Assembly: GCA_963524295.1 (NCBI GenBank)
Contig: CAURFZ010000001.1
Span: 361,509-425,508, forward strand
Source: an uncultured Candidatus Saccharibacteria bacterium
Lineage (GTDB): Bacteria > Patescibacteriota > Saccharimonadia > Saccharimonadales > Saccharimonadaceae
Length of the DNA: 64,000 bases
Direction: 5' to 3'
The position numbers and the translations under genes are program-made. This document shows positions 1-64,000 of this stretch, one piece after another (within the stretch, counting starts at the first letter, position 1; every line of letters begins with the position of its first letter). The notes under the pieces are model-generated. The model saw only the letters and a list, made by a program, of their open reading frames with translations. It did no database searches and had not been told where the DNA came from.

Positions 1-1
1 C

Positions 2-1315
2 AATGATACCGACCCCATCGCCGCCGTCCTAGCGGACAACCAGCCCCTCACCACCGACCGCCTGCGTCTTGTGACGAGCTCTGGCAAGACACCGATCATC
101 TCACTCGTCATTTCGCCCGTCAGCAGCGAGCCAGGCAGTGGGGTTATCGTCGTCTTTCGTGACGTGACGAAGGAAAAGGCCGAGGAACGCCAAAAAGCCG
201 AATTCATTAGCACCGCCAGCCATGAGATGCGTACCCCTGTAGCGTCAATCGAGGGCTACCTTGGCCTCACCCTTAACCCCGCCACCGCCACCATCGACCA
301 GCGCGCCCGCGACTTCATTACCAAAGCCCACCGCTCGGCTGAGCACCTCGGCCGGCTCTTCCAAGACCTGCTGGACGTGAGCAAAGCCGACGATGGCCGC
401 TTGCAGAGCAATCCTGAAGCGATCGACCTCATCCCCTTTGTTAGCGACATTGTGGAGGGGCTGCGCCACAAGGCCGAGAACAAAAAGCTCCAGCTTATCT
501 TCAAGCCACGCCCTGGCACAACTGGCGGTGAGCACAGCGCTACCTTCACGAGCCGGACGCTTAGCCCTGCCTTTTATGTCTATGTCGACCCAGACCAACT
601 GCGTGAGGTGCTTGATAATCTGGTGGAGAATGCTATCAAGTACACCCCCAGCGGGCGTGTAACGGTGGATGTGACCGGCGGTAGTGGGCGCGTGACAATC
701 ACCATTGCCGATACTGGCATTGGCATACCGGTGGAAGATCAGTCACACCTCTTCCAAAAGTTCTATCGAGTAGATAATTCGGACACGCGCGAGATTGGCG
801 GCACTGGCCTAGGGCTCTATCTTAGTCGCCGCCTTACAGAGGTGATGGGTGGACGCTTGTGGGTAGAGAGTGCGTACCGGCAGGGAAGTACCTTCTTCCT
901 TGAGCTCCCGCGCTTGAGCGAGCACGATGCTCAAACCGCCCTCGCTGCCAAAGCCAAGACGGCAGCACAAGTAGCCGAGACAACCCCGCCTCGCCCGGTG
1001 CCAACTTTTGCCGCAGCCACACTCCAGGGCCAAGGCTTTTTGCCGCAACCAAGCCTAGCTACTCGCGCCCAGCACCCAACCCAAAAGAACAGCCGCTCAG
1101 CCACGCCACCCACGGCAAAAAACGTGCAATCTACCGCTGTTACCGCTGCTCAGGCTGCTCCTGCCACTCCCTCAAGCGCCACACCGCCATCTGCGCCAAG
1201 TACGTCGCCCACGGCGCACATCATTGCCACCAGCCAGCCCCGGCGCAACCCCACTCGTGTCCGCGATGTCCTCACCACGCCGCGCTCTGCTGCGCCACCA
1301 CGGGCAGTGCGGTAA
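2..1315 (+). CDS. Sensor histidine kinase, 5' end cut by window edge, with Pro/Ala/Thr-rich C-terminal tail
   Basis: Frame is open from nt 2. PAS-like end, then H-box FISTASHEMRTPV, N-box LDNLVENAIKYTP, G1 IADTGIGIP and G2 GGTGLGLYLS. The last ~130 aa are low-complexity P/A/T/S. Confidence 0.9.
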   Translation, partial: NDTDPIAAVLADNQPLTTDRLRLVTSSGKTPIISLVISPVSSEPGSGVIVVFRDVTKEKAEERQKAEFISTASHEMRTPVASIEGYLGLTLNPATATIDQRARDFITKAHRSAEHLGRLFQDLLDVSKADDGRLQSNPEAIDLIPFVSDIVEGLRHKAENKKLQLIFKPRPGTTGGEHSATFTSRTLSPAFYVYVDPDQLREVLDNLVENAIKYTPSGRVTVDVTGGSGRVTITIADTGIGIPVEDQSHLFQKFYRVDNSDTREIGGTGLGLYLSRRLTEVMGGRLWVESAYRQGSTFFLELPRLSEHDAQTALAAKAKTAAQVAETTPPRPVPTFAAATLQGQGFLPQPSLATRAQHPTQKNSRSATPPTAKNVQSTAVTAAQAAPATPSSATPPSAPSTSPTAHIIATSQPRRNPTRVRDVLTTPRSAAPPRAVR

Positions 1316-1475
1316 ATCTCACGCCTCTCTCGAAATAATTATAGAGACCGATATTTTCCACAATACTGGCCTCTTTTATATTAAAACCTGCTACTAGTAC
1401 CCCTCCTGTAGCAAAAAGCGAGAAGGGGAGTGAACCCCAGCGAAGGCAAAGCCCCAGGCTGCTACACGCTTACGA

Positions 1476-1919
1476 CTAGGGTTTCTTGCGGGAAGATTTG
1501 CGTGATCGCTCATTGAGCAGACATAGCGTAATAGAACTAAGGGCCATCGCTTCCGTACCACACGCTACCCCGTGCATCACCGCTTCTTCCATCTGGCGAT
1601 GCTCGAGCCCATCGATGTTTGAGAACCCCTCGGCAGCAGCAATCTCCTCATCTGTCGTCATCACATGCTCCGCAACTGGGTTGAGCAGGTTACCAACCGG
1701 CTCTATATTGCCACTGTCATGATAGAGACTAATGCCTGTTGCGGCTGTCAGGGTAGCACCAACAGTCGCTAGCATCCCCAGCATACGCGCCGTTTGCCAG
1801 CGCAGCGAGGACTGCTCGGGCGATTGTAATTTTTCTGCAAAACGCGTGACCCAGCTTGGCTTCTCACTTTTGTGTCGCGCCCCAGCGTGTCGCATTTGTT
1901 GTGTTGTTGTCATATTCAT
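1476..1919 (-). CDS. Hypothetical membrane-associated protein (147 aa)
   Basis: ORF with one hydrophobic segment (LGMLATVGATLTAATGISLY). ATG is preceded by AACAGAGGAAT (SD-like). No recognisable motif. Confidence 0.5.
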   Translation of the reverse strand: MNMTTTQQMRHAGARHKSEKPSWVTRFAEKLQSPEQSSLRWQTARMLGMLATVGATLTAATGISLYHDSGNIEPVGNLLNPVAEHVMTTDEEIAAAEGFSNIDGLEHRQMEEAVMHGVACGTEAMALSSITLCLLNERSRKSSRKKP

Positions 1920-2250
1920 ATTCCTCTGTTAAGAGAGTGCTATGATACCACGGTATGGTTTTATAGTCAATAGTTACGTATCTGCGCCCAAAACCCCCAA
2001 ACCTCTTATGCCTATAGCTAAACGCACAGTAGCCATGCCGAAGATGCATACAGAGCGCTCCCGCTCCCGCTTCCTGCATTGCTAGCCTATAGAGAGTTTC
2101 TTGTGCAGACCAACACTCATCAATCTCTCTATGCAAATCCAATCGTGCGCCCACACCACCACCGAGGCGGCTCTTTTCTATCACTTTCTCTCAAAAAAAC
2201 CACAAGCACTATGGTATTTTTGCTGATAATTGCGTACAATAGAGGGTGAT

Positions 2251-3822
2251 ATGACAAAGGTTAAGATTCTGCTTGTCGAAGACGACAAAAGCCTGCGCGA
2301 AATATACGGAGTACGCCTGTTGGCCGAGGGGTATGACATCGTGTCGGCCGGCGATGGGGAAGAAGCACTCGCCATGGCTATCAAAGAACGTCCGCAGCTC
2401 ATCATCAGTGATGTGATGATGCCCAAGATTAGTGGCTTCGACATGCTCGATATCTTGCGTAGCACTACCGAGACGCGCGGCATCAAGGTGATTATCATGA
2501 CGGCACTCTCTAGCCAAGACCAACGCATGCGCGGCGAGGCACTGGGGGCAGACCGCTATCTCGTCAAGTCGCAGGTTGGCATTGAAGATGTGGTGCGCGC
2601 CGTACACGACGTCCTTGGCGATACAGGGGTAAGCCACCGGCCGGCAGCACATACCACTCCTGAGCCTCAGCCAAGCGCACCAGCCAACCCAGTGCCACCA
2701 GTCAGTCAACCCCAGCCTACCACACTGCCACAACCCACAGCGCCATTCTCTACACCACGGCCGGCCAGCCTGGGTGAGCGAGTGATCCACCCACTACAGT
2801 CTTCTATGCCAAGGCCAGATTATGCCAGCTTAATAGATGACGAGCTCGATGCCGCCAATGGTACTTCACAGCCCACGGTGCCGCAGCCGCCAGCCGAGCC
2901 CACTACGCCACAGCCATTCACCTTGCCGCCAACCGAGAATACCCCAGAGGCGGAGATCATCACGCATCATGATGAACACTCAGCCCCTGCTAGTAGCGCA
3001 CCAAGCCCAGCAGAAGCTCCGCACCCACACACACCGCCAGCCAGCGATGCTCCCGCCGCGCAGCCACTCATTAACGATATTATTGCGCCGCACAGCACCG
3101 CGCCATCGGGTATTCCAGAGATTAAGCCTCAGACAGCGGCAAACAAACCGCCACTACCGCCACACTACACCCACACTCCAGCCGACGACGAAGCCGAGTT
3201 AGCCGAAGCTCTCCGCATGAGCGCACAACAGGCTGATGATGAGACAGACACCGATATAGCCGCCTACCAGCCAAGCCAAAACCAGCTCGTATCAGACGCC
3301 GTGGCCAACCTTAATGAGCAGATGGACACCATTCCGGCTCCGGTCGAACCACTAGCACCAACCGCCACAGCATACGACACACCGGCACCAAGCCACACTG
3401 CGCCAGTCGCCTCAGCTCAACCACCAGCTGCTCACCACGAGCATCACGAGGATTCACCAGCTCATCCTGCTACTGATAGTGCAGCCATTGCGCCGCACAG
3501 CACACAGGCCATTGCTGCAGACCCGTCTGACGCACTAGCCGCGGCGTTGCTCCAGGGTAGTGCAGCCGCTCATCCGTCGGTCTCGCCAGTCGATCATCCA
3601 CTTTACGATGCCATCCGTCCAGCTCCCGTTGCTGCAGTGCATTCTGCTCCAGCACAGCCCGTCAACGCCGCAGCAGGGCAATCATCAACCACTCATCATG
3701 CAGCATCAGCGCCTCAGCCAGAAGCCGCACCTTCGCGTCCAGCACCGGCCATACAGCATAGCCACGACAACCTCAGTTTCGAAGAGACTGAGCGGACAAC
3801 ACCATCGGCCGGGTCGCACTAA
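2251..3822 (+). CDS. Response regulator, receiver domain only, fused to a ~400-aa Pro/Ala/Thr/Gln-rich tail
   Basis: ATG at 2251 follows AGAGGGTGA. KILLVEDD, phospho-acceptor LIISDVMMP and VIIMTAL define a CheY-like receiver. No DNA-binding or enzymatic output domain is visible. Confidence 0.85.
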   Translation: MTKVKILLVEDDKSLREIYGVRLLAEGYDIVSAGDGEEALAMAIKERPQLIISDVMMPKISGFDMLDILRSTTETRGIKVIIMTALSSQDQRMRGEALGADRYLVKSQVGIEDVVRAVHDVLGDTGVSHRPAAHTTPEPQPSAPANPVPPVSQPQPTTLPQPTAPFSTPRPASLGERVIHPLQSSMPRPDYASLIDDELDAANGTSQPTVPQPPAEPTTPQPFTLPPTENTPEAEIITHHDEHSAPASSAPSPAEAPHPHTPPASDAPAAQPLINDIIAPHSTAPSGIPEIKPQTAANKPPLPPHYTHTPADDEAELAEALRMSAQQADDETDTDIAAYQPSQNQLVSDAVANLNEQMDTIPAPVEPLAPTATAYDTPAPSHTAPVASAQPPAAHHEHHEDSPAHPATDSAAIAPHSTQAIAADPSDALAAALLQGSAAAHPSVSPVDHPLYDAIRPAPVAAVHSAPAQPVNAAAGQSSTTHHAASAPQPEAAPSRPAPAIQHSHDNLSFEETERTTPSAGSH

Positions 3823-3873
3823 AAAGCGTATCCATATCGCTCCACACGTGCTATACTAGGTAATCATCAGTGC

Positions 3874-4158
3874 ATGGAGCCTGTTATGTTCGATCGATTA
3901 CCATTCGACTACCCATATCCATTCTATGAACAACCTCCCGATGACCCCGTCACTGGCCCTGCTGCGCGATGCAACGATCCACTACAAGCTGATAGCCGCC
4001 AGCATCCATCGCTTGAGTACCCACTCGATGTGCCAGAGGTCAAACATAGCCCGCTTTTCATACGCATTCGTGCCATTGGCAAGGCTGCTCTCCGCGGCAC
4101 GCGGAGCATTGTCTCAGCGGTTACTCGGTCGTGGTCGCGTCATACCCATCAGCATTAA
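3874..4158 (+). CDS. Hypothetical protein (94 aa)
   Basis: ORF 16 nt downstream of TGCTATACT (3849-3857). No motif recognised. Confidence 0.4.
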   Translation: MEPVMFDRLPFDYPYPFYEQPPDDPVTGPAARCNDPLQADSRQHPSLEYPLDVPEVKHSPLFIRIRAIGKAALRGTRSIVSAVTRSWSRHTHQH

Positions 4159-4223
4159 CTGAGAGAGTTAGCGGCACAGAGCCGAGCCTTCGGCCAGTAC
4201 GTCCTGGGTGATATAATAGGGGC

Positions 4224-4907
4224 ATGTCGACTACTCGCCTTAACAAACACATTGCTCTTGTGCTGGGCCTGTCGCGCCGCCAAGCGGATGACCTGATCGC
4301 CGCTGGAGATGTCGTAGTTGATGGCGAGGTAGCTGTGCTCGGTGCCCGCCTCCAGCCAGGCAGCTTGGTAACGGTACAGGGCGCGCCACTACCCGAGCAG
4401 GTTACTTACCGCACTATTATGCTCAACAAGCCAGTGGGCTACGTTTGCTCGCGCAAACAACAGGGGTCACAGCCCACTATTTATAGCCTTTTACCAACAG
4501 AGTTGCATGCTCTTAAGCCCGTCGGTCGGCTTGATGCCGATAGCTCGGGCTTGCTTTTGCTCAGCAACAACGGCGACTTTGCCTACCGCATGACCCACCC
4601 ACAGTTTGCTAAGGTCAAAGAATACCACGTCCGGCTCGACCACCCACTCGAACCCCTCCACCAGCAGATGATCAGCGACTATGGCATCCAGCTTGCCGAT
4701 GGTACCAGCCGGCTCATCCTCACGCGTCTTCGGCCCGATAGCCGCACCGAGTGGCACATTAGCATGAGCGAGGGCCGTAACCGCCAGATTCGCCGCACCT
4801 TCGCCGCTCTGGGTTATACTGTCACGCGCCTGCACCGCACGTACTTTGGTAGCTATAGCCTAGGCAAATTACCGCGAGGTAAGTGGCAGAACGTGGCCGA
4901 GCAGTAG
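4224..4907 (+). CDS. Pseudouridine synthase, RsuA/RluB family (S4 domain plus catalytic domain)
   Basis: N-terminal S4-like RLNKHIALVLGLSRRQADDLI. Catalytic motif GRLDADSSGLLLLSNNG. TGATATAAT ends 6 nt before the ATG. Confidence 0.9.
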   Translation: MSTTRLNKHIALVLGLSRRQADDLIAAGDVVVDGEVAVLGARLQPGSLVTVQGAPLPEQVTYRTIMLNKPVGYVCSRKQQGSQPTIYSLLPTELHALKPVGRLDADSSGLLLLSNNGDFAYRMTHPQFAKVKEYHVRLDHPLEPLHQQMISDYGIQLADGTSRLILTRLRPDSRTEWHISMSEGRNRQIRRTFAALGYTVTRLHRTYFGSYSLGKLPRGKWQNVAEQ

Positions 4908-4954
4908 GGCACTGCAAATCCGCTCGCGCGCTTTCATGATATAATGAGAGCATT

Positions 4955-6385
4955 ATGGCTACCAAACTTCCTACCGTTGCAATCATCGGGCGTGCCAATG
5001 CTGGCAAGAGCTCGCTGTTTAATCGTATGATGCGCTCACAGCAGGCTATCGTGGCGCGAGAGGCTGGCACAACGCGCGATCGGGTGGTAGGCAAGGCAGC
5101 CTACCATGGGCATGAGTTCTGGCTCGTCGATACCGCTGGCCTCAAGCCAGCTGAAGACGAGTTTGAGGCAAGTATCCAAGAGCAAATCACCGATGCATCC
5201 GATGCGGCCGACGTCATCCTCGTGGTCGTGGATAGTACCGAATACCCCAGCGACGAAGACCGGCGCGTCGCCAAAACCGCCCTCAAGAGCCGCAAGCCTG
5301 TCATTCTCATTGCAAACAAAACCGACCTGCGGGGCAGCTTGCCCACTAGTGAATTCCTCCGCCTTGGCATCAAGAGTATCATTCGCACCAGTGCCGAGCA
5401 CAACAGTGGCATTAGCGATGCGCTGGATGAGATCTGCCAGCACATCCCAGAGAAGCGCCAAGCAGAGCCGAGCGATGTGCTCAAGATTGCTTTGATCGGC
5501 CGGCCAAACGTGGGCAAATCCAGCCTCTTCAACACACTAGCGGGCAAGCAGCAAGCCATCGTGGCTGGGGTGGCGGGCACCACGCGCGATGTCAATCGCA
5601 TCCGTCTGCGCTACCAGGGGCAAGCCATCGAGCTGCTCGACACCGCTGGCATTCGCCGCCAAGGCAAGCAAGAGGTGGGCATCGAGAAGTTTAGCGTCTT
5701 GCGCACTTTGGCTGCCATCGAGGAGGCCGATATTTGCTTCCTCCTGATGGATGTAAATGAGCTCAACACCGCCCTCGACCAGCGGCTTGCTGGCATCATT
5801 GCCGAGGCAGGCAAGGGCATGGCCATCGTCGTGAGCAAATGGGACGCCGTGGAAGGCAAAGATGCCTACACGCGCGATGCACTCGCCCCGCAGATCTCCG
5901 CCCAGTTCGACTTCACACCGTGGGCACCACTCATCTTCACCAGTGCTGTTACTGGCCAGAATGTGACGAAGTTATTCGACCTCGCTCTTGGCATCGCTGC
6001 CCATCGCCAGCAAAAGACCACCACGCGCACCCTCAACGACCTCCTGCAGCGCTCTGTGCAAAAGCACCCACCAGCTGGCCTCAAGAATACCCACCCCAAG
6101 CTACGCTACATCGTCCAGACAGACACAAACCCACCATGGTTCGTTATCTACGGCAGCAACCTCAAGTTCGTCCACTGGAGCTACAAGCGCTACCTCGAGC
6201 GGCGCATCCGCGACACCTACGACTACACCGGCACTCCCATCAAGCTCTCCTTCCGCGACGAGAAGCAACTCAAAGCCAACCGCGAGCGCGTTAAGCGTGG
6301 CCTCGAGCCCGTCACTAAAGCATACAAGCAGCGCAAGAACGCCGAAGGGCAAAACGCGCAGGGCACGAGCAAGAACCGTTTGTAG
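4955..6385 (+). CDS. der: Ribosome-associated GTPase Der/EngA (two G domains plus KH-like C-terminus)
   Basis: GRANAGKSS, DTAG and NKTD, then GRPNVGKSS, DTAGIRR and SKWD. Basic C-terminal tail. Confidence 0.95.
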   Translation: MATKLPTVAIIGRANAGKSSLFNRMMRSQQAIVAREAGTTRDRVVGKAAYHGHEFWLVDTAGLKPAEDEFEASIQEQITDASDAADVILVVVDSTEYPSDEDRRVAKTALKSRKPVILIANKTDLRGSLPTSEFLRLGIKSIIRTSAEHNSGISDALDEICQHIPEKRQAEPSDVLKIALIGRPNVGKSSLFNTLAGKQQAIVAGVAGTTRDVNRIRLRYQGQAIELLDTAGIRRQGKQEVGIEKFSVLRTLAAIEEADICFLLMDVNELNTALDQRLAGIIAEAGKGMAIVVSKWDAVEGKDAYTRDALAPQISAQFDFTPWAPLIFTSAVTGQNVTKLFDLALGIAAHRQQKTTTRTLNDLLQRSVQKHPPAGLKNTHPKLRYIVQTDTNPPWFVIYGSNLKFVHWSYKRYLERRIRDTYDYTGTPIKLSFRDEKQLKANRERVKRGLEPVTKAYKQRKNAEGQNAQGTSKNRL

Positions 6386-6576
6386 GTGCTTTCTGACGCT
6401 TGTAGAACAATTATCTCAAATTACTTTATGGCATAATTAGTAGAATATATCTCGTTCTCTTCCTGTTGGTGCATAGCCCTGACAGTGTTCGCCCATACCC
6501 GAACAAATCGTTGTAGAATGGACACCACTTACCACTGTTATTTTACCGTATTATTGCAATATATCATAACAAGTAT

Positions 6577-6596
6577 TGATATATATATATATATCA
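6577..6596. repeat. Perfect 20-nt palindrome TGAT(AT)6ATCA
   Basis: Read directly in the AT-rich spacer upstream of the 6667 gene. Confidence 0.9.
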
Positions 6597-6666
6597 GCTA
6601 CAATCAAATCGTCATGTTGGTTGAGCCCAAAAATCTTGGGCTCCCGGAATCCTAGAGGAGGATAAC

Positions 6667-7005
6667 ATGAAGTTCCGGAAGATCGCGTCCTTGGGTGCTA
6701 CCGCTGCGTTGGCGGTGGGCGGGTTCGTTTTGAGCTCGCCGGCGAACGCCGCTGACGGCGAGTGGCCGGCGGATATTGAGGAGGCTTGCCGCCTGCAGGG
6801 GCACTCCGGTGTCTACAACTTCTTCGGCGAGCCGTACACATGGACGTGTTACGACATGTCGTACACGTTCCCGTTCGGTGTGTCGTTTGGGTCGGCTGGT
6901 AGTGTCGACATCCAGGGCTACTGCAACCGATTCTACCCCGGTTCCAAGGCCGAGGTAACGAACGACGCGCTCGCTGAGGGCTGGTCCTGCCTGAAGCTGG
7001 ACTAG
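6667..7005 (+). CDS. Small secreted 4-Cys protein (112 aa precursor)
   Basis: AGGAGG is 5 nt before the ATG. Signal peptide MKFRKIASLGATAALAVGGFVLSSPANA|AD. Codon usage is rich in NCG/NNG codons, unlike neighbours. Flanked by an AT-rich spacer and a 15-bp hairpin. Confidence 0.75.
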   Translation: MKFRKIASLGATAALAVGGFVLSSPANAADGEWPADIEEACRLQGHSGVYNFFGEPYTWTCYDMSYTFPFGVSFGSAGSVDIQGYCNRFYPGSKAEVTNDALAEGWSCLKLD

Positions 7006-7015
7006 CCACCGGAAC

Positions 7016-7055
7016 GCCCACCCAGCCTTATGTTACACAATAAGGCTGGGTGGGC
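7016..7055 (+). terminator. 15-bp perfect hairpin after the secreted-protein gene
   Basis: GCCCACCCAGCCTTA-N10-TAAGGCTGGGTGGGC, starting 11 nt after the stop. No clear T-tract. Confidence 0.5.
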
Positions 7056-7097
7056 AAACAACATTCAGTAATAACTAATAACATAAGGAGTTGTATT

Positions 7098-7304
7098 ATG
7101 ACTCATATACCAGCTTATTTTGCTTTGTTGATTCGCGCGCCCGAGGCAAATGCGCTTTTTTGGTCGGCCGTCGCCTTCCATGTTGTGCTATTTGTGGTGG
7201 CTATTTGGCTACTTGTTTGGTTCGTCCGGCGAGTCAATCAGATGAGCCAATCGCTCACATCGATCGATGAGAAGCTAAGCGAATTCCTTGATAAGAGTCG
7301 GTAG
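7098..7304 (+). CDS. Small single-pass membrane protein (68 aa)
   Basis: AAGGAG is 8 nt before ATG 7098. TM segment AVAFHVVLFVVAIWLLVWFV. Confidence 0.55.
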   Translation: MTHIPAYFALLIRAPEANALFWSAVAFHVVLFVVAIWLLVWFVRRVNQMSQSLTSIDEKLSEFLDKSR

Positions 7305-7678
7305 TGTGGCTTCTAGTGGCCTATACGGCCAAGCAATCCAGGTCGACGAATACTCCTCGCTTAAGGAAGGGCTAAGAAATCGCAAGACCCATAATATCAC
7401 ACTCATCTACCTCTGTTTTTGCGTGCAACAAAGTAGGGGTAGGTGGGGTTTTATTATGGTATAGATCTATCTTTCGATACTGCTTCTTGCCATATCACCC
7501 TCCTCTGATGTATATAAGACTCAATACCAACCTCTCGTACTGGCGCTACAGAGAAGAGAGAATGACGCAAAAGAGAAAAAATTTTTATATCCAAGCCAAT
7601 AATAATCAACCCTCATTCTCTGCAATAGATCCTACCAGAGGAGTTAGTGGATAAGCCAAGAGACTCCTCAGACCTACC

Positions 7679-8647
7679 TTACCCAAACATCATCAGCTGC
7701 GCCACCAGCCCATCGCGGGTGATGCTGCTGGCGTGGGTGCCAATGCAAACCAGCTTGGGCACTTCACCAGGCTGGCCAGTAGTGATCTGAATCTGCTCGG
7801 GCGTAGCTTCGATATGCCGGCGCGTGCCATGCTCATCAATAAAGCATCCCTTGAGCCGGCGCAGCTCATACGTCGCAAAGAGCTCGAGCCACAGCGTCTC
7901 AAAGGCTGCCTCGGTAGTAGTGAGCTGCGACATATCGATGACGCTGTAGGTCGGGTTATCCGGCACGGCGAGCTCACCATCGTACGTATCAAAGAAGGTG
8001 AGTAGACTCGACGGCGTTGTGATCTTGCTGAGGTCAAAATGCCCATGCGGCGCAGACAACACCCGCGTATAAGGTAGAGCACGGCGCTTGGCGTCATAGA
8101 TAGCGCGGTCGTCGCCATGCAGGAGATCTTCTTTGGTAATAAGGACTGTATCGGCAGCTTGCAGCTCCACCTCGTGGGCTGGCTCAATACCGTGCAAAAT
8201 CTCGTGCGCCGTGATGACGTAATAGCTCTGCAATAGCTCGTATTTGGCAAAGATCCGCGCATTGATGAGCTTCTCTACCAAGTTCATCGTCCGCGCGACC
8301 CCTGTTGCCTCGATAAAAACCGGGGCAGGGGACGACTGGCAAAAATCCAGTAGCATGCGCGTCAAGGCATGCTTAGACGAGCAGCACACGCAGTCGCCCG
8401 CCAGCGTCGTCACAAGCTCCGCCAGGCCTTCTAGCCGGTAGCCATCGACGTTCTCGTTGGCATATTCATTCTCAATCACGCGCGAGCCAGCAAACTCCGG
8501 CTGGCGCAAAAGATACTCCAACACGCTCGTCTTGCCCGCCCCGAGCGAGCCATTGATGAGGTAGAGCGGTACCAGGCCAGGCTGAGTGCGCTGCTCATCA
8601 AAGGCGGCATTGAGGCTAAATTCAAGATCATTATCGCGCTGGGCCAT
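7679..8647 (-). CDS. COG0523/CobW-type G3E-family GTPase (putative metallochaperone)
   Basis: P-loop GSLGAGKTS, CxCC motif GDCVCCSS, IEATGVA. ATG 8647 lies 6 nt after TGCTATACT. An alternative GTG start is at 8683. Confidence 0.85.
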   Translation of the reverse strand: MAQRDNDLEFSLNAAFDEQRTQPGLVPLYLINGSLGAGKTSVLEYLLRQPEFAGSRVIENEYANENVDGYRLEGLAELVTTLAGDCVCCSSKHALTRMLLDFCQSSPAPVFIEATGVARTMNLVEKLINARIFAKYELLQSYYVITAHEILHGIEPAHEVELQAADTVLITKEDLLHGDDRAIYDAKRRALPYTRVLSAPHGHFDLSKITTPSSLLTFFDTYDGELAVPDNPTYSVIDMSQLTTTEAAFETLWLELFATYELRRLKGCFIDEHGTRRHIEATPEQIQITTGQPGEVPKLVCIGTHASSITRDGLVAQLMMFG

Positions 8648-8884
8648 GAGTTTAGTATAGCATGGCTCAGTATATCCGCTCACTCCAACAGAGGATATTA
8701 TGGTCTTATACTAAGGAGTAAGGCTGCTGAGTAACGGTGCTACAGCTGAACCGAAAATGTTCCGGCCAGATTATAACAGCGGTTATCCGCCTACTGTGTG
8801 GCTGGCCTCCATATATTTTCTTGTTCAGCTATAGCACCACCAGCGCAGTCATAACAAAACCTTATCCGTGCTATACTAATAGAT

Positions 8885-9463
8885 ATGAAATTACTTCTCG
8901 CTCTCGGCAACCCTGGCCCGCGCTATGCCGCCACCCGGCACAACGCTGGTTTCATCATCCTCGATACTTATGCAGCAGAGCAGGGGGTGCAGTTTACCCC
9001 AAAGAGCCGATTTAATGCTGAGCTAGCCGAGTCTTCGCGGGGCGGAGAAAAGGTCATCCTCGCCAAGCCGACCACATTTTATAACGAGACAGGGGTCGCA
9101 GCGCGGGCAATTATGGATTTTTATAAATTATCACTCGACGATGTGCTCGTTATTCACGATGATGTGGCCCTCGATTTTGGCAAAATTCGCGTTAGGCGAG
9201 GCGGCGAGAGCGCAGGCAACAATGGGCTTAAGTCGCTCCACCAGCATATTGGGCAGAATTTTTGGCACATTCGCCTTGGCACAGACAATAAAATGCGGCA
9301 GCAAGTCGGTGATATTGACTTCGTCTTGAGTAACTTTACCTCAGATGAGCGAGCCCTTTTGCAACAGTGGGCAGCTGAGCAGTCAGCCTCTCTCATTGCG
9401 CAATTCCTTGCGGGAGACATAGCAGCGACGAGTGTGACGTACCAGCCGTCGGTACAGGTATAA
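8885..9463 (+). CDS. pth: Peptidyl-tRNA hydrolase
   Basis: LALGNPGPRYAATRHNAGF and HDDVALDFGKIRVR. TGCTATACT ends 7 nt before the ATG. Confidence 0.95.
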   Translation: MKLLLALGNPGPRYAATRHNAGFIILDTYAAEQGVQFTPKSRFNAELAESSRGGEKVILAKPTTFYNETGVAARAIMDFYKLSLDDVLVIHDDVALDFGKIRVRRGGESAGNNGLKSLHQHIGQNFWHIRLGTDNKMRQQVGDIDFVLSNFTSDERALLQQWAAEQSASLIAQFLAGDIAATSVTYQPSVQV

Positions 9464-9540
9464 TACATTATTTCGAGCGTATTTTATCTCTCGACGACAT
9501 ATATCAGTGGTGAGTTTGTGGCTTTTGTTTATAGCAATAT

Positions 9541-10653
9541 CTACCGCTTCACAATCTTCTTCACCCCACGCTTGAAGCGCTGCTCAGCGTGGTGGACGGT
9601 GTTTGCGGTTGCAGTCTGAAGGTTAATGGCACGAGCCTCGAGGATGCTACTACCGACTGCCAAGCTAATAAAGACAAGGCCCAGCCCACCGGTCGCCCAT
9701 TCAGGCAGCTCCACGTGGAAGAGCTTGGCGATCATCATCACACCCAGCGCCATAATAGCCCAGTGCGCACCATTCTCAAGATACTTATATTTACCCAGTG
9801 CACCAGTCCGTAGTAGATAGACCGTGAGTGAGCGCACCCAGATGGCACCCGCCCCGAGGCCTGCCACAATCAAGACAATACTACTGGTGATAGCAAATGC
9901 ACCAATCACCCCATCAAAACTAAAGCTCGCGTCCAACACCTCCAGGTACATCAGGCTAGCAAAGGCCGCCCAGCCTGTTTTTGCCTTGAGAGACTGCGCC
10001 GTGTCGTCATGAAAGAACGAACCAAAGAGTTCCAGTCCAATATGCAGCAAGATTCCTAGGATAGATGAGATCAGCACCACCGACTCATACTGCCGCTCCA
10101 CCGTGAAGTACAGCACCGCTGCCACCGCCAGCATCACACACACTTTGAGGTTCTCAAAACGCCCCGCCTTGGCTAGCCATGGCTCAACGTGCCGCATCCA
10201 GTGTACCCGCTTGTTGTAGTCCATAAAGTAACTTAGGCCAATCATGATCAAAAACGCCCCGCCAAAGGCATCGATCATTGGCGATGCAGCATGAAGGATG
10301 TGCCCATACTCCGCTGGCTTATGTAGCGCGAGATCGACCACTGTTGAGAAGTCGTGCCCGCTTGCCACCATCACAATAACGATCGGCAGCACAAAACGCA
10401 CCACAAACACTGCAATAAAGATCCCCACCGTCAGGAAAATCTTTTGCCACAGTGGGCTCAGGCTCGCCAAGACGCGGCTATTAATGACGGCATTATCGAA
10501 GCTAAAGGTCACCTCTAGTAGTACTAGGATGGTAAACAGCCACAAGCCGCTCACCCCCAAATGGCCAAAAATCGCCCCGCCCAGCAGCACTGTCAGCAGC
10601 GCCGAAAACCAAAAAATACGAAAAGGGTGATGAGAATGCCAGAGATGTTTCAT
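9541..10653 (-). CDS. Integral membrane protein, TerC/DUF475-like
   Basis: About 9 TM segments with duplicated FSFDNAV / SFSFDGV motifs. Confidence 0.6.
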   Translation of the reverse strand: MKHLWHSHHPFRIFWFSALLTVLLGGAIFGHLGVSGLWLFTILVLLEVTFSFDNAVINSRVLASLSPLWQKIFLTVGIFIAVFVVRFVLPIVIVMVASGHDFSTVVDLALHKPAEYGHILHAASPMIDAFGGAFLIMIGLSYFMDYNKRVHWMRHVEPWLAKAGRFENLKVCVMLAVAAVLYFTVERQYESVVLISSILGILLHIGLELFGSFFHDDTAQSLKAKTGWAAFASLMYLEVLDASFSFDGVIGAFAITSSIVLIVAGLGAGAIWVRSLTVYLLRTGALGKYKYLENGAHWAIMALGVMMIAKLFHVELPEWATGGLGLVFISLAVGSSILEARAINLQTATANTVHHAEQRFKRGVKKIVKR

Positions 10654-10684
10654 AGTGATTTAGTATAGCACATGCATCAATGTA

Positions 10685-11893
10685 TCAGGAAGACTGTACT
10701 ATGTCTGCGGCGAATGTCACGGCTCGCCACAGTGGTTGCTGCTTATCCATCGCAGTAAGCGGCCCCATCATCTCACTCACACTCCCAAGATATGTCAGAC
10801 GCGGCTTGTATGTCGCTGTCTCTTTCTTATGAGCAATGATACTATAAGCTTTCAGAGTGTCCGTATCAGCCACGACTGTATTGCTTGCCTGTGTTATGCC
10901 AACGATCTTCACTTCAGCGCCTGTTGCTGTCTCGACTTGCGCTACGACAATGCCACCAGACATACCAGGCAAGACAGAATCCTCGCGCGCAGGATCATAC
11001 GGTTCGTTCTCATCCACTGTCTTCTCTATTCCTGCCACCACAGTTATTTTGCCCTCAGGGCCATCTTGCGCTACTGGGAAGAGGACGTTGAGGTGTGGCT
11101 GATTAGCCGGCCAGCGTGTAACCTGCGCCGGGCTGTTATTACTGCTATTGATAGGAAAGCCAAGCGCATACATTGGTTGGCCTTGTTGTATAATTTCCCT
11201 TGTTTCATCAGGGGTAGCAAATTGCAGTGCAGGAGCAGGCGTATAATTCTGGTGACGCAATGTTAATGCCGCGACATCTGGCACTGTTGGCCTGTGTGAC
11301 CCATTTGCCTTGCCAGTGTAGCAACCACTCCGGACGGCATAGCGATGGCCATTGGTCGTTTCTACCGCAATATTACCTCTCTGGTGCTCAGACGATACAA
11401 CATGCCCAGCCGTCAGCACCGCAGACCAAGCACCCGGCGTCTCGACAATAAACCCACTCCCGCCATAGTCTCCACCAGAGCCTGTCACTTCACTGCCATA
11501 GACATTAATCTTAACGACCGAAGGCTGCACCGCCTGCAACACTTCTTGCTTATGCCGCTCCAGGGCTGTATGATCGCCAAGCGCCTCAGCAATCGTGACC
11601 GAGGGCCGGCGTGTAATCTCTGTCGGCTGCCCCAGATGCGGCTGCGACATTGAATCATCCAGTGTCGTGCAGGCCGGCAACGGCTCCTTCGCCTGACGCG
11701 CCTCGAGTCGAGCACCAACAAACGACCACGTCCCCACAAGCGTAGCACCAAGCATCGCACACGATGCTCGCCAACCAATCGCTCGCCACAATCGCTGACG
11801 CCGCTCTGCCCGCTCTTGTTGTTGCCGCTCCATCCGCGTCTCTGGCCGAGAATGCGGGTCAAAATTATGTTCTCGAACTGCCATTTCTGTCAT
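10685..11893 (-). CDS. Membrane-anchored trypsin-like (S1) serine protease
   Basis: N-terminal TM, His LTAGHVV, Asp PDVAALTL, Ser LPGMSGG. ATG 11893 lies 9 nt after TATAAT. The ORF could extend to 11983. Confidence 0.8.
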   Translation of the reverse strand: MTEMAVREHNFDPHSRPETRMERQQQERAERRQRLWRAIGWRASCAMLGATLVGTWSFVGARLEARQAKEPLPACTTLDDSMSQPHLGQPTEITRRPSVTIAEALGDHTALERHKQEVLQAVQPSVVKINVYGSEVTGSGGDYGGSGFIVETPGAWSAVLTAGHVVSSEHQRGNIAVETTNGHRYAVRSGCYTGKANGSHRPTVPDVAALTLRHQNYTPAPALQFATPDETREIIQQGQPMYALGFPINSSNNSPAQVTRWPANQPHLNVLFPVAQDGPEGKITVVAGIEKTVDENEPYDPAREDSVLPGMSGGIVVAQVETATGAEVKIVGITQASNTVVADTDTLKAYSIIAHKKETATYKPRLTYLGSVSEMMGPLTAMDKQQPLWRAVTFAADIVQSS

Positions 11894-12603
11894 GGTTTGG
11901 CCATTATAGTGCTTTGCGGGGCTAAATACAAATTTAGCAAAGTAGTTTAATATATTTACATCGCCCAGTATCACGCTGAACAAGTAAAAGCAATCAATAT
12001 AATAGTCAAACTCTGGTACGTATTATCATAGTAATAGCAAACACCCCTCTCACTCATCGCCTACTTGAACAAAAAACAAGTTCACTGCACAATAACAGAG
12101 AAAAATATGGTGAAAAGTATTGTTCAGCCATATATTTTGTGCGTGCTGGGCTATATAGGTATGCCTGATGTAAGCGTGTGTCAATCACATAGCGTTTCGG
12201 CTTGCACCTCTACTTGTCTGTGCCGCGCACATACGTGCGCCCATCGCAAGCCACGATGTTGCTATAGCAACTATACTTCTCGATGCTCGTTTTTCTCATT
12301 GAGAAGTATGTAGTTGAGGGCGAAAATTATCAACACGCAAGGTGTTGTATGCTGCGCCAGAGAGCGTAGTAGCACGAGGAGGGTCTTTTATCAAACCTTT
12401 ACATGCAAGCCTCACAGTCCCTGCAGTAAGTTCTACAAGCAGGGCAAATCCGCCAGGGTCGTGGCCACTACCACAGATACCAGCTACCTTTGCCTTGATA
12501 GCACATGTCACAAACCAGAGCAATTCACAGCACCTTCGCACACCAAAGTAAATCAGCTTAGAATAACTAATGCGCGACTAGACCATCATCAACTCACCCC
12601 AAC

Positions 12604-12644
12604 AAAAAAGCGCTCATAGTAAGGGTGGGCATCACTATGAGCGC
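12604..12644 (-). terminator. Rho-independent terminator (11-bp stem plus T6)
   Basis: Stem 12610-12620 pairs with 12634-12644. A6 on the plus strand (12604-12609) reads as T6 on the minus strand. Confidence 0.7.
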
Positions 12645-12882
12645 TTGGTTTGCCCTTCGTCCCACCCAATCAGGGTATACGTGATCTACTCACACATACG
12701 AGATCCGCTGGACAAAGGGGTTAGTAAGCACACAACCCTGTCTAACGGTGCTGCAGTGGAGGGTAGATAACTACAGCACAGATTGTGTGCAACCTAACAC
12801 GTTACCTTCGTGAAAACACTGGGGTAACTATGTTAAAATAGGGGGTATAAGGTACTTGAACGAGCTTGCGCTCAATCAATCA
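12604..12882 (-). ncRNA. Candidate ~280-nt structured RNA, family unassigned
   Basis: Extended -10 TGCTAGTAT (plus-strand 12889-12897) lies upstream. Intrinsic terminator GCGCTCATAGT-N13-ACTATGAGCGC plus T6 at 12644-12604. Long irregular hairpin 12728-12790. No credible ORF on either strand. Confidence 0.35.
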
Positions 12883-12935
12883 CTTATGATACTAGCACCC
12901 GCTTGACAAAATGTCAACACTTTTCAGCACAAATC

Positions 12936-13814
12936 ATGCAACAGATCAATCACACCACACCACAAGCCCACCAATACCTCAATCCACTCTGCCATATTAC
13001 CAAGCCACCGCAGCAGATTCACTATCTCGGTACACTACCCGAGGAACGCCGCCCGAGCGTGGCGATCGTTGGGTCGCGCCGGCCCACGCGCTATGGCCGG
13101 GAAGTGACGGAGCAATTTGCCCGCGAGCTAACCCGCCAAGGGGTGATCATCATCAGTGGGCTCGCCCTCGGGATTGACAGCATTGCACACCAGGCCTGCG
13201 TGGCAGTGGGTGGCACGACGATCGCTGTGCTGGGCAATGGCCTGCCACGGATCTATCCGGCCAATCATACTGCGCTTGCGGGCGATATCGTGGCCAAGGG
13301 TGGGGCAGTGGTGTCGGAGCACTTGGCGGGGGATGGCTACCGCTTTGGCAGCTGGAGCTTCCTCGAGCGCAACCGCCTCGTCGCTGGCCTAGCCGACATT
13401 GTCGTCATCACCGAGGCAGCCGAGCGCAGTGGCACGCTCAACACTGCTGCCCATGCACTCGAGCAAGGCAAGGACGTCTTTGCGGTGCCAGGCAATATCA
13501 CCAGCCCACTCTCGCAGGGCTGCAACAACCTCCTCAAGCAAGGCGCCCTGCCTGCCACCAGCCCAGCCGACATCCTCGCCGTCATGACCATCACACCGCC
13601 CCAGCGTCAGCAGAGCGAGAATGCCACTCTACCGCTGGGTAGTACACCGCTCGAGGCTGCCATCATCAAGCTGCTGCGCCAAGGCCTGCGCGACGGCGAA
13701 GAAATGCAGCGCCGTCTAGGCACACCTATCAGCGAATTTACCATTGCACTGACAATGCTGGAGATCAATGGCGTCATCCGCTCACTCGGTGCCAACCAGT
13801 GGACATTGGCTTAG
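12936..13814 (+). CDS. dprA: DNA-processing protein DprA/Smf
   Basis: VAIVGSRRPTRYG and ISGLALGIDSIAHQ, with a C-terminal winged-helix-like tail. An alternative TTG start is at 12903. Confidence 0.9.
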   Translation: MQQINHTTPQAHQYLNPLCHITKPPQQIHYLGTLPEERRPSVAIVGSRRPTRYGREVTEQFARELTRQGVIIISGLALGIDSIAHQACVAVGGTTIAVLGNGLPRIYPANHTALAGDIVAKGGAVVSEHLAGDGYRFGSWSFLERNRLVAGLADIVVITEAAERSGTLNTAAHALEQGKDVFAVPGNITSPLSQGCNNLLKQGALPATSPADILAVMTITPPQRQQSENATLPLGSTPLEAAIIKLLRQGLRDGEEMQRRLGTPISEFTIALTMLEINGVIRSLGANQWTLA

Positions 13815-13838
13815 TATTATGGTACAGTACCATATACT

Positions 13839-14555
13839 ATGGCGACAGCAGAGCAGCCCCCAAGACGACGCAAACGCGAATATCACATGAGAGATATTCC
13901 TACTGTGCCAAATGCCATCTCGGCTACTGGGCTTGGGTTAGTAGCTGCTGGTGCTCAGAAATTTGACGCTGCGACAAAGGAGAACGACAAAGCTGGCCAG
14001 ATCATTGGCGCACTCATGATACTTGGCGGTCGTGCATGTGACTTAGCAGATGGCCTAGCAGCGCGACGTCTTGGCCAAGAGAATGACTTTGGTGCAGGAT
14101 TTGATGCTTTTTGCGACAAATTCGGTATGGCAGTGATTGGTGCAATAGCAGGCAAAACCCATGTTGTACCCAAATCAGTTCTAGCGACAATTGCCACTAA
14201 GAATGCCGTCAATGCTGGCGCGACCATCTACCATGGCCTCACAAATGACGAAGCCTTCCGTACGCCAAAATCAGGCAAGCTCAGTATGGCAGCAGATAAT
14301 ATAGCAATTGCTGCCTATTTTCTCAAGTCGCTCGCTCCTGAGGGGAGTAAGCTTGAGCGTTGTGCTGGTGTAGCAGCACTAGGGTCAGTTGCTGCAGGTA
14401 CTGTCCTTGGTATTGCCGCTGCGAAGGACTATCTCACTGGCCACTATGCCAAAGCTAAAGACTACAGCAAATCTACCAAGTCCACCTCAGCAGCAAACAC
14501 CCCAGCACGGCAACCTCGCACCCGTATGCGTCGCAAACGCCGCGTGCGTGGGTGA
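13839..14555 (+). CDS. CDP-alcohol phosphatidyltransferase family protein
   Basis: Exact match to DG(x)2AR(x)8G(x)3D(x)3D in DLADGLAARRLGQENDFGAGFDAFCD. Basic C-terminal tail. Confidence 0.8.
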   Translation: MATAEQPPRRRKREYHMRDIPTVPNAISATGLGLVAAGAQKFDAATKENDKAGQIIGALMILGGRACDLADGLAARRLGQENDFGAGFDAFCDKFGMAVIGAIAGKTHVVPKSVLATIATKNAVNAGATIYHGLTNDEAFRTPKSGKLSMAADNIAIAAYFLKSLAPEGSKLERCAGVAALGSVAAGTVLGIAAAKDYLTGHYAKAKDYSKSTKSTSAANTPARQPRTRMRRKRRVRG

Positions 14556-14836
14556 TGCGATTGATAATTCGTGCAGCATTCTTTATTGGTAGCCAGGCTT
14601 CTTATATATTTTCCACACTATCAGCAATACCCTTACCTATAGACCAGGGAGGGGGAGAGGGTATCAAACTAGCCTCCAGGTGTTTTTCTTGGGTAGTGAG
14701 TTGCTGGGGGCTGATGGTGGAGTTTTGTAGCTCAGATTTGTCCAATTTGCATTCCATTCTACTTTGCGGTATCATAGGCGCTTGATTAGATAGGTTAATA
14801 GCAAGCATATAACTATAACAAGCGAGTAGATAATCA

Positions 14837-17212
14837 ATGAGCAAACACACACAACTAGTCATCGTCGAGAGCCCAGCCAAGGCCAAGACAATTGAGCGCT
14901 ACCTGGGCGAGGAATATCAGGTGCTCTCGAGCGTAGGGCACATTCGCGCCATCCCCAAAAAGACCAAGGATGGACAACCGCCGATCGATATCAAAAACGA
15001 CTTCAAGACCGTCTACGAGATCGATCCAGACAAGAAGAAGGTCATCACCGAGCTCAAGAAGGCCGTGAAGGCGGTTGGAGCGGATAATGTGTGGCTCGCA
15101 ACCGATGAAGACCGCGAAGGGGAGGCAATTGCCTGGCACCTGTGCGAAGTCCTTGGCCTAGACCCACAGCGCACCAAGCGCATCACGTTCCATGAGATCA
15201 CCAAGCCCGCCATCGAGGCAGCCATCAAGCAACCTCGCACCGTAGATATGCAGCTCGTGGAGGCCCAGCAGGCACGACAGATCCTCGACCGCATCGTGGG
15301 CTTCGAGCTGAGCCCTGTGGTGTGGCGCAAGGTGCCAGGTGGCAAATCAGCCGGCCGCGTACAAAGCCCAGCGGTGCGCTTGCTCGTGGAGCGCGAGCGC
15401 GAGATTCGTGACTTTGCGAGTAGTGCACAGTTCCGCGTAACAGCGCATTTTGCCGTAGATGGCGAGGAGCTCAAGGCTGAGCTCAAGCAGCGCTTTGACA
15501 GCGAGCAAGCCGCCCACGACTTCTTGACGGGGCTGAGTGGTGCTCGTTTCACCGTCAGCAGCATTACCAAGACGCCCAGTACGCGCAACCCCGCTGCACC
15601 ATTTACCACCAGTACCCTCCAGCAGGAGGCCAATAGCAAGCTCGGCATGGGCAGCCGCGCTACCATGGCGAGTGCTCAGAAACTCTACCAAGAGGGGCTC
15701 ATTACCTATATGCGTACCGATAGCGTCAATCTCAGCCGTCAGGCCATCGCCGCCAGCCGCACATACATTACTCAGCACTTTGGTGCCGACTATTCACACA
15801 GTCGCACCTTCACCACGAAGTCAGCTGGTGCCCAAGAGGCTCACGAAGCCATCCGCCCGACCGACATCGCCCGCGAATCCGTCGCTGGCAGTAGCTACGA
15901 CCAAAAACTCTACGACCTCATCCGCCGGCGCACCCTAGCCAGCCAAATGGCCGCTGCGAAGCTAGAGAACACCACCATTACTATCAGCATCGACAGCACG
16001 CGGCTGAGGTTAGAGAAGACACTCGTCTTTGAGGCAAAGGGTCAGACAGTGCTGTTTGATGGCTTTTTGCGCGTCTATGGCGGTAAGGATTCGACCATCC
16101 TGCCATCAGTCAGCCAGCACACTACCCTTGAGCTCGCACAGGCCGAGGCGCGGCAGGTCTTTGCCCGCCCACCAGCGCGCTATACCGAGGGGACGCTCGT
16201 CAAGAAGCTTGAAGAGCTTGGCATTGGCCGGCCCAGCACGTACGCTACCATTATGAATACCATCCAGACCCGTGGCTATGCCGAGCGGGGCGAGAGCGAG
16301 GGTGAACCACGCGATGTCATCGTCCTGGAGCGTACGGGCGAGATTCCGAGTGATAATACCCCTGTCGTCACTCGTCGCATCGTCCAAGAAAAAACTGGTG
16401 CTACCCGTGGCAAGCTACTGCCCACCCCAGCGGGTGAGCTAATCGCTGGCTTCTTGACGAACCATTTCGACCCCATCATCGACTATGGCTTCACCGCCCG
16501 CGTCGAGACCGATTTCGATGACATCGCTGCCAGCAAGCTTGCGCGCAATGCCATGCTGCGCCAATTTTACGAGCCCTTCCATGAGCTCATCGAAAAATCC
16601 GGCGACATCGACCGCAGTACTGTTGGTGCTCACCGTGAGGTTGGCACTCACCCCAAGACTGGTAAGCCGATCTTTGCCCGCTTTGGACGTTTTGGGCCGA
16701 TGCTACAGCTGGGCAGTAGCGAGGATAAGACAACTAAGCCACAGTTTGCGCCACTCCCCAAGGGTGAGCGCATCGAGACCGTCACGCTCGAGCAAGCTCT
16801 CAAGGCCTTCGAACTACCGCGCACTGTTGGCACTACCGAGGATGGTCAGACCATCAAGGCAAACGTTGGGCGCTTTGGGCCGTACATTCAGGTAGGCAAG
16901 CTCTACGTCAGCCTGAAGGAGCACGACCCGCGCGAAATTACCGAAGCCGAGGCTCGCGTGCTCTACGCCGCCAAGCTCAAGGCCGAGGCAGAGAAGCACA
17001 TCGCCGATTTTGGCACTATCAAGATCCTCAAGGGACGCTGGGGGCCTTATGTGACTGACGGCAAGACCAACGCACGTGTACCCAAGGATACCGATCCAAC
17101 AACTCTGGATGAGGCGCAAGCCCGCGAAATCTTGGCCGCCGCACCACCCAAACGGGGCCGGCGCAAGGCTACAACTCGCACCACCACCACACGCAAGAAG
17201 CGCACCGCCTAG
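14837..17212 (+). CDS. topA: DNA topoisomerase I
   Basis: TOPRIM LVIVESPAKAKTI and DEDREGE. Active-site region YITYMRTDS. Lys/Arg-rich C-terminus. Confidence 0.97.
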   Translation: MSKHTQLVIVESPAKAKTIERYLGEEYQVLSSVGHIRAIPKKTKDGQPPIDIKNDFKTVYEIDPDKKKVITELKKAVKAVGADNVWLATDEDREGEAIAWHLCEVLGLDPQRTKRITFHEITKPAIEAAIKQPRTVDMQLVEAQQARQILDRIVGFELSPVVWRKVPGGKSAGRVQSPAVRLLVEREREIRDFASSAQFRVTAHFAVDGEELKAELKQRFDSEQAAHDFLTGLSGARFTVSSITKTPSTRNPAAPFTTSTLQQEANSKLGMGSRATMASAQKLYQEGLITYMRTDSVNLSRQAIAASRTYITQHFGADYSHSRTFTTKSAGAQEAHEAIRPTDIARESVAGSSYDQKLYDLIRRRTLASQMAAAKLENTTITISIDSTRLRLEKTLVFEAKGQTVLFDGFLRVYGGKDSTILPSVSQHTTLELAQAEARQVFARPPARYTEGTLVKKLEELGIGRPSTYATIMNTIQTRGYAERGESEGEPRDVIVLERTGEIPSDNTPVVTRRIVQEKTGATRGKLLPTPAGELIAGFLTNHFDPIIDYGFTARVETDFDDIAASKLARNAMLRQFYEPFHELIEKSGDIDRSTVGAHREVGTHPKTGKPIFARFGRFGPMLQLGSSEDKTTKPQFAPLPKGERIETVTLEQALKAFELPRTVGTTEDGQTIKANVGRFGPYIQVGKLYVSLKEHDPREITEAEARVLYAAKLKAEAEKHIADFGTIKILKGRWGPYVTDGKTNARVPKDTDPTTLDEAQAREILAAAPPKRGRRKATTRTTTTRKKRTA

Positions 17213-17230
17213 CCTGGCGACCTCTCATAT

Positions 17231-17265
17231 ACCAGCGGCTCCTCTGTACTGGCCGCTGGTTTTTC
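17231..17265 (+). terminator. Rho-independent terminator after topA
   Basis: ACCAGCGGC-N12-GCCGCTGGT followed by TTTTT. Confidence 0.8.
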
Positions 17266-17475
17266 TATGTCAGCCCGCATTGCTGCGAGCCCGTCAACTG
17301 CCCTGTCATGCTCGCCACATCACTTGCAAATGAAAAGCCTCAAAAAATTGTTTACCATAAGCGTAAAGTGTGTGCTATAATAGTTCTATGATGAAACGAT
17401 TGACTTATATCACCTATTATTCTATAATCAAATGTAAGAAGTGCGAGTGGGCATTCGCAAGCAACTGAGAAGGAA

Positions 17476-18576
17476 ATGGAGAACCGAATCATGAACCAAT
17501 CAACCAAACAACCAACCGAAATTTTTGCCGCGTCGATCGCTACCATCCTTGATGCAGTCGGCGAAGAACACGACCGCGAGCGCGAGATCATCGTGCGTCG
17601 CTTTGGCCTCAAAGAGCGCCGCGAAACACTTGAGCAGATCGGCGAGCTGCTCGGTATTACGCGCGAGCGTGTCCGCCAGCTCGAGAAGGCCATCGTGGTG
17701 CGCCTCAAGCTTGCTGCCGAAGCAGGCGAGCTAGAGGGCCTGCACGACGCCGAGCGCCTCATCATCCGCGACCTCTCCGAGAATGGCCGCGTAGGGCGTG
17801 TCTCAGACATCACACAGCGCCTGCTAGACGTTGAGACACCCACGGTGCAGCAGCGTGCCCATATTGCCTTCATTGGCGAAGTTTCGGCCCGCCTCACCCC
17901 CATCAACGAGACCGACAAATACCACCAAGGCTTGGCCATTGCCGAATATGGTGACGAGAAGGCAGTGCGAAGCCGTGTGGATGAGATCGTTGCCGCCATC
18001 AAACAGCATGGCGCGCCCATTAGCCTCGAAGCGCTGCATGACCAACTCACCTACGAGAACCCCAACCAAGTGCGCGGCCTCGCCAGCCTCTCTACCCAGC
18101 TAGCCCACCTCAAAGACATGTGGGGTCTGAGCAAATGGCCCACCGTCAACCCCAAAAACATCCGCGACAAAATCTACGTTGTCCTGCTAGACGAAGGCAA
18201 GCCGCTGCACTTTAGCGAGATTGCTCAGCGCATCAAGGAGAGCACCTTCAAGCGCCGCAACGTCACCAAGCAAGCCATCCACAACGAGCTCATCAAAGAC
18301 AAGCGCTTCATCCTCATCGGCCGCGGTATTTATGCGCTCGATATCTGGGGTTATAGCCAAGGCACTGTGGCCGATATCATTGCTGGTATCTTGCGCGACG
18401 AGGGTGGTCCATTGCACCGCGACGAGATCGTCAAGCGCGTCCTCAAGAGTCGCCAGGTCAAGGAGACCACCATCCTCCTCAACCTCCAAAGCAAGCCACT
18501 CTTCAAGCGCGTCGCCAAGGCCACCTACGCCCTCGAACCACCCAAGGAGCAAGCAGAGGTAGTCGCAGCAGCGTAA
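17476..18576 (+). CDS. Sigma-70 region-4-like HTH protein with two C-terminal winged-helix-like repeats
   Basis: ETLEQIGELLGITRERVRQLEKAIVVRLK, then two similar segments KPLHFSEIAQRIKE and GPLHRDEIVKRVLK. Confidence 0.7.
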   Translation: MENRIMNQSTKQPTEIFAASIATILDAVGEEHDREREIIVRRFGLKERRETLEQIGELLGITRERVRQLEKAIVVRLKLAAEAGELEGLHDAERLIIRDLSENGRVGRVSDITQRLLDVETPTVQQRAHIAFIGEVSARLTPINETDKYHQGLAIAEYGDEKAVRSRVDEIVAAIKQHGAPISLEALHDQLTYENPNQVRGLASLSTQLAHLKDMWGLSKWPTVNPKNIRDKIYVVLLDEGKPLHFSEIAQRIKESTFKRRNVTKQAIHNELIKDKRFILIGRGIYALDIWGYSQGTVADIIAGILRDEGGPLHRDEIVKRVLKSRQVKETTILLNLQSKPLFKRVAKATYALEPPKEQAEVVAAA

Positions 18577-18602
18577 AAATTACAAGTTGCTCTTAATAAA
18601 AA

Positions 18603-18640
18603 TTGTATGTGAGTGGTATAATGCTCACATACAATTTTTT
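18603..18640 (+). terminator. Rho-independent terminator (11-bp stem plus T6)
   Basis: TTGTATGTGAG-N10-CTCACATACAA then TTTTTT, immediately before the AGGAGG of the next gene. Confidence 0.85.
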
Positions 18641-18654
18641 AGGAGGGGATTAAA

Positions 18655-19140
18655 ATGAACAAAAAGAAGGTATCATCACACCACCCTAAGCTAATTGGCA
18701 TATCCATTATCACAGCAATACTTACTATACTTAGTTTACCATTGCTAATTAGCCTATACATAAACAACGCTGCAGAGCTTAAACAAAAGCAAGCTAGCCA
18801 AGCACATTGTCTTAACGCTGCATATACAAACTATGACACAGCATGGAAGGCAGCAGACAAAGATGGTGATGGCAAGGTTTCGTACAAAGACGGAGCTTCC
18901 GACATTATTACATCGTACTTTGATAGCGTGTTAACTTGTTATCGGACACACAAGACGCCCGAAAGCAATGCATTGATTGCCGATTATACAAAGAGGCGTC
19001 AAGAAGAAACTGATAAATATACTACTTGGCTCGCATCAGTGCAAAATCAAGAAACAATCCAGCCGCAAAATGAGAATAATCGCAGTATGACATGCATAAG
19101 CAATTCGGCTGGATCATCTACCTATACGCATTGCCAATAA
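18655..19140 (+). CDS. N-terminally anchored protein with an EF-hand-type loop (161 aa)
   Basis: AGGAGG RBS. TM LIGISIITAILTILSLPLLISLYI. DKDGDGKVSYKD fits the 12-residue EF-hand loop pattern. Confidence 0.6.
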   Translation: MNKKKVSSHHPKLIGISIITAILTILSLPLLISLYINNAAELKQKQASQAHCLNAAYTNYDTAWKAADKDGDGKVSYKDGASDIITSYFDSVLTCYRTHKTPESNALIADYTKRRQEETDKYTTWLASVQNQETIQPQNENNRSMTCISNSAGSSTYTHCQ

Positions 19141-19148
19141 TCTATATA

Positions 19149-19236
19149 ACGATAGGGAAGTGGCCTCCCCTCCCATCCCGAACACCACATATACTCAGCT
19201 ATAACAGAGGTAATTTGCCGCCTGGACAACTATCGT
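19149..19236 (+). ncRNA. 5S-rRNA-like fragment or structured element (88 nt)
   Basis: Closing helix ACGATAG/CTATCGT and inner helix GTGGC/GCCGC. TCCCATCCCGAACAC resembles the conserved 5S loop C region. The helix IV/V half is absent. Confidence 0.25.
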
Positions 19237-19805
19237 GTACACATGATGGCTGCGGGTATCTGCGTGTGATTTTGCACTCATAGGCTTATGTATCGGCCGT
19301 TTTGTGTGCAAGATAATTCCGCCGCAGCCACAATTTGCTCATATACACCTCTTGTATCTATTCCTTTGCAGAGCATCTCAGGCATACAGCAAAAGCAACC
19401 AAAAAGGGTAGGGTAAGGCAGGGGAGTCTGCCACCCTTTCGTCAAAAATCCCTGGCGACCGCCCTACCCCTGTTTTTACCTCATTTTACTAGCATCTACC
19501 ACTAATAAGCTTATATTTGAGAGCTATGTTCTCGTGACATACCTCACCTGAGTTGTAGCTCTCTGCTTACCTCCGGTTCTTCTATGCTTATATCCCTCAA
19601 GGTTAGCTAGAGAGTCATACTTAGTCCTTGCAGATATACCACTGCCTATAACAGCCAAACAGCAGCACTCAGCCTATATTTGACTAACTATAGGTTATCC
19701 AAGCTATCCAGATACGCCGAGACATTCATAAGCTCGCAGTACCGGTTAGCATACCACACAATAAAACAGGCAATCACGTATAGCAAAATAGCAACCAGAA
19801 GCAAA

Positions 19806-19827
19806 GCATAAGCATAAGCATAAGCAT
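19806..19827. repeat. (GCATAA)3.7 hexanucleotide tandem repeat
   Basis: Read directly, within the gene-poor stretch. Confidence 0.9.
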
Positions 19828-20934
19828 CAGCGTTAATAGACAAGGGGATGATAAGCCGCAATGTGCCGCAATCCACACGTGCACAATAATTCACATCCAC
19901 GCAGCAGTGGGGTAGATGTAAAAGATGTATCATTAATCATCTTTAGGAGTGTAATATAACTTCGCACAATAATCCTTTTACGATGCATATATAGACCCGA
20001 CCCCAGATACGGCCCGAATTGAGCTGGGTTTGGCGGCTACGGGCTTCATGAGCATAAGACGCATATATCCGGTATATAGATCTTCGATTATTGATCGATT
20101 CTATCTCTCACTCAGCAGATTCGCATACGATATCCGCCATCCAAGAGAGAAAGGATAGATTTGCGGTGCTACGCAAAAAAGCAGACGCTTGTTCTATTGG
20201 AGGGAACACACGGTGCATGTTCATGCTTCATGCGCGCAAAGTTACGTATGTTTGTTCGTATGCGTGTTTGCTGCGCAAGGTTTGTGACAAGTCTGCGCAA
20301 CGGCTCGATATCGAACAAACGAGCGCGGCTGCAGATCTAGGTATACGTGCTCTGGTCTCGTATTGCCTGGCGTCATACCAGCACTAACCCGAGCCCCACA
20401 GGTTCTGAGCCATGGTTGCGTTGTTTGACATTTTGTTTGCTTAGTATTTTTGCTATGTTTTCTACCCTGCTTGGGGTGACCGAGATTAAAATACTATACA
20501 ATATCATGATTTGACTTTTTAGCAAAAAACATCTCCCCTACTATTTTTGCATTTTGTTGATTTTGTAGTATAGATATAGTATTTGCACTTTTCGTGCTTT
20601 GTTACATAAAATGTTGTAAATTTGTTCTTGTTTTACAGAGTAGCTCCCCTGCCCTTTACTGGATGTACTGCAGTTAGCTACGAAACCGAGGCTTCGTAAC
20701 CCCAGTAACTTCTCACATTAATTTCTCTTATGCCGCTCCATTCTCAGAAAGATTTATAGCTTGATGACTCTCGCGAATGTCAGGATGCAGGGCTCTTATG
20801 CCAGAACCAACAATCCTCTGGTCGTTATCGATTTCGCTCCATCAATGATAGATGAAGTTACCTATAAAGAAAAAGCAGATATCTCAATATCCACACTATT
20901 TACAAGGCTAGCACTTGTGTTATCAACAGTTTCC

Positions 20935-21861
20935 TTACCGATACGCTGCGCGGCCACTGACGCGGACGTCGAGATATTTGGGAGTGATGTGGTGCTGCGC
21001 CAGGTAGCGAATGGCTCGGGCGGCATCCTCGCTCTGCAGGCCAGCCGAGCGATCGACCGAGAACTTAACAGGATACTCCACCCCTGTAAACCAAACGTAG
21101 ATTTGACGCGTCGTGCCAGCAGGCAGCGTGATCTTCTGGACGGTGAGCTGGTGGCGACGGACGGCACCAACGACTTTGCCGATGAAGCCAAGGAATTGGT
21201 TGCTGGCGACGACTTGGTTATTGCGCGTACCAATACCACTGTCATCCACCACTTCAATGCTTGGCCGCGGCCCATAGGCACGGCGAAAGGCATGGCCCTC
21301 GGTATCAACAAAGAGTTGCTGGCGATTAACCGTCCAGACCACCGCTGCTTGGCGCATAGCAAGGGTGATAGTGCTGCGCCCCAGGCCAGCTTGCTGCGTG
21401 GCTGGGAGCACTGCAGCAACCTCGGGGCAATCATGCGTCTGGAGATAGGCCGCCAGCCGACTAGTATTGAGCGCAAAGCGAAAGCGTTCTAGCGGATGGG
21501 CAGTGAGATAGTCGTTGATCTTGGCTTGGTAGAGCTGATGGTTGCTGGTGAGATTGCCTGCAATAACTGGTGTCGCAATGACGTTATCGAGCGCAAACCA
21601 CACTGCAGCCAGCAGCGCCATCACTACTCCAAGCGACAATGCCACGCGGCGGCGCGTCCGGCGCAAATCATGCGCATGCATACGCGGCGACCGCAGCTGC
21701 GCCTTTGGCTCGCCCGCACTCGGCACGCGGCTGACTAAGCTACCGGTCAGCGTCCGGTTACGCCGGTAGGTGTAGGCGGTGCGCTGGGGCTGCTCTTCCC
21801 TCTTGTTCTTGGCAGCTCGGCGGCGTGCTGGTAGTGGTGTTTGTTTTGTGCGAAAGCCCAT
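20935..21861 (-). CDS. ftsQ: Cell division protein FtsQ/DivIB-like
   Basis: Basic N-terminus, one TM (LSLGVVMALLAAVWFAL), POTRA-like region plus FtsQ-type C-terminal domain. Located last in the dcw cluster. The ORF could start at 21921. Confidence 0.75.
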   Translation of the reverse strand: MGFRTKQTPLPARRRAAKNKREEQPQRTAYTYRRNRTLTGSLVSRVPSAGEPKAQLRSPRMHAHDLRRTRRRVALSLGVVMALLAAVWFALDNVIATPVIAGNLTSNHQLYQAKINDYLTAHPLERFRFALNTSRLAAYLQTHDCPEVAAVLPATQQAGLGRSTITLAMRQAAVVWTVNRQQLFVDTEGHAFRRAYGPRPSIEVVDDSGIGTRNNQVVASNQFLGFIGKVVGAVRRHQLTVQKITLPAGTTRQIYVWFTGVEYPVKFSVDRSAGLQSEDAARAIRYLAQHHITPKYLDVRVSGRAAYR

Positions 21862-22016
21862 GATGCTACAGGCCATTATACCGTAGATGGTTGGTTGTTG
21901 GCAAAGGCTACTGACCATCAAACCAGCCAGCCAAATTAATTGATCACTGAGCTCTCAAGTGGTGAAGAACCCCGTCATTTTGACGGAGTGAGACGTGCGT
22001 TCTGGTCTTACCTATC

Positions 22017-23168
22017 CTACTTCTGACGCCGAGCCGTCTCTACCACCATTTGCGCCACGTCGCGAGCGGCATGAGGGCGTGCATAGATGTGGAGGCGCTG
22101 AGCGAGCTGCTGGCGCTGCGCAGGGTCGCGTATGAGGGTAAGGATGGCTTGGCCAAGGGCGTCACTCTGCTCTAGGGCGTCATCTTGCAAGACTAGCGCA
22201 GCCTTGGCTTCAGCATAGATGGCAGCATTTTTGCGTTGGTCGCCCAGGTGATGGGCCGGCACCAAGATAGCTGCCTGCGCGAGGCCGGCGAGCTCCTGCG
22301 TGAAGGTGGCACTGGCGCGAGATACCACTACATCGGCCGCACCAAGCAATTGCGCCATATGCTCGAAAACGAAGGGTACGCAGTGAAAATCGGGGTGCTG
22401 CGGCGCTTTGGCCTGGGCGGCATCGTAATTGCCCTTGCCCGCCACCAGATAAACCTGCATGCCAGCAGCCAGCAGGTCATCAGCAGCGCGCAGCACCGCG
22501 TGATTGATAATAGCCGAGCCAAGACCACCACCGGTGGCAACAATTAATGGCTTGTGTAGATCAAGCGAGAAGGTCTGCCGTGCCTGCTGCCGCTGAGCCG
22601 CAGTGAGCGGACGAAAATCAGCGCCAATCGGCACCCCCACATAGTGGCTACGCGATGCTGGATAGTGATAATGCTTGAGTGGCCAGCCTGTAGCAATCGC
22701 TGCTGCCCAGCGTGCCATCACGCGGTTAGTCAGGCCAGGGCGAGCATCGGAGTCGTGAATCACTACTGGTACGCGTAGGCAGCGCGCTGCAATACCAACG
22801 GGCAAGCACACAAAGCCCCCTTTAGCAAAGATCACGTCTGGCCGCCAGCGCAGCACCAGCCAGAGGCTCTGGCATACGCCAGCCAGGATCTTAAAGATAT
22901 CTAGTATATTAGCCAGGACGATACTTGGCATGAGCAACTGGCGCACCACACTGAGGTGCTGGTAGCGCCGGAACTTGCCCGCAGCGATTGTCCGCACCTG
23001 CACTGGCACCGCAGCGTGCTGCATGAGCCCGCGCGATTGGCTAGCGAAAGCCTTATCGCAGACGAAGGTCACCTGCACATCGGGCTGGAGGGCTGCGATT
23101 TCATTAATGACGGCGACGACCGGCGTAACGTGCCCGCCCGATCCACCGCCGACTGCCAGTAGCTTCAT
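22017..23168 (-). CDS. murG: UDP-GlcNAc:lipid I N-acetylglucosaminyltransferase MurG
   Basis: MKLLAVGGGSGGHVTP follows AAGGAG. GT28 fold pattern. Overlaps the ftsW 3' end by 65 nt. Confidence 0.92.
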   Translation of the reverse strand: MKLLAVGGGSGGHVTPVVAVINEIAALQPDVQVTFVCDKAFASQSRGLMQHAAVPVQVRTIAAGKFRRYQHLSVVRQLLMPSIVLANILDIFKILAGVCQSLWLVLRWRPDVIFAKGGFVCLPVGIAARCLRVPVVIHDSDARPGLTNRVMARWAAAIATGWPLKHYHYPASRSHYVGVPIGADFRPLTAAQRQQARQTFSLDLHKPLIVATGGGLGSAIINHAVLRAADDLLAAGMQVYLVAGKGNYDAAQAKAPQHPDFHCVPFVFEHMAQLLGAADVVVSRASATFTQELAGLAQAAILVPAHHLGDQRKNAAIYAEAKAALVLQDDALEQSDALGQAILTLIRDPAQRQQLAQRLHIYARPHAARDVAQMVVETARRQK

Positions 23169-24474
23169 GAGAGGTCTCCTTTTCGTTGATTGGTTGGTAA
23201 GCTGCCTGGCGTGATAATTGGAAGGCCAGACCAAGCGCACCAGCAATAAATACCATACTGGTGCCACCAAAGCTCAGCAATGGCAGCGTAATACCCGTCA
23301 GCGGGAAGACTCCAATCATCGACGCTACATTTAGCATAACATGTGCACCCAGCCAGCCAAAGACTCCAGCTACCACCAGACGCATTGTCATATCAGGCAG
23401 GCGCTCGGCAATCCTCAGCAGGCGCAGTAGCAGCGCTGCAAACAGTGCCAGCACCACCACCGCCCCCACAAAGCCAAACGTTTCACCAATGATAGCAAAG
23501 ACTGAGTCGTTAATCGCCTCAGGGAGATAGCCGGTCGCTTGGATGCTGTTGCCAATACCCAGGCCAAATAGCCCACCTGTACCCAGCGCAATCTTGGCAT
23601 TCTTGATGTGGTAGCCATCATCGTTGCTACTGGCGGCGTGGTCATCCCCCTGGAAGAAGGTCGCCACCCGCTCCATGCGGTGCGGCGCAATGACGATGAG
23701 CAGCAGCACCAGCGCCACGCAGCCCGCCGCTAGGTAAGCCAGCCAGCGCCAGCTCATGCCGCTCATCACTACCATGCATGCCACCATAGCAGTGAGTGCC
23801 AGGCCTGTGCCCATATCCTTTTGCAAAAATATCACGAAAAAGAGCGCAGCGCACATCATAATTACCATGGGGATGATCGTCTGATGGAGGTCGTTTATCA
23901 CCCCCTGACGCATTCGTGTGCCAAGGAAGAGTGCCATATAGATAAGCATGCCAAACTTCAGCATCTCGGCTGGCTGGAAGCTCCCCAGTGGCCCCAGCGA
24001 GAACCAGCGGCACGCCCCAAGGCTACACTGAGCAATCGCCGAGACATGCAGCATATTACCAAGAACAAACAGCAGTGCACACAGCACAAAACCGCTCGCT
24101 AGCAGCGTACCCGCCTTCTGGCGCAGCCATGCAAAGGGCACGAGCGACAACCCCACAAAAGCGCTAATTGACAGGAGCAAGCTCACCGTCTGCTTAATGG
24201 CGAAATAGCCATCGGTGTAGTAGTTGGTGTTGTGCGCAGAATTGAGCACATTGGCACGCTGCGGGCCAATGGCATACATCACCACCAGGCCCAGCAGCAT
24301 GAGCAGCCCCACCCAGAGGATAATCTGATAATCCGGCCGGTGCAGCCGTGGTACAGTAGTGGATGAAGCAGTGGCAGCATTGCGCCTGGTATGTTGCTCG
24401 CGACGCACTGGCTGAGCCGACCGAGCCGAAGCCGATCGGTGTGCAGCACGGGTGCGACGGCGAGCAGGCGACAC
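23104..24474 (-). CDS. ftsW: SEDS-family peptidoglycan polymerase FtsW/RodA
   Basis: About 10 TM segments and dcw context. GTG start lies 1 nt after the mraY stop. Basic N- and C-terminal extensions. Confidence 0.88.
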   Translation of the reverse strand: MSPARRRTRAAHRSASARSAQPVRREQHTRRNAATASSTTVPRLHRPDYQIILWVGLLMLLGLVVMYAIGPQRANVLNSAHNTNYYTDGYFAIKQTVSLLLSISAFVGLSLVPFAWLRQKAGTLLASGFVLCALLFVLGNMLHVSAIAQCSLGACRWFSLGPLGSFQPAEMLKFGMLIYMALFLGTRMRQGVINDLHQTIIPMVIMMCAALFFVIFLQKDMGTGLALTAMVACMVVMSGMSWRWLAYLAAGCVALVLLLIVIAPHRMERVATFFQGDDHAASSNDDGYHIKNAKIALGTGGLFGLGIGNSIQATGYLPEAINDSVFAIIGETFGFVGAVVVLALFAALLLRLLRIAERLPDMTMRLVVAGVFGWLGAHVMLNVASMIGVFPLTGITLPLLSFGGTSMVFIAGALGLAFQLSRQAAYQPINEKETSHEATGSRRWIGRARYAGRRRH

Positions 24475-24475
24475 C

Positions 24476-25504
24476 TTAGATATGCCCCCCGCCCAGCGCC
24501 ATCATCAGGCCAATAAAGCCTGTCACGCAAGAGATCACCCAGAAACGCATCGTTACCTTCACCTCTGGCCAACCAATCGCTTGGAAGTGCTGGTGAATTG
24601 GTGCCGAGATAAACACCTTGCGGTGAAAGAACTTCTTACTCAGGATCTGGATCAGGCTCGAGCCCGCCTCTACCACAAACAGCACACCAATGACCGGCAG
24701 CAAAAACAGCGTATTCGTCAGCATCGCCACGACGCCTAGGCTCGTCCCAAAGGCAAAGCTCCCCACATCGCCCATAAAGAACCGTGCTGGATAAATATTA
24801 AACCACAGGTAGCTCAGCAGCGCCCCCACCACGGTGAAGCAAAAGCCCGCCAGCTGCAAATGCCCCTGTAGTAAGGCAATCACCCCAAAGATGCAATAGC
24901 TCACCGCCAGCAGTCCACCAGCCAGACCATCCAGGCCATCGCTAATGTTCACTGCATTGCCAGTTGCTACCACCGCAAAGATAAAGAGCGGGACAATCCA
25001 CGGGCCGAGCTGCCAGTCACCAAGGTACGGCACATGCACCGTTGTATAGCCTAGCTTGACGTAAAAGAACCAAGCCAGCACCGCCGCCATCACCGCGATC
25101 ATTGAGAACTTCAGCCAGGCACGCAAGCCTGCCGAGCCCGAGCCATCACTATTGATATTGATCACATCGTCCAGCAGCCCCACTGCCCCACCACCAAGCA
25201 ATGCCGCCAGTGGGAGCCAGGTCTGGGCTCGGTCGAGATTAAACCCCAGCATCACCACAGCAATGGCCACAATGCCAACCATCCCTGCCATAGTGGGGAT
25301 ATCGCGCGTAAATTTATCGGCATGCAGCTTGGTAAAGACCGTCAACTCCTCGCCCGTTGTACTAGCGGCCCGCTGTTTTTTCCAAAACTTATAACGATAC
25401 GCAAAGTAGGTGTAGAGCGGCGTGAGGGCCATCGCCAGCAAAAAGGCCGCGACGCTGAGGAGAAATGTCGCGTTGAGCTCGCGAACGAGTGTGGTGAGGT
25501 TCAT
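24476..25504 (-). CDS. mraY: Phospho-N-acetylmuramoyl-pentapeptide transferase MraY
   Basis: Polytopic protein with GLLDDVI, NISDGLDGLA and GDVGSFAFG. The ATG overlaps the ftsI stop (TAATG). Confidence 0.95.
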   Translation of the reverse strand: MNLTTLVRELNATFLLSVAAFLLAMALTPLYTYFAYRYKFWKKQRAASTTGEELTVFTKLHADKFTRDIPTMAGMVGIVAIAVVMLGFNLDRAQTWLPLAALLGGGAVGLLDDVININSDGSGSAGLRAWLKFSMIAVMAAVLAWFFYVKLGYTTVHVPYLGDWQLGPWIVPLFIFAVVATGNAVNISDGLDGLAGGLLAVSYCIFGVIALLQGHLQLAGFCFTVVGALLSYLWFNIYPARFFMGDVGSFAFGTSLGVVAMLTNTLFLLPVIGVLFVVEAGSSLIQILSKKFFHRKVFISAPIHQHFQAIGWPEVKVTMRFWVISCVTGFIGLMMALGGGHI

Positions 25505-27258
25505 TATGGTGTGTGTCCTTTCGGCTCGAGCTTCATATAGTCGAGCAACCAATTAGATATATCCGTGAAAATCGGGTGAGCATCTCGACCCCCCTGCATA
25601 TTCAGCCCTTTGCCCGAAACCTCCACCATAATAACATACGTTGGTGTTTTGCCAACCTCCCCACCAAAACCGAGGTAGGTGCCAATGGTTTGGTTCGAAA
25701 TATACTTACCATCCTTGATGGTTTGCGATGTACCCGTCTTGCCGCCAATGTAGAACCCCGCACGATCGCCACCCGCATAAAAGGCCTGGCGCGCTTGATG
25801 CACCATTTCGCGCACAGTGGTAGATGACTGCGGCTTGATAACATGAGCATACGAGGCCTTGCGTGCCGCCTTGGCAAAGGTGCCATTGTCGTCAATCGTC
25901 CCTGCGATGACGGTGGGGCTATGGTATGTCCCACCATTAATAATAGCGCTAAAGCCGGCCGAGACCTGCAGCATCGTCGCATCCATCCCCTGGCCAAAGG
26001 ACATATTAGAGTAGCGCACTGCATTGCCCTGCTGCTGGGTGGGCGATACGATATTACCCTTAGCCTCACCAGCGAGTTCCACTCCCGTCAGCTGCCCAAG
26101 ACGAAAGCGCTTGTGGAAGTAATCATACATCGTGTCGCGCGCCTGGCGAGTGATGTAGCTGCCATTGCCCAGGCGCTGCGCAACGGTGACCATACCGGTG
26201 TTGAGTGACCAATTGAGGGCGTGCTGCATGGTAATATTGCCCGTCTGACCCTTGCTGGCATTGCCAATGGTAATGTCGTCTACCTTGATGCTGTCGGTGT
26301 TGTTGTAGGTAGTTTGCGGCGTGATAACCCCTTTGTCGATACCTGTCGCCACTGTGAATGTCTTGATGTCGGAGCCCGGTTCGTATGGCGTGGTGATGGT
26401 ATTGTTATTGAGCGCGGCGACGCTTTTGATCGTCTTCAGGTTGGACGGGTCATAGGTGGGGAGGTTGGCCATGGCTAAGACCTGGCCGTTCTGCGGATTC
26501 ATCACGACGGCACTAACATCGGTAGCGCCACTGCGCTTGGCCCCATCGACAAGCGCTTGCTCCACCCTCGTCTGGATGTTGCGATCGATCGTCAGTACCA
26601 TATTGGTCCCATTCTTAGCAGGCTGGTTGATATTCGTCCGGCCAATGGTTAGCGGCACCGAGCGGATATCTGTCACTGTCTTAAGCACTCCATCTGTGCC
26701 GCGCAGCTTATCATCATTGGCCTGTTCGAAGCCGTACTTCCCCTTACCCTCGGCATCGACAAAGCCCAGTACTTGGCTGGCCAACTGCCCTTCTGGGTAA
26801 ACGCGCTGGCTCATCGCATCAAAGCCCACCCCAGCGAGATTCTCCTTCTTGATAAGTTCAGCCTGCTTGCGGTTCACCTTGGTGGCAAGCACTTGGTAGC
26901 GGCTTGGCTTGCGCGTGATGTATTGGCGAAAATTCTCACGCACATTACCACCAGCCACCTGGTTGAGCACCGTTACGATCTTATCTGCGTCTGTCACAGC
27001 CATTGGGTCGGCCCACACGGTATAGACCGTCTCATTCATGACGAGCTTGGCAGGAGTAGTACCATCCATGGTGTATATCTCACCGCGCTGGGCGCGCAGA
27101 CGAAATTGCTTGACTTGCTCGCTATCGGCCTGCGACACATAGTAGTCGTGCTGCAGCAATTGCACATACCCCAGGCGCAGCACAAACACCACAAGCAGCC
27201 CGCCGAGCACAGCGGCGAGCGCCTGAGCGCGTGGCGTAGCAAGATGGCGCTGTAGCAT
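25504..27258 (-). CDS. ftsI: Class B penicillin-binding protein / FtsI transpeptidase
   Basis: N-terminal TM, SxxK (GSDIK), SxN (SLN), KTG (GGKTGTS). Confidence 0.92.
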   Translation of the reverse strand: MLQRHLATPRAQALAAVLGGLLVVFVLRLGYVQLLQHDYYVSQADSEQVKQFRLRAQRGEIYTMDGTTPAKLVMNETVYTVWADPMAVTDADKIVTVLNQVAGGNVRENFRQYITRKPSRYQVLATKVNRKQAELIKKENLAGVGFDAMSQRVYPEGQLASQVLGFVDAEGKGKYGFEQANDDKLRGTDGVLKTVTDIRSVPLTIGRTNINQPAKNGTNMVLTIDRNIQTRVEQALVDGAKRSGATDVSAVVMNPQNGQVLAMANLPTYDPSNLKTIKSVAALNNNTITTPYEPGSDIKTFTVATGIDKGVITPQTTYNNTDSIKVDDITIGNASKGQTGNITMQHALNWSLNTGMVTVAQRLGNGSYITRQARDTMYDYFHKRFRLGQLTGVELAGEAKGNIVSPTQQQGNAVRYSNMSFGQGMDATMLQVSAGFSAIINGGTYHSPTVIAGTIDDNGTFAKAARKASYAHVIKPQSSTTVREMVHQARQAFYAGGDRAGFYIGGKTGTSQTIKDGKYISNQTIGTYLGFGGEVGKTPTYVIMVEVSGKGLNMQGGRDAHPIFTDISNWLLDYMKLEPKGHTP

Positions 27259-27261
27259 GGG

Positions 27262-27615
27262 CTACTCGCTGGCGTACGCTGTATTGGCTGGTGTTGTCAT
27301 TGTTTTGGCCACACTACTACCCTGCACTTCCTTAAGGGCGGTCAGACGGGCGTTATCGACCTCTAGGTCCTTCTTTTGCTCGCTGAGAGAGGAGATCTTG
27401 TCATCAATCTTGCTGGCCTCGTAGCCATAGCTGACTGTGTGTGTCGCCTGCGCCAGATATATCAAGCCAAGGATGGTGATAAGGAGGGCAATCAGCACTG
27501 TGTGGGTGATTGGCCCAAGTTTGATAGCCGAAGCAAAAGCAACGGTGTTACGGTTGCGCTTCCAGGTGCTCTGGCGTCGACTATTAAATTGCATTGTCCG
27601 TGTGTAGGTTGTCAT
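27262..27615 (-). CDS. ftsL: FtsL-like cell division protein
   Basis: 117 aa, single TM, coiled-coil segment SSLSEQKKDLEVDNARLTALKE. Position is between rsmH and ftsI. Confidence 0.7.
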   Translation of the reverse strand: MTTYTRTMQFNSRRQSTWKRNRNTVAFASAIKLGPITHTVLIALLITILGLIYLAQATHTVSYGYEASKIDDKISSLSEQKKDLEVDNARLTALKEVQGSSVAKTMTTPANTAYASE

Positions 27616-27799
27616 TGTGGTGGTGTTTGTGTTTAACGTTGGTATAGGGTCGTTTCTAGGGTGGGGCGGATAACGCGCCGCCCCAGCGCGAGGTCTTAAG
27701 CCAAGGGCTATTTGCCGTGGCGGACCAATACGGTTGTCGTGATTGATTGATTTTGTACGGGGATACGAACTGGCATGTCCCTACTCCTTTTTTGTTTTT

Positions 27800-28690
27800 T
27801 TATATTTTTGCGGCGGCTCGCAGCTTAGCGCTGCGGGCACGCGGATTGTAAGCATCGTCATGGCTGCCCGCGATTGGCTTCTTGGTGAGGATGCGTAGCT
27901 CGGCCTCGTAGCCTGCCTGGCGCTGCTCCGCGAAGAAGCGCTTGACGAGCCGATCCTCGAGGCTATGGAAGCTAATCACTCCCACACGTCCACCAGTGCG
28001 TAGCAAGGCTGGCACCAGCTGGAGCGTCTGCTCTACCTGCGTCAATTCATCATTGACGGCGATGCGGACTGCCTGAAAGGTACGCGTGGCTGGATGGGTT
28101 TTGCCCCGCTTGCCACGGGTAGCGTGCTCGATGACGCGTGCGAGTTCTCCAGTACTCGACAGTGGCCGTGCCGCGCAAATAGCAGCAGCATAGCACCGTG
28201 CTATCGCTGGCGATTCTTCGCCGTAGCGGGTGATCAGTCGGGCGAGCTCTGCCTCTGCCATGTGGTTGACAATCTGCTCGGCAGTCATCGCCTGGCGTTG
28301 ATCCATCCGCATATCAAGCGGGCCAGTGTGTGTAAAGGAAAACCCTCGATCAGCTCGATCGAGCTGTGGTGACGACACCCCCAAATCCAGTAGCAGCAAA
28401 TCAAACTGCTCACCCTCGCGAACCAACTGCTGTGCTGCATGCAAAAAATCGCAATGCATCAGCCGTGCGCCCTGCCCTGCCAAGCTACCAAGCTGCGACA
28501 AAGCATACTGGTCGCGATCGACCAAACACGCCGTGGTATACGTCTGGGTCTGCTCGAGAATCGCTGTGGCATGGCCGCCATACCCCGCCGTCAGGTCGAG
28601 ATAGCGCTCACCTGGACGTGGCTGGAGCTGGGCCAACACTGCCTCCAGCAATACCGGAACATGAAGTGGTGGATGTGCTTTGATACTCAT
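27800..28690 (-). CDS. rsmH: 16S rRNA m4C1402 methyltransferase RsmH
   Basis: HVPVLLEAV, DLTAGYGGHA, DLGVSSPQLD, ISFHSLEDR. Confidence 0.95.
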   Translation of the reverse strand: MSIKAHPPLHVPVLLEAVLAQLQPRPGERYLDLTAGYGGHATAILEQTQTYTTACLVDRDQYALSQLGSLAGQGARLMHCDFLHAAQQLVREGEQFDLLLLDLGVSSPQLDRADRGFSFTHTGPLDMRMDQRQAMTAEQIVNHMAEAELARLITRYGEESPAIARCYAAAICAARPLSSTGELARVIEHATRGKRGKTHPATRTFQAVRIAVNDELTQVEQTLQLVPALLRTGGRVGVISFHSLEDRLVKRFFAEQRQAGYEAELRILTKKPIAGSHDDAYNPRARSAKLRAAAKI

Positions 28691-29316
28691 ACGTTTCTTA
28701 TGGTAGCATAATATTGCTTTCCTCCCCTACTGGTCGTGGCCTATTTAGCCAAAGAACAACAGAGAAACCGATACTAAGCTCGCTAGCTATACGCCGTCTC
28801 ACGCCTTGCCTCACCACCTCCTGCGCTCGGGATCGCTATAAGGGTCAACATCTCCCAGATGTTGACCTCTTGCGCTGGGCTGATAATCCGTTATTGCAAC
28901 GGATTATCACACTCCCTCGGCAGGAGGATGGCACGGCAATGCTACCGATAGGTATAGCTATGCTTTTCCATAAAGATACGCCCCGCTCAGGCTACTGCGA
29001 GATAGTCCGATGCGGGTTCGAGATCACCCACCTGGTAGCGAAACCTGTTTGTTTTCGCATAAAATGTGTTTGTTTTTGTTGACGATCTTTGTTTGTACCA
29101 GGCCGAGAGAGCCCACCAAAGATCGTTTGAGAGACTTATGTGTATAATTGCCGTAGCAATTATATGAGGTGGAGTTTTTTGGGAGGTGTTTGTGAGGAAG
29201 GTGCGCCCGACAGGGTTTTGCGTGGGTCGGGTGCCCACATGGCTCACTACCAGATGGTTGATCTCGAGGATATCAGTTACACGTACTTGTTAAAGAGCGT
29301 CACAAAAACAGCCTTG

Positions 29317-29679
29317 CTACTCGGCCTGCTCTGGTGCCATCAAGCGCCAATACTGGCCAGCGCGCACCGCCACAACCTCGCGTGATATCCCAGCATAATC
29401 CAGCAGATGCTGCTCTACCGTTACCCTGCCCTGCTTCTGGTCCAGAGTGGCAGCCGTCTTGCCGCGCCGGAACTTGACGTTGAGGTCGGCGACATGTTCA
29501 TCCAGGATGCTACCCGTCAGCGCTGGCTCTACCTGGCTATCCCACACATCCTGCGCATACAGGTGGAGGTAGCTGCCAAAGCCGCGCGTTAGGACCACGC
29601 CACTAGCGAACTCCGCCCGAAGCTCCGTCGGTATGGTGAGCCGACGCTTGTCATCCAGCTTGCGTTCGAAGTAATCCAT
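29317..29679 (-). CDS. mraZ: Transcriptional regulator MraZ (short, 120 aa)
   Basis: MDYFERKLDDKRRLTIPTELR (DxxxR-type SpoVT/AbrB motif) and a second half with QKQGRVTV. First gene of the dcw cluster. Confidence 0.8.
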   Translation of the reverse strand: MDYFERKLDDKRRLTIPTELRAEFASGVVLTRGFGSYLHLYAQDVWDSQVEPALTGSILDEHVADLNVKFRRGKTAATLDQKQGRVTVEQHLLDYAGISREVVAVRAGQYWRLMAPEQAE

Positions 29680-29748
29680 GGGGTGTGGCGATCCTTACAG
29701 ATGAATTATTTTGTTTTTGTGCAGTGGTGTTTGTTTTTCTCGTGGTTA

Positions 29749-29814
29749 CCCACTTTCTTCCACTACTCCCACTATACTACCCACTCTCACCCACACGCAA
29801 CCCCTTTTACCCAC
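29749..29814 (-). promoter_or_regulatory. Array of six ~10-bp-phased GTGGG (one GTGG) direct repeats, a candidate MraZ operator
   Basis: Plus-strand CCCAC at 29749, 29768, 29780, 29790 and 29810, and CCAC at 29760. The array lies 70-135 nt upstream of the mraZ ATG. Confidence 0.55.
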
Positions 29815-29837
29815 GGCGTTCCCCGCCGCACTGGCGC

Positions 29838-29913
29838 TTATCCACAAATCTGTGGAAAAGCTCAACCAGTATCAGGGGTCAGCAGTTTTCCCCACTCTGC
29901 ATAATGTGGATAA
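29838..29913. promoter_or_regulatory. Cluster of DnaA-box consensus sequences
   Basis: TTATCCACA 29838-29846 (perfect), TGTGGAAAA 29851-29859 (1 mismatch, inverted), TTTTCCCCA 29886-29894 (2 mismatches), TGTGGATAA 29905-29913 (perfect, inverted). Confidence 0.5.
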
Positions 29914-30146
29914 AAATAAGCGAGATTGCTGGGCATTTTGCTCTGACTTAGACGCGCCTATAGTGGACATATCTTACTATTTTATACGTACAAAAGGAGA
30001 GAATACGCTGATTTGATGGCATTATAGCCATAATAGCTTGACGCGGCTCTCATATATTGATATATATATTAGCTTTTTAGCTCAGAGGTTTCCTCTAAAG
30101 AGCAGAAAGCAGCTCTTTGGCCTCTGAAGTAAGAAGGGACTCTGTT

Positions 30147-30347
30147 ATGAATCCGTACACCATTGAAGTTACACTGCTTAACGGACAATCGTTTGTTCTA
30201 ATAAGCAGCTTCAAGGGCTCTAGTTATTTTGTTGATTTCTTGAAAAAAGCGAGAATTTGCGATAACTACTTGCTCGCTGAGGGTGATATATACATCAACC
30301 CAGACGCAATAGCATCGTTTAGGTGCTACGAGACAGAGGCTGAATAA
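30147..30347 (+). CDS. Hypothetical small protein (66 aa)
   Basis: AAGAAGGGA precedes ATG 30147. No motif recognised. Confidence 0.45.
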   Translation: MNPYTIEVTLLNGQSFVLISSFKGSSYFVDFLKKARICDNYLLAEGDIYINPDAIASFRCYETEAE

Positions 30348-30510
30348 GCCCACCACACAGTCCGCCATATCACCGCGCCTGATCGAGTACTCTACTACGA
30401 GTATTCTCGGGCCTGGAAACCCGATTTGGCCGTGGCAGTTGGTGGGCTGTGTTTTTTGTATAAAGTTTTAACAAGCTATGATCTAATGCCTAGGGAGGTA
30501 TACTCTCCCT

Positions 30511-30939
30511 CTACTTCTGTAGAGAATCGATCAAGAACGTAACAAGAAAAAGGGCTATCATTACAATAAGGAATAAAAGCCATAGTACGATCCACCCAGC
30601 CACGACAGCGCTACACACAATGCCCGCTATACCCCACGCACGCGATGCGCCCGCTTCGCGTAGCTTGTCGTAAGAGTTGATACCAAGGACAATACCAGCA
30701 ATACTGGCAACAACAGCAGCAGAAAAAGCAGCACGATTCATATTAGTAGATTCATCCAAAGTAGTGTTCGCAATTAGCATGAGAATGCTAATAATGCCAC
30801 TGCACACACCACCTACACCAAGCACCGTACCTAGGGATGCGTACTGACGAGCCGAGGCGGGTGATGCTGTGGGCTGCCGTGGGTGCGCTTGCTGGGGTGG
30901 CTGTGGTTGAGACTGGGGTGGAATCGGCTGTTGCGACAT
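30511..30939 (-). CDS. Membrane protein with P/Q-rich N-terminus (142 aa)
   Basis: MSQQPIPPQSQPQPPQQ followed by 3-4 TM segments. Confidence 0.55.
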   Translation of the reverse strand: MSQQPIPPQSQPQPPQQAHPRQPTASPASARQYASLGTVLGVGGVCSGIISILMLIANTTLDESTNMNRAAFSAAVVASIAGIVLGINSYDKLREAGASRAWGIAGIVCSAVVAGWIVLWLLFLIVMIALFLVTFLIDSLQK

Positions 30940-30978
30940 AGAAAGTGTGCCTTTAAGAATAGTGCTGGTATTAAGCCC

Positions 30979-31800
30979 CTACCCCTGATGCTCGAGTAGC
31001 CAGTTGTTGGCTGCTACCCAGGTCTCGAGCGTGCCAGTGTCGAGGTAGTGGCCCTTGGTGGGGACGACGGCCATGTGGCCACCAGCAGCGAGGTAGTCGT
31101 TGAAGGGGTCGGTGATGTAGTATTCACCCGCGACGTCGTCACGGTCGGCGTGGGCGGCAATGCGCTGCAGGAGGTCGTAGCTGAGGACGTATTTACTCAC
31201 GTTGATCATTTCGCTCGACGCCTCACCTGGCGCTGGCTTCTCTACCACACCGCGCAGGCGGCCATCATCGGCAACATCCAGCACGCCGTAGCGGCTGAGC
31301 TGGTCGGGCGGCATGTGTACACCTAGGATAGCCGAGCGGTCCTCCCCTGCTGCCTCGATGAGACGTGCCACCTCTGATGTGCCATCGGCATTATACACAC
31401 AGTCATCACCCATCAGCACGACTACCGGCTCACCGGGGTCGAGCTGCGGCACCACGAGGCTGACCGGGATGGCTGTGCCATACTTACCATAGCTCGATTG
31501 CACCATGTAGTGCAGATTGACCTTTGGCGGAGCAATGAGGGGCAAGAGATCTGCCTTACCATTGCGTCGCAGATAGTTGTTGAGGTCGACGTTGGAGCGG
31601 TAGAAGTCGCGAATCTGCGTACTCTGCTCGCTCACCACGAAGTAGATATCGCGGATGCCCGCCGCGATGCAGTCTTGCACAGCGTAGTCTACCACCGGGC
31701 GGTTACCCAGCGGCAGCATGCATTTTTCGATCGTCTTGGTGACGGGCAGGCGCCGTGTCCCCCAGCCTGCTACGGGGATGATTGCTTTGGTGCATTGCAT
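30979..31800 (-). CDS. galU: UTP-glucose-1-phosphate uridylyltransferase-like sugar nucleotidyltransferase
   Basis: KAIIPVAGWGTRRLPVTKTIEKCMLP. AAGGAGA RBS. GlmU/GalU-type fold pattern. Confidence 0.8.
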   Translation of the reverse strand: MQCTKAIIPVAGWGTRRLPVTKTIEKCMLPLGNRPVVDYAVQDCIAAGIRDIYFVVSEQSTQIRDFYRSNVDLNNYLRRNGKADLLPLIAPPKVNLHYMVQSSYGKYGTAIPVSLVVPQLDPGEPVVVLMGDDCVYNADGTSEVARLIEAAGEDRSAILGVHMPPDQLSRYGVLDVADDGRLRGVVEKPAPGEASSEMINVSKYVLSYDLLQRIAAHADRDDVAGEYYITDPFNDYLAAGGHMAVVPTKGHYLDTGTLETWVAANNWLLEHQG

Positions 31801-32491
31801 ACTCGATGTCTCCTTGTATGATATTAGTTGCTTGAGCTAACGTATGACAAATGGGCCAATCTCCCGAGCGCCAATTGATAGAGCGCGGTGTGAGTTGGCC
31901 GGTGTGGTCGATCTGCACGCAGCGGATGGACGGGTCTGGCTCGGGCGCAAAGGCAACGGCAACGGGCTTATCGTCGATTAGGTAGATTGTTTGGCCGGGG
32001 TTTGCAGCGGCAGCACGGCGCAGCCACTGGGCTTTGTCTTGCAAGGTGGTGATGATCACCTGCCCATCCTGCTGAGCCACCAGTGCACGCACTGCTGGGC
32101 ACAGACGGGCTTTGCAGTGCGGGGTGATAGGATCACCATAGGTCAGTATCTGCACCGTGCCATAGTGACTCAGCGCGCGCAGCATCGATGCCACGCCTGG
32201 GTATTGGAGATGGCCATCGGCAAGAGCCGTCTGCTCGAGCTGCTCTATAACAGATGCCGCATCCAGGCCGAGCGCCGCAAGCTGCGCCGCCAAGACGTAG
32301 GTCGGGGCGGTAGGATTGGTCTTTGGCCGGAGCATATAGCGAGGCTGCGCCGCCAAGAATTCCTTAGCAGTCACCTGCGCTGGGTAGAGTTGGGCTAGTG
32401 CCTCTGCTATCTCGCGCAACCACTGCGTGGTATTGATGATCGTCCGGTCGAGATCAACGTAGATGTGGTAGTGGCCCGTCATATGCTCCAT
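31703..32491 (-). CDS. HAD-superfamily hydrolase
   Basis: Motif I YVDLDRTIINT, later LIDDKP. The 3' end overlaps galU by 98 nt. Confidence 0.65.
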   Translation of the reverse strand: MEHMTGHYHIYVDLDRTIINTTQWLREIAEALAQLYPAQVTAKEFLAAQPRYMLRPKTNPTAPTYVLAAQLAALGLDAASVIEQLEQTALADGHLQYPGVASMLRALSHYGTVQILTYGDPITPHCKARLCPAVRALVAQQDGQVIITTLQDKAQWLRRAAAANPGQTIYLIDDKPVAVAFAPEPDPSIRCVQIDHTGQLTPRSINWRSGDWPICHTLAQATNIIQGDIEYAMHQSNHPRSRLGDTAPARHQDDRKMHAAAG

Positions 32492-32521
32492 GATCTTTAC
32501 AGTATAGCCAGTCCTTGATAT

Positions 32522-33520
32522 TTATGCAAAGTATATCCGCATCAGCTGGCGCGCCACGACGTCGGGGTCGTGCCGGATAAAGCTGCGCGTGCTAGCCAGT
32601 GGATCGCTAGCCTGAGCACCATCCCACACGTCTTGTGCTAGGACTGGTGCGGCGCGGTAGCGATAGTGCTGGCGATGCATCTCGTCCATGTCGTACTCGA
32701 CCATCAGCTCGCCATCGTGAGCGTACTTGTCCATCAGCTCAGGGCTGGGGCGCGTGTTGTTAAAGACGACATAGTCGAGGAACTGGCTACCTGCTAGGCG
32801 CTCAATTTCACTCGCGAAGTCGCTCACCGAAAAGCCGTCCGTTGGGCCAGGTTTGGTGACGAGATTGCAGACGAAGACACAGCGTGCCTTGGTGGCGGCA
32901 AGCGCCTCTTGGATCTCGCGAATGACCAAGACAGGTGCGAGGCTACCATAGAGGTTGCCGGGAGCCACGACGACCATATCGGCGGTGCGAATTGCCTCCA
33001 CCGCGGCAGGGTTAGCCTGGGCTTCTGGCTCGAGCCAGATCTTGGGCTGACGCGCCAGCGCCTGCTGTGAGATGACATATTCTCCCTTGATAGGCTGACC
33101 ATCCTCGCCTTCTGCGCAGAGCGTCACATTGCTGAGCGTAGCGGGCACAACGCACCCATCGATATTAAGCACCTGACTGGCTAGTGCCACCGCCTCGGCA
33201 AAGCTGCCGGTCATTTTCTCAAGTGCTGTGAGGAAGAGATTACCAAAGGCGTGCCCCTTGAAGCTCCCCTCATCGAAGCGATAATTAAAGAGGTCGCGCA
33301 CCTTGGGGCTATTGCTCAGCGCCACGAGGCACTGGCGCACATCACCAGGCGGCAAGACGCCGAGCTCGTCGCGCAATTGGCCCGTTGAGCCGCCATCATC
33401 TGCCATATTGACGAGTGCCGTGACCTGCGAGGCATACTGCCTGAGGCCTGTCAGGAGCGTAAAGCTCCCCGTCCCGCCGCCGATGACGACGACGCGTGCT
33501 CCACCATTGCTCTGTGCCAT
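32522..33520 (-). CDS. YvcK/CofD-family (UPF0052) protein
   Basis: VVVIGGGTGSFTLLTGL and NMADDGGSTGQLRDELGVLPPGDVRQC. Confidence 0.88.
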   Translation of the reverse strand: MAQSNGGARVVVIGGGTGSFTLLTGLRQYASQVTALVNMADDGGSTGQLRDELGVLPPGDVRQCLVALSNSPKVRDLFNYRFDEGSFKGHAFGNLFLTALEKMTGSFAEAVALASQVLNIDGCVVPATLSNVTLCAEGEDGQPIKGEYVISQQALARQPKIWLEPEAQANPAAVEAIRTADMVVVAPGNLYGSLAPVLVIREIQEALAATKARCVFVCNLVTKPGPTDGFSVSDFASEIERLAGSQFLDYVVFNNTRPSPELMDKYAHDGELMVEYDMDEMHRQHYRYRAAPVLAQDVWDGAQASDPLASTRSFIRHDPDVVARQLMRIYFA

Positions 33521-33523
33521 GTA

Positions 33524-35068
33524 TTATTCCTCCCGATTATTATGACTACGTGAACGACTGCGTGATGCGACTGCTGGTCGACGCGGCGGTGTAATCACCC
33601 CGCTAGAGCGTGCCGCTGGCCCTGGCATAGATGGTGGCATTTGGGGCGTTTGCGGTGGCGTGGGTGGTGTGGGCTTGGGTGGCACGGCTGGCGTAGAGCG
33701 AACAGAGCGCGGCGATGATGATGTAGCTTGCGCCTGTGCGGTAGCTGGCTTAGCACTCGGCTTCTTGCGCGCTGGTACGGCTGGCAACGGCTCAATGGGC
33801 TGCTGCGCCTGCTTCTTTTGCTGCTGCAATACGCGAGCAAACCATAGCGCACTGGGGCGCGGCGTCCGCTTATACGTCTTGTAGTCGACCGCAAAGAGGC
33901 CAAAGCGCGGCCAAAACCCTTTATCCCACTCAAAGTTATCGAGGAAGCTCCAGTGCATATATCCCAGCAGCTCTACCCCACTACCAAGAGCGCGCTGCAT
34001 AGCCAGGATAGACTGAGTGAGCCATTGCTTGCGGAACTGGTCGCGCTCGTCGGCCACACCGTTCTCTGTCACGAGCAGAGGGAGCTTGTAGCGGCCCCAG
34101 AGACGTTCCAGCGCAAGCTCGAGATGATCGGGCTGCATTGTCCAGCCGAGATCATTTGGCGTGGTCTCGGGGTTGTGGATGCGGTAGCCATAGATACGAT
34201 TGCTAAAGTAATAATTGACGGCGATGTAGTCGCTCTGCCGCACCACCTTGCGTAGGAAATAATCATCCTGGAAGAACTGCACCACCCGCGCCGTTGCTCG
34301 GCTGAGCCAGGCGTCGTCGCCCGGGTAGGTATAGGCCGAATTCTTGGCCACCGCCACCTTAAAGCGCCGGCTCTTGGCATGGAGGACTTTGGCTACTTGG
34401 TTGTGCGCGTAGGCAAGATTGCTCAGCACGCGGTAGGTTTGCCACTTGCTGCGAACGTTGGGTGGCCAGGTGCCATTGTCGTAGCTCTCCGTCACATAGA
34501 CGCAAGGCTCGTTGATGGTAATGATATAGCGCACTGTGGCACCGATCTCATCCATCAGCTTATCGACAAAGCGCACGAAGTACTTCACATTATCGCGCTT
34601 AGCAAAGCCTCCACGCGCAGCAAACCACACTGGCAGCGTAAAGTGAAACAGCGTCACAACTGGCTCTAGCCCGGCATCGGCCAGCGCGGCCAAGTACGCC
34701 TTGTAGTATTTGATCGCCTCGGCATTCCACGCGCCCTCTTCTGGCTCGATGCGCGACCACTCCACACTAAAGCGCCACGAGGTTAGGCCCATCTTCTTGG
34801 CCAGAGCGAAGTCTTGCGTGTAGAGCTCGGCGTGGTTGGCAGCTTTGCCCGAGATATAATTATTTGGATCTTTGGCGGCACTAGCAATGTGCGGCCAGTT
34901 GGGCAAGTCGCCATATTGATATTGGCTCTGAGCAGCGAGGGTCTTGGCCTGAGCTTTTTCCCACTCCGACCACTGGTTGTGCATACCACCCTCGACCTGA
35001 TGCGCGCTCGTCGCAGCGCCCCAGAGGAAATGTTTTGGAAATTGCACCGTAGATTGTTGCTTAGCCAT
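33524..35068 (-). CDS. GH1 beta-glucosidase with ~100-aa Pro-rich basic C-terminal tail
   Basis: FLWGAATSAHQVEGG, acid/base ITINEP, nucleophile VTENG. Tail PPKPTPPTPPQTPQMPP. Confidence 0.92.
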   Translation of the reverse strand: MAKQQSTVQFPKHFLWGAATSAHQVEGGMHNQWSEWEKAQAKTLAAQSQYQYGDLPNWPHIASAAKDPNNYISGKAANHAELYTQDFALAKKMGLTSWRFSVEWSRIEPEEGAWNAEAIKYYKAYLAALADAGLEPVVTLFHFTLPVWFAARGGFAKRDNVKYFVRFVDKLMDEIGATVRYIITINEPCVYVTESYDNGTWPPNVRSKWQTYRVLSNLAYAHNQVAKVLHAKSRRFKVAVAKNSAYTYPGDDAWLSRATARVVQFFQDDYFLRKVVRQSDYIAVNYYFSNRIYGYRIHNPETTPNDLGWTMQPDHLELALERLWGRYKLPLLVTENGVADERDQFRKQWLTQSILAMQRALGSGVELLGYMHWSFLDNFEWDKGFWPRFGLFAVDYKTYKRTPRPSALWFARVLQQQKKQAQQPIEPLPAVPARKKPSAKPATAQAQATSSSPRSVRSTPAVPPKPTPPTPPQTPQMPPSMPGPAARSSGVITPPRRPAVASRSRSRSHNNREE

Positions 35069-35183
35069 AATGCTTATTGTACCATCAGCAGAGGATTAAG
35101 AAAAATAGAATTATTGGGTGGATACACCGTCTCGCTTTCTTCGCACTAGTTTCACCTTCCCATCACTTCATCTGATGGAGTGT

Positions 35184-35210
35184 GAAAACAGATTGCAATA
35201 ATCTGTTTTC
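35184..35210 (-). terminator. Perfect 11-bp hairpin at the end of the five-gene island
   Basis: GAAAACAGATT-gcaat-AATCTGTTTTC. A second hairpin GGTCGATAT-N7-ATATCGACC lies at 35227-35251. Confidence 0.55.
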
Positions 35211-35316
35211 AGCCCTAGCAGCAAGAGGTCGATATCCAGTGAATATCGACCCTTATCTCCAGATATTTTCTTGTCCAATAGCATGATACTAGCTAGACAC
35301 AGAGAATATCCCTCCC

Positions 35317-36435
35317 CTACTCTGGCAATTGCTCATTCTCGCGCAAGATTTTCTTGCCGCGCATTTCGTATTTGACGCCAGTCAGGTCGCTCGTGACATA
35401 GTCGTCGTTGAGGAGATTGACAAAAACGGCCGCATCCTTGGCATCCATGATAATGATACTCCCTGCCGCGTCGTCCGTCATCAGGCCCAGACCCATTTCG
35501 TCAGCGTGGTCGATGAGTTGGTCTTGTGTCACTTGGGCGGGATCGAGCTTTTGCAGTTTAGTCACCAGCGCTGGCGTGTCGCGCACCAGGCGATCGAGCG
35601 TCAGCCCCTCAGGCAAGGTAAGCTTAAACTGCTGAGTGATGGCAGCAATCTTCTCCTCCGCCACAGCGTGCTTTTTGGCATCGTAGCCAAAAAGCCGGAC
35701 AAATTTACTCTCGCTAAAGGCAAAGATATCGTTGCCGACGATTAATACTTGATTATCCGGTGTGATGCGCAGGCCAGCATCAGCCACAAATGGCTGGAAC
35801 GACCCACCACTGTACATCCAGGCGGTTGCTCCCTTGAGCACCTGCGACTGAGGTAGCAGCTTGGCCACAAAGAATGGCTCGCTATCTGTACCCATCCGAA
35901 AGCGCGCAATAATGCCCTTAACCTTCTTAAACTCATGGTCACCCTCGTTGAAGGTCTCGAGATCTGCCTCGCTGTAAGTGATCTGCTCGATCACTTCCTG
36001 AGCGTGCACTACCCGGTCGAGCGTGGTGCGCTCGAGGACGTTTTCCTCCGCCTTGGCCGCCTCAAAGTCCCGCACCATCAGGCCAGTCGCTGCACCCGTC
36101 TGCACTGCTGTGATCATATCGTAGAGGAAGAGCACCTTGAGCTGCGCCTTGAGCTCAGCTGCATAGTTGGTGGCATACACCGTATAACCCTTGGTAAAGA
36201 GGAAGAGATCCACCTCTAACTGGTCTTTGTCACGATCGGCTTGGTTGGCCCAGAGGAAGATGTCGGTAGCATCGGTAGACGTGTCAGCAGCGGGCTGAGT
36301 GGTAGTATTTGTTGGCTGAGTCTCGGCATGAGCAGCAGCTACATCTACATCACTCTGCGGCGCAGCAGCTGACTCTGGTGGCGTTACTGAGGTGGTATCG
36401 GTGGTGGGGGTTTGTGTGTTTGGTTCGTTATGCAT
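35317..36435 (-). CDS. Hypothetical protein (372 aa), T/P-rich N-terminus, no named motif
   Basis: Long ORF with coding-like composition. TATAGT box lies 12 nt upstream of the ATG. Last gene of the island. Confidence 0.7.
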   Translation of the reverse strand: MHNEPNTQTPTTDTTSVTPPESAAAPQSDVDVAAAHAETQPTNTTTQPAADTSTDATDIFLWANQADRDKDQLEVDLFLFTKGYTVYATNYAAELKAQLKVLFLYDMITAVQTGAATGLMVRDFEAAKAEENVLERTTLDRVVHAQEVIEQITYSEADLETFNEGDHEFKKVKGIIARFRMGTDSEPFFVAKLLPQSQVLKGATAWMYSGGSFQPFVADAGLRITPDNQVLIVGNDIFAFSESKFVRLFGYDAKKHAVAEEKIAAITQQFKLTLPEGLTLDRLVRDTPALVTKLQKLDPAQVTQDQLIDHADEMGLGLMTDDAAGSIIIMDAKDAAVFVNLLNDDYVTSDLTGVKYEMRGKKILRENEQLPE

Positions 36436-36489
36436 GGTTTCTAGTGTACTATATTTGGGGTGTAAAGCCTATTGCTACATCCGGTAGTG

Positions 36490-37386
36490 TTACCGCTCGT
36501 CGCTTGCTGGCCCATGCCCCAGCGTCTCCAGTGTGCGGTCAACTACTTTCTGGGCAAAGCGCTGCATGTCATCATCGCTCCTAAGGTCGAGCCCCTCACC
36601 CTGGTCGATGAGAAAGCTGTGTGGCGGGAGATCTGAGACCATGGGGATTGGTTCGCCATAGCCTTGACCCGCCATAAACCCCATAGAGTAGCGCAGGTCA
36701 TTTGACTCATGCTCATTGAGGGCAAATACCCCGCGACGCAAGAATGCTGGGTGTGCCAAGCAAAATGCCGCTGTGTCGATATCCAGATATTCCCCTGGCC
36801 GTACCACTGGTATCTGGTATTCAGCGTAATGGGAAAAGCTATTATTTTGTGTCGATTCCACCATCGTGAGGCCAAGCGAATACCCCTCAGTACGCAGTGC
36901 CTCAATCGCCGCATACAGTGCCCCACCACGCTGCATAATTCGCTCGGACGAAACTCTGCTAGACATCGATGCATTAACATACATCATTGCCTGCTTCCCA
37001 TGAGTATCCTGGCGCACTTGATAATCTACCATATGCTCGGGCTCACCGTGTAGGTAAGCGCCAATATCTACCTCATCACCAGCGAAATCTAGCCGAGACT
37101 CTACAATTGGTCGCCGCCCCACTAGCTGATCTATAGCCACACGTCCCACTACTTGGCGCAAGCGCTGGCGGCCCTCTTCCCAGCCATAGCGCGCCAACTC
37201 GATCGCCTCATCCATCGTCCTTGTGCCCGACCACCGCTCCTCATCTGTCCTCAGGCTCGCTGCTCCGAGGTCAGACTGCTCTTGCTGCTCGGGCGCATGC
37301 TGCATCGCATCAATCATTTCGCCAATGCTATCGAGCTGACGAAAGTGCATCGTACGACCGTCATACTCTTGCTCAGAGCGACGCAT
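36490..37386 (-). CDS. Hypothetical protein (298 aa), translationally abutted partner of the AAA ATPase
   Basis: The ATG directly follows the ATPase TAG stop. GAGGAG lies 9 nt upstream. Segment MMYVNASMSS plus helix is vaguely vWA-like. Confidence 0.7.
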   Translation of the reverse strand: MRRSEQEYDGRTMHFRQLDSIGEMIDAMQHAPEQQEQSDLGAASLRTDEERWSGTRTMDEAIELARYGWEEGRQRLRQVVGRVAIDQLVGRRPIVESRLDFAGDEVDIGAYLHGEPEHMVDYQVRQDTHGKQAMMYVNASMSSRVSSERIMQRGGALYAAIEALRTEGYSLGLTMVESTQNNSFSHYAEYQIPVVRPGEYLDIDTAAFCLAHPAFLRRGVFALNEHESNDLRYSMGFMAGQGYGEPIPMVSDLPPHSFLIDQGEGLDLRSDDDMQRFAQKVVDRTLETLGHGPASDER

Positions 37387-39072
37387 CTAGTGACTCCTCG
37401 GCTGCTTACCACCCACGTCGGGGTGCTGCCTCAGCCAATTACACAGGGTGAATCGCCCAGGAACAAAACCGTGGCAGGCTTCGAATTGCTTGGCGTAATC
37501 CTGGACGTCATGGTCGTTCAATTGCGAAAAGTGGTCTTTCACAAACTCTATTCGGTCGTGTACCTCCACCTTAATGTGGTCATTATCATTATCCTCTGTT
37601 TCCCATTGTGTGATGTCCCCACGGTCGCGCTGCCAACGCCGATCCTCTACATTGACTGCAGCAACTATATCTGAGACAAGGACCTTTTTTGTCGTCCAAA
37701 TTTCGGGGTCTCCAAAGACCCGCTCTACTGCGCTAGTGATTGTTGGCGTTTGTAATGCGTCGTCTGTTAACTCACGCGAATGCATTGACTCCAAGTCCCA
37801 ACACACTCGAACAAATACACCGGTGTCGTAGTCGCTTGTGTCTAATTTATCGATATTATAACAGTCTGGCAAGAAAAGACGTATAGAACGATCAAGAGAT
37901 TTCTCAAGCCATCGTGTATTCGTTCTATCGATAGTAATTTCTTTATCCTCCGGTGGTGTAAACCACTCACTATCACTTCTCTTTTCAGTATCTTTTGGCT
38001 GAGTTTCTCGAGATGACTTACTGTTAGATTCATCAAGCTCTTTGTCTTTAGTGGCCTCGCGAGTCTTGTAGTCAAGCGCCTCTTGCACCCTCGGCATCAA
38101 CCGCTTGGCATTCTCAGCTAGCTTCTCGCGGTCATGCTCCTTCATACCCTTATAGAGGAGCATCTGGCCCAGCCAATCCTTACCGACGCCTTGCTCAGCC
38201 AGACGCACGCCATACAAGCTAGCACGCTGGCTAATGATAGCGCGGATACCAAGCTCGCCCAGTGCCTGGCGGTGCGCTCGCACTGTAGCCAGCCACTCTT
38301 TGGGGCTAGGTACCTCACCAGCCGAGATGTCGAGTGGCGAGCGGTTTATCTCCGTGCCAAGTATCAGCGCGTCCTCCAAATATTCATCAGTGTCCATTGG
38401 GATGAATGCAAAGCGGTCGATGGTGGCTGCATCGATCGGTGCCCGGCCCACATACTCACTCGTTGCCCCGCGGCCAATCGTGTTGGCGCTGGCGATAAAG
38501 CGCGCCGTCTCGTGGCGTGGCACTCTGCTATCCGGGAACTCACCATGGCCATTGGCAAGCGCACTGTTGAGGATAGTCAAAATACTTGCGCTACCATTAT
38601 CGATCTCATCAAACATAAAGACGCCACCATTTTCATACACCTCACGGTAAGCTGTACTATGGTAGCTACCCGTTGCATCGCGGTAGCCCATGAGGTCAGA
38701 CTTAGATGTCGTTGGCCCGAGCGATATAGAGCGAAATGGCAAGCCGAGGCTATTTGCCGCTTGCTCACCAGCAGTCGACTTGCCACTCCCTGCCTCACCA
38801 TGCAGCCAGATAGGTACATCTGCCTGCAAGGCTGCGCGCACGAGGGGCGTGTGGTAATGCGACGGTTTGGCTCTGTTGACAAACTGTTGCAATGCAGGGT
38901 ATTCCTGCTGCCGTGTTGTATGATCTAGCGCGAGGATCGTCCGCAGTGCATTTACAACCTCCTCGCTCGTCCCTTGGTGCAGTTGCTCTACAACCTGGCG
39001 TGCTTCACTCAAGTCTGCAGTCACCCCCTGGTGTACTGCTTTGATATCGCGCAGTGTTTTGCCGCTCATCAA
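37387..39072 (-). CDS. AAA_5/MoxR-type ATPase with ~300-aa C-terminal extension; the true start is probably upstream (see the (AG)8 finding)
   Basis: Walker A GEAGSGKS, Walker B VFMFDEID, IDRFAF. The TTG/ATG at 39072/39069 has no SD. The same frame is open up to 39192. Confidence 0.8.
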   Translation of the reverse strand: MMSGKTLRDIKAVHQGVTADLSEARQVVEQLHQGTSEEVVNALRTILALDHTTRQQEYPALQQFVNRAKPSHYHTPLVRAALQADVPIWLHGEAGSGKSTAGEQAANSLGLPFRSISLGPTTSKSDLMGYRDATGSYHSTAYREVYENGGVFMFDEIDNGSASILTILNSALANGHGEFPDSRVPRHETARFIASANTIGRGATSEYVGRAPIDAATIDRFAFIPMDTDEYLEDALILGTEINRSPLDISAGEVPSPKEWLATVRAHRQALGELGIRAIISQRASLYGVRLAEQGVGKDWLGQMLLYKGMKEHDREKLAENAKRLMPRVQEALDYKTREATKDKELDESNSKSSRETQPKDTEKRSDSEWFTPPEDKEITIDRTNTRWLEKSLDRSIRLFLPDCYNIDKLDTSDYDTGVFVRVCWDLESMHSRELTDDALQTPTITSAVERVFGDPEIWTTKKVLVSDIVAAVNVEDRRWQRDRGDITQWETEDNDNDHIKVEVHDRIEFVKDHFSQLNDHDVQDYAKQFEACHGFVPGRFTLCNWLRQHPDVGGKQPRSH

Positions 39073-39149
39073 GTTACTAAGCGACTGGAGCGAAATCTCA
39101 CCACTCCCCGCAGTATCTGCAGTGGTTTGCTCAACGCTGCCTGTTAAGG

Positions 39150-39165
39150 CTCTCTCTCTCTCTCT
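39150..39165 (-). repeat. (AG)8 dinucleotide tract (plus strand (CT)8) in the 5' region of the ATPase gene
   Basis: CC(AG)8CC read on the minus strand, between an SD-equipped ATG (39176) and the ATPase frame. Confidence 0.95.
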
Positions 39166-39204
39166 GGATTTGCCATATTTTCTCCTTATTGTCTAGATTA
39201 CTTT

Positions 39205-39234
39205 ATTGTAAGAGATATCTAGGAGGTTTGTCAA
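39205..39234 (-). promoter_or_regulatory. Sigma-70-type promoter for the ATPase operon
   Basis: Minus strand reads TTGACA (39234-39229), an 18-nt spacer, then TACAAT (39210-39205). This is followed by AAGGAG and ATG 39176. Confidence 0.5.
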
Positions 39235-39367
39235 TTAGCAAACTATGGGAGCTGCTGAGGTTTGCAACGCTCGTATAGGAGCTGAGCATGTTATAAGAAC
39301 ATTCATTTTTGTTTACTATAATCACCGAGAAGCATGAGACGACCCCAGACTTTGGGATAGCAATGCG

Positions 39368-40900
39368 CTACTGCACCGCATCCTCACCAAAATGCTTTTG
39401 CAGCCGCATTTTTATCGAGCCTTCGTGCCGACCAAGAGTACGGCTGAGCTGGCGGATGCCCACGCCTTGGACGAAGGCCTGCTTGAGCGTCTCATCGTCA
39501 ACTTTTGTCCATGGTTTGTAGGCGTTGGGGTGGGTCTGGCGCATTGTGGCGATCTTGGCCGCCCAGCTAGTGCTGCCAGTTTTGCCCGTCGGCTTCTTCT
39601 GCGGCATCGTAGCACGCTGAGCAGCCTGTTCGCGCAGATGGGCAAAGCGCTCAGCATCTTGGGCGGCACGAGTGCGCAGCTGCGTGTCGATGATGTATGC
39701 TTCATCGCTCATGGTAAGCGCCATGCGGTTGATGCCGGTGAGATATATAGCATCGAGGCTCTTAACGCGGCTCAGTGCCACATAACCCATACCTGGGACA
39801 AAGGCTTTGCGTAGGTCGATGCGTGCACTATCGAGCGTCATCCCCTGGCTTTTGTGCACAGTAATCGCCCAAGCCAGGCGCAGTGGCAGCTGCGCGATAC
39901 TAGCCCGCTTACGCGTACCATCGCGCAGTTCCCAGGTGTCAGGCTGCATTGTCACCACATGGCCATTACGAAACTCCACCACAGGGTAGTCTGTGCCTGG
40001 CTCGAAGTCTGCTACCAGGCCAATGCTCCCATTGACAAAGCGCCGTGCTTGGTCGTTCTTGATAGCCATCACCAGTGCACCCCGCTTGAGCACTAGCACC
40101 TCTGGTGCGAGGATGCTCCGCTGCAAGGTATCGACGTAATTTTGCCCACCAGTGCTGCTGCGTTGGTACGATACTTCATCGCCAGGCAGCTCAGCGAGGC
40201 GGGCTTGGTTGATCCGATCGACGTCGATATTAACAGTATGAAGCTCAGTCAGGTCGCTCTCGTGAGGTGGCTCTATCTCTGTGCGAGCTAGTAGTTGCTC
40301 GGCGTGGCGTCGGCGCAGGTCGCCAGCTCGCATAGCCGTTAGGATATCGAGCAGAGCGTCGCCCTTTTGCTGGCGGTATTGCTGGTCGAGGTAGAGAATA
40401 GCTGGGTCGAGCTGGCGCCAGGCTTGCGACTGCACCACAAAGCTCCCCTGCCGCCCACCATCGCGATTGACTGGCGGCAGCTGAAAGAAATCCCCACTCA
40501 TCACTACCTGCAGCCCACCAAAAGGCTGATCCGGCATCTCGCGCACGCGGCGGCACACTTCGTCGATCATATCCAGGCGGTAGTCGTGCAGCATACTAAT
40601 CTCATCGATGATGAGCACATCTGTTTTAGCAATAATATCGCGCCGCGTCTTCGACAGGTGATCAAAAAAATTGTTCGGCAAGCTATCGTGGATGCCAATC
40701 CCCGCCCATGCGTGGATGGTGCTACCACCCAGGTGTGTCGCCGCAAGCCCCGTCGTGGCAGTGACGGAGACATACTTGCCATCCGCCTTACATTGGCGGA
40801 TGAACTGCCCCAACACATACGTCTTGCCTGTGCCCGCTGGCCCTGTCAGCAGTGCACTCTGACCACTACGCAAAATCTCCTGTGCAAGTGTCTGATCCAT
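39368..40900 (-). CDS. PIF1/RecD-like SF1B helicase with C-terminal HTH tail
   Basis: GPAGTGKT, LIIDEISML, SGDFFQLPPV, TVHKSQGMTLD, YVALSRVKSL. C-terminal WTKVDDETLKQAFVQGVGIRQLSRTLGRHEGSI. ATG 40900 lies 7 nt after TATACT. Confidence 0.88.
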   Translation of the reverse strand: MDQTLAQEILRSGQSALLTGPAGTGKTYVLGQFIRQCKADGKYVSVTATTGLAATHLGGSTIHAWAGIGIHDSLPNNFFDHLSKTRRDIIAKTDVLIIDEISMLHDYRLDMIDEVCRRVREMPDQPFGGLQVVMSGDFFQLPPVNRDGGRQGSFVVQSQAWRQLDPAILYLDQQYRQQKGDALLDILTAMRAGDLRRRHAEQLLARTEIEPPHESDLTELHTVNIDVDRINQARLAELPGDEVSYQRSSTGGQNYVDTLQRSILAPEVLVLKRGALVMAIKNDQARRFVNGSIGLVADFEPGTDYPVVEFRNGHVVTMQPDTWELRDGTRKRASIAQLPLRLAWAITVHKSQGMTLDSARIDLRKAFVPGMGYVALSRVKSLDAIYLTGINRMALTMSDEAYIIDTQLRTRAAQDAERFAHLREQAAQRATMPQKKPTGKTGSTSWAAKIATMRQTHPNAYKPWTKVDDETLKQAFVQGVGIRQLSRTLGRHEGSIKMRLQKHFGEDAVQ

Positions 40901-40948
40901 AGATTCTAGTATACAAGGTTGTGGGGTGAGAGGCAAAGTACGTGCAGC

Positions 40949-41476
40949 CTATTGTGGTAATGTTGCACTACCAGGGATGAGCTGCGCGTAGTGCGTTTGC
41001 TCAAGTGCTTGCAGTTGCGCTGTATTAAATGACTGCATTGCCACTGCGTGCCGACTACTAAGGTGAGCAAGAAGTGCCTGCTGTGGATTATCGAGAAAAT
41101 GTGCCACCACCAAGCCACCAATAGCCACTATACGCCGCGTCTCTTCGGGTGTTTGAATATTCGTCTCGCGGAGGTCGTCTACGCCATGCGCCACACTACC
41201 ACCAAGTGTTTCATCAAACCACCCACGCGCCATACCTTGGTCATATGCACAGCACAGCGGCAATGGTGCACGCAAATTATGCTTACCAGCACGCTGAGCA
41301 AGCTGCCAGTGCCCCCCATAATTACCAATTGCTATATCAAATTCTGGATTATCTTTATCATTAAAGGTGAGGTTGGTCACCATACCGAGCCGCGCCGCTG
41401 GGCGCTCTTCACCAACAAAAAACGCACTCACATACGCAGTTGCTGCTGATTCGGATGTCACAATTGTTTCGCGCAT
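40949..41476 (-). CDS. Hypothetical protein (175 aa)
   Basis: ATG 41476 lies 6 nt after TATAAT. No motif recognised. First gene of the island. Confidence 0.6.
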   Translation of the reverse strand: MRETIVTSESAATAYVSAFFVGEERPAARLGMVTNLTFNDKDNPEFDIAIGNYGGHWQLAQRAGKHNLRAPLPLCCAYDQGMARGWFDETLGGSVAHGVDDLRETNIQTPEETRRIVAIGGLVVAHFLDNPQQALLAHLSSRHAVAMQSFNTAQLQALEQTHYAQLIPGSATLPQ

Positions 41477-41599
41477 AGAATTATTATAGTAAAGCACAAT
41501 GGGGCGAAAAATACAATAGAAGGAAACCGCACGTCAAGACACCCTTCCAGCCCACTACAGCAAACTCACCTGATGAAATATTAGCTCAACCTCGCCACT

Positions 41600-42610
41600 C
41601 TACCGATCCCACGCAAACCCCTCACCAAAGTGCCCCCAGCGGGCGGTTGGTTCGTAGATAGGCTGGGCGAGCTGAAGTGTGGTGATGATACCATGCGGAC
41701 TGAGGTCGTAGCCTGTAATAGGCTGCTCTACACCATCAATGATGGCGGTTGCCTCGACGGGCTGGTCGTGGCCAATCGCATACGCCAGACGCACCAGCAC
41801 CTCCTGCGCGTGGTGCTGCCGCAGATAATCCACTGCAATGCGCCGCGCCATATACGCCGCCGAGCGATCCACCTTGGTGGCATCCTTGCCGCTAAAGGCC
41901 CCACCACCAATCGGCACGCGTGGCCCATAATTATCGACGATGAGCTTGCGTCCCGTCAGGCCAGCATCAGCCGCAAAGCCACCAATCTGCCAGTCCCCTG
42001 CTGGGTTACAGTGCAGCACTGGTGCATCATATTGCTTATCCTTAAAAAATGTGTTCACATACGTCTGCTGCTGGAGCCACTCCTTGACTGCCTCTGTTAA
42101 ATCGTCTTTTGGCGCGTGTTGGAAGCTTGCAACAATTGCCGTTATCTGCCCACCACGTAGTGTTACTTGCGTTTTGCCATCGTAGGGCCAACGTTGATAC
42201 AAAAATTGGTTCAATCGCCGCGCCAGCACTGTTTCTAGTGGGAGCAGCTCAGGCGTTTCATTACAGGCATAACCGATCATCACGCCTTGGTCGCCCGCCC
42301 CACCATCATCCACACCGCGAGCAATCTCTGGGCTCTGCTGAGCAATGTGCTCAATTATCTCTACCTCACTCCCCGCCAAACGCTGCACAATCGGCGCCAC
42401 CGCCACCGTCGCCTGCGACGTCACTTCGCCCGTTACAAACACCACGCCATGGCCGCCGCACACTTCCACCGCCACGCGTGCCTGTGGGTCGCGGGCTAGA
42501 TAGGCATCAAGGATGGCGTCGCTCATTTGGTCGCACAGCTTGTCGGGGTGGCCTGGGCTTACGCTCTCGGCAGTGCGAAACTGCGCTGATGTTATAGTCG
42601 TTGCTGTCAT
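41600..42610 (-). CDS. metK: S-adenosylmethionine synthetase
   Basis: SVSPGHPDKLCDQMSDAILD and GGAGDQGVMIGYA. AAGGGAG RBS before ATG 42610. Confidence 0.95.
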   Translation of the reverse strand: MTATTITSAQFRTAESVSPGHPDKLCDQMSDAILDAYLARDPQARVAVEVCGGHGVVFVTGEVTSQATVAVAPIVQRLAGSEVEIIEHIAQQSPEIARGVDDGGAGDQGVMIGYACNETPELLPLETVLARRLNQFLYQRWPYDGKTQVTLRGGQITAIVASFQHAPKDDLTEAVKEWLQQQTYVNTFFKDKQYDAPVLHCNPAGDWQIGGFAADAGLTGRKLIVDNYGPRVPIGGGAFSGKDATKVDRSAAYMARRIAVDYLRQHHAQEVLVRLAYAIGHDQPVEATAIIDGVEQPITGYDLSPHGIITTLQLAQPIYEPTARWGHFGEGFAWDR

Positions 42611-42616
42611 AAAAAA

Positions 42617-42776
42617 CTCCCTTCTCTTATCCTGTAGCGCCAGGCGAGAAAGGAGCTGCCTTCTTACGCGTCTCATATCTTCCCTGCGCACAGGCTGGAA
42701 TTAGCACCTTACTCGCTTCCCGAGTAGGTTGCTGGCGAGTCATCGGGCCAGTCCCTCGTCGCACTCTGGATATTAG
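42617..42776 (-). promoter_or_regulatory. SAM-I (S-box) riboswitch with SD-sequestering expression platform
   Basis: Minus strand reads ATATCCAGAG..GACGAGGGACTGGCCCGATGA..CGCCAGCAACC..GGTGCTAATTCCAGC..GGGAAGATATGAGA. P1 pairs ATATC with GATAT. CTCCTTTCTC (42655-42646) is complementary to the SD GAGAAGGGAG (42626-42617). Confidence 0.85.
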
Positions 42777-42974
42777 TGATATTGGTAATAGTATAACATG
42801 TATTTATGCTAGGAATACCCACCTTGTCGATGCAGCACAACGCGACGAGAAAGATACAGCTAACTCAACATGAGAGGAAGAACGCATTGTTCAGCCGCTT
42901 GGCTACAAGCTTGAGCCTGGTACATAGAGCTGCATTCTTATATAAGCCGCCACGCAGCAATATCCTCTGCACCT

Positions 42975-42999
42975 AAAAACCGGTCATTACAACCGGTTT
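42975..42999 (-). terminator. Rho-independent terminator after rnhA
   Basis: AAACCGGT-N7-ACCGGTTT followed by T5 on the minus strand, 9 nt after the stop. Confidence 0.8.
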
Positions 43000-43007
43000 C
43001 TTGCTGT

Positions 43008-43448
43008 TCATTCTCCTCCAAGCCGCTCCCCAGCTCGTGCTCGGTTGGCCCATTGGTCGGCCAGCTCATTTTGCTCATGGCCGTTGTGGCCGCGCACCCA
43101 GATGAGCTTCGGCCGCACGGTGGTATAAAGCGCATAGGCTTCTTGCACGAGCTCAAGGTTCTTGATCGGCCCGCTGCTCTTGCGCCAGCCCTTGGCTGCC
43201 CAGCCAGGTGCCCACTTGGTGAGGACATTAACCCAAAATTCGCTATCGGTATGGATCTCGCATTCCTCAGCCCCAGCCAACTGCATGGCTGCGATGAGGG
43301 CCATCCCCTCCATACGAATGTTCGTCGTGTTGCCTGGCTCGCTGCCCAGCGCCACGGGCTTGCCCTGCTCGATAACGGCATAGCCGCCCGGGCCAGGGTT
43401 GGGGCTGGCGCTGCCATCAGTGTAGAAAATGCGCGGAGTGGCTGCCAT
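43008..43448 (-). CDS. rnhA: Ribonuclease HI
   Basis: FYTDGS (Asp), NIRMEGMAL (Glu), IHTDSEF (Asp), VRGHNGHEQNELAD. Confidence 0.9.
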   Translation of the reverse strand: MAATPRIFYTDGSASPNPGPGGYAVIEQGKPVALGSEPGNTTNIRMEGMALIAAMQLAGAEECEIHTDSEFWVNVLTKWAPGWAAKGWRKSSGPIKNLELVQEAYALYTTVRPKLIWVRGHNGHEQNELADQWANRARAGERLGGE

Positions 43449-43449
43449 G

Positions 43450-43827
43450 CTAGTTACCGCGATCCACGCGCTGGAACTCCATCCAATCTGATGGCCGATA
43501 CCACTTGGTGTCATTGTTATAGCGCTCGTCAAACTTCGCCTGGTGCCGCGCCAAGAAGTAATGCCTGCCACCATCGTGCTCGGCTTCGTAGCGAATATAC
43601 ATTTGGTCTGGGTAGTTCTTAGGTGCACCGCTGTAGAGCATCACATCAACTGTGTTGCCCGGGTTGAGCGTGTGCGACTCATTGCGCATATTCCCTAGAT
43701 ACTCCCAGCTTACAACCTTCACCTGCCGATCCGAATCATTCTTGATGCGTGCCCACACGTCAATTTTCGACGCGCTCTCATTCCGCACATCAACACGCTC
43801 GACGCGCACTACCGGAAAATTACTCAT
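43450..43827 (-). CDS. Hypothetical beta-rich protein (125 aa) coupled to rnhA
   Basis: AAGGAGA RBS. Its TAG stop lies 1 nt before the rnhA ATG. Confidence 0.6.
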   Translation of the reverse strand: MSNFPVVRVERVDVRNESASKIDVWARIKNDSDRQVKVVSWEYLGNMRNESHTLNPGNTVDVMLYSGAPKNYPDQMYIRYEAEHDGGRHYFLARHQAKFDERYNNDTKWYRPSDWMEFQRVDRGN

Positions 43828-44512
43828 CTGCTTGTCTCCTTGTTTATGGGGTTATCGAGGTAATTATACCATATGGTGTGCGAAGTGCTTGCTAAATACA
43901 GCTATTGCGTTGATGCTGCGCACCATCACTACCTCTGTTATGATCAAAGGCTCTACCCTTACCTACGCTATATATAGCGTGCCCATATCTAGTGTCTTGG
44001 GCCGTGTGGAAAAGTCGTGGAGATTTTTTACCGACACTAGACCACTGTTAGATGATCATTTTTTCGCTTTTATACTGCTATATTTCTATCCAAATCCACT
44101 ATGTCTTTCGCCGGGGGTGATGATAGGAAGTGAAAACAAGGTAGCACCCTTCATACAAAGCAACCATTTTATAAGCCTCGCGATACCGTATTCACATATT
44201 TAGATGCCGCTATCTTACCAGGCAGTCACACAGCACGCGGGACTGTATATCCTGCAATAATACCTATACCCCTACTGTCTATATACCACTAACCTATCTA
44301 GAAATCTGCTCTCATAAACATCTTTCTTTGTCATAACGAGCCATACGTTGCTACAATAGTGGTATATAATTGCTATACGAATTATCTGGTACGGTTATTA
44401 TGAAACTCCAGCGCCTACTCGCCATTCTGTCGCTCCTTTGCGGGCGAGACAACATTTACGGTATATACTTGAGAGACAATACACTAATCGGTATATCGCA
44501 AGGAGGTACCTC

Positions 44513-44887
44513 ATGATCGATCATTTCGGCATCATCGTTAAAGACATTGAAGCAAGCAAAGCCTTTTATGAAGCGGTATTGGCACCACTGGGCTATGCCA
44601 AGACAATTGATGAATCCTACGGCGTGGGCTTTAGTAATCCAGACCGGACGCAGCATACCGGGATATTTTGGCTTGGGCAAGGCGAGCCATCATCGCCGCT
44701 ACACTTTGCTTTTGCTGCACCATCGCGGGCAGCAGTTGATGCATTCTATGCGGCTGGCCTAGCAGCAGGAGCACAGGACAATGGCGCACCAGGCGTGCGG
44801 GCGATCTATCATCCAGACTATTATGGTGCCTTCCTCATCGACCCAAACGGGCATAACATCGAGGCAGTGTGCCACGCTGCTGTATAG
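44513..44887 (+). CDS. VOC/glyoxalase-family protein
   Basis: AGGAGG RBS. MIDHFGIIVKDIEASKAFYEAVL and DPNGHNIEAV. Confidence 0.85.
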   Translation: MIDHFGIIVKDIEASKAFYEAVLAPLGYAKTIDESYGVGFSNPDRTQHTGIFWLGQGEPSSPLHFAFAAPSRAAVDAFYAAGLAAGAQDNGAPGVRAIYHPDYYGAFLIDPNGHNIEAVCHAAV

Positions 44888-45013
44888 GGACGCCCCTACC
44901 CTATCAGTGGGTGGCAGGGTATCTACGTGAAGATCATTTCTTAGTCAATAACGGCTAAACGCAACGGTTTGATCACTCCGCGAGGAGCGATGCTCCGGTC
45001 ACTGCCAAAAGCA

Positions 45014-45050
45014 AAGAAGCTCGTATAAACGACCGAGCTTCTTATGTTTT
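45014..45050 (+). terminator. Hairpin terminator candidate
   Basis: AAGAAGCTCG-N10-CGAGCTTCTT followed by ATGTTTT. Confidence 0.5.
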
Positions 45051-45096
45051 AGCAGGCTTGTATATAGCGTAGCTATACCTCTTGCGAGGTGTGAGC

Positions 45097-45657
45097 TTAC
45101 GGCAGGAGTATTGCTACGTTACCACGCTTTTTATGCTTGTTCACAGTTTTTTGCAGTGTCTTCGTGTCAAAGGTCATATCTGCCTTAGCCTGCTTGTCAA
45201 GGAGTAGGTACTGGGCCATTGCCATAGCAGCGAGCTTAGCAATACACCGTGCGCGCACTACCTCTGGGTTGTGCCGCTCATTAACCATACCTCTCTTTGC
45301 AACGTCAACCGGCCGAATAAGTGCGAGGACATTTACTACTCCATCACCTTCACCTTCACCTTCGCCTTCGCCCACCCAGCCACACAGCTCGCTTGTCATA
45401 CCGGGCAACGCAGTAGCTGCAAAATCACATGTTGACACAATGCGCCGATCGACAAAATCCATATAACTGCCCTGCGTCGTATGGACGGTATCCACCACTA
45501 GGCGCTGCTTGGGCCCTTCACCTTCTAGACGTATGTCGGTTGCCAGGCTAACTGGTGCAGTATGTGCACCGTCGTAGCGCTTGATCGATGGTGGAATAAC
45601 AGAATCAGTATGAATCTGTACGTAATTCGGTATTGAACTTTTTTCAAATAATTTCAT
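45097..45657 (-). CDS. Hypothetical protein (186 aa) with internal (Gly-Glu)n repeat
   Basis: TAAGGAAC precedes ATG 45657. GEGEGEGEGDG is encoded by hexanucleotide repeats at 45345-45372. Confidence 0.55.
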   Translation of the reverse strand: MKLFEKSSIPNYVQIHTDSVIPPSIKRYDGAHTAPVSLATDIRLEGEGPKQRLVVDTVHTTQGSYMDFVDRRIVSTCDFAATALPGMTSELCGWVGEGEGEGEGDGVVNVLALIRPVDVAKRGMVNERHNPEVVRARCIAKLAAMAMAQYLLLDKQAKADMTFDTKTLQKTVNKHKKRGNVAILLP

Positions 45658-46080
45658 AATGTTCCTTATCATATATGATATATTGATAATTTGCAAGTCA
45701 TGCTACCTCTGTTTTTACCAATACCCTATAGGGTACCTCCTATGCAGGCTGTAAGCGCATTTCAATAAGATTATACTCAGGCTAGATACAGTTAGTATCT
45801 AGCTACAACTATTGCTCAAAGCTATGCACTATAGCCTACTGCCCATGTAGGCTAAGGGGTATTTCGTACAAGAATGGATAATCAGGACGCGCTCTTTAAC
45901 ACATTACAATCCTTTGTGTCTGCGCTAACCTCTTCCCTGCTGCTTCATCTGGTACATTGCATCACTTAGCTAACTTTCATCCAGCTCTCAGCAATCGATG
46001 CATGCAGCGCAAATGTCGATCACCAGCAGCCTGATGGAAGTGTCACGAGCGGGATATAGATAAAACTGAGTCTAGAGCTC

Positions 46081-46812
46081 TTATCGCTGATACCGCTGCA
46101 CAAACCGGCACAGGATCTTGACTGGTTCGGTGACGGTTTGCTGGCGGGCATTGGCGATGAGGGTATCGGCTTCGTCTGGAGCACAGTAGCCAGCGTGACG
46201 ATAGATATCGATACGCAAAGCAAGGCTCTCCGGGTCGAGCTCGGGATGGAACTGCGTGGCATACACATTGCGCCCCACTCGCAGCATCTGCACGCACCTG
46301 CGCGAGCGCGCTAAGACGGTACAAGCAGCCGGTGGCTCAAGCACTCCTTCTTTATGCCCAACGAAGCCGTCGAAGGTAATAGGTAAGCCAGCCAGGAGTG
46401 GGTCATCTCTAGCTGCTGGCGTGAGGGTGATCGGCACGGCACCAATTGCCTCACCATACGCAAAGCTAGGCGTACCACCCAGTGCCGACACCAGCGCGCC
46501 AACCCCCAGGCAGGCACCAAGAAATGGCATATCATGGGTAATAATCTCGCGCAGCAGTGGTATCATCACAGCTTCGAACTCGCGCTGCTCGGCAGGCTTC
46601 TCGGCCGGAGCGTAGGCAAAGTTGGCCGGACCACCACCCATCAGCACACCACTATAGGCAGCAAGCGACTGCGCGGGGCGCTGCCCTGCCTCGATGCGCA
46701 CTCGCTCAAGATCGGTTGGCGCAAGGTCACCAAATTGTAAGAATGCCTGATATTCATTATCCGACGCCTCGTCCTCAGGGCGCGACTGCAGCAATACAAA
46801 TGGTTTCGTCAT
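46081..46812 (-). CDS. Class I glutamine amidotransferase-like protein
   Basis: Nucleophile elbow LGACLGVG and ATQFHPE (His-Glu). Confidence 0.85.
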   Translation of the reverse strand: MTKPFVLLQSRPEDEASDNEYQAFLQFGDLAPTDLERVRIEAGQRPAQSLAAYSGVLMGGGPANFAYAPAEKPAEQREFEAVMIPLLREIITHDMPFLGACLGVGALVSALGGTPSFAYGEAIGAVPITLTPAARDDPLLAGLPITFDGFVGHKEGVLEPPAACTVLARSRRCVQMLRVGRNVYATQFHPELDPESLALRIDIYRHAGYCAPDEADTLIANARQQTVTEPVKILCRFVQRYQR

Positions 46813-46882
46813 ACTCCTTAGTGTAGCATGGCCTGGCGGTAGCTAATACCCCCTGCAGACACGTGCTATGGGGCATGGGGTA

Positions 46883-47455
46883 TTACTGTGCAGTATCACC
46901 TGGATAGACATAATCCTTAAAGAAGTCTGCGTCAAAGTCACTATCGATCCACAGCTCTAGCCAGCCAAGGAAGTCCTGGCGCTCGCAGCATGGGCCAGCC
47001 CCTACGTCGCAGAAGTTCCATACTTCGCCAGCCCATTTGCCAGAGGTGATAAGCTGGTAGGTATCGCCACAGCCTTGGTCGAGGAGCAGCACACCTTCAT
47101 TACCCAGCCGCTCCTCAAATGCTTTGTTCGTAAGCAGTGCCTCATCCTCTTCTTCCTCCCAGAGCCAGTAGTCGTCGATCGTCACACTGCGCGAGAGGTC
47201 CTTTACCTCGGTATCGGCCAGTCGTTTGAGGCCATAGATAACGATGCCACCGGGCCGCCGAATATCTTGACAGCCATCGCCCACCTGCTGGAGGAAGAGT
47301 CGATAGGCCTCGGGCAGGCGCGTGTTGCAGGCGGTCTCAAAGGCAGTGATGTCTGCTTCGCTGAGCGTTGGACCCATCACGACGCCCTTTTCGGCTAGCT
47401 TGGCTTTGAGGCGTGCGATGATGGCGGGATAGTCGGCGGGGTTATAGATGGGCAT
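46883..47455 (-). CDS. SMI1/KNR4 (SUKH-1) family protein
   Basis: LSEADITAFETACNTRLPEAYRLFLQQVGDG and an acidic, W-rich C-terminal half. Confidence 0.75.
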   Translation of the reverse strand: MPIYNPADYPAIIARLKAKLAEKGVVMGPTLSEADITAFETACNTRLPEAYRLFLQQVGDGCQDIRRPGGIVIYGLKRLADTEVKDLSRSVTIDDYWLWEEEEDEALLTNKAFEERLGNEGVLLLDQGCGDTYQLITSGKWAGEVWNFCDVGAGPCCERQDFLGWLELWIDSDFDADFFKDYVYPGDTAQ

Positions 47456-47576
47456 AATTTCTCCTTATATTTTTTCTCATCGTACCATGTATAGTGCTGC
47501 CTCGCAAATGTGTGCTCACACCAAAAGAGCTGCTCCAATGTGCAGAGCAGCTCTCGTAGCTATCAAGAGGCGGGGG

Positions 47577-47771
47577 TTATTTATCCATCTTGCCTTTTAC
47601 GTAGCCCTTGGTCTCATGAGCTTTGTTTTCGACGTCGTTCGCCTTGTCTTTCACAGTATCGACGGCGTTTTGCGCAGCATCTTTGGCCTTCTCAGCTACT
47701 TCTTCGGCTTTGTCTTGTACATCATCAGCTACTTTTTGAGCTTTTGCTTTGATGTCGTCAGGTAGTCCCAT
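47577..47771 (-). CDS. CsbD/LEA-like small stress protein (64 aa)
   Basis: Repetitive K/A/D/E helices KAQKVADDVQDKAEEVAEKAKDAAQNAVDTVKDKANDV. GGAGG RBS. Confidence 0.65.
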   Translation of the reverse strand: MGLPDDIKAKAQKVADDVQDKAEEVAEKAKDAAQNAVDTVKDKANDVENKAHETKGYVKGKMDK

Positions 47772-47956
47772 GTGAGATCCTCCATGGTTAGTGTTGGTAC
47801 TGTCTTATTATAGCAATGTTGGGCGATAATAGCGAGCCACCTACTAGCGAAAAGGGAGCTGCTATAGCCGTATACCTCTATTCTATGGGTAATAATACCC
47901 CTGTTATCTATATCTTTATTGATAAAGCACAGAGATTTGCTATCGTGGTGATCTAT

Positions 47957-48757
47957 TTACTCGCCGTGTCGCTTGGGGCTGCTCAGGTATTCCTCTGCAT
48001 CGCGAATAAGGAAAAGGCTTACGTCATCGCGGGTTTTGCCCGCCTTATGGAAGGGCGTGCTGATAACGTGGATGAGGATGATCATATACACCAAGACAAA
48101 GCTAATCAGCCCCACGACCGTCAGGCTGGCGACAAATGGGTCGATGTTGGTAATAAGCAAGAGACCAAGCAATGCCACCACAATAGAGCGCGCCAAGATA
48201 GATGCCGAGGGAATAAAGCGGATCCGCTGAATGTAATCGACCCGATGGCGGTGGCGGAGCAGTACCGTCTGCTGCTGCTTGAGCTTGACGATGAAGTTGG
48301 GCGGCACATTGCCCTGCTCCATCGTGGCAAAATACGGCGTCAAGCCCCGAATATCCTGCCGGGCGTCGTAGGCCGAGTGGCGCACATCGCTCGAAAACCC
48401 TTGGGCCACAGCATGCAGCTGGCGCCGGAAGCCATCGAGATCAAACACCGGATAGCTCTGATGAATCGCCGCGGCGTCATCATACATATCCTCTAGTAGC
48501 GCTGCAAACTCCGCCGGGATCCGCTCCGACTCTTTGTAGTCTGCGATCGTAGCCGAGAGCAAAAAACCAATCACAAAGGTCACGCTGGATATGACGCTAT
48601 TATGCAATGAGCTCTGCTCAATCGGCTCCCATCCCAGGCGGTGCAGAACGAACTTCACGCTCACCACCACTGTCGCCACTGCCAGCGCCTGCCAAAAAAT
48701 CCGCAGGAGTTTGCCCCGCTGCTTGATCTGTTTTATCTGCTTGATAGGTCGATTCAT
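47957..48757 (-). CDS. Hypothetical membrane protein (266 aa, ~4 TM)
   Basis: TM segments near both ends with a soluble central part. A bestrophin-like arrangement is possible but unverified. Confidence 0.55.
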   Translation of the reverse strand: MNRPIKQIKQIKQRGKLLRIFWQALAVATVVVSVKFVLHRLGWEPIEQSSLHNSVISSVTFVIGFLLSATIADYKESERIPAEFAALLEDMYDDAAAIHQSYPVFDLDGFRRQLHAVAQGFSSDVRHSAYDARQDIRGLTPYFATMEQGNVPPNFIVKLKQQQTVLLRHRHRVDYIQRIRFIPSASILARSIVVALLGLLLITNIDPFVASLTVVGLISFVLVYMIILIHVISTPFHKAGKTRDDVSLFLIRDAEEYLSSPKRHGE

Positions 48758-48880
48758 AATTTTTCTATTATACCGTATGAAGCGCAGAAGACAATTGTCC
48801 TGCCTTGTTGTGTATACAATCGACTAGGTTTAGCCATATCGCTGGATAGGAGATATGATATACCCACACCCCTATTACCT

Positions 48881-49450
48881 TTATAAGTCACCCCTATGGC
48901 GCAAAGCAAGCTCCTCCACCGAGGCAACATCGCGCAGCCATGGGAAGTGCCGCAGTAGCACCGCTGATTGCACAAGCTCCTGCCAGGAGATCGCTCGAGT
49001 GGTTATCCGCTCGCCTGCATCACAGCACGGTGGCATGTGGCGCACTGGTCGCCGGGCCAATACCAGGTGGATGAACCACTCCATCTTTGGCTCGGGCTGT
49101 ACCACCTCCAGCAGCTGCCAGTCGGCAAACTCCCAGCCTGTCTCCTCGCGCAGTTCACGCTGGGCTGCTGCAATGATGGTCGCATCCTCGGGGTCAACCC
49201 GCCCGGCTGGCAAATGGCCATGCCGCACGATGCCGCCTGGCTGCTCCTCGTCATTCACCAGTACGTTGCCCGCATCATCCACTGCAATAACGAACACTGT
49301 ATCGGGCCGGCGCACCATCTCGAAGGTCGCCACCGAGCCATCATACAGCCGCTGTGGCCACTGATAAACACTAAATATCTCACCCGCAAAGACACACTGT
49401 GCCTCGGGCGGAATCATCCGGGCATGGGGTGGAATGGTACGTTGTGTCAT
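48881..49450 (-). CDS. NUDIX hydrolase
   Basis: Nudix box [24 protein letters not shown]. The start is trimmed to ATG 49450 to avoid the hpt promoter and gene. Confidence 0.8.
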
Positions 49451-49549
49451 GATGGTATTGTAGCATTGTTCACATCTCCACACATTTCTCACTGCACCCA
49501 TCTTCCAAAAAGTTCGCCCCCACACCCCATATCTGCTACAATAATCCTT

Positions 49550-50086
49550 ATGCATAATGATATCGAAACAATCCTCTTTACCAACGATGACATTGCGCGT
49601 GCTGTGGCGCGCCTGGGCCGGCAGCTGAGCCAGGAATATGCCGATAAAAACCCACTGGTGGTGGGGATTTTGCGCGGGGCGGCGCCCTTTATGATCGATC
49701 TGGTGCGGGCGATGGATTGCATGCTGGAAATCGACTTTATGGACGTTTCGAGCTATGGCGACGAGCTGACCTCCACCGGCAATGTGCGCATCCTGAAGGA
49801 CCTCGATACAGATGTAGCTGGCCGGCATGTGCTGCTGGTAGAAGACATTGTAGATACGGGCCACACTGCCCGGGCGCTGTTTGAGCTCTTTGCGGAGCGC
49901 CACACCGCCAGTACTAAGCTCTGCACCCTGCTCGATAAACCCGAGCGCCGCACGGTGGACGTGCAGGCAGACTACATCGGCATCCCCACCCCCAATGAAT
50001 TCGTGGTGGGCTACGGCCTAGACTACCGCCAGCACTACCGCAACCTACCGTACATTGGTGTGCTGAAGCCTGGGGTGTATCAGTAG
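49550..50086 (+). CDS. hpt: Hypoxanthine-guanine phosphoribosyltransferase
   Basis: [12 protein letters not shown] and the PRPP loop [21 protein letters not shown] ends 7 nt before the ATG. Confidence 0.93.
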
Positions 50087-50120
50087 GGCGCCCGCCGACA
50101 CCTAGCACCTAACACCCAAC

Positions 50121-50147
50121 AACCCCACACAATGATAGCGTGGGGTT
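50121..50147. terminator. Hairpin between convergent hpt and lectin genes
   Basis: AACCCCAC-N11-GTGGGGTT. No strong T-tract. Confidence 0.4.
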
Positions 50148-50172
50148 GCTTGCGTATACTGCGGAGCGCGAC

Positions 50173-51057
50173 TTAGTTGTCGAACGACGCGACGATATTC
50201 ATATGACCAGTTGAGGTGCCGTCGGGGTTGTTCACCCAGTTGCTGACAAATATCCAACCATAGGTTGCCGAGCTGTGGCGCCGCTTGTTTGGGTTATAGC
50301 CTGGATCCCAATCTGTTTCACTAACATCGTTCATGGTGCGATCAGCCACAGTCATCCGAATTGCGCCGCTATCCTGCGGTTTGGTTGTAACGCGGCGTGA
50401 GGCCTGGAACCACTCTGGTGCTGGCTGTGCCTTGGCTCGCTTGTCCCACCAGTGTTGGCCGGGTTGGTTGATCTTGGTACCGCGGCGTGGCAAGGTCCAG
50501 TACCAGCTGGATGCCCACACAGCCTTGTTGTTCTTGTCGTACACGACGATATTGCGGTCACTCTGGAAAGCTAGGCGCGTGCCTTTGCCCTGGGTGTTGG
50601 ATGACCACTGGGCAGCACCGGTGTGGCTGTAGAGTACCAAGTTGCCATCCTTTTGGAAGGTGAGGATAAATTCGCGGCCACCGCTAGTTTTGCCCGTCGT
50701 CAGGCAGAAGTTGTTTGGAGTAAAGTTGACGGTCTTGTTACCCCAGTTGAAACTAGCCGTGCGTTCATACACAGCCTTCGTCTTTTTATCATAATACTCA
50801 CCGCCACTCAGCTGCCAGTGGTAGGTGTCGAAAAATTCATTCTTGGGGCCACCCGCAGCACCTAGGCCACGACCGTCCTCGGTTGTCTTCCAGTACTCGT
50901 ATGAGTTCATGCTTTTGACCCGGCCGATCATTGCACTACACGTATTGCGAGCATCATTGATCTCGCGCTGGGTCGCACCAGCTTGTGCACCACCAAAGCA
51001 CACCAATGCAGCCGCCACTGCCGCGCCGGCCAGCGGGTAGATTGCTAACTTTTTCAT
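50173..51057 (-). CDS. Secreted bulb-type (MMBL) lectin-domain protein, paralog 1
   Basis: Signal peptide MKKLAIYPLAGAAVAAALVCFGGAQA. QxDxNxVxY motifs FQKDGNLVLY and FQSDRNIVVY. AAGGAG lies 8 nt before ATG 51057. Confidence 0.8.
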   Translation of the reverse strand: MKKLAIYPLAGAAVAAALVCFGGAQAGATQREINDARNTCSAMIGRVKSMNSYEYWKTTEDGRGLGAAGGPKNEFFDTYHWQLSGGEYYDKKTKAVYERTASFNWGNKTVNFTPNNFCLTTGKTSGGREFILTFQKDGNLVLYSHTGAAQWSSNTQGKGTRLAFQSDRNIVVYDKNNKAVWASSWYWTLPRRGTKINQPGQHWWDKRAKAQPAPEWFQASRRVTTKPQDSGAIRMTVADRTMNDVSETDWDPGYNPNKRRHSSATYGWIFVSNWVNNPDGTSTGHMNIVASFDN

Positions 51058-51242
51058 TGTCATCACTCCTTTGTAGAGAAGAGTTAGGCTAATATATATG
51101 CCTGATTATAGCCAATGCATATAAAACAAAAAAGACACAAATGATGCACAATTGACAACTATCTGAGATACCTCTGTTTCTCTACACACAAAAATACCAC
51201 GCTCCCCCACCTCTCATCTCTGATTTAAACCATCCACCTACC

Positions 51243-51271
51243 AAAACCCCGCACCATTATCTGATGCGGGG
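51243..51271 (-). terminator. Rho-independent terminator after lectin paralog 2
   Basis: CCCCGCA-N11-TGCGGGG followed by TTTT on the minus strand. Confidence 0.7.
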
Positions 51272-51316
51272 CTGGCGAACCAAGCGAGCTATTAGCCCAC
51301 TCGCGACGAGCGTGAC

Positions 51317-52177
51317 TTAGTTATCGAACGTCCCAACGATGTTGACGTGGTTTCGTATGCCATCGCCTCGTGCTTCGTTGGTTACCACTACCGAACCATA
51401 GGTAGCGCGCTGTGGGTACTGTGGCGAGGCCCAGTTGGTCTCGGGAATACCCTCGATAGTGCGGTCGGTAGCGCGCAGAGTGAGCACGCCAGTGTCTTGT
51501 GGCTTGGTTGTGGTGCGGCGCGACGCATGAAACCACTCTGGTGTTTGCTGCGCCTTGCCATAGCCGTGCCACCAGCGCTGGCCGGGCTGAGCAATCTTGG
51601 CACCGCGGCGTGGCGTGCTCCACTGCCAGCTCGATGCCCAGATGGCTTTATTGTTCTTGTCGTACACGACAATATTGCGGTCGCCCTGGAAGGCTAAGCG
51701 TGCACCCTTACCTTGAGTATTCGATGCCCACTGAGCTGTACCAGTGTGGCTGTAGAGTACCAAGTTGCCATCCTTTTGGAAGGTAAGAAGGAGCTCGCGG
51801 CCACCCGTTGTCTTGCCACTGCTCAAGCAAAAGTTCCCTGGCGCAAAGTTAACCGTCTTGCTCCCCCAGACGAAGCGTCCGCTATTGGCAAATGCTTCGT
51901 TGGATGCCCAGTCGTATACCTCTGTGCCGGCCACCACCCAGCCGTGCTGCTGGCGGAAGCTGTTGGTTGCGTCGGCGCTGTGGTCCTCTGGGTAGCCCTC
52001 CGGCATCTTCCAGTAGGTATATGCATTGGCCGCCTTGACTTGGCCTACCACTGTGCTACACGCCGCACGTGCTATACTGAGCTCTTGCTCGGTAGCATGA
52101 GCTGGCGCACCACTCAGGCACACCATGGCTGCGGCCACTGCCACACCTGCCAGCGAATAGTTAATTAACTTCGTCAT
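51317..52177 (-). CDS. Secreted bulb-type (MMBL) lectin-domain protein, paralog 2
   Basis: Signal peptide MTKLINYSLAGVAVAAAMVCLSGAPAHA. FQKDGNLVLY and FQGDRNIVVY. AGGAGGG RBS. Confidence 0.8.
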   Translation of the reverse strand: MTKLINYSLAGVAVAAAMVCLSGAPAHATEQELSIARAACSTVVGQVKAANAYTYWKMPEGYPEDHSADATNSFRQQHGWVVAGTEVYDWASNEAFANSGRFVWGSKTVNFAPGNFCLSSGKTTGGRELLLTFQKDGNLVLYSHTGTAQWASNTQGKGARLAFQGDRNIVVYDKNNKAIWASSWQWSTPRRGAKIAQPGQRWWHGYGKAQQTPEWFHASRRTTTKPQDTGVLTLRATDRTIEGIPETNWASPQYPQRATYGSVVVTNEARGDGIRNHVNIVGTFDN

Positions 52178-52409
52178 ACACCCTCCTGTGTGTTAGGTTG
52201 TTGTGCCTCTAGTATACCCCACTATCCTCTGTTGTAATAGCCCAAAAGACCACCCCTTATTACCCCATCTCTGTAGCGGTGTAAAAACCACATCGTGCTG
52301 TGGAAATCACGTGGATAACTGCCCACACTGCGAGAATATACAGTGCTCTCTCGCCCTGGCAAAAATATGCATTATGCAGCGAGTCTTGCAAGATTATGGG
52401 CCTAACCCC

Positions 52410-52439
52410 TTGCAAAAAACTAACCATAAGCGTTATAAT
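52410..52439 (+). promoter_or_regulatory. Sigma-70-type promoter upstream of the GH16 surface protein gene
   Basis: TTGCAA, 18-nt spacer, TATAAT. Confidence 0.4.
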
Positions 52440-52483
52440 CATGCTCATAACGTTTTTAGACAAAAACAGGGGGGGACAAAACG

Positions 52484-55171
52484 GTGATAAAAAAAGCAAT
52501 TATTGTGCTTGCGGCACTTGGTAGTGTTGTGTTGCTTGCACTTCTCTATCATGGCACAACACATGCCGACCAATGGGGTATGGTGTGGCACGATGAGTTT
52601 ACTGGCTCTGCTGTGTCTGGCGAGTGGGACATACTCAAGCAAAATACTGACAACTTGCGCAATACCCACCTCGCCTACAGCCCAAACAATCTCAAGGTCG
52701 CCAACAGTCATCTCGAGATCACTACGCAGCGCCACTGTGTGAGCAATTTGAACGAGCCGCTCACCAGTGCCAACATGAGTGAGCAGCCCTGCCCCAGCGG
52801 CACCACAACCCGCTACCTCAGTGGACGAGTCAAAAACAAGGGCAAGGTTGTGGACGGCACCAAGCCATTCCGAGCCGAGATTCGGGCGAAGTTTAATTGG
52901 AATGGCAAGCGTGGTACACGGCCATCGCTGTGGATGGTGAGTGGCAATACGCTCCAAAACTGCAACGACAACCCCAAGGCCAACGACCCATACGGTGAGC
53001 TAGACATCATCGAGTGGTATTCATCCACACCAAATTACGCGTGGTCGACCACCCATATGTCGTGCTACCACCACGGTGTCGATGCCAAATGGAAGACTGG
53101 CTGGCGGACGCGTGCCCTATCGCACAGTGGCGAGCACTATGCCGGTGCGCGGCCAGGCTCATTTGCGTACGAGTGGCACACCTGGGCAGTAGAGTATGAT
53201 GGTACGACGGTCAAGTACTTTGTAGACGACGAGCCCATCAAGGTATATCGCTACCATGTGAGCCCTACCGACGATGGCAACATCTTCCCTAGAAAGGATG
53301 CCGAACCACTGACGAAGGTCGCCAGCCAAGAGAATATCAATGGTGCATTCCACCGCGGCTGGCAATTCATCCTCAACGACTACGTAGAGATTAGCAAAAA
53401 CCTCAGCCCTATCGACCCATCCGATCCATTCCCTACCCAGACGATGCTAATCGACTATGTGCGCGTCTTCCAAAAGGGTGCGGGCACGCAGCCACCCGAG
53501 ACGCCAGTGCCAGCAACCGGCACGAAATGGGCTAAGCATGATGCTGCAGGCGACCGCAAATGGTCGGCCCTTGCGAGCTCGGCCGATGGGAGCAAACTGG
53601 TAGCTGCCGCCTGGGGTGGCACAATCCACACCTCTCGCGACGGTGGCGCGACCTGGACGGAGCAGCCAAAGTCTGAGGTGCGCAACTGGGTGAGCATTGC
53701 CAGCTCGGCCGACGGGAGCAAGATTGCGGCACTCTACGACTGGGGCGGCTACATCATGACATCGCAAGACGGCGGTGCAACGTGGCGCAAGCACGCGATG
53801 AGTGGCTCGATCAACTGGATGTCGATCGCCAGCTCGGCCGATGGTAATAAGCTGGTGGCCGTCGCCAAGGATCACGTTATCTACACCTCGCGCGATGGCG
53901 GTGCAACCTGGACGGAGCAACCAAAGTCGGGCAGCCGCAAATGGCGCGCCGTCACAAGCTCGGCCGATGGCAATAAACTAGCTGCAGTCGTCGAAGGCGG
54001 CGCCATCTACACCTCTTCGAACGGTGGTGCGACGTGGACGGAGCGCACCCAAGCTGGCAGCCACACCTGGACATCGATTGCTAGCTCACCCGATGGCACA
54101 AAGCTGGTCGCAACAGCCGCTGGTGGCTATATCTATACTTCGGCCGACGGTGGTGCGACGTGGACGGAGCACAGTGTCGATGGCCGACACAACTGGACAG
54201 CTGCAACCATCTCGGCCGATGGCAACACCCTAGCCGCAACAGCCGGCGGTGGTGGCTACATCTATGTATCGACCGACGGCGGTGCAACGTGGGTAGCTCA
54301 GACGTCACCTGGTGTGCCCAACTGGTCAGCCCTTGCTAGCTCGGCCGATGGGAGCAAGCTCGCGGCCGCTGCCTATGGTGGCATGGTATACACCACTACC
54401 CAACAGATAGAGGACGGCACACTGGCCGCTGCCGAGGCTGCTCTAGCCCAAGCCGAAGCCAGCAAGAGCCCTGCAGACATCGCTGCTGCTCAAGCCCGCA
54501 TTGCTGCCGTCAAGGACGCACGCAAAAAAGCCGCGCTCCAAGCTCGGCTAAACGCCATCACATCAGCTCCATCCATAACAACACCCAAGCAGCCCACGCA
54601 GCCGACCAACTCGACTACCATCCCTCAGCCGCTCGGCGGTGCGGTATCGCTCGCTACAGCTGGTACACCCTGCAGCCACATTGCTTCGGCCGAGCCAGCA
54701 GCTGCTCCCCAGCAGTACCAAGGCCGGACTCTGCGCAATAGCGTGCGCTTCACCATCACCTGTGCTGGGCGCACAGCGCACACTGGCTACACCACCCATG
54801 TCGCACTCACACTCAGCACGCGCTATCGCGACCCAAGCCGCCTCACCGTGCTCAAACTTGCCAAAGGTGGCTCGATCATCGAAGATATCACAAGCCGGAT
54901 CAACTTTGGCACAAACCCCAGTGGTACACGCACAACAATCGCTTACGACGTAACCGACGGTGGCTTTGGCGACGAAGACGGCGCTGCGAACGGTACGATC
55001 CTCGACCCCATCGCCATCTACGAAGATACATCGCACACCGGCTCTACCAGCAACTCATCGCGCCCTAGTGGCCTCCTCGCCAACACCGGCGATAGCATCC
55101 TCCCCATTACCCTCGGCGCAATTGTGCTAGGTGGTGGCGGGGTGTGGATACTCCGCAAACGGCGATCGTAG
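52484..55171 (+). CDS. Cell-wall-anchored GH16 glucanase fused to an 8x Asp-box (BNR) beta-propeller, with LAxTG sorting signal
   Basis: Signal peptide. GH16 ExDxxE in GELDIIEW. Eight SxDGGATW boxes. Ala-rich coiled linker. C-terminal LANTG plus TM plus RKRRS. Confidence 0.85.
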   Translation: MIKKAIIVLAALGSVVLLALLYHGTTHADQWGMVWHDEFTGSAVSGEWDILKQNTDNLRNTHLAYSPNNLKVANSHLEITTQRHCVSNLNEPLTSANMSEQPCPSGTTTRYLSGRVKNKGKVVDGTKPFRAEIRAKFNWNGKRGTRPSLWMVSGNTLQNCNDNPKANDPYGELDIIEWYSSTPNYAWSTTHMSCYHHGVDAKWKTGWRTRALSHSGEHYAGARPGSFAYEWHTWAVEYDGTTVKYFVDDEPIKVYRYHVSPTDDGNIFPRKDAEPLTKVASQENINGAFHRGWQFILNDYVEISKNLSPIDPSDPFPTQTMLIDYVRVFQKGAGTQPPETPVPATGTKWAKHDAAGDRKWSALASSADGSKLVAAAWGGTIHTSRDGGATWTEQPKSEVRNWVSIASSADGSKIAALYDWGGYIMTSQDGGATWRKHAMSGSINWMSIASSADGNKLVAVAKDHVIYTSRDGGATWTEQPKSGSRKWRAVTSSADGNKLAAVVEGGAIYTSSNGGATWTERTQAGSHTWTSIASSPDGTKLVATAAGGYIYTSADGGATWTEHSVDGRHNWTAATISADGNTLAATAGGGGYIYVSTDGGATWVAQTSPGVPNWSALASSADGSKLAAAAYGGMVYTTTQQIEDGTLAAAEAALAQAEASKSPADIAAAQARIAAVKDARKKAALQARLNAITSAPSITTPKQPTQPTNSTTIPQPLGGAVSLATAGTPCSHIASAEPAAAPQQYQGRTLRNSVRFTITCAGRTAHTGYTTHVALTLSTRYRDPSRLTVLKLAKGGSIIEDITSRINFGTNPSGTRTTIAYDVTDGGFGDEDGAANGTILDPIAIYEDTSHTGSTSNSSRPSGLLANTGDSILPITLGAIVLGGGGVWILRKRRS

Positions 55172-55201
55172 CCGTGCTCCTGCCCCACACGGCTCTATCT
55201 T

Positions 55202-55238
55202 GGCTTGGATACTGTGCTATCCAAGCCACTTTCTTTTG
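55202..55238 (+). terminator. Rho-independent terminator after the GH16 gene
   Basis: GGCTTGGATA-N6-TATCCAAGCC followed by ACTTTCTTTTG. Confidence 0.7.
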
Positions 55239-55760
55239 CCTCCTTGCGTGTATATAAGCTTGCTAGTACGAGCGAGATTCACATTGCTAGCAATGTAGGG
55301 TTGGCGCTCTAACCATCTCCCGCACTGCTTTGGGTAAAATAAGGGCACGCTATACGTGCCTCTCCCCTCCCCAAAATCACAAACCATCCTCAATAGGTGG
55401 AGGACTAATCATCGGCTCAATGTGATCACCCACACTGCCATTGATGTAGATCACAAGGCCGATGCATTAGTGATTGACACCAAGATACATCGCACAGGAA
55501 GCAAGTTCCATCGGTCGCCATCATCTCTAACCCCGACCATCACCGCGCAATGCAAAGGCCGCACCAACACAGCAGCAGCCCTACCCATTCTTCCTCAAGA
55601 GCCCCTAGCAGCGCGCTGGTGCTGGCGTTCTACCTGTGTAAGGTATTTGTCTTGCTGCTTATGCTCAAGTACTGTGACGGTGTATCACTACTACATTAGC
55701 GCCCAAGCCGCTTAATAATATGCAATTGCTCTATAATGAGCACTCTACCCTACCCCAACC

Positions 55761-55794
55761 AAAAAAGAGAAAGGCATACGGTATGCCTTTCTCT
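55761..55794 (-). terminator. Rho-independent terminator after the 55824 gene
   Basis: 14-nt palindromic arms AGAGAAAGGCATAC/GTATGCCTTTCTCT followed by T6 on the minus strand. Confidence 0.8.
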
Positions 55795-55823
55795 TGGGTA
55801 TAGAGACGCTGCAGTGCAGTGCT

Positions 55824-57389
55824 CTAGTTCTTGCGGCTCTTGACGAACCAGAAGCTTCCGGCGCCAAGACCACTGGCTGCGAGTGCAGCAACGAGCCATA
55901 CGCTGTCGCCGGTGTCGGCGAGAGCTGGACCTTCGTGCTTAGCAGGAGCGGCAGGCTGTGCTGCGGGTGCAGCTGCCGGTGCTGGATTTGCCTGTGCAGG
56001 TTCTGCTACAGGTGCTGGCTCTGCGGCTGGTGCAGGCTCTGTCGCTGGCTCAGCAGGTGCGGGAGCAGCTGGAGTTGCTGGCGCAGGTGCGGCAGGTGTA
56101 GGAGTAGGTGTAGCTGGTGCTGGAGTGGCCGGAGCCGGAGTCGCAGGTGCGGGTGTAGCAGGCGCAGGATTTGCTGGGGCCGGAGTTGCGGGTGCTGGAT
56201 TTGCCGGAGCTGGGGTTGCTGGCGCAGGTGTCGCAGGTGCGGGCGTGGCCGGAGCAGGTGTAGCGGGCGCAGGATTGGCCGGAGCTGGGTTAGCCGGTGC
56301 AGGATTTGCGGGCGCAGGGTTAGCTGGTGCTGGGTTGGCCGGAGCTGGCTGCACAACTGGCTTGTCCTTAGCTGTTGCTGTGTTGATGTTGCCACCGTTG
56401 AGTGCTGCAGCGAGGCGTGCACCGTCGTCTGACATAACAACAGCCGACCACGCACCGGTAGCAGCGCTATCATTTTCCATCCAGGTGACACCACCATCGT
56501 CTGAGGTGTAGACCTTACCACCGTTGACTGTCGCGGCAAGCTTCATACCATCGGCTGAGCTAGCGATTGATGTCCACTTCTGTGGGGTCGAGGCAGCTTG
56601 CTCTTTCCAAGTAACACCGCCGTCTGTCGAGGTGTGAATCTTGCCATCGTTGACGGTTGCAGCAAGCTTCATACCATCAGCCGAGCTAGCGATTGATGTC
56701 CACTTCTGGGTGCCAGCAGCTGCTTGCTCTGTCCAGGTGACACCGCTGTCTGTCGAGGTGTAGACAACGCCGTCGGCAACAGTTGCAGCAAGCTTAGTGC
56801 CATCAGCCGAGCCGGCGATCGATGTCCACTTCTTCGCACCTGGGTTGGCTTGCTCTTTCCAGCTTGCGCCAGAGTTAGTAGAGGTAAATACCCCACGGTT
56901 GGTTGCCACAGCGGCGAGCTTGGTGCCATCGGCCGAGCTCGTCACAGACACCCAGTCACCAGCAGCTCCTGGGAGACCATTTTTCGTCCAGGTAGCACCT
57001 GAGTCATTCGAAGTGTACATGTAGCCACCCCATTGGTAAAAGGCAGCGATCTTACTACCATCAGCCGAGCTGGCAAGAGCCGTCCACTTTTGCGGCGCAG
57101 GAAGGCCGGTTATTGGTCGTTCCATCCAGGTGACACCACTGTCTGTCGAGGTGTAGACATTCCCGACATTCACTGCTGCAACGAGCTTGGTGCCGTCTGT
57201 CGAGCCAGCCATTGCCGACCAGTTCTTTGTGCCAGAGCCAGCTTGGTCCTTCCAAGCTACCTCTTGGGCGGCACGTGTGGGCTGGGCAAACAATGCCACC
57301 ATAGCGGCTACCGCCACCAGGCACCCAGCCTGAGACACGCGAGCGAGCGTTCTCCATTTATTATGTTTTGCTTGCCTGAGTTCCCTCAT
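55824..57389 (-). CDS. Cell-wall-anchored Asp-box beta-propeller protein with (PAPAN/PAPAT)n stalk and LAxTG sorting signal
   Basis: AAGGAGGG RBS before ATG 57389. Signal peptide. Six to seven S(T/N/D)DxG(V/A)(T/S)W boxes. About 140-aa Pro-Ala stalk. LADTG plus TM plus KSRKN. Confidence 0.85.
   Translation of the reverse strand: MRELRQAKHNKWRTLARVSQAGCLVAVAAMVALFAQPTRAAQEVAWKDQAGSGTKNWSAMAGSTDGTKLVAAVNVGNVYTSTDSGVTWMERPITGLPAPQKWTALASSADGSKIAAFYQWGGYMYTSNDSGATWTKNGLPGAAGDWVSVTSSADGTKLAAVATNRGVFTSTNSGASWKEQANPGAKKWTSIAGSADGTKLAATVADGVVYTSTDSGVTWTEQAAAGTQKWTSIASSADGMKLAATVNDGKIHTSTDGGVTWKEQAASTPQKWTSIASSADGMKLAATVNGGKVYTSDDGGVTWMENDSAATGAWSAVVMSDDGARLAAALNGGNINTATAKDKPVVQPAPANPAPANPAPANPAPANPAPANPAPATPAPATPAPATPAPATPAPANPAPATPAPANPAPATPAPATPAPATPAPATPTPTPAAPAPATPAAPAPAEPATEPAPAAEPAPVAEPAQANPAPAAAPAAQPAAPAKHEGPALADTGDSVWLVAALAASGLGAGSFWFVKSRKN
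56105..56350 (-). repeat. About 16 tandem 15-nt units encoding PAPAN/PAPAT (coordinates approximate)
   Basis: 5-aa periodicity in the translated stalk. In-frame coding repeat. Confidence 0.85.
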
Positions 57390-57513
57390 GCAATAACCCT
57401 CCTTTTTGTTGTGAAACACAACACCTTAAATATAACGTTCGCATTATAACACTATTGTGCTTATGGTAACAAGGGGTAATCGAGCGGTGATCGGCAGTAT
57501 ATTTCGCTACGTG

Positions 57514-58107
57514 CTACGAGTGGTGGTATTTGTCGTTGTTGCTGGAGCTGTATTTGGTAGCAATCCACCGCACCATATGGTATACCGCAAACCCCACTAC
57601 GAGCAGCAGCGATAGATACACGAGTACGAATTTTGCCATAGTCGTTACTGTTGTACTAGCCACCAGTGCTGGGTTCGCAAGTGCCGGAAATTGGCTCAGC
57701 ATAAGAGCAAAAGCTATATTCTCCCACCAGTCGCAGACAGCAGCCACTACGGGAAGTAAGATTGCCCACTGGGCCCAGCCCAGCTTCCACCGCTGCAACG
57801 GGAGGCGCCGAACAAAAAACGCCAATGTGCAAGCATAAAACACCGCATAGATAACTGCATAACAGGCGTCGATCGGCAAAAAGATATGGAGATACGCGCT
57901 TCTACCAGCCTCACCCAGAGCAGTTAATGTATGATTGATGTGGGCGGCACTATTGCCAAAGTTAAGGTCGAGAATTGCCGCACCACCAGACACCAGAGAC
58001 ACGTAACTAGCTGCCTGCCGCATCGCAGCCATGCCAAGGAGAAAAATTACCAGCAGTCCCCCAATATGGCGAAGCTTTACCGCTTGAATACGACGAGTTA
58101 TATGCAT
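57514..58107 (-). CDS. Hypothetical polytopic membrane protein (197 aa)
   Basis: Five to six TM segments. No motif recognised. Confidence 0.55.
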   Translation of the reverse strand: MHITRRIQAVKLRHIGGLLVIFLLGMAAMRQAASYVSLVSGGAAILDLNFGNSAAHINHTLTALGEAGRSAYLHIFLPIDACYAVIYAVFYACTLAFFVRRLPLQRWKLGWAQWAILLPVVAAVCDWWENIAFALMLSQFPALANPALVASTTVTTMAKFVLVYLSLLLVVGFAVYHMVRWIATKYSSSNNDKYHHS

Positions 58108-58168
58108 GATTTTATTATACCTCTATAGTAGTTTAGCGGAATCGACCCTCCTGGATGAGACAGTCCGC

Positions 58169-59143
58169 TTATGCTCGCTCTGTGACAGATGCAAAAGCAG
58201 TGCTTATATAGCAAGCCACAAATACTACCAGCCACGCCACAAGCGAGACAACGCCTACTGCTGAGCTAGCCAACAGCGAGCTCCCACCAACGACTAGAAG
58301 TAGCATAACTTGCGAGAAGCCATTAAACGTCCCGTGCAGCACGGCAGCAAGCCACACACTTCGGGTCCGCTCAACAACAAAACCAAGCACGAGCGACATC
58401 ACCACACAAAATCCAATGAACAACACCGACCCCGGAAGCGCGTTCGCTGTGCCGTAGTTATACCCTAGAGCAATCAGTGGAATATGCCACAGCCCCCACA
58501 GCACGCCAATCGTCACGTATTTCTTGCAAAATGGCCGTCCCGCAAATGCCTGCGCGAGGTAACCACGCCACAGTATCTCCTCTGTCATCGCAAAGATCGC
58601 ATTTACCGTTAGCCCAGCCGTCAATGCACCAAAGATACCAAGCGGCAACATAGCAAGCGGTGTTGGTGGCATATTCATCGCGCTGGTATCAACCGATGTG
58701 CCGATGAGCTTCTCAAGGTTGTGCACCAAGTGTCCATTAGTCATTGCCAGGTGCCCAAAAGTCTCTGGCCACAGCCAGCCAAGAATAGCAACGGAGCCTA
58801 TCATCAATACTGCCCAGGCCAAGAATAGCCCAGCGACCAATACATACTTATTCACGGTGATGTGCTTTAATGATAACAACGCACGGAATGGTATTGGTAT
58901 GCTAAGCATTAATCGACTCAGTAAGAGCGTATACAGTGGTACCGGCATATACAAAACCGCGATGTACGCCAAGCGCAATGCTAGCGCTACTGGCGGCGCG
59001 CTACTGCTTGTCGCAGCTATAACCGCCCAGTAGCCACCTCCGGCGAGTGCCGTCACGAGAAAGAGGGTGATGAGTACTTTGTTGCGATGCTCTTTTTTAA
59101 TGAGAGGGAGTGAATTGGATGTTTTTTCTGTCGTGTTACTCAT
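58169..59143 (-). CDS. CPBP-family intramembrane glutamic endopeptidase (CAAX protease-like)
   Basis: MTEEILWRGYL (EExxxR), WGLWHIP, AVLHGTFNG. TGGTATAAT promoter upstream. Confidence 0.85.
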   Translation of the reverse strand: MSNTTEKTSNSLPLIKKEHRNKVLITLFLVTALAGGGYWAVIAATSSSAPPVALALRLAYIAVLYMPVPLYTLLLSRLMLSIPIPFRALLSLKHITVNKYVLVAGLFLAWAVLMIGSVAILGWLWPETFGHLAMTNGHLVHNLEKLIGTSVDTSAMNMPPTPLAMLPLGIFGALTAGLTVNAIFAMTEEILWRGYLAQAFAGRPFCKKYVTIGVLWGLWHIPLIALGYNYGTANALPGSVLFIGFCVVMSLVLGFVVERTRSVWLAAVLHGTFNGFSQVMLLLVVGGSSLLASSAVGVVSLVAWLVVFVACYISTAFASVTERA

Positions 59144-59715
59144 CTGTATACACCTAGCCTTTTGTGATTTTGTTCGTATGAGGTGATTATACCACTCTGA
59201 AGCTTTTTTCGCTATTTACTTATATAGATAATTGTCCACCATAACTAGATTGGCTCATTTGCTTTATTCTTCTATCGTCGCTACAATAGAGCTATTAAGA
59301 CGAAAAGGTTCCGAACGGTTAATTGCCTAAGGACCCTTTTTCTATTTAGTGCCGGACAGCTAACTTACTGCCTCAAGCTATACAACGGCCATCTCCTCCC
59401 CCATCGCCTGGATTTGCCACTGGCGCTCGCGGGCGGCGGCTCGGTCGCCGGGGTGAAGGAGGTTGATAACCTTGATGGCGTAGTCGCTAGCTACTACGGT
59501 GTGCTCTGGCATGTGACCAGTGCCGATACGGTTCACTTACTGTAGTATATCTATCCAACACTCAATACTCTCTTGGCCACTCATTACTTTACTGATCTCA
59601 GCGGCTTTATACAAGAAGTTTTGGTGATCATTATACCAAAAACCTCGACGGGAGACGGATTCAAGTCGAGGCACTATAAAGTTATATTGGTAAAGAAATA
59701 CATCTCAACCAAGGT

Positions 59716-60195
59716 TTATTGTGCAACTTTACTATACAGTTGTTGCCACTGCCTATGCGCCGCATATGCCCGATCGGTCGCGTCGTAGCCAGTGCCTTGC
59801 AGATTATCAGGGTTGATGAACATCACATCATCACCCTCCTCTCCTGGCGCAAAGTCGAAATTTTCGGGCCAAACGCGGCAATAAAAACAGATTTGATACG
59901 CATCAAGCCGCTCAATATATATCTGATCCGATGCGTCAAAAATTTGATAGCGCACATCGCCCTGGTAGCCGACCTCTTCATGCAACTCGCGCTTTAGTGA
60001 TGACTCAATCGTCTCATCATAATCCATTCCGCCACCAGGCAAATCCCAAAACGGCCGATCAATTTCTTTGACAACCAAGATCTGCCCAGCGTCGTTATAT
60101 ATTAATGCTTTGAGGGAGATGCGGTAGAGATAATCGTGGCGAACTATTCCGTCTGCATTTTGCGTAGTGAGGTGTCCGTTGGTATTTTTTGGCAT
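59716..60195 (-). CDS. NUDIX hydrolase
   Basis: Nudix box GGGMDYDETIESSLKRELHEEVGY. TGCTATAAT ends 7 nt before the ATG. Confidence 0.88.
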   Translation of the reverse strand: MPKNTNGHLTTQNADGIVRHDYLYRISLKALIYNDAGQILVVKEIDRPFWDLPGGGMDYDETIESSLKRELHEEVGYQGDVRYQIFDASDQIYIERLDAYQICFYCRVWPENFDFAPGEEGDDVMFINPDNLQGTGYDATDRAYAAHRQWQQLYSKVAQ

Positions 60196-60347
60196 GAGAG
60201 TAATTATAGCATCCTTATTTCTTTCTCGCTATTTGCTTATATTCCTCTTTTTGTTGCACTGAAACCATTACGACGAAAAGTACCGAACGGTTAGTCATTT
60301 AGCTTGTGTTGCATCTACCAAGTACGTTGATGACTCATTGCCACCAG

Positions 60348-61589
60348 TTACACCCGAGGTGATTCAGACAAACACCGCGTGGCATGGCGAAAACCGATCT
60401 GCTCATCACCCTTATGGATATCCTGGAGAGATAATACAACATAACCACTGTCATCCCATGCAATATACGGAGCATACAGAGACTGCTCTGGTGCCTTACA
60501 ATATGCTCCGTAGGTTTGATCATTGTCCGACGACTGCGACTCTCCTTCGATGATCTTACTCAACTCAGCAGTTAGAGCTTCTGCAATAGTTTGGCTGTCA
60601 TGACCATACCGCTTATAGAGATTCGGGTCTTTGTCGAGCGGAGACTGATCCTGCTCTTCTGCAGTTACTGCATGCGTATGATCGGAGTGCTGTTTCTGCT
60701 CAGACTTACGAAGAGAAGGAACTGGAATCCCTCCAACCGAAAAGAGGCCAGGAATAGACATTGTCAGCTTTACATCACTCCCTTTGGATGACTGCTGACC
60801 GCTCTGGTCTATGAGTGCAGTCGCCACCTGTGATAGCGCCTGTTCGACCGACAGCTCAGGCTCTTTTATATCGACCCAATCTAGCTTGTGGATTTTTTGG
60901 TAGCTCATCCCTCGAAACCGAGGCTCTTGCCTACCAGCAATAACACTTGCCGTACAGGGGATGCCATCAGGGCTATAAAAAACCGCTGTACCCTTTGGAA
61001 CTGTGTTAAATTTTGGCCACGCATCATGCGACAAACTCCAACGAGCATGCAAGCCATATATTGTTCGCTCTATATCGCGTGTTGTATCAATTTGCTGCCG
61101 CAACGGGTTATTCTCGATGCTATCATCTTCTGTCGCTCGCCGAAAGGCTTTCGCCCACAGCTTGTAATCGAAATTATATGGCGCTACAACAACACGTGGG
61201 TCATACTCACGTTCTTTGAGTTTTTCATACCGATGAGCCAGGCGCAAAAGCCCTCTTGTGGCACTCGTGCCAAGCGGCATGCAGCTTTTTAGCCCCATCT
61301 CGTGATACGGTTGGCCCGTTGCATAGCTAATGATGCGAGACGTCGATCGCAGCGCCTGAAAGAAAGACTCGCCAAATTCACGATATTCTTCCTTGTCGAA
61401 GATCTCACTCTTCGCTTCCTCAACGAACGAGATCTCACCGCGCCGATCTAGAGACAGCAGCCTCTCTTGGGACTGCTTTGGCACCTTAATAGACACACCC
61501 CTTTTTGGAATGATAAATTCCGTCTCTTCACGTGTTACTGAGTGTGCGTGTGACTCCCAGCCCCTCGGGATAGATTCCTTCCTATTCAT
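60348..61589 (-). CDS. Hypothetical protein (413 aa), lower GC than core genes
   Basis: GAAGGAG RBS. Long ORF with no recognisable motif. Confidence 0.65.
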   Translation of the reverse strand: MNRKESIPRGWESHAHSVTREETEFIIPKRGVSIKVPKQSQERLLSLDRRGEISFVEEAKSEIFDKEEYREFGESFFQALRSTSRIISYATGQPYHEMGLKSCMPLGTSATRGLLRLAHRYEKLKEREYDPRVVVAPYNFDYKLWAKAFRRATEDDSIENNPLRQQIDTTRDIERTIYGLHARWSLSHDAWPKFNTVPKGTAVFYSPDGIPCTASVIAGRQEPRFRGMSYQKIHKLDWVDIKEPELSVEQALSQVATALIDQSGQQSSKGSDVKLTMSIPGLFSVGGIPVPSLRKSEQKQHSDHTHAVTAEEQDQSPLDKDPNLYKRYGHDSQTIAEALTAELSKIIEGESQSSDNDQTYGAYCKAPEQSLYAPYIAWDDSGYVVLSLQDIHKGDEQIGFRHATRCLSESPRV

Positions 61590-61868
61590 CGGTCGCTCCT
61601 TCTATTTATAATTCAATTACCGTTTTTGCATAGTATATTGCAATTATAGTGTTTCGGCAAGGGTGCCCATATCCGAATCTCGAAACTGTGGAGTGCCTAT
61701 TATGCATCAGTACTCTGAAGGGGATATGGTAGAGAGTAATCAGCACCTCGATCATCATTCAAGATCGTAATGATTTCACTATTTCGTATCATCCTCATCA
61801 TATTTTTATGGTCTTCTTGAAACTTTTCTCGCTACACTCGTTATCACTCTATCGCCATAAACCCCCTC

Positions 61869-62513
61869 TTATTCTTCGTTAATATATTCAACGACAATAT
61901 TACCAAATGGTGTTCTGTGCACAAAAGGTCCACCAAATCTATTATGTGAGACCTTAATGATGCTCGACGCAGATAGCTCATTAGCATAGAGTTCTATATT
62001 AGTCCTCAGATCATCATACTTCGTACCCTCTAATAAAGAGGAGAGTTTTTGATAGTTTACTAATCTCGTTCCAGCATCTTGCGGGTCACATTCACATTCA
62101 GAAAAATCTTTAGAATATATGTACGTTGCCAACCTTAAACTCTCAATACTTGCATTTTGTAGAATATTCTCAATTTTAGAGAAGTTTACAAAATGGTTAG
62201 TGCTATCGTATGTCTCTTTTTTCAACATATTTCTTAAATATTTTCGACGTTGTTCTGAAGATTCGAAGTTATGCTTTATCCAGATATCATAAACAAACGA
62301 GGCAAAGTCATCTGATTCTTCTATTTTGCTCACCACCTTATGAACATACTCATCAGAATTAAATAACTCACTACTCCTCTTTTGGGATAATGTACCAAAC
62401 ATCTCGACGGCAACACCCAAAGAAGCAGCGATAGTGGCTGCTACTGGACCCCCAGAAAATGCAGCTACACTCGATGCTACAGCCTTAACTAATTCCTTTT
62501 TCGTCTCATTCAT
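61869..62513 (-). CDS. Hypothetical protein (214 aa), ~36% GC, start overlaps the glyQS stop (ATGA)
   Basis: N-terminal small-residue hydrophobic helix AVASSVAAFSGGPVAATIAASLGVAVEMFG followed by a charged helical domain. The composition break falls exactly at the junction. Confidence 0.65.
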   Translation of the reverse strand: MNETKKELVKAVASSVAAFSGGPVAATIAASLGVAVEMFGTLSQKRSSELFNSDEYVHKVVSKIEESDDFASFVYDIWIKHNFESSEQRRKYLRNMLKKETYDSTNHFVNFSKIENILQNASIESLRLATYIYSKDFSECECDPQDAGTRLVNYQKLSSLLEGTKYDDLRTNIELYANELSASSIIKVSHNRFGGPFVHRTPFGNIVVEYINEE

Positions 62514-63946
62514 ATCTCTGTTGCAGCCACCCGCCGCTGTTCCGTCGTATCTCGCTCGCGGACGGTGACGGTGCCGTCCTCCAGCGTCTGGAAGTCGATC
62601 ACCACACAGTGCGGCGTGCCGATTTCGTCTTGGCGGCGGTAGCGTTTGCCGATGTTGCCGTTGTCGTCCCACATCACTCGGCCGGGGTTGGCTTTGGCGA
62701 GGCTCGCGTAGACTTCGCGGGCTTTTTCTACCAATTCTGGCTTGTTCTTCAGTAGTGGTGAAACGGCAAATTTGACCGGTGCTAAGTGCTCTGGCAATGC
62801 CAAATACACCCGCTTTTCACCATTTTGCTCGTCCTCGCGGTAGCTACTGGCCAGCACCGCCATCAGCGCCCGCTCCACGCCAAACGACGGCTCGATGACG
62901 TGCGGAACAAATTTTGTGTTCGTCCCCTTGACAGTGTACTCCATACTCTTGCCACTGGCACGCTGGATGTTCATCAAGTCAAAATCAGTCCGGTAGGCGA
63001 TGCCCATCAACTCCTCACGACCAATCGGATAGTCGTATTCGATGTCGATCGTCTTTTTGCTGTAGTGCGCCCGATCCTCCGCCGGCACGTCCAGCTCGTG
63101 GATGTGCTCTGGTTTCAAACCCAATTCTGCCAAGAACGCATGCGTGCTGGCGAGTAGCTCATCAAACGCCTCCTGCCAATGCTCAGGATCGACGAAATAT
63201 TCAATCTCCATCTGCTCGAATTCCCGAGAGCGAAAGACGAAATCACGCGGCGCAATCTCATTACGAAACGCCTTGCCCTGCTGAGCGATACCAAATGGCA
63301 AGTTCGGGTAGAAACTATCGACGACATTTTTGAAATTAGTGAAGATGCCTTGGGCGGTTTCCGGGCGGAGATAAGAAATCGACTGTGGATCATAGGTAAT
63401 CGCCTTCGCACCATTAAGACCGCTCTTGTCGTCAGCACCCTCCATTGGCTCACCAATAGTCAACTCATTTTGCCCGCTAGCGCCAACAAACGTCTTGAAC
63501 ATCATATTAAACGTTCGCGATTTACTCAGCGGATTACCATCAGGGCTTTTGATGCCGCGCTCCGCAATCACCGCATCCATCTGCTCCATGGTCATACCGT
63601 CTGCGTCAACGCCATTGTCTTTAAGAATATGATCGGTGCGGTAGCGTCGGTGATTGACCGTGTCTTCGCACAGCGGATCGACGAAGGTATCGACATGCCC
63701 ACTCGCCTGCCACACCTTCTGATTCATCAAAATCGCCGCATCGACGCCGTACATGTCGTCGCGCTCATCAACAAACCGGCGCCACCACAGCTGCATAATA
63801 TTGCGCTTGAGCGCCACACCCAGCGGGCCATAATCCCACGTACCACTCAGGCCGCCATACACGTCCGACCCCTGATATATAAAGCCGCGGCGCTTGCACA
63901 GGCTAATAATTGCTTCCATTGTTACATTACTCGTTGTGCTACTCAC
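62510..63946 (-). CDS. glyQS: Glycyl-tRNA synthetase (alpha2, class II)
   Basis: EAIISLCKRRGFIYQGSDVYGGLSGTWDYGPLG, FRNEIAPR, GIGRxxxxV-like and anticodon-binding C-terminus. The start is GTG 63946 (after GGAGAAAGGA) or ATG 63919. Confidence 0.93.
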   Translation of the reverse strand: MSSTTSNVTMEAIISLCKRRGFIYQGSDVYGGLSGTWDYGPLGVALKRNIMQLWWRRFVDERDDMYGVDAAILMNQKVWQASGHVDTFVDPLCEDTVNHRRYRTDHILKDNGVDADGMTMEQMDAVIAERGIKSPDGNPLSKSRTFNMMFKTFVGASGQNELTIGEPMEGADDKSGLNGAKAITYDPQSISYLRPETAQGIFTNFKNVVDSFYPNLPFGIAQQGKAFRNEIAPRDFVFRSREFEQMEIEYFVDPEHWQEAFDELLASTHAFLAELGLKPEHIHELDVPAEDRAHYSKKTIDIEYDYPIGREELMGIAYRTDFDLMNIQRASGKSMEYTVKGTNTKFVPHVIEPSFGVERALMAVLASSYREDEQNGEKRVYLALPEHLAPVKFAVSPLLKNKPELVEKAREVYASLAKANPGRVMWDDNGNIGKRYRRQDEIGTPHCVVIDFQTLEDGTVTVRERDTTEQRRVAATEI

Positions 63947-64000
63947 ACGCGTCCTTTCTCCGCGTTGGCAACGCGGCAGCTTCATGATTGGTTCTTTGGT

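Follow-up and report, generated by a model that had tools for sequence, protein, structure and literature searches.

We read the five minus-strand genes lying between metK and CofD in a 64,000-nucleotide stretch of DNA (the window) as a composite rather than as one co-inherited system. In the complete reading, on which we place a probability of roughly 0.6, a conserved backbone pair, encoding a PIF1 helicase and a KwaB-like protein, carries between its members a swappable, phase-variable cassette, most likely for a protein remodeler, and an unrelated gene, gene A, beside it. All five ORFs of the original prediction were present at the coordinates claimed (40949-41476/41497, 39368-40900/40936, 37387-39072, 36490-37386 and 35317-36435), and a motif check bore out nearly all of the motifs described there. 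The proposal that they constitute a single conflict system did not hold up when gene neighborhoods were compared: PIF1 and the KwaB-like gene were syntenic, gene A (175 aa) and the AAA_5+DUF7192 pair varied among strains independently, and the five did not co-occur as a block. For the five-gene set the conflict idea thus fails; only for the two genes in the middle does it stand, as a hypothesis.

Saccharibacteria inherit the genes for the PIF1 helicase and the KwaB-like protein vertically, as a strongly conserved pair. The order RNaseH-metK-PIF1-KwaB-(GH1)-CofD recurred across the group and was found in the complete genome CP064995.1 and in cultured Southlakia; in 35/35 distant loci KwaB followed PIF1 in the same orientation, often directly adjacent and with a gap of <150 nt in 13 of the 35, and CofD lay downstream in 41/41 loci. 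The dN/dS values of PIF1 (0.051) and KwaB (0.048) were at the same level as that of metK (0.053), indicating strong purifying selection. The helicase (39368..40900) is of the PIF1/Dda-type SF1B class with a C-terminal helix-turn-helix tail; profile matches (Pfam PIF1 2e-37, Pif1_2B, and phrog_325 3e-63) and the motifs GPAGTGKT, LIIDEISML, SGDFFQLPPV, and VHKSQGMTLD confirmed its earlier assignment. Its Southlakia ortholog, SEML1_0264, has a P-loop/SH3/P-loop/tri-helical architecture and was non-essential in Tn-seq. Gene A and the helicase have the reported TATAAT/TATACT boxes 6-7 nt ahead of their ATGs, and metK does have its own riboswitch, a SAM riboswitch at 42672-42776.

The last gene (35317..36435), which had loosely suggested a KwaB/DUF4868-type protein, encodes 372 aa with a T/P-rich N-terminus; its product matched the Pfam KwaB model (43.4 bits, cut-off 26.3), the PADLOC KwaB model over its full length (1e-12), and an NCBIfam model at 52 bits, under the cut-off of 200. 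The KwaB-like protein is DNA-binding. There were 853 homologues, the best 120 of which were 71-96% identical and were named as Saccharibacteria. On one contig filed as viral, a 41%-identical KwaB-like gene had RecT on one side and a nuclease-FtsK ATPase on the other, although a metK fragment is found there as well. KwaA had no match anywhere in the window, and no membrane protein was found between 31.7 and 43.8 kb. The two perfect hairpins said to end the island are both present 3' of the KwaB-like gene (35184-35210 and 35227-35251) and possibly mark the end of the transcription unit, but they have no T-run after them and were therefore not scored as intrinsic terminators by the terminator scan.

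PIF1 and KwaB flank an insertion hotspot whose cargo is interchangeable in this species complex. Homology to strain L039 extended from PIF1 to position 39129 and resumed at 36436, a single base upstream of the KwaB ATG; these breakpoints delimit an exchangeable segment, 36437..39128, consisting of the ATPase body and DUF7192. Among close loci with both flanks (95-100% identical), AAA_5+DUF7192 was present in 12/26 and absent in 14/26; the slot was filled in sister strains either by an unrelated gene of 274 aa or by a gene of 282 aa, and cargo state followed neither the backbone tree nor the gene A alleles. A single transcript probably covers cargo and KwaB and stops at the hairpins. Gene A itself (40949..41476), an accessory ORF without a family, gave no match in Pfam, PHROG, PADLOC, NCBIfam, or PDB. 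The slot between metK and PIF1 has at least three alleles, gene A being one; sister strains have there an unrelated 237-aa ORF (L001) or nothing (L021), and these alleles assort independently of the cargo and are unlinked to the ATPase pair. Gene A is an unrelated variable gene of a neighboring slot.

The first cargo gene encodes a CobS/MoxR-class AAA+ core (38089..39072; Pfam AAA_5 2e-12; phrog_249 2e-45, residues 37-328), for which CobS was the closest PDB sequence match (6e-9); the predicted Walker A (GEAGSGKS, 38776-38799) and Walker B (VFMFDEID, 38599-38622) motifs were both confirmed. Following it is a charged, low-GC, lineage-specific C-terminal domain of ~230 aa (37390..38082; motifs DSEWFTPP and HGFVPGRFTLCNWLRQHPDVG), and the low-GC stretch noted previously was recovered with a GC of 0.45-0.47 over about 37500-38250. 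This domain had no family match, gave an AF2 model with a pLDDT of 35, and shared 31% identity (E 3e-24) with a 299-aa ORF that some strains carry as a separate gene between DUF7192 and KwaB; a 282-284-aa relative with DSEWFTPP (a relationship read by eye from unaligned sequences) is the only cargo in other strains. As originally described, the ATPase stop directly abuts the ATG of the next gene (36490..37386), DUF7192, which is translationally coupled to the ATPase. Its 298-aa product, apparently a compact vWA-like adaptor, belongs to the Pfam DUF7192 family (5e-42, 144.6 bits; phrog_1909 6e-40), which has 6959 cluster representatives, and contains a degenerate MIDAS, N-x-S-x-S (NxSxS/A/P), at 36958-36978. 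When its AF2 model (pLDDT 75, pTM 0.78, part low-confidence) was submitted to Foldseek, the best matches were NorD vWA domains (prob 0.87-0.92) and then phage CobT/vWA proteins (prob 0.99), in keeping with the degenerate vWA-like partner suspected before; the vWA match to solved structures was weak (E 1e-3, TM about 0.23). At similar dS, the ATPase core (dN/dS 0.045) evolves about 5-6 times more slowly than DUF7192 (0.25) and the ATPase C-terminal domain (about 0.30); since values of 0.25-0.30 are below 1, a relaxation of selection, not diversification, could account for them. Staphylococcus, Mycobacterium, and uncultured phages likewise carry the ATPase+DUF7192 pair, sometimes having two or three DUF7192 copies per ATPase, and the pair is kept in distant Saccharibacteria at other sites, among housekeeping genes and with no mobile-element genes seen nearby. 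A nuclease, protease, TIR, or similar effector domain was not found in the pair, and PADLOC models gave no defense match to it, only a marginal IetA, so that no model match favored a conflict role.

Upstream of the ATPase, both the 295-nt spacer and its TTGACA-18-TACAAT promoter were found as predicted; the promoter-like site (39234-39205) scored 11/12, the best in the region, and lies inside the segment common to strains with different cargo (homology to 39129). The ATPase start, in contrast, had been placed at 39072, and the real start is an ATG at 39176-39174 with an AAGGAG RBS at 39187-39182, followed by an (AG)8 tract at 39150-39165 that puts the ATPase out of frame. With (AG)8 a stop is reached after 10 codons; with (AG)7 or (AG)10 the ORF is 595-597 aa long. 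The phase-variation-type repeat attributed to this gene varied across 38 related loci from n=6 to n=10, giving 17 ON and 21 OFF states as read from consensus assemblies of different samples. One common promoter, RBS, and ATG-(AG)n leader serves the ATPase cargo and the 274-aa cargo; the third cargo state, the stand-alone 282-aa gene, is without this leader. In L030, which belongs to another species, the ATPase sits elsewhere in the genome and is preceded by a similar ATG-(AG)6 leader. Repeat-tract length is expected to toggle translation of the ATPase and 274-aa cargos, and in this strain the ATPase-DUF7192 cargo, with (AG)8, is in the OFF frame.

We consider it very improbable that the (AG)8 frameshift is a plain inactivating mutation in a decaying gene pair that is being lost. 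Here and in roughly half of the related loci the gene is out of frame, and many strains are without the pair; however, the dN/dS of the ATPase core indicates strong purifying selection, the ORF is intact past the tract with no further disruptions, in-frame and out-of-frame lengths alternate in otherwise near-identical strains for two cargos, and the leader recurs in the other species. Equally hard to credit is one uncharacterized NTP-dependent conflict system of all five genes, with a KwaB-like effector and an unknown fifth component. In its favor, the genes run in one direction and lie close together, the family calls (PIF1, AAA_5, vWA-like, and KwaB-like) were confirmed, and KwaB has a known defense-effector role (PMC11785009). 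This reading is nevertheless contradicted, because the co-occurrence data show components with different histories: PIF1 and KwaB keep their synteny across Saccharibacteria, the ATPase pair is missing from the 14 near-identical strains, gene A assorts independently, and in distant relatives only the ATPase and DUF7192 travel together, at other genomic places without PIF1 or KwaB.

We propose that the cassette is most likely a phase-variable AAA+/adaptor protein remodeler. If it works like NorQ-NorD, CbbQ-CbbO, CobS-CobT, and RavA-ViaA, the ATPase would assemble into a ring and DUF7192, as a minimal vWA-like adaptor, would grip a target protein, which would be remodeled or released on ATP hydrolysis; the fast-evolving DUF7192 and ATPase C-terminal domain would provide the target-recognition surfaces. 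Saccharibacteria are tiny epibiotic bacteria. Because the pair is found in phages too, is phase-variable and strain-patchy, and evolves fast in its recognition parts, the target is probably, though more speculatively, a protein that takes part in a conflict with a phage or at the epibiont-host interface. A conflict role for ATPase+DUF7192 is plausible, and with such a target the locus would be a contingency locus.

The pair might instead be a domesticated phage-type chaperone with a non-conflict job, for instance in building or maturing a cell-surface or attachment structure, its phase variation serving host-range or attachment variation rather than defense; we regard this as unlikely but worth serious consideration. 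Typical MoxR-vWA pairs act as maturation chaperones (NorQD, CbbQO, CobST), and phase variation often governs surface structures in host-associated bacteria. The housekeeping surroundings of the pair in distant Saccharibacteria fit such a role, which is conceivable in the cell because viral MoxR-vWA pairs have been proposed as virion or tail assembly chaperones (PMC7824862). Against it, no client gene is conserved beside the pair, half of the close strains do without it, and fast-evolving recognition parts would be unusual for a dedicated maturation factor. A cobaltochelatase-type CobS/CobT pair boosting cobalamin synthesis seems scarcely credible: to our knowledge Saccharibacteria have a minimal metabolism lacking cofactor biosynthesis pathways, the CobS equivalog model scored 33 bits against a cut-off of 558, DUF7192 has half the size of CobT without an intact MIDAS, and no CobN-like gene was found among the called genes adjoining the pair in the loci examined, even though phrog_249 is labeled 'porphyrin biosynthesis', CobS is the closest PDB relative, and viral cobST clusters have been proposed to boost cobalamin synthesis (PMC8651126). 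Rather improbable, too, is a Kiwa-like system without KwaA, in which the KwaB-like protein would be a DNA-binding effector, possibly with PIF1, and the swapped upstream genes (ATPase+DUF7192, the 274-aa gene, PP2C, and an ABC transporter) would be alternative sensors or regulators replacing the membrane sensor KwaA. The right edge of the swapped segment falls exactly at the KwaB start codon, the probable co-transcription and the KwaB-like gene on the viral-filed contig agree with it, and in Kiwa the defense effector KwaB requires a partner for its activation (PMC11785009). Many genomes, however, have nothing in the slot and PIF1 directly next to KwaB, so KwaB needs no cargo; the cargos are mutually unrelated, some (the ABC transporter) looking metabolic, and in other lineages the ATPase pair works away from KwaB.

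All five minus-strand open reading frames that the original prediction had placed within 35317-41476 were present: gene A (175 aa, 40949-41476), the PIF1 helicase (39368-40900), an AAA_5 ATPase, a 298-aa protein and a 372-aa KwaB-like protein. The listed helicase and ATPase motifs were all located in the translated sequence, the ATPase stop codon abutted the next ATG as described, the GC content of the ATPase C-terminal part noted as low was about 0.45, and a SAM riboswitch was found for metK, which had been credited with a riboswitch of its own. The promoter proposed for the 295-nt spacer, TTGACA-18-TACAAT, lies at 39234-39205 and was the best promoter-like match of the region (11/12), and the predicted TATAAT/TATACT boxes stood 6-7 nt 5' of the ATG codons with which the gene A and helicase reading frames begin. 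Two perfect hairpins predicted 3' of the last gene (35184-35210 and 35227-35251) were both there, but without a T-run, and an intrinsic terminator scan gave no call. In family scans, the guesses of a vWA-like partner and a KwaB-like protein, offered as unverified, turned out to be good leads. The central claim, that the five genes form one conflict system, found no support as a unit; the histories of the genes differ, and only the ATPase pair stays together. In a genome of 1 Mb, genes that are closely packed and point the same way need not form an operon-like "system." We concluded that the region is a composite, consisting of a conserved PIF1-KwaB-like pair, an unrelated variable gene, and an exchangeable, probably phase-variable cassette with a phage-type AAA+/DUF7192 pair in the OFF state.

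A TACACT box was also found 7 nt upstream of the ATG of the KwaB-like gene. Thus gene A, the helicase gene and the KwaB-like gene all have a -10-like box (TATAAT, TATACT, TACACT) 6-7 nt before the ATG and no Shine-Dalgarno sequence (40900-40936, 41476-41497, and 36436-36460), an arrangement which suggests that their transcripts may be leaderless; the phase-variable ATPase, unlike these three, has a strong AAGGAG ribosome binding site (RBS). Identical or almost identical copies of the proteins were present on metagenomic contigs up to about 1.0 Mb long, and named relatives were Candidatus Saccharibacteria (TM7), oral taxa among them. The neighboring GH1 glycosidase (33524-35068, minus strand, 514 aa) carries a C-terminal tail of about 100 aa rich in Pro, Ser, Thr, and Ala, which is missing from its orthologues of about 418 aa in other Saccharibacteria.

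The switch lies at the start of the ATPase gene, where the AAGGAG site is followed by an ATG at 39176 and then by (AG)8 (39150-39165). At this length a stop closes the frame after 10 codons, whereas tracts of seven or ten units lead into an open reading frame of 595-597 aa. The window allele is OFF, and the remaining start is a weak internal TTG/ATG without an RBS. Among 38 related loci the repeat number ranged from 6 to 10, with 17 alleles in frame (ON) and 21 out of frame (OFF), and even near-identical strains differed in unit number, from six to ten. The locus thus has two of the features that define SSR contingency loci, a frame-changing repeat in the 5' coding region and, when loci were compared between strains, length polymorphism among close relatives. 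An (AG)6 leader, ATG-TCA-AAT-CC(AG)6, was found in frame at locus L030, which is in another species and at a different genomic site and has an ATPase 47% identical to that of the window; at least one further species thus has a comparable switch together with the ATPase pair. No other (CT/AG) tract of at least six units occurs in the 64-kb window. Other simple repeats in the window are (AT)8 at 6579-6594 and (AAGCAT)4 at 19804-19827, and a 199-aa open reading frame at 45097-45696 (minus strand) contains a GEGEGEGEGEGDG repeat from a repetitive tract, which is possibly another variable-length region.

The coding sequence behind the switch can be exchanged. In strains with a 274-aa cargo gene (related loci L039-L061, about 9130-9960; for example, L040, 9135-9956), neither the promoter nor the RBS, the ATG or the (AG)n leader is changed, and the repeat lengths that put the ATPase in frame do so for this cargo too; in a comparison of the two cargo types, homology from PIF1 onward breaks off at 39129 and returns at 36436, a single base ahead of the KwaB ATG. 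The 274-aa protein had no match in Pfam, PHROGs, PADLOC or, by tblastn, GenBank phages. In a third state the cargo is a stand-alone gene of 282-284 aa without the (AG)n leader. Among the genomes compared, the gap between PIF1 and KwaB was either empty or held an ABC transporter with FtsX, a PP2C-like phosphatase, AAA_5 plus DUF7192 (the 298-aa protein), or other genes. Within the species complex of the window, where the flanks are 95-100% identical, AAA_5 plus DUF7192 occupied this gap in 12 loci and something else in 14. With such differences in content between genomes, the gap is a hotspot. Gene A has a slot of its own between metK and PIF1; some strains have the 175-aa gene there, some a 237-aa gene unrelated to it, and in others the slot is empty. 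Gene A had no family in Pfam, PHROG, PADLOC, or NCBIfam and no PDB sequence match, and the 237-aa gene had no credible match in Pfam, PHROG, or PADLOC. The gene A alleles, the PIF1-KwaB cargo, and an extra 299-aa gene assorted independently over the backbone tree, and gene A is an unrelated variable gene. In distant Saccharibacteria (47-63% identity), AAA_5 and DUF7192 alone were found together, at other sites among housekeeping genes and without PIF1 or KwaB. In one lineage (loci L005-L007, 2500-5300) the ATPase pair is accompanied, at a distance of a few kb, by a restriction-like pair, an EcoRI-type methylase with a GmrSD/HNH gene; in another lineage (L015/L016, 1-2000) such a pair is located upstream of PIF1-KwaB, again within a few kb.

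The genes on either side of the PIF1-KwaB gap are conserved. The helicase belongs to the PIF1 family of SF1B, with the PIF1 domain (Pfam 2e-37, 129 bits), the conserved motifs, and the 2B domain (Pif1_2B, 23.9 bits) all present, and it matched the Dda-like phrog_325 at 3e-63; its PADLOC matches were to generic helicase models only. The 372-aa protein matched Pfam KwaB at 43.4 bits (cut-off 26.3), PADLOC KwaB at 1e-12 over residues 68-368 and, by profile, solved KwaB at E 0.007; its score against the NCBIfam KwaB equivalog was only 52 bits relative to a cut-off of 200, and it therefore belongs to a distant KwaB/DUF4868 subfamily. The order RNaseH-(metK)-PIF1-[variable]-KwaB-GH1-CofD, followed by a cell-division cluster, recurred in other Saccharibacteria, including the complete genome CP064995.1. 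Metagenome scanning anchored on KwaB yielded 80 loci. A same-strand PIF1 gene was upstream of KwaB in 35/35 distant-clade loci with enough flank, with a gap of less than 150 nt in 13 of the 35, and CofD was downstream in 41/41 loci. The upstream neighbor of the KwaB-like gene is DUF7192 in the window; elsewhere it is PIF1. This gene order is also seen in cultured Southlakia epibionticum (SEML1_0262 to SEML1_0267), whose helicase (SEML1_0264) and DUF4868 gene (SEML1_0265, the KwaB-like ortholog) were non-essential in co-culture Tn-seq (PMC10633639 supplements). In the species complex of the window, dN/dS was 0.051 for PIF1, 0.048 for KwaB, and 0.053 for metK. We concluded that PIF1 and the KwaB-like gene are backbone genes of Saccharibacteria, with a degree of conservation equal to that of metK even though laboratory co-cultures can do without them. 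A tblastn search of GenBank phages with the KwaB-like protein gave no match. A gene 41% identical was present on the IMG/VR contig L115 (UViG_3300020029_000696, 7026-11444), flanked on one side by a RecT recombinase gene and on the other by one for a fusion of a PD-(D/E)XK nuclease with an FtsK/HerA-type ATPase; a DNA methylase is encoded close by. This contig is filed as viral, but a metK fragment on it means that it may instead come from a cell or a provirus. KwaB binds DNA and causes forks to stall (PMC11785009), and a reasonable guess is that the backbone pair would handle or police DNA.

Within the cassette, the two parts of the ATPase differed. The core matched Pfam AAA_5 (2e-12) and, over residues 37-328, phrog_249 "CobS-like" (2e-45), its best solved relative was CobS (6e-9), and the Walker A (GEAGSGKS) and Walker B (VFMFDEID) motifs are intact. 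The C-terminal part, of about 230 aa, was found only in the clade of the window; it had no family match, a homologue search with it gave four close matches only, tblastn against GenBank phages gave none, and an AF2 model from a five-sequence alignment had a pLDDT of 35 and was unusable. Some strains have an additional free-standing 299-aa paralogue of this domain, 31% identical, between DUF7192 and KwaB (L017, L024, L026, L027, L029, L036, L059, and L062; for example, L024, 11067-11966), and thus carry two versions of it, the free-standing one a diverged copy. This 299-aa protein had no credible Pfam, PHROG, or PADLOC match. The 282-aa protein that is the sole cargo of other strains is related to the C-terminal domain by a common DSEWFTPP motif, without alignment. 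At similar dS (about 0.2-0.3), the ATPase core had a dN/dS of 0.045, compared with 0.25 in DUF7192 and about 0.30 in the C-terminal domain, showing that the motor is conserved and that the presumed recognition parts, DUF7192 and the C-terminal domain, change fast.

The 298-aa partner matched Pfam DUF7192 (PF23822) over residues 15-281 at 144.6 bits (cut-off 27; 5e-42) and phrog_1909 at 6e-40. With E up to 1e-3 as the limit, the DUF7192 family was found to have 6959 cluster representatives; almost all of these are single-domain proteins of about 270-310 aa, with no effector domain fused. There was no match in PADLOC and nothing in PDB sequences with the profile, Pfam gave no sequence-level vWA match, and no papers were found under the name DUF7192. 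Its AF2 model (pLDDT 75, pTM 0.78) matched, by Foldseek against the PDB, the NorD vWA in NorQ-NorD complexes (E 1e-3, prob 0.87-0.92, TM about 0.23), then the vWA/MIDAS domains of Ku and MDN1; against viral models it matched DUF7192 proteins strongly, then CobT-like/vWA proteins (prob 0.99, E 1e-4 to 1e-3). Where an intact MIDAS has DxSxS...T...D, the homologues have N-x-S-x-[S/A/P] at the equivalent position, which makes metal-dependent binding by DUF7192 doubtful. DUF7192 adjoins an AAA ATPase in Staphylococcus Kayvirus (ISP ORF179/ORF178), an uncultured podovirus, Mycobacterium phages, and an IMG/VR contig. Mycobacterium phages have two copies (e.g., Jobypre), and on the IMG/VR contig L114 (UViG_3300016263_000548, 7322-10600) an ATPase 40% identical to that of the window is followed by three tandem DUF7192 paralogues; several adaptors per motor fit the idea that DUF7192 is an adaptor. 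Scanning IMG/VR with the DUF7192 alignment gave one locus and scanning genome contigs returned only Saccharibacteria, both with narrow back-translated patterns, so that the second result does not imply absence from other groups. The cassette is a conserved two-gene ATPase/adaptor module shared with phages, exchangeable behind an SSR switch, and OFF in the window.

By inference from NorQD, CbbQO, CobST, and RavA-ViaA, and following the general model in PMC7159879, the ATPase would form a ring and the vWA-like adaptor would hold a client protein for ATP-driven remodelling; the fast evolution of DUF7192 points to target recognition by the adaptor. More speculatively, the client might belong to a phage or to the interface between host and epibiont, and the cassette would then be a contingency locus. 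A defence role of this kind must be weighed against the absence of any recognised effector domain in the pair and of any PADLOC model matching it beyond a marginal IetA match of the ATPase (E 0.004), both of which count against it. A chaperone role outside any conflict, as proposed for viral MoxR-vWA pairs (PMC7824862), would be an alternative.

Nearness of the ATPase to CobS raises the matter of a cobaltochelatase, which is very unlikely here, since the CobS equivalog TIGR01650 gave 33 bits relative to a cut-off of 558.55 and, to our knowledge, cobaltochelatase/cofactor pathways are absent from Saccharibacteria. Viral cobST genes have been proposed to play this role (PMC8651126); in the related loci that were examined, the genes called near the pair included no CobN. 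A prophage remnant was rejected, as the called genes in the 10-kb flanks included no integrase or phage structural-protein Pfam family, and pseudogene decay of the ATPase pair was likewise rejected. The match of the last gene to KwaB might suggest Kiwa. A Kiwa system as defined in PMC11785009 is ruled out by the missing KwaA: no transmembrane protein was predicted between 31.7 and 43.8 kb, and PADLOC found no KwaA in the 5 of the window's 7 genuine multi-TM open reading frames that were scanned. Defence genes typically have an accessory or mobile distribution; the KwaB-like gene was syntenic in all Saccharibacteria loci examined and, as its low dN/dS indicates, slowly evolving.

Taken together, these results can be joined into a single reading, to which we give a probability of about 0.2: the vertically inherited PIF1-KwaB-like pair, working without KwaA, would represent a Kiwa effector that has become a core module for surveillance or handling of DNA; the gap between the two genes would be a plug-in contingency locus in which one conserved promoter and (AG)n switch serve at least two swappable cargos in this species; and one cargo would be a remodeller of the phage-type AAA+/minimal-vWA kind, with recognition parts that diversify because of an arms race against phages or the bacterial host. 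An on/off switch driven by a repeat, with cargo that can be exchanged, would clearly exemplify phase variation in this phylum; the titles and abstracts retrieved in a literature search on phase variation in Saccharibacteria showed nothing comparable. Few defence or contingency systems have been recognised in Saccharibacteria, which are ultrasmall epibionts and are only now becoming accessible to genetics. The ATPase-DUF7192 pair represents a very large family (about 7000 representatives), mostly phage-associated and without known function, and a KwaB-like protein that is a conserved partner of PIF1 and not a mobile part of Kiwa bears on the exchange of parts between defence effectors and core DNA metabolism.

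The locus combines known kinds: a MoxR-vWA pair, an SSR contingency locus, and an orphan KwaB. It shares with the vWA-MoxR ternary conflict systems (Kaur, Burroughs, Iyer & Aravind 2020, PMC7159879) a MoxR-class ATPase, a vWA-like co-chaperone, and a variable region that diverges rapidly and is predicted to be all-helical, a part played here by the C-terminal domain of the ATPase. It differs in that the third component that defines them is missing (Pfam scans found no VMAP, iSTAND, FtsH, or beta-propeller domain, and only two genes travel together), in the lack of effector domains fused to the vWA-like protein, and in its host, which is not a multicellular bacterium but an epibiont that lives as single cells and has about 1 Mb of genome. 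With the MoxR/CobS AAA+ and vWA pairs (NorQ-NorD, CbbQ-CbbO, CobS-CobT, RavA-ViaA, and viral cobST) it shares an AAA_5 ATPase followed directly by a partner, here a candidate vWA-like protein whose predicted fold came closest to NorD and CobT vWA domains, a two-gene arrangement also found in phages, and CobS as the closest solved relative of the ATPase. It differs from them in several ways: the partner is minimal (298 aa), its MIDAS is degenerate, and it resembles solved vWA domains only weakly; the surroundings contain no client gene such as CobN, NorB, or Rubisco; the C-terminal domain of the ATPase is lineage-specific and evolves fast; and expression would be phase-variable. The last gene fits the KwaB/DUF4868 profiles of Kiwa over its full length and has the C-terminal motif of solved KwaB; in contrast to Kiwa, it lies far below the NCBIfam equivalog cut-off, has no KwaA or other membrane protein nearby, and is a conserved, syntenic, slowly evolving backbone gene, and its fixed position beside PIF1 without KwaA is unlike any Kiwa system. 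The helicase has every conserved motif of Pif1/Dda-type SF1B helicases and the Pif1 2B/SH3 domain, differing in its C-terminal helix-turn-helix tail and in having, in Saccharibacteria, a fixed KwaB-like partner gene. As in the SSR contingency loci of Neisseria, Haemophilus, Campylobacter, Helicobacter, and Mycoplasma, a dinucleotide tract just 3' of the start codon toggles the reading frame by its length among near-identical strains; what differs is that the organism is a Saccharibacterium and that the leader is kept while the coding body is swapped for an unrelated gene.

Follow-up and report, generated by a model that had tools for sequence, protein, structure and literature searches.

The window analysed here, a stretch of 64,000 nucleotides from an uncultured Candidatus Saccharibacteria bacterium, carries a well-signalled start codon that is separated from an ATPase reading frame by a short AG repeat. 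In this oral Saccharibacteria genome the repeat places the two out of frame with each other, which raises the question of whether an ordinary gene has been broken, in the cell or in the assembly, or whether the repeat acts as a switch.

Architecture of the gene start

We located a Shine-Dalgarno sequence, AAGGAG (39182-39187, minus strand), that is followed after a 5-nt spacer by an ATG (39174-39176, minus strand). In the window this frame is a dead end, reading MANPEREREP over 10 codons before it is closed by a TAA (39144-39146, minus strand). Codons 5-9 hold an (AG)8 tract (39150-39165, minus strand; (CT)8 on the plus strand) in the context CC(AG)8CC. The tract encodes (Glu-Arg)n if in frame, and with the eight units of the window it falls in the OFF state, out of frame. 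From 39192 the ATPase frame runs open across the tract, and it is preceded by a TAG at 39195-39193; its first ATG, GTG or TTG codons are the internal TTG 39072 and ATG 39069 (39067-39072, minus strand), which have no Shine-Dalgarno sequence. Direct reading of the start region thus bore out the first-pass annotation of this DNA, and its account of the ATPase frame was confirmed as well. A simple sequence repeat placed inside the 5' coding region, after an ATG with a Shine-Dalgarno sequence, is one of the features by which phase-variable loci are recognized.

The stretch covering the Shine-Dalgarno region, AAGGAGAAAATATG, occurs without any change in all 33 lineage-1 loci that we compared. Upstream, adjoining the Shine-Dalgarno sequence and the ATG, lies a near-consensus, sigma-70-like promoter, TTGACA-18-TACAAT (39205-39234, minus strand; TTGACA 39234-39229, TACAAT 39210-39205), which was absent from the first-pass annotation. 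It scores 11 of 12 matches, is the top-scoring site within the 6.7 kb searched (35000-41700), and is kept in the relatives L031-L033.

Nor is the tract a chance occurrence. Dinucleotide-preserving shuffles of the window gave an expectation of 0.01 chance occurrences for (AG)6 or longer, and the tract is one of only two dinucleotide runs with at least six units in the 64 kb. AGA is the rarest arginine codon of the window (12 of 808, 1.5%), and the probability that ERER would be encoded as a perfect repeat is ~1e-4. A second simple sequence repeat in the same window sits in a promoter spacer.

Tract length in related genomes

We compared the tract across 33 related (lineage-1) loci from oral Saccharibacteria assemblies, and all of the length differences reported are differences between consensus assemblies. 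The site carries 6 units in two loci, 7 in 11, 8 in 14, 9 in two and 10 in one, and is interrupted in the remaining three. Only 7 and 10 units are in frame, and 6, 8 and 9 are out of frame. The out-of-frame (AG)8 is more common than any other state and recurs in 14 independent assemblies; it is therefore not a one-off error. The first-pass annotation had predicted that the loss of one AG unit, or the gain of two, would fuse the signalled ATG to the ATPase, and both outcomes exist in real genomes: the (AG)7 relatives encode MANPERERALTGS..., with the start codon joined to the ATPase frame, and the (AG)10 relative encodes MANPERERERALT..., likewise in the ATPase frame. With 6 to 10 units among relatives, there is no fixed (AG)8.

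These changes occur at a high rate. A single difference in 4211 flanking bases separates loci L017 and L018, which nevertheless have 8 and 7 units, respectively, and the two closest relatives of the window (~98% nucleotide identity) also have 8 and 7. At least 18 independent length changes are required on the 33-taxon tree, and three protein clusters at 90% identity mix ON-length (14) and OFF-length (14) members. Polymorphism of this kind among close genomes, far faster than point substitution, is a further mark of phase-variable loci, and judged by these assemblies the tract is a hypermutable simple sequence repeat. In lineages that are 47-64% identical in protein and have another gene neighbourhood, the arrangement ATG-xCA-AAT-xCA-(GA)n is kept with 6, 7 or 9 units; on this comparison, the repeat itself is maintained across diverged lineages. 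ON states make up 13 of the 33 loci (39%), where about one third would be expected were the frame irrelevant. Since the ON fraction is near one third, nothing in the populations sampled points to selection for ON.

Because the tract is out of frame here at (AG)8 and ranges from 6 to 10 units in relatives, it is very likely to be a classic repeat-slippage ON/OFF (phase-variation) switch of the ATPase gene. Under this model, slipped-strand mispairing at replication would add or remove AG units in codons 5-9, within a disordered N-terminal tail. With 7 or 10 units the start would be in frame and a full-length ATPase (~595 aa) would be made. At 6, 8 or 9 units, translation would end after 10-15 codons, and the ATPase would be absent or weakly produced from the unsignalled internal codons. 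The window, at (AG)8, would represent the OFF state, in which a downstream partner gene, DUF7192, would probably lose expression too through lost coupling and polarity, as perhaps would the KwaB-like gene that follows it. As the change can be reversed, OFF genomes would retain an intact gene. Some leakiness of the OFF state is possible, given that most lineage-1 genomes have an internal ATG. We would expect the tract to switch within a single population and to affect ATPase expression or protein level.

Coding status of the sequence behind the tract

The codons directly behind the tract (39070-39149, minus strand; ..LTGSVEQTTADTAGSGEISLQSLSNL in the ATPase frame) can be reached only via an in-frame tract. 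Over the 26 codons from the tract to the internal Met, variable sites are distributed 5/2/11 by codon position, with a pN/pS of 0.19. By this measure, the post-tract codons evolve as coding sequence under purifying selection. The extension also holds the start of a motif, [LIV]xx[LFI][MLVF]xGxTL, that is conserved in distant homologues; these reach 10-30 residues past the internal Met and share the motif across it. The internal Met fills a hydrophobic position of this motif, where other lineages have V, L or F. An AlphaFold2 model shows disorder over residues 1-26 and a helix at 29-36. The 594- and 596-aa proteins of relatives begin MANPERER(ER)ALTGS, so the N-terminal extension proposed in the first-pass annotation exists in real proteins and in homologues, although its length is 35 residues and not 34. 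We infer that the real start of the gene is the ATG at 39176. Gene callers choose the internal start in OFF genomes (559- and 560-aa calls); as these entries and the 594-aa entries are one gene, the callers systematically mis-start it. An exact look-up of the 560-aa product of the window itself returned no record.

These data bear on the possibility that the tract modulates isoform or level, toggling between a long form of the ATPase and a shorter or scarcer one. The OFF states would then yield a 560-aa protein from ATG 39069 or TTG 39072 that lacks the 35-residue tail. An in-frame ATG does lie 72 nt past the stop of the short upstream frame in most lineage-1 loci and is the one picked by gene callers, disorder is predicted for residues 1-26 of the extension, and the ON fraction is close to one third. 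However, this ATG has no Shine-Dalgarno sequence, its Met belongs to the conserved motif and is replaced by V, L or F elsewhere, and TTG 39072 is replaced by CTG in L031. Moreover, two variants with a 64-aa deletion (L012 and L029) are out of frame and have no internal ATG ahead of Walker A. Together with the purifying selection on the extension, this makes an isoform switch unlikely.

All 33 loci retain an intact ORF of 521-588 codons behind the tract, so that changes in unit number shift the frame of the start codon with the ORF otherwise intact, as in other phase-variable loci. dN/dS is ~0.22-0.23 alike for ON-ON, OFF-OFF and ON-OFF pairs. By this ratio, purifying selection on the ORF is equal in ON and OFF genomes and being OFF does not amount to decay; together with the intact ORFs, this equality suggests that the change between ON and OFF is reversible. 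A mutational hot spot at which a dispensable gene of phage origin is lost again and again, in effect irreversibly, would mean ongoing pseudogenisation with no adaptive switch. This could account for more than half of the loci being out of frame, for the resemblance of the module to the phage genes phrog_249 and phrog_1909, and for additional lesions in some lineage-2 loci (L035 has a 1-nt indel, and the gene of L036 is truncated). Against it, the 20 out-of-frame lineage-1 loci are all free of a second disabling mutation over ~585 codons, and OFF-OFF pairs have the same dN/dS as ON-ON pairs. In addition, both in-frame lengths, 7 and 10, are found, and the tract and gene persist in 14 species-level genomes and in lineages only 47% identical. 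We therefore regard such decay as improbable.

The first-pass annotation had left room for a plain frameshift, in which the true tract of an ordinary gene is (AG)7 and the eighth unit is a sequencing or assembly error. Short repeats can be miscounted, and a single window offers no safeguard. On the other hand, a 16-nt dinucleotide run is comfortably inside short-read accuracy, and lengths of 6, 9 and 10 units were found as well. Because (AG)8 recurs in 14 independent assemblies from different pipelines, we reject assembly error and consider a true (AG)7 in the window highly improbable.

We also searched the region for RNA elements. Rfam at a permissive threshold returned no RNA family around the tract, and the leader RNA folded no better than shuffled sequence (z = -1.2). 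With no Rfam match and no unusual fold, a riboswitch, an attenuator and a programmed-frameshift stimulator were each set aside. Recoding, in which (AG)8 is rescued by a one-unit transcriptional slip or a +2/-1 ribosomal slip on GAGAGA and the frameshift is only apparent, would explain the intact ORF in OFF genomes, and a period-2 repeat should permit tRNA re-pairing after a 2-nt slip, but it is scarcely credible here given that there is no stimulatory structure or known element, that a programmed site needs one conserved DNA length where this site has none, and that DNA-level variation already accounts for the intact ORFs. The phase-variation switch, which the first-pass annotation had favoured, is supported by the variable length among near-identical relatives, the intact ORF, the same selection in ON and OFF genomes and the real extension.

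The ATPase module and its relation to known systems

The body of the gated gene (37387-39069, minus strand) encodes a MoxR/CobS-class AAA+ ATPase (AAA_5) with a lineage-specific C-terminal domain. It matches Pfam AAA_5 (2e-12), phrog_249 (1e-45; annotated as porphyrin biosynthesis, phage CobS) and CobS in the PDB (6e-9), and its fold matches are CbbQ and NorQ (E 1e-10). The Walker A (GEAGSGKS) and Walker B (DEID) motifs are invariant across the family alignment, as expected of an AAA_5-type ATPase. The C-terminal domain is fast-evolving and mosaic. Against the CobS equivalog TIGR01650 the ATPase scored 32.8 bits, below the curated cut-off of 558.55; we therefore rejected true CobS identity and refer to the protein as CobS-like. 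Among PADLOC-DB models it gave only a marginal IetA match (E 0.005), and no defence system was assigned.

The partner gene, DUF7192 (36490-37386, minus strand; Pfam 5e-42, with a match to the phage family phrog_1909), has a vWA-like predicted fold. The first-pass annotation had described it as translationally coupled to the ATPase. Its ATG at 37386 does abut the ATPase stop, TAG 37389-37387, but the partner has a strong Shine-Dalgarno sequence of its own, GAGGAG (37394-37399, minus strand), inside the 3' end of the ATPase gene and 7 nt upstream of the ATG, and therefore does not rely on coupling alone. Even with this signal, it would presumably be gated along with the ATPase. In lineage 2 the ATPase and partner genes share 8 nt, and in P0066 they are fused. 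The MoxR-class/DUF7192 pair belongs to a very large family, with 4371 representative clusters. The AlphaFold2 model of DUF7192 has a pLDDT of 92.7; its best fold matches are the NorD vWA domain (E 4e-4) and other vWA domains, and these are weak (TM ~0.3). Sequence and profile searches of DUF7192 against the PDB gave nothing significant, PADLOC-DB defence models gave no match, and a full-text literature search for DUF7192 returned no papers. One source names a DUF7192 homologue 'probable phage protein'.

A KwaB-like (DUF4868) gene (35317-36435, minus strand) follows 54 nt downstream of DUF7192 on the same strand and may be co-transcribed with the module. In having a match to KwaB/DUF4868, the locus resembles the Kiwa anti-phage system (KwaA + KwaB). 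However, the gene scored 51.9 bits against the KwaB equivalog, below the cut-off of 200, and its neighbours are DUF7192 and a GH1 glycosidase, with no match to KwaA next to it; a Kiwa system was rejected on these grounds. The KwaB-like gene is present in L031, L033, L037, L041 and L042 and is missing from the lineage-2 loci, despite their having the ATPase, DUF7192 and the tract.

The module also resembles the two-gene cobS-cobT cluster of phages (PMC8651126), in that the ATPase matches phrog_249 and the partner phrog_1909. Unlike that cluster, it has DUF7192 and no recognisable CobT, and it occupies a conserved chromosomal neighbourhood in 14 species-level genomes with no evident prophage. 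Among the papers on phage CobS/CobT that a literature search returned, a cobalamin auxiliary metabolic gene was the sole reading, and it does not apply here because no CobN or cobalamin context was seen among the genes examined. There is also a likeness to NorQ-NorD, CbbQ-CbbO and CobS-CobT (PDB 9qh4-9qhg, 6l1q, 9ujv), MoxR-class AAA+/vWA pairs with which the locus shares an AAA_5/CobS sequence, a CbbQ/NorQ fold, adjacent or overlapping genes for ATPase and partner, and a partner whose best fold match is the NorD vWA domain. In contrast to these pairs, the ATPase here has an extra 200-residue C-terminal domain, the vWA similarity of the partner is weak, and there is no CobN, NorB or Rubisco client nearby. 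We know of no MoxR-class AAA+/vWA pair that has been reported as phase-variable.

The switch itself has close counterparts. The Helicobacter pylori genes oipA, sabA and hopZ carry CT/AG dinucleotide repeats in their 5' coding regions. As in these genes, the tract here lies a few codons past the start, unit number sets the frame, length is polymorphic between strains and the downstream ORF is intact, in a host-associated organism with a small genome. One account of H. pylori outer-membrane protein genes describes repeats switched by slipped-strand mispairing (PMC10564699). In H. pylori the products are surface adhesins; here, in a Saccharibacteria epibiont, the tract would gate a cytoplasmic MoxR/CobS-class AAA+ ATPase that has a vWA-like partner, and switching is deduced from sequence. 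Phasevarions, in which Type III mod and Type I hsd genes of Haemophilus, Neisseria and others are phase-variable through simple sequence repeats (PMC5909438, PMC7383803), likewise have a repeat in the 5' part of an ORF for a cytoplasmic enzyme, stochastic frame switching and strain-variable length. Their repeat units are mostly of 1, 4 or 5 nt, unlike the dinucleotide here, and they encode a DNA methyltransferase whose regulatory effect is known, whereas there is no methyltransferase here.

In many host-adapted bacteria, phase variation driven by repeats serves as a bet-hedging device for surface and defence functions. We found no report of it in Saccharibacteria or other Candidate Phyla Radiation (CPR) bacteria in the searchable literature. 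The mechanism is a textbook one; what appears to be new is its occurrence in this host group and in a gene of this class. If the switch is real, cells within a population of these ultrasmall epibionts would differ in the state of a conserved AAA+/vWA-like module. Metagenome 'frameshifts' at this tract should not be taken for pseudogenes or errors. The switch would also flag the MoxR-class/DUF7192 function as one that is sometimes harmful when expressed, which offers a lead for experiments. More tentatively, oral Saccharibacteria, as CPR epibionts, could possess true contingency loci, with (AG)n an ancient bet-hedging switch, kept by selection at the head of a phage-type MoxR-AAA+/vWA-like module in lineages that now share as little as 47% protein identity, for a costly function in conflicts with phage or with the Actinomyces host; we hold this to be possible rather than probable. 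Were it so, the CPR would gain its first described set of phase-variable genes, and control by a simple sequence repeat would be seen for the first time in a MoxR-class ATPase. Such an ancient contingency locus is in keeping with the fast evolution and mosaic make-up of the C-terminal domain of the ATPase, with the KwaB-like gene downstream and with the second simple sequence repeat of the window.

A repeat tract between start codon and ATPase frame

We read the minus strand of the window directly and found the order TTGACA-18 nt-TACAAT...AAGGAG-aaaat-ATG GCA AAT CC(AG)8 CC TTA ACA. The promoter-like site (39234-39205) agrees with the consensus at 11 of 12 positions, the best score in 6.7 kb; downstream lie the SD AAGGAG (39187-39182), its ATG (39176-39174) and the (AG)8 tract (39165-39150). 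The frame of this SD-ATG reads MANPEREREP and then meets TAA at 39146-39144. The large ORF (37387-39069, minus strand) is an ATPase with an AAA_5 domain match. Its frame is open from 39192 and across the tract; its earliest ATG, GTG or TTG codons are TTG 39072 and ATG 39069 (the internal Met), and direct reading revealed no SD-like sequence before either. Loss of one AG unit or gain of two fuses the SD-ATG to the large ORF. The first-pass annotation had placed the SD, ATG, tract and frames correctly, and only its 34-residue extension needed amending, to 35 residues. Shuffles of the window gave an expectation of 0.01 for (AG)6 or longer, and a census of dinucleotide runs of at least six units in the 64 kb returned this tract and one other only. 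Neither an RNA-family search nor folding pointed to a known RNA element or an unusual structure around the tract.

We then surveyed 33 non-redundant loci of lineage 1, the close relatives of the window locus, with the window included and without L019, which is identical to L002, and L032, whose product is that of L031. The SD-ATG is in frame with the ATPase (ON) at seven units (11/33 loci) and ten units (1/33), and out of frame (OFF) at six (2/33), eight (14/33) and nine (2/33); the tract is interrupted in the remaining three, two in frame and one out. Called protein length follows tract state: 594 aa (MANPERERALTGS), 596 aa (MANPERERERALT) or 559/560 aa (MSGKTL...). Related loci L017 and L018 carry 8 and 7 units on flanks that differ at 1 of 4211 positions; L013 and L020, 1.5% apart, likewise have 8 and 7, L002 and L003 have 9 and 8, and the window's two nearest relatives (~98% nucleotide identity) 8 and 7. 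Fitch parsimony required at least 18 tract changes on a tree built from the flanks by neighbour joining. An independent sample, the distinct full-length members of three 90%-identity protein clusters, split evenly, 14 having the ON length and 14 the OFF length. The comparison of repeat length and frame in related strains, as the first-pass annotation had proposed, thus returned 6-10 units, in and out of frame, and because length varies across related loci and protein clusters, an error confined to this window's assembly is excluded as the explanation.

Two interrupted-tract loci, with 2 differences in 4210 flanking positions, read AGAGAAGGGGAGAG, in frame, in L014 and AGAGAAGGGGGAGAG, out of frame, in L029. 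Thus the frame is still toggled after decay of the AG tract, by a G4/G5 run.

Start of the ATPase and upkeep of the repeat

From sequence comparison, we infer that the real ATPase start is the upstream SD-ATG, before the tract. The 26 codons from the tract to the internal Met vary at 5, 2 and 11 sites in codon positions 1, 2 and 3, with a pooled pN/pS of 0.19. Distant homologues (43-57% identity) reach 10-30 residues past the internal-Met position and share the motif [LIV]xx[LFI][MLVF]xGxTL, in which the internal Met fills a hydrophobic position that holds V, L or F elsewhere; TTG 39072 is replaced by CTG in locus L031. A natural variant with a 64-residue in-frame deletion (528-532-aa class) lacks any internal ATG ahead of Walker A, yet it exists with the SD-ATG in frame in L026 and out of frame in L012 and L029. 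An AlphaFold model shows disorder over residues 1-26 and a helix from 29 to 36, which explains the tolerance of ERER versus ERERER.

The deletion of ~64 residues marks a sub-clade (L012, L014, L026, L027, L029) and corresponds to about 38880-39085 (minus strand). The helical N-domain (GSGEISL...ALDHT) is lost, and the 528-532-aa products keep the SD-ATG, tract and AAA core.

Behind the tract, an open frame of 521-588 codons is kept in 33/33 lineage-1 loci, and median pairwise dN/dS is 0.23 for ON-ON, 0.22 for OFF-OFF and 0.23 for ON-OFF pairs. By these measures, the OFF state is not gene decay. Divergent lineages at 47-64% protein identity, in another neighbourhood (RNase J / FtsK), also start ATG-TCA-AAT-(T/C)CA-(GA)n, with 6 (L034, L035, L036), 7 (L037, L038, L039) or 9 units (L040), mixed in and out of frame. 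Among the 808 Arg codons of long ORFs in the window, only 12 are AGA, and the probability of ERER as a perfect (GA) repeat is ~1e-4. On this comparison, the repeat is old and maintained as a repeat.

The putatively gated genes and the proposed switch

The ATPase is CobS-like, yet scores far under the CobS cut-off in a profile search; it matches phage family phrog_249 (1e-45) and solved CobS chains (6e-9), and the best fold matches of its AlphaFold model (pLDDT 82) are the MoxR-class ATPases CbbQ and NorQ. Its AAA core has a pN/pS of 0.07, its C-terminal half one of 0.43. The C-terminal 200-250 residues (37387-38200, minus strand) change much faster than the core, form mosaic cassettes among relatives (e.g. 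...EYPEIWTTKK... vs ...RENNSSTEKR...) and gave no family or domain match in a domain search.

The next gene (36490-37386, minus strand) matches DUF7192, a family of 4371 representative clusters, and phage family phrog_1909; its ATG directly adjoins the ATPase stop codon. Another lineage has an 8-nt overlap of the two genes, and the related protein P0066 is a fusion of both products. The DUF7192 model (pLDDT 92.7) best matches the NorD vWA domain in NorQ-NorD complexes, then other vWA domains, with TM only ~0.3, so this likeness is a lead, not proof. The pair may be analogous to MoxR-AAA+/vWA pairs; CobS/CobT proper was rejected, the ATPase falling far below the CobS cut-off. A search of the accessible literature found nothing on DUF7192. 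The divergent relatives show variation and decay of the module: L035 has a 1-nt indel 3' of the tract, L036 a truncated ATPase (366 aa), and in L037 the ATPase is preceded by an additional 353-aa gene and DUF7192 is missing.

All close relatives come from MAGs of 'Candidatus Saccharibacteria' and from human oral metagenomes, with 14 species-level representative genomes among them, and they keep the order metK-like / unknown / helicase / ATPase / DUF7192 / KwaB-like / GH1. A defence-model search gave no match for the ATPase or DUF7192; a Kiwa system was rejected, since the KwaB-like gene downstream of DUF7192 is insufficient to make one. Upstream of the ATPase, the block at 39368-42691 (minus strand) contains the PIF1/Dda-like helicase (phrog_325, 3e-63) and the metK-like gene (phrog_1569, 6e-94); despite these phage-family matches, it is syntenic in many species-level genomes and its GC does not deviate.

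In the proposed mechanism, slipped-strand mispairing would alter the number of AG units. Seven or ten units would let the strong SD-ATG start ATPase translation; at 6, 8 or 9, translation would stop after 10-15 codons, at least 72 nt short of any usable codon. The window, with eight units, is in the OFF state. The DUF7192 partner would probably be lowered too when upstream translation is lost, via coupling and polarity, an effect we count as inferred because the gene has its own SD (GAGGAG).

A contingency-type repeat switch is thus a well-supported and highly probable reading of the sequence, with population switching and an effect on expression as its predictions. The phase-variation-type switch first suggested for this site gains support from the unit-number polymorphism, the intact ORFs and the coding extension. 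Three of the five defining features of an SSR contingency locus are present (a 5' coding SSR, frame change with an intact ORF, and length polymorphism). In anatomy the site equals the 5' CT-repeat switches of the oipA/sabA type in H. pylori (PMC10564699), and a broader match is to SSR contingency loci, among them phase-variable mod genes (PMC5909438). The mechanism is already known; the host group and gene class are apparently new for SSR switching, and the searchable literature returned no report of SSR phase variation in Saccharibacteria or CPR.

Other repeats

The window's other long dinucleotide repeat, (AT)8 (6579-6594, plus strand), is the spacer of a promoter-like site (6576-6604, plus strand; TTGATA-17 nt-TACAAT, 10/12 matches) upstream of an SD GGAGGA and ATG. 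The product of the ORF (6667-7005, plus strand) has 112 aa and a signal peptide. L043-L047, five related contigs whose product is 97% identical, all have one TA unit less and hence a 15-nt spacer; from these sequences, the site looks like a second variable SSR, of promoter-spacer type. A 79%-identical homologue of the secreted protein, P0332, is annotated Actinomyces naeslundii and occurs on 55 contigs. Oral Saccharibacteria have Actinomyces as their host genus, and the homologue may therefore reflect host-epibiont gene transfer, or else mis-binning.

Locus L013 carries a second, intergenic (AG)8 (its positions 3346-3361, plus strand) in the context TTGACAaaatc(AG)8tactc...; the SD and ATG ~55 nt downstream of it belong to the gene that precedes the helicase. 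The homologous window site (41497-41600) has no tract. A hexanucleotide repeat, (AAGCAT)4 (19804-19827, plus strand), lies inside an 81-aa ORF (19688-19933, minus strand) in a low-GC stretch (GC 0.46), where unit changes would preserve the reading frame.
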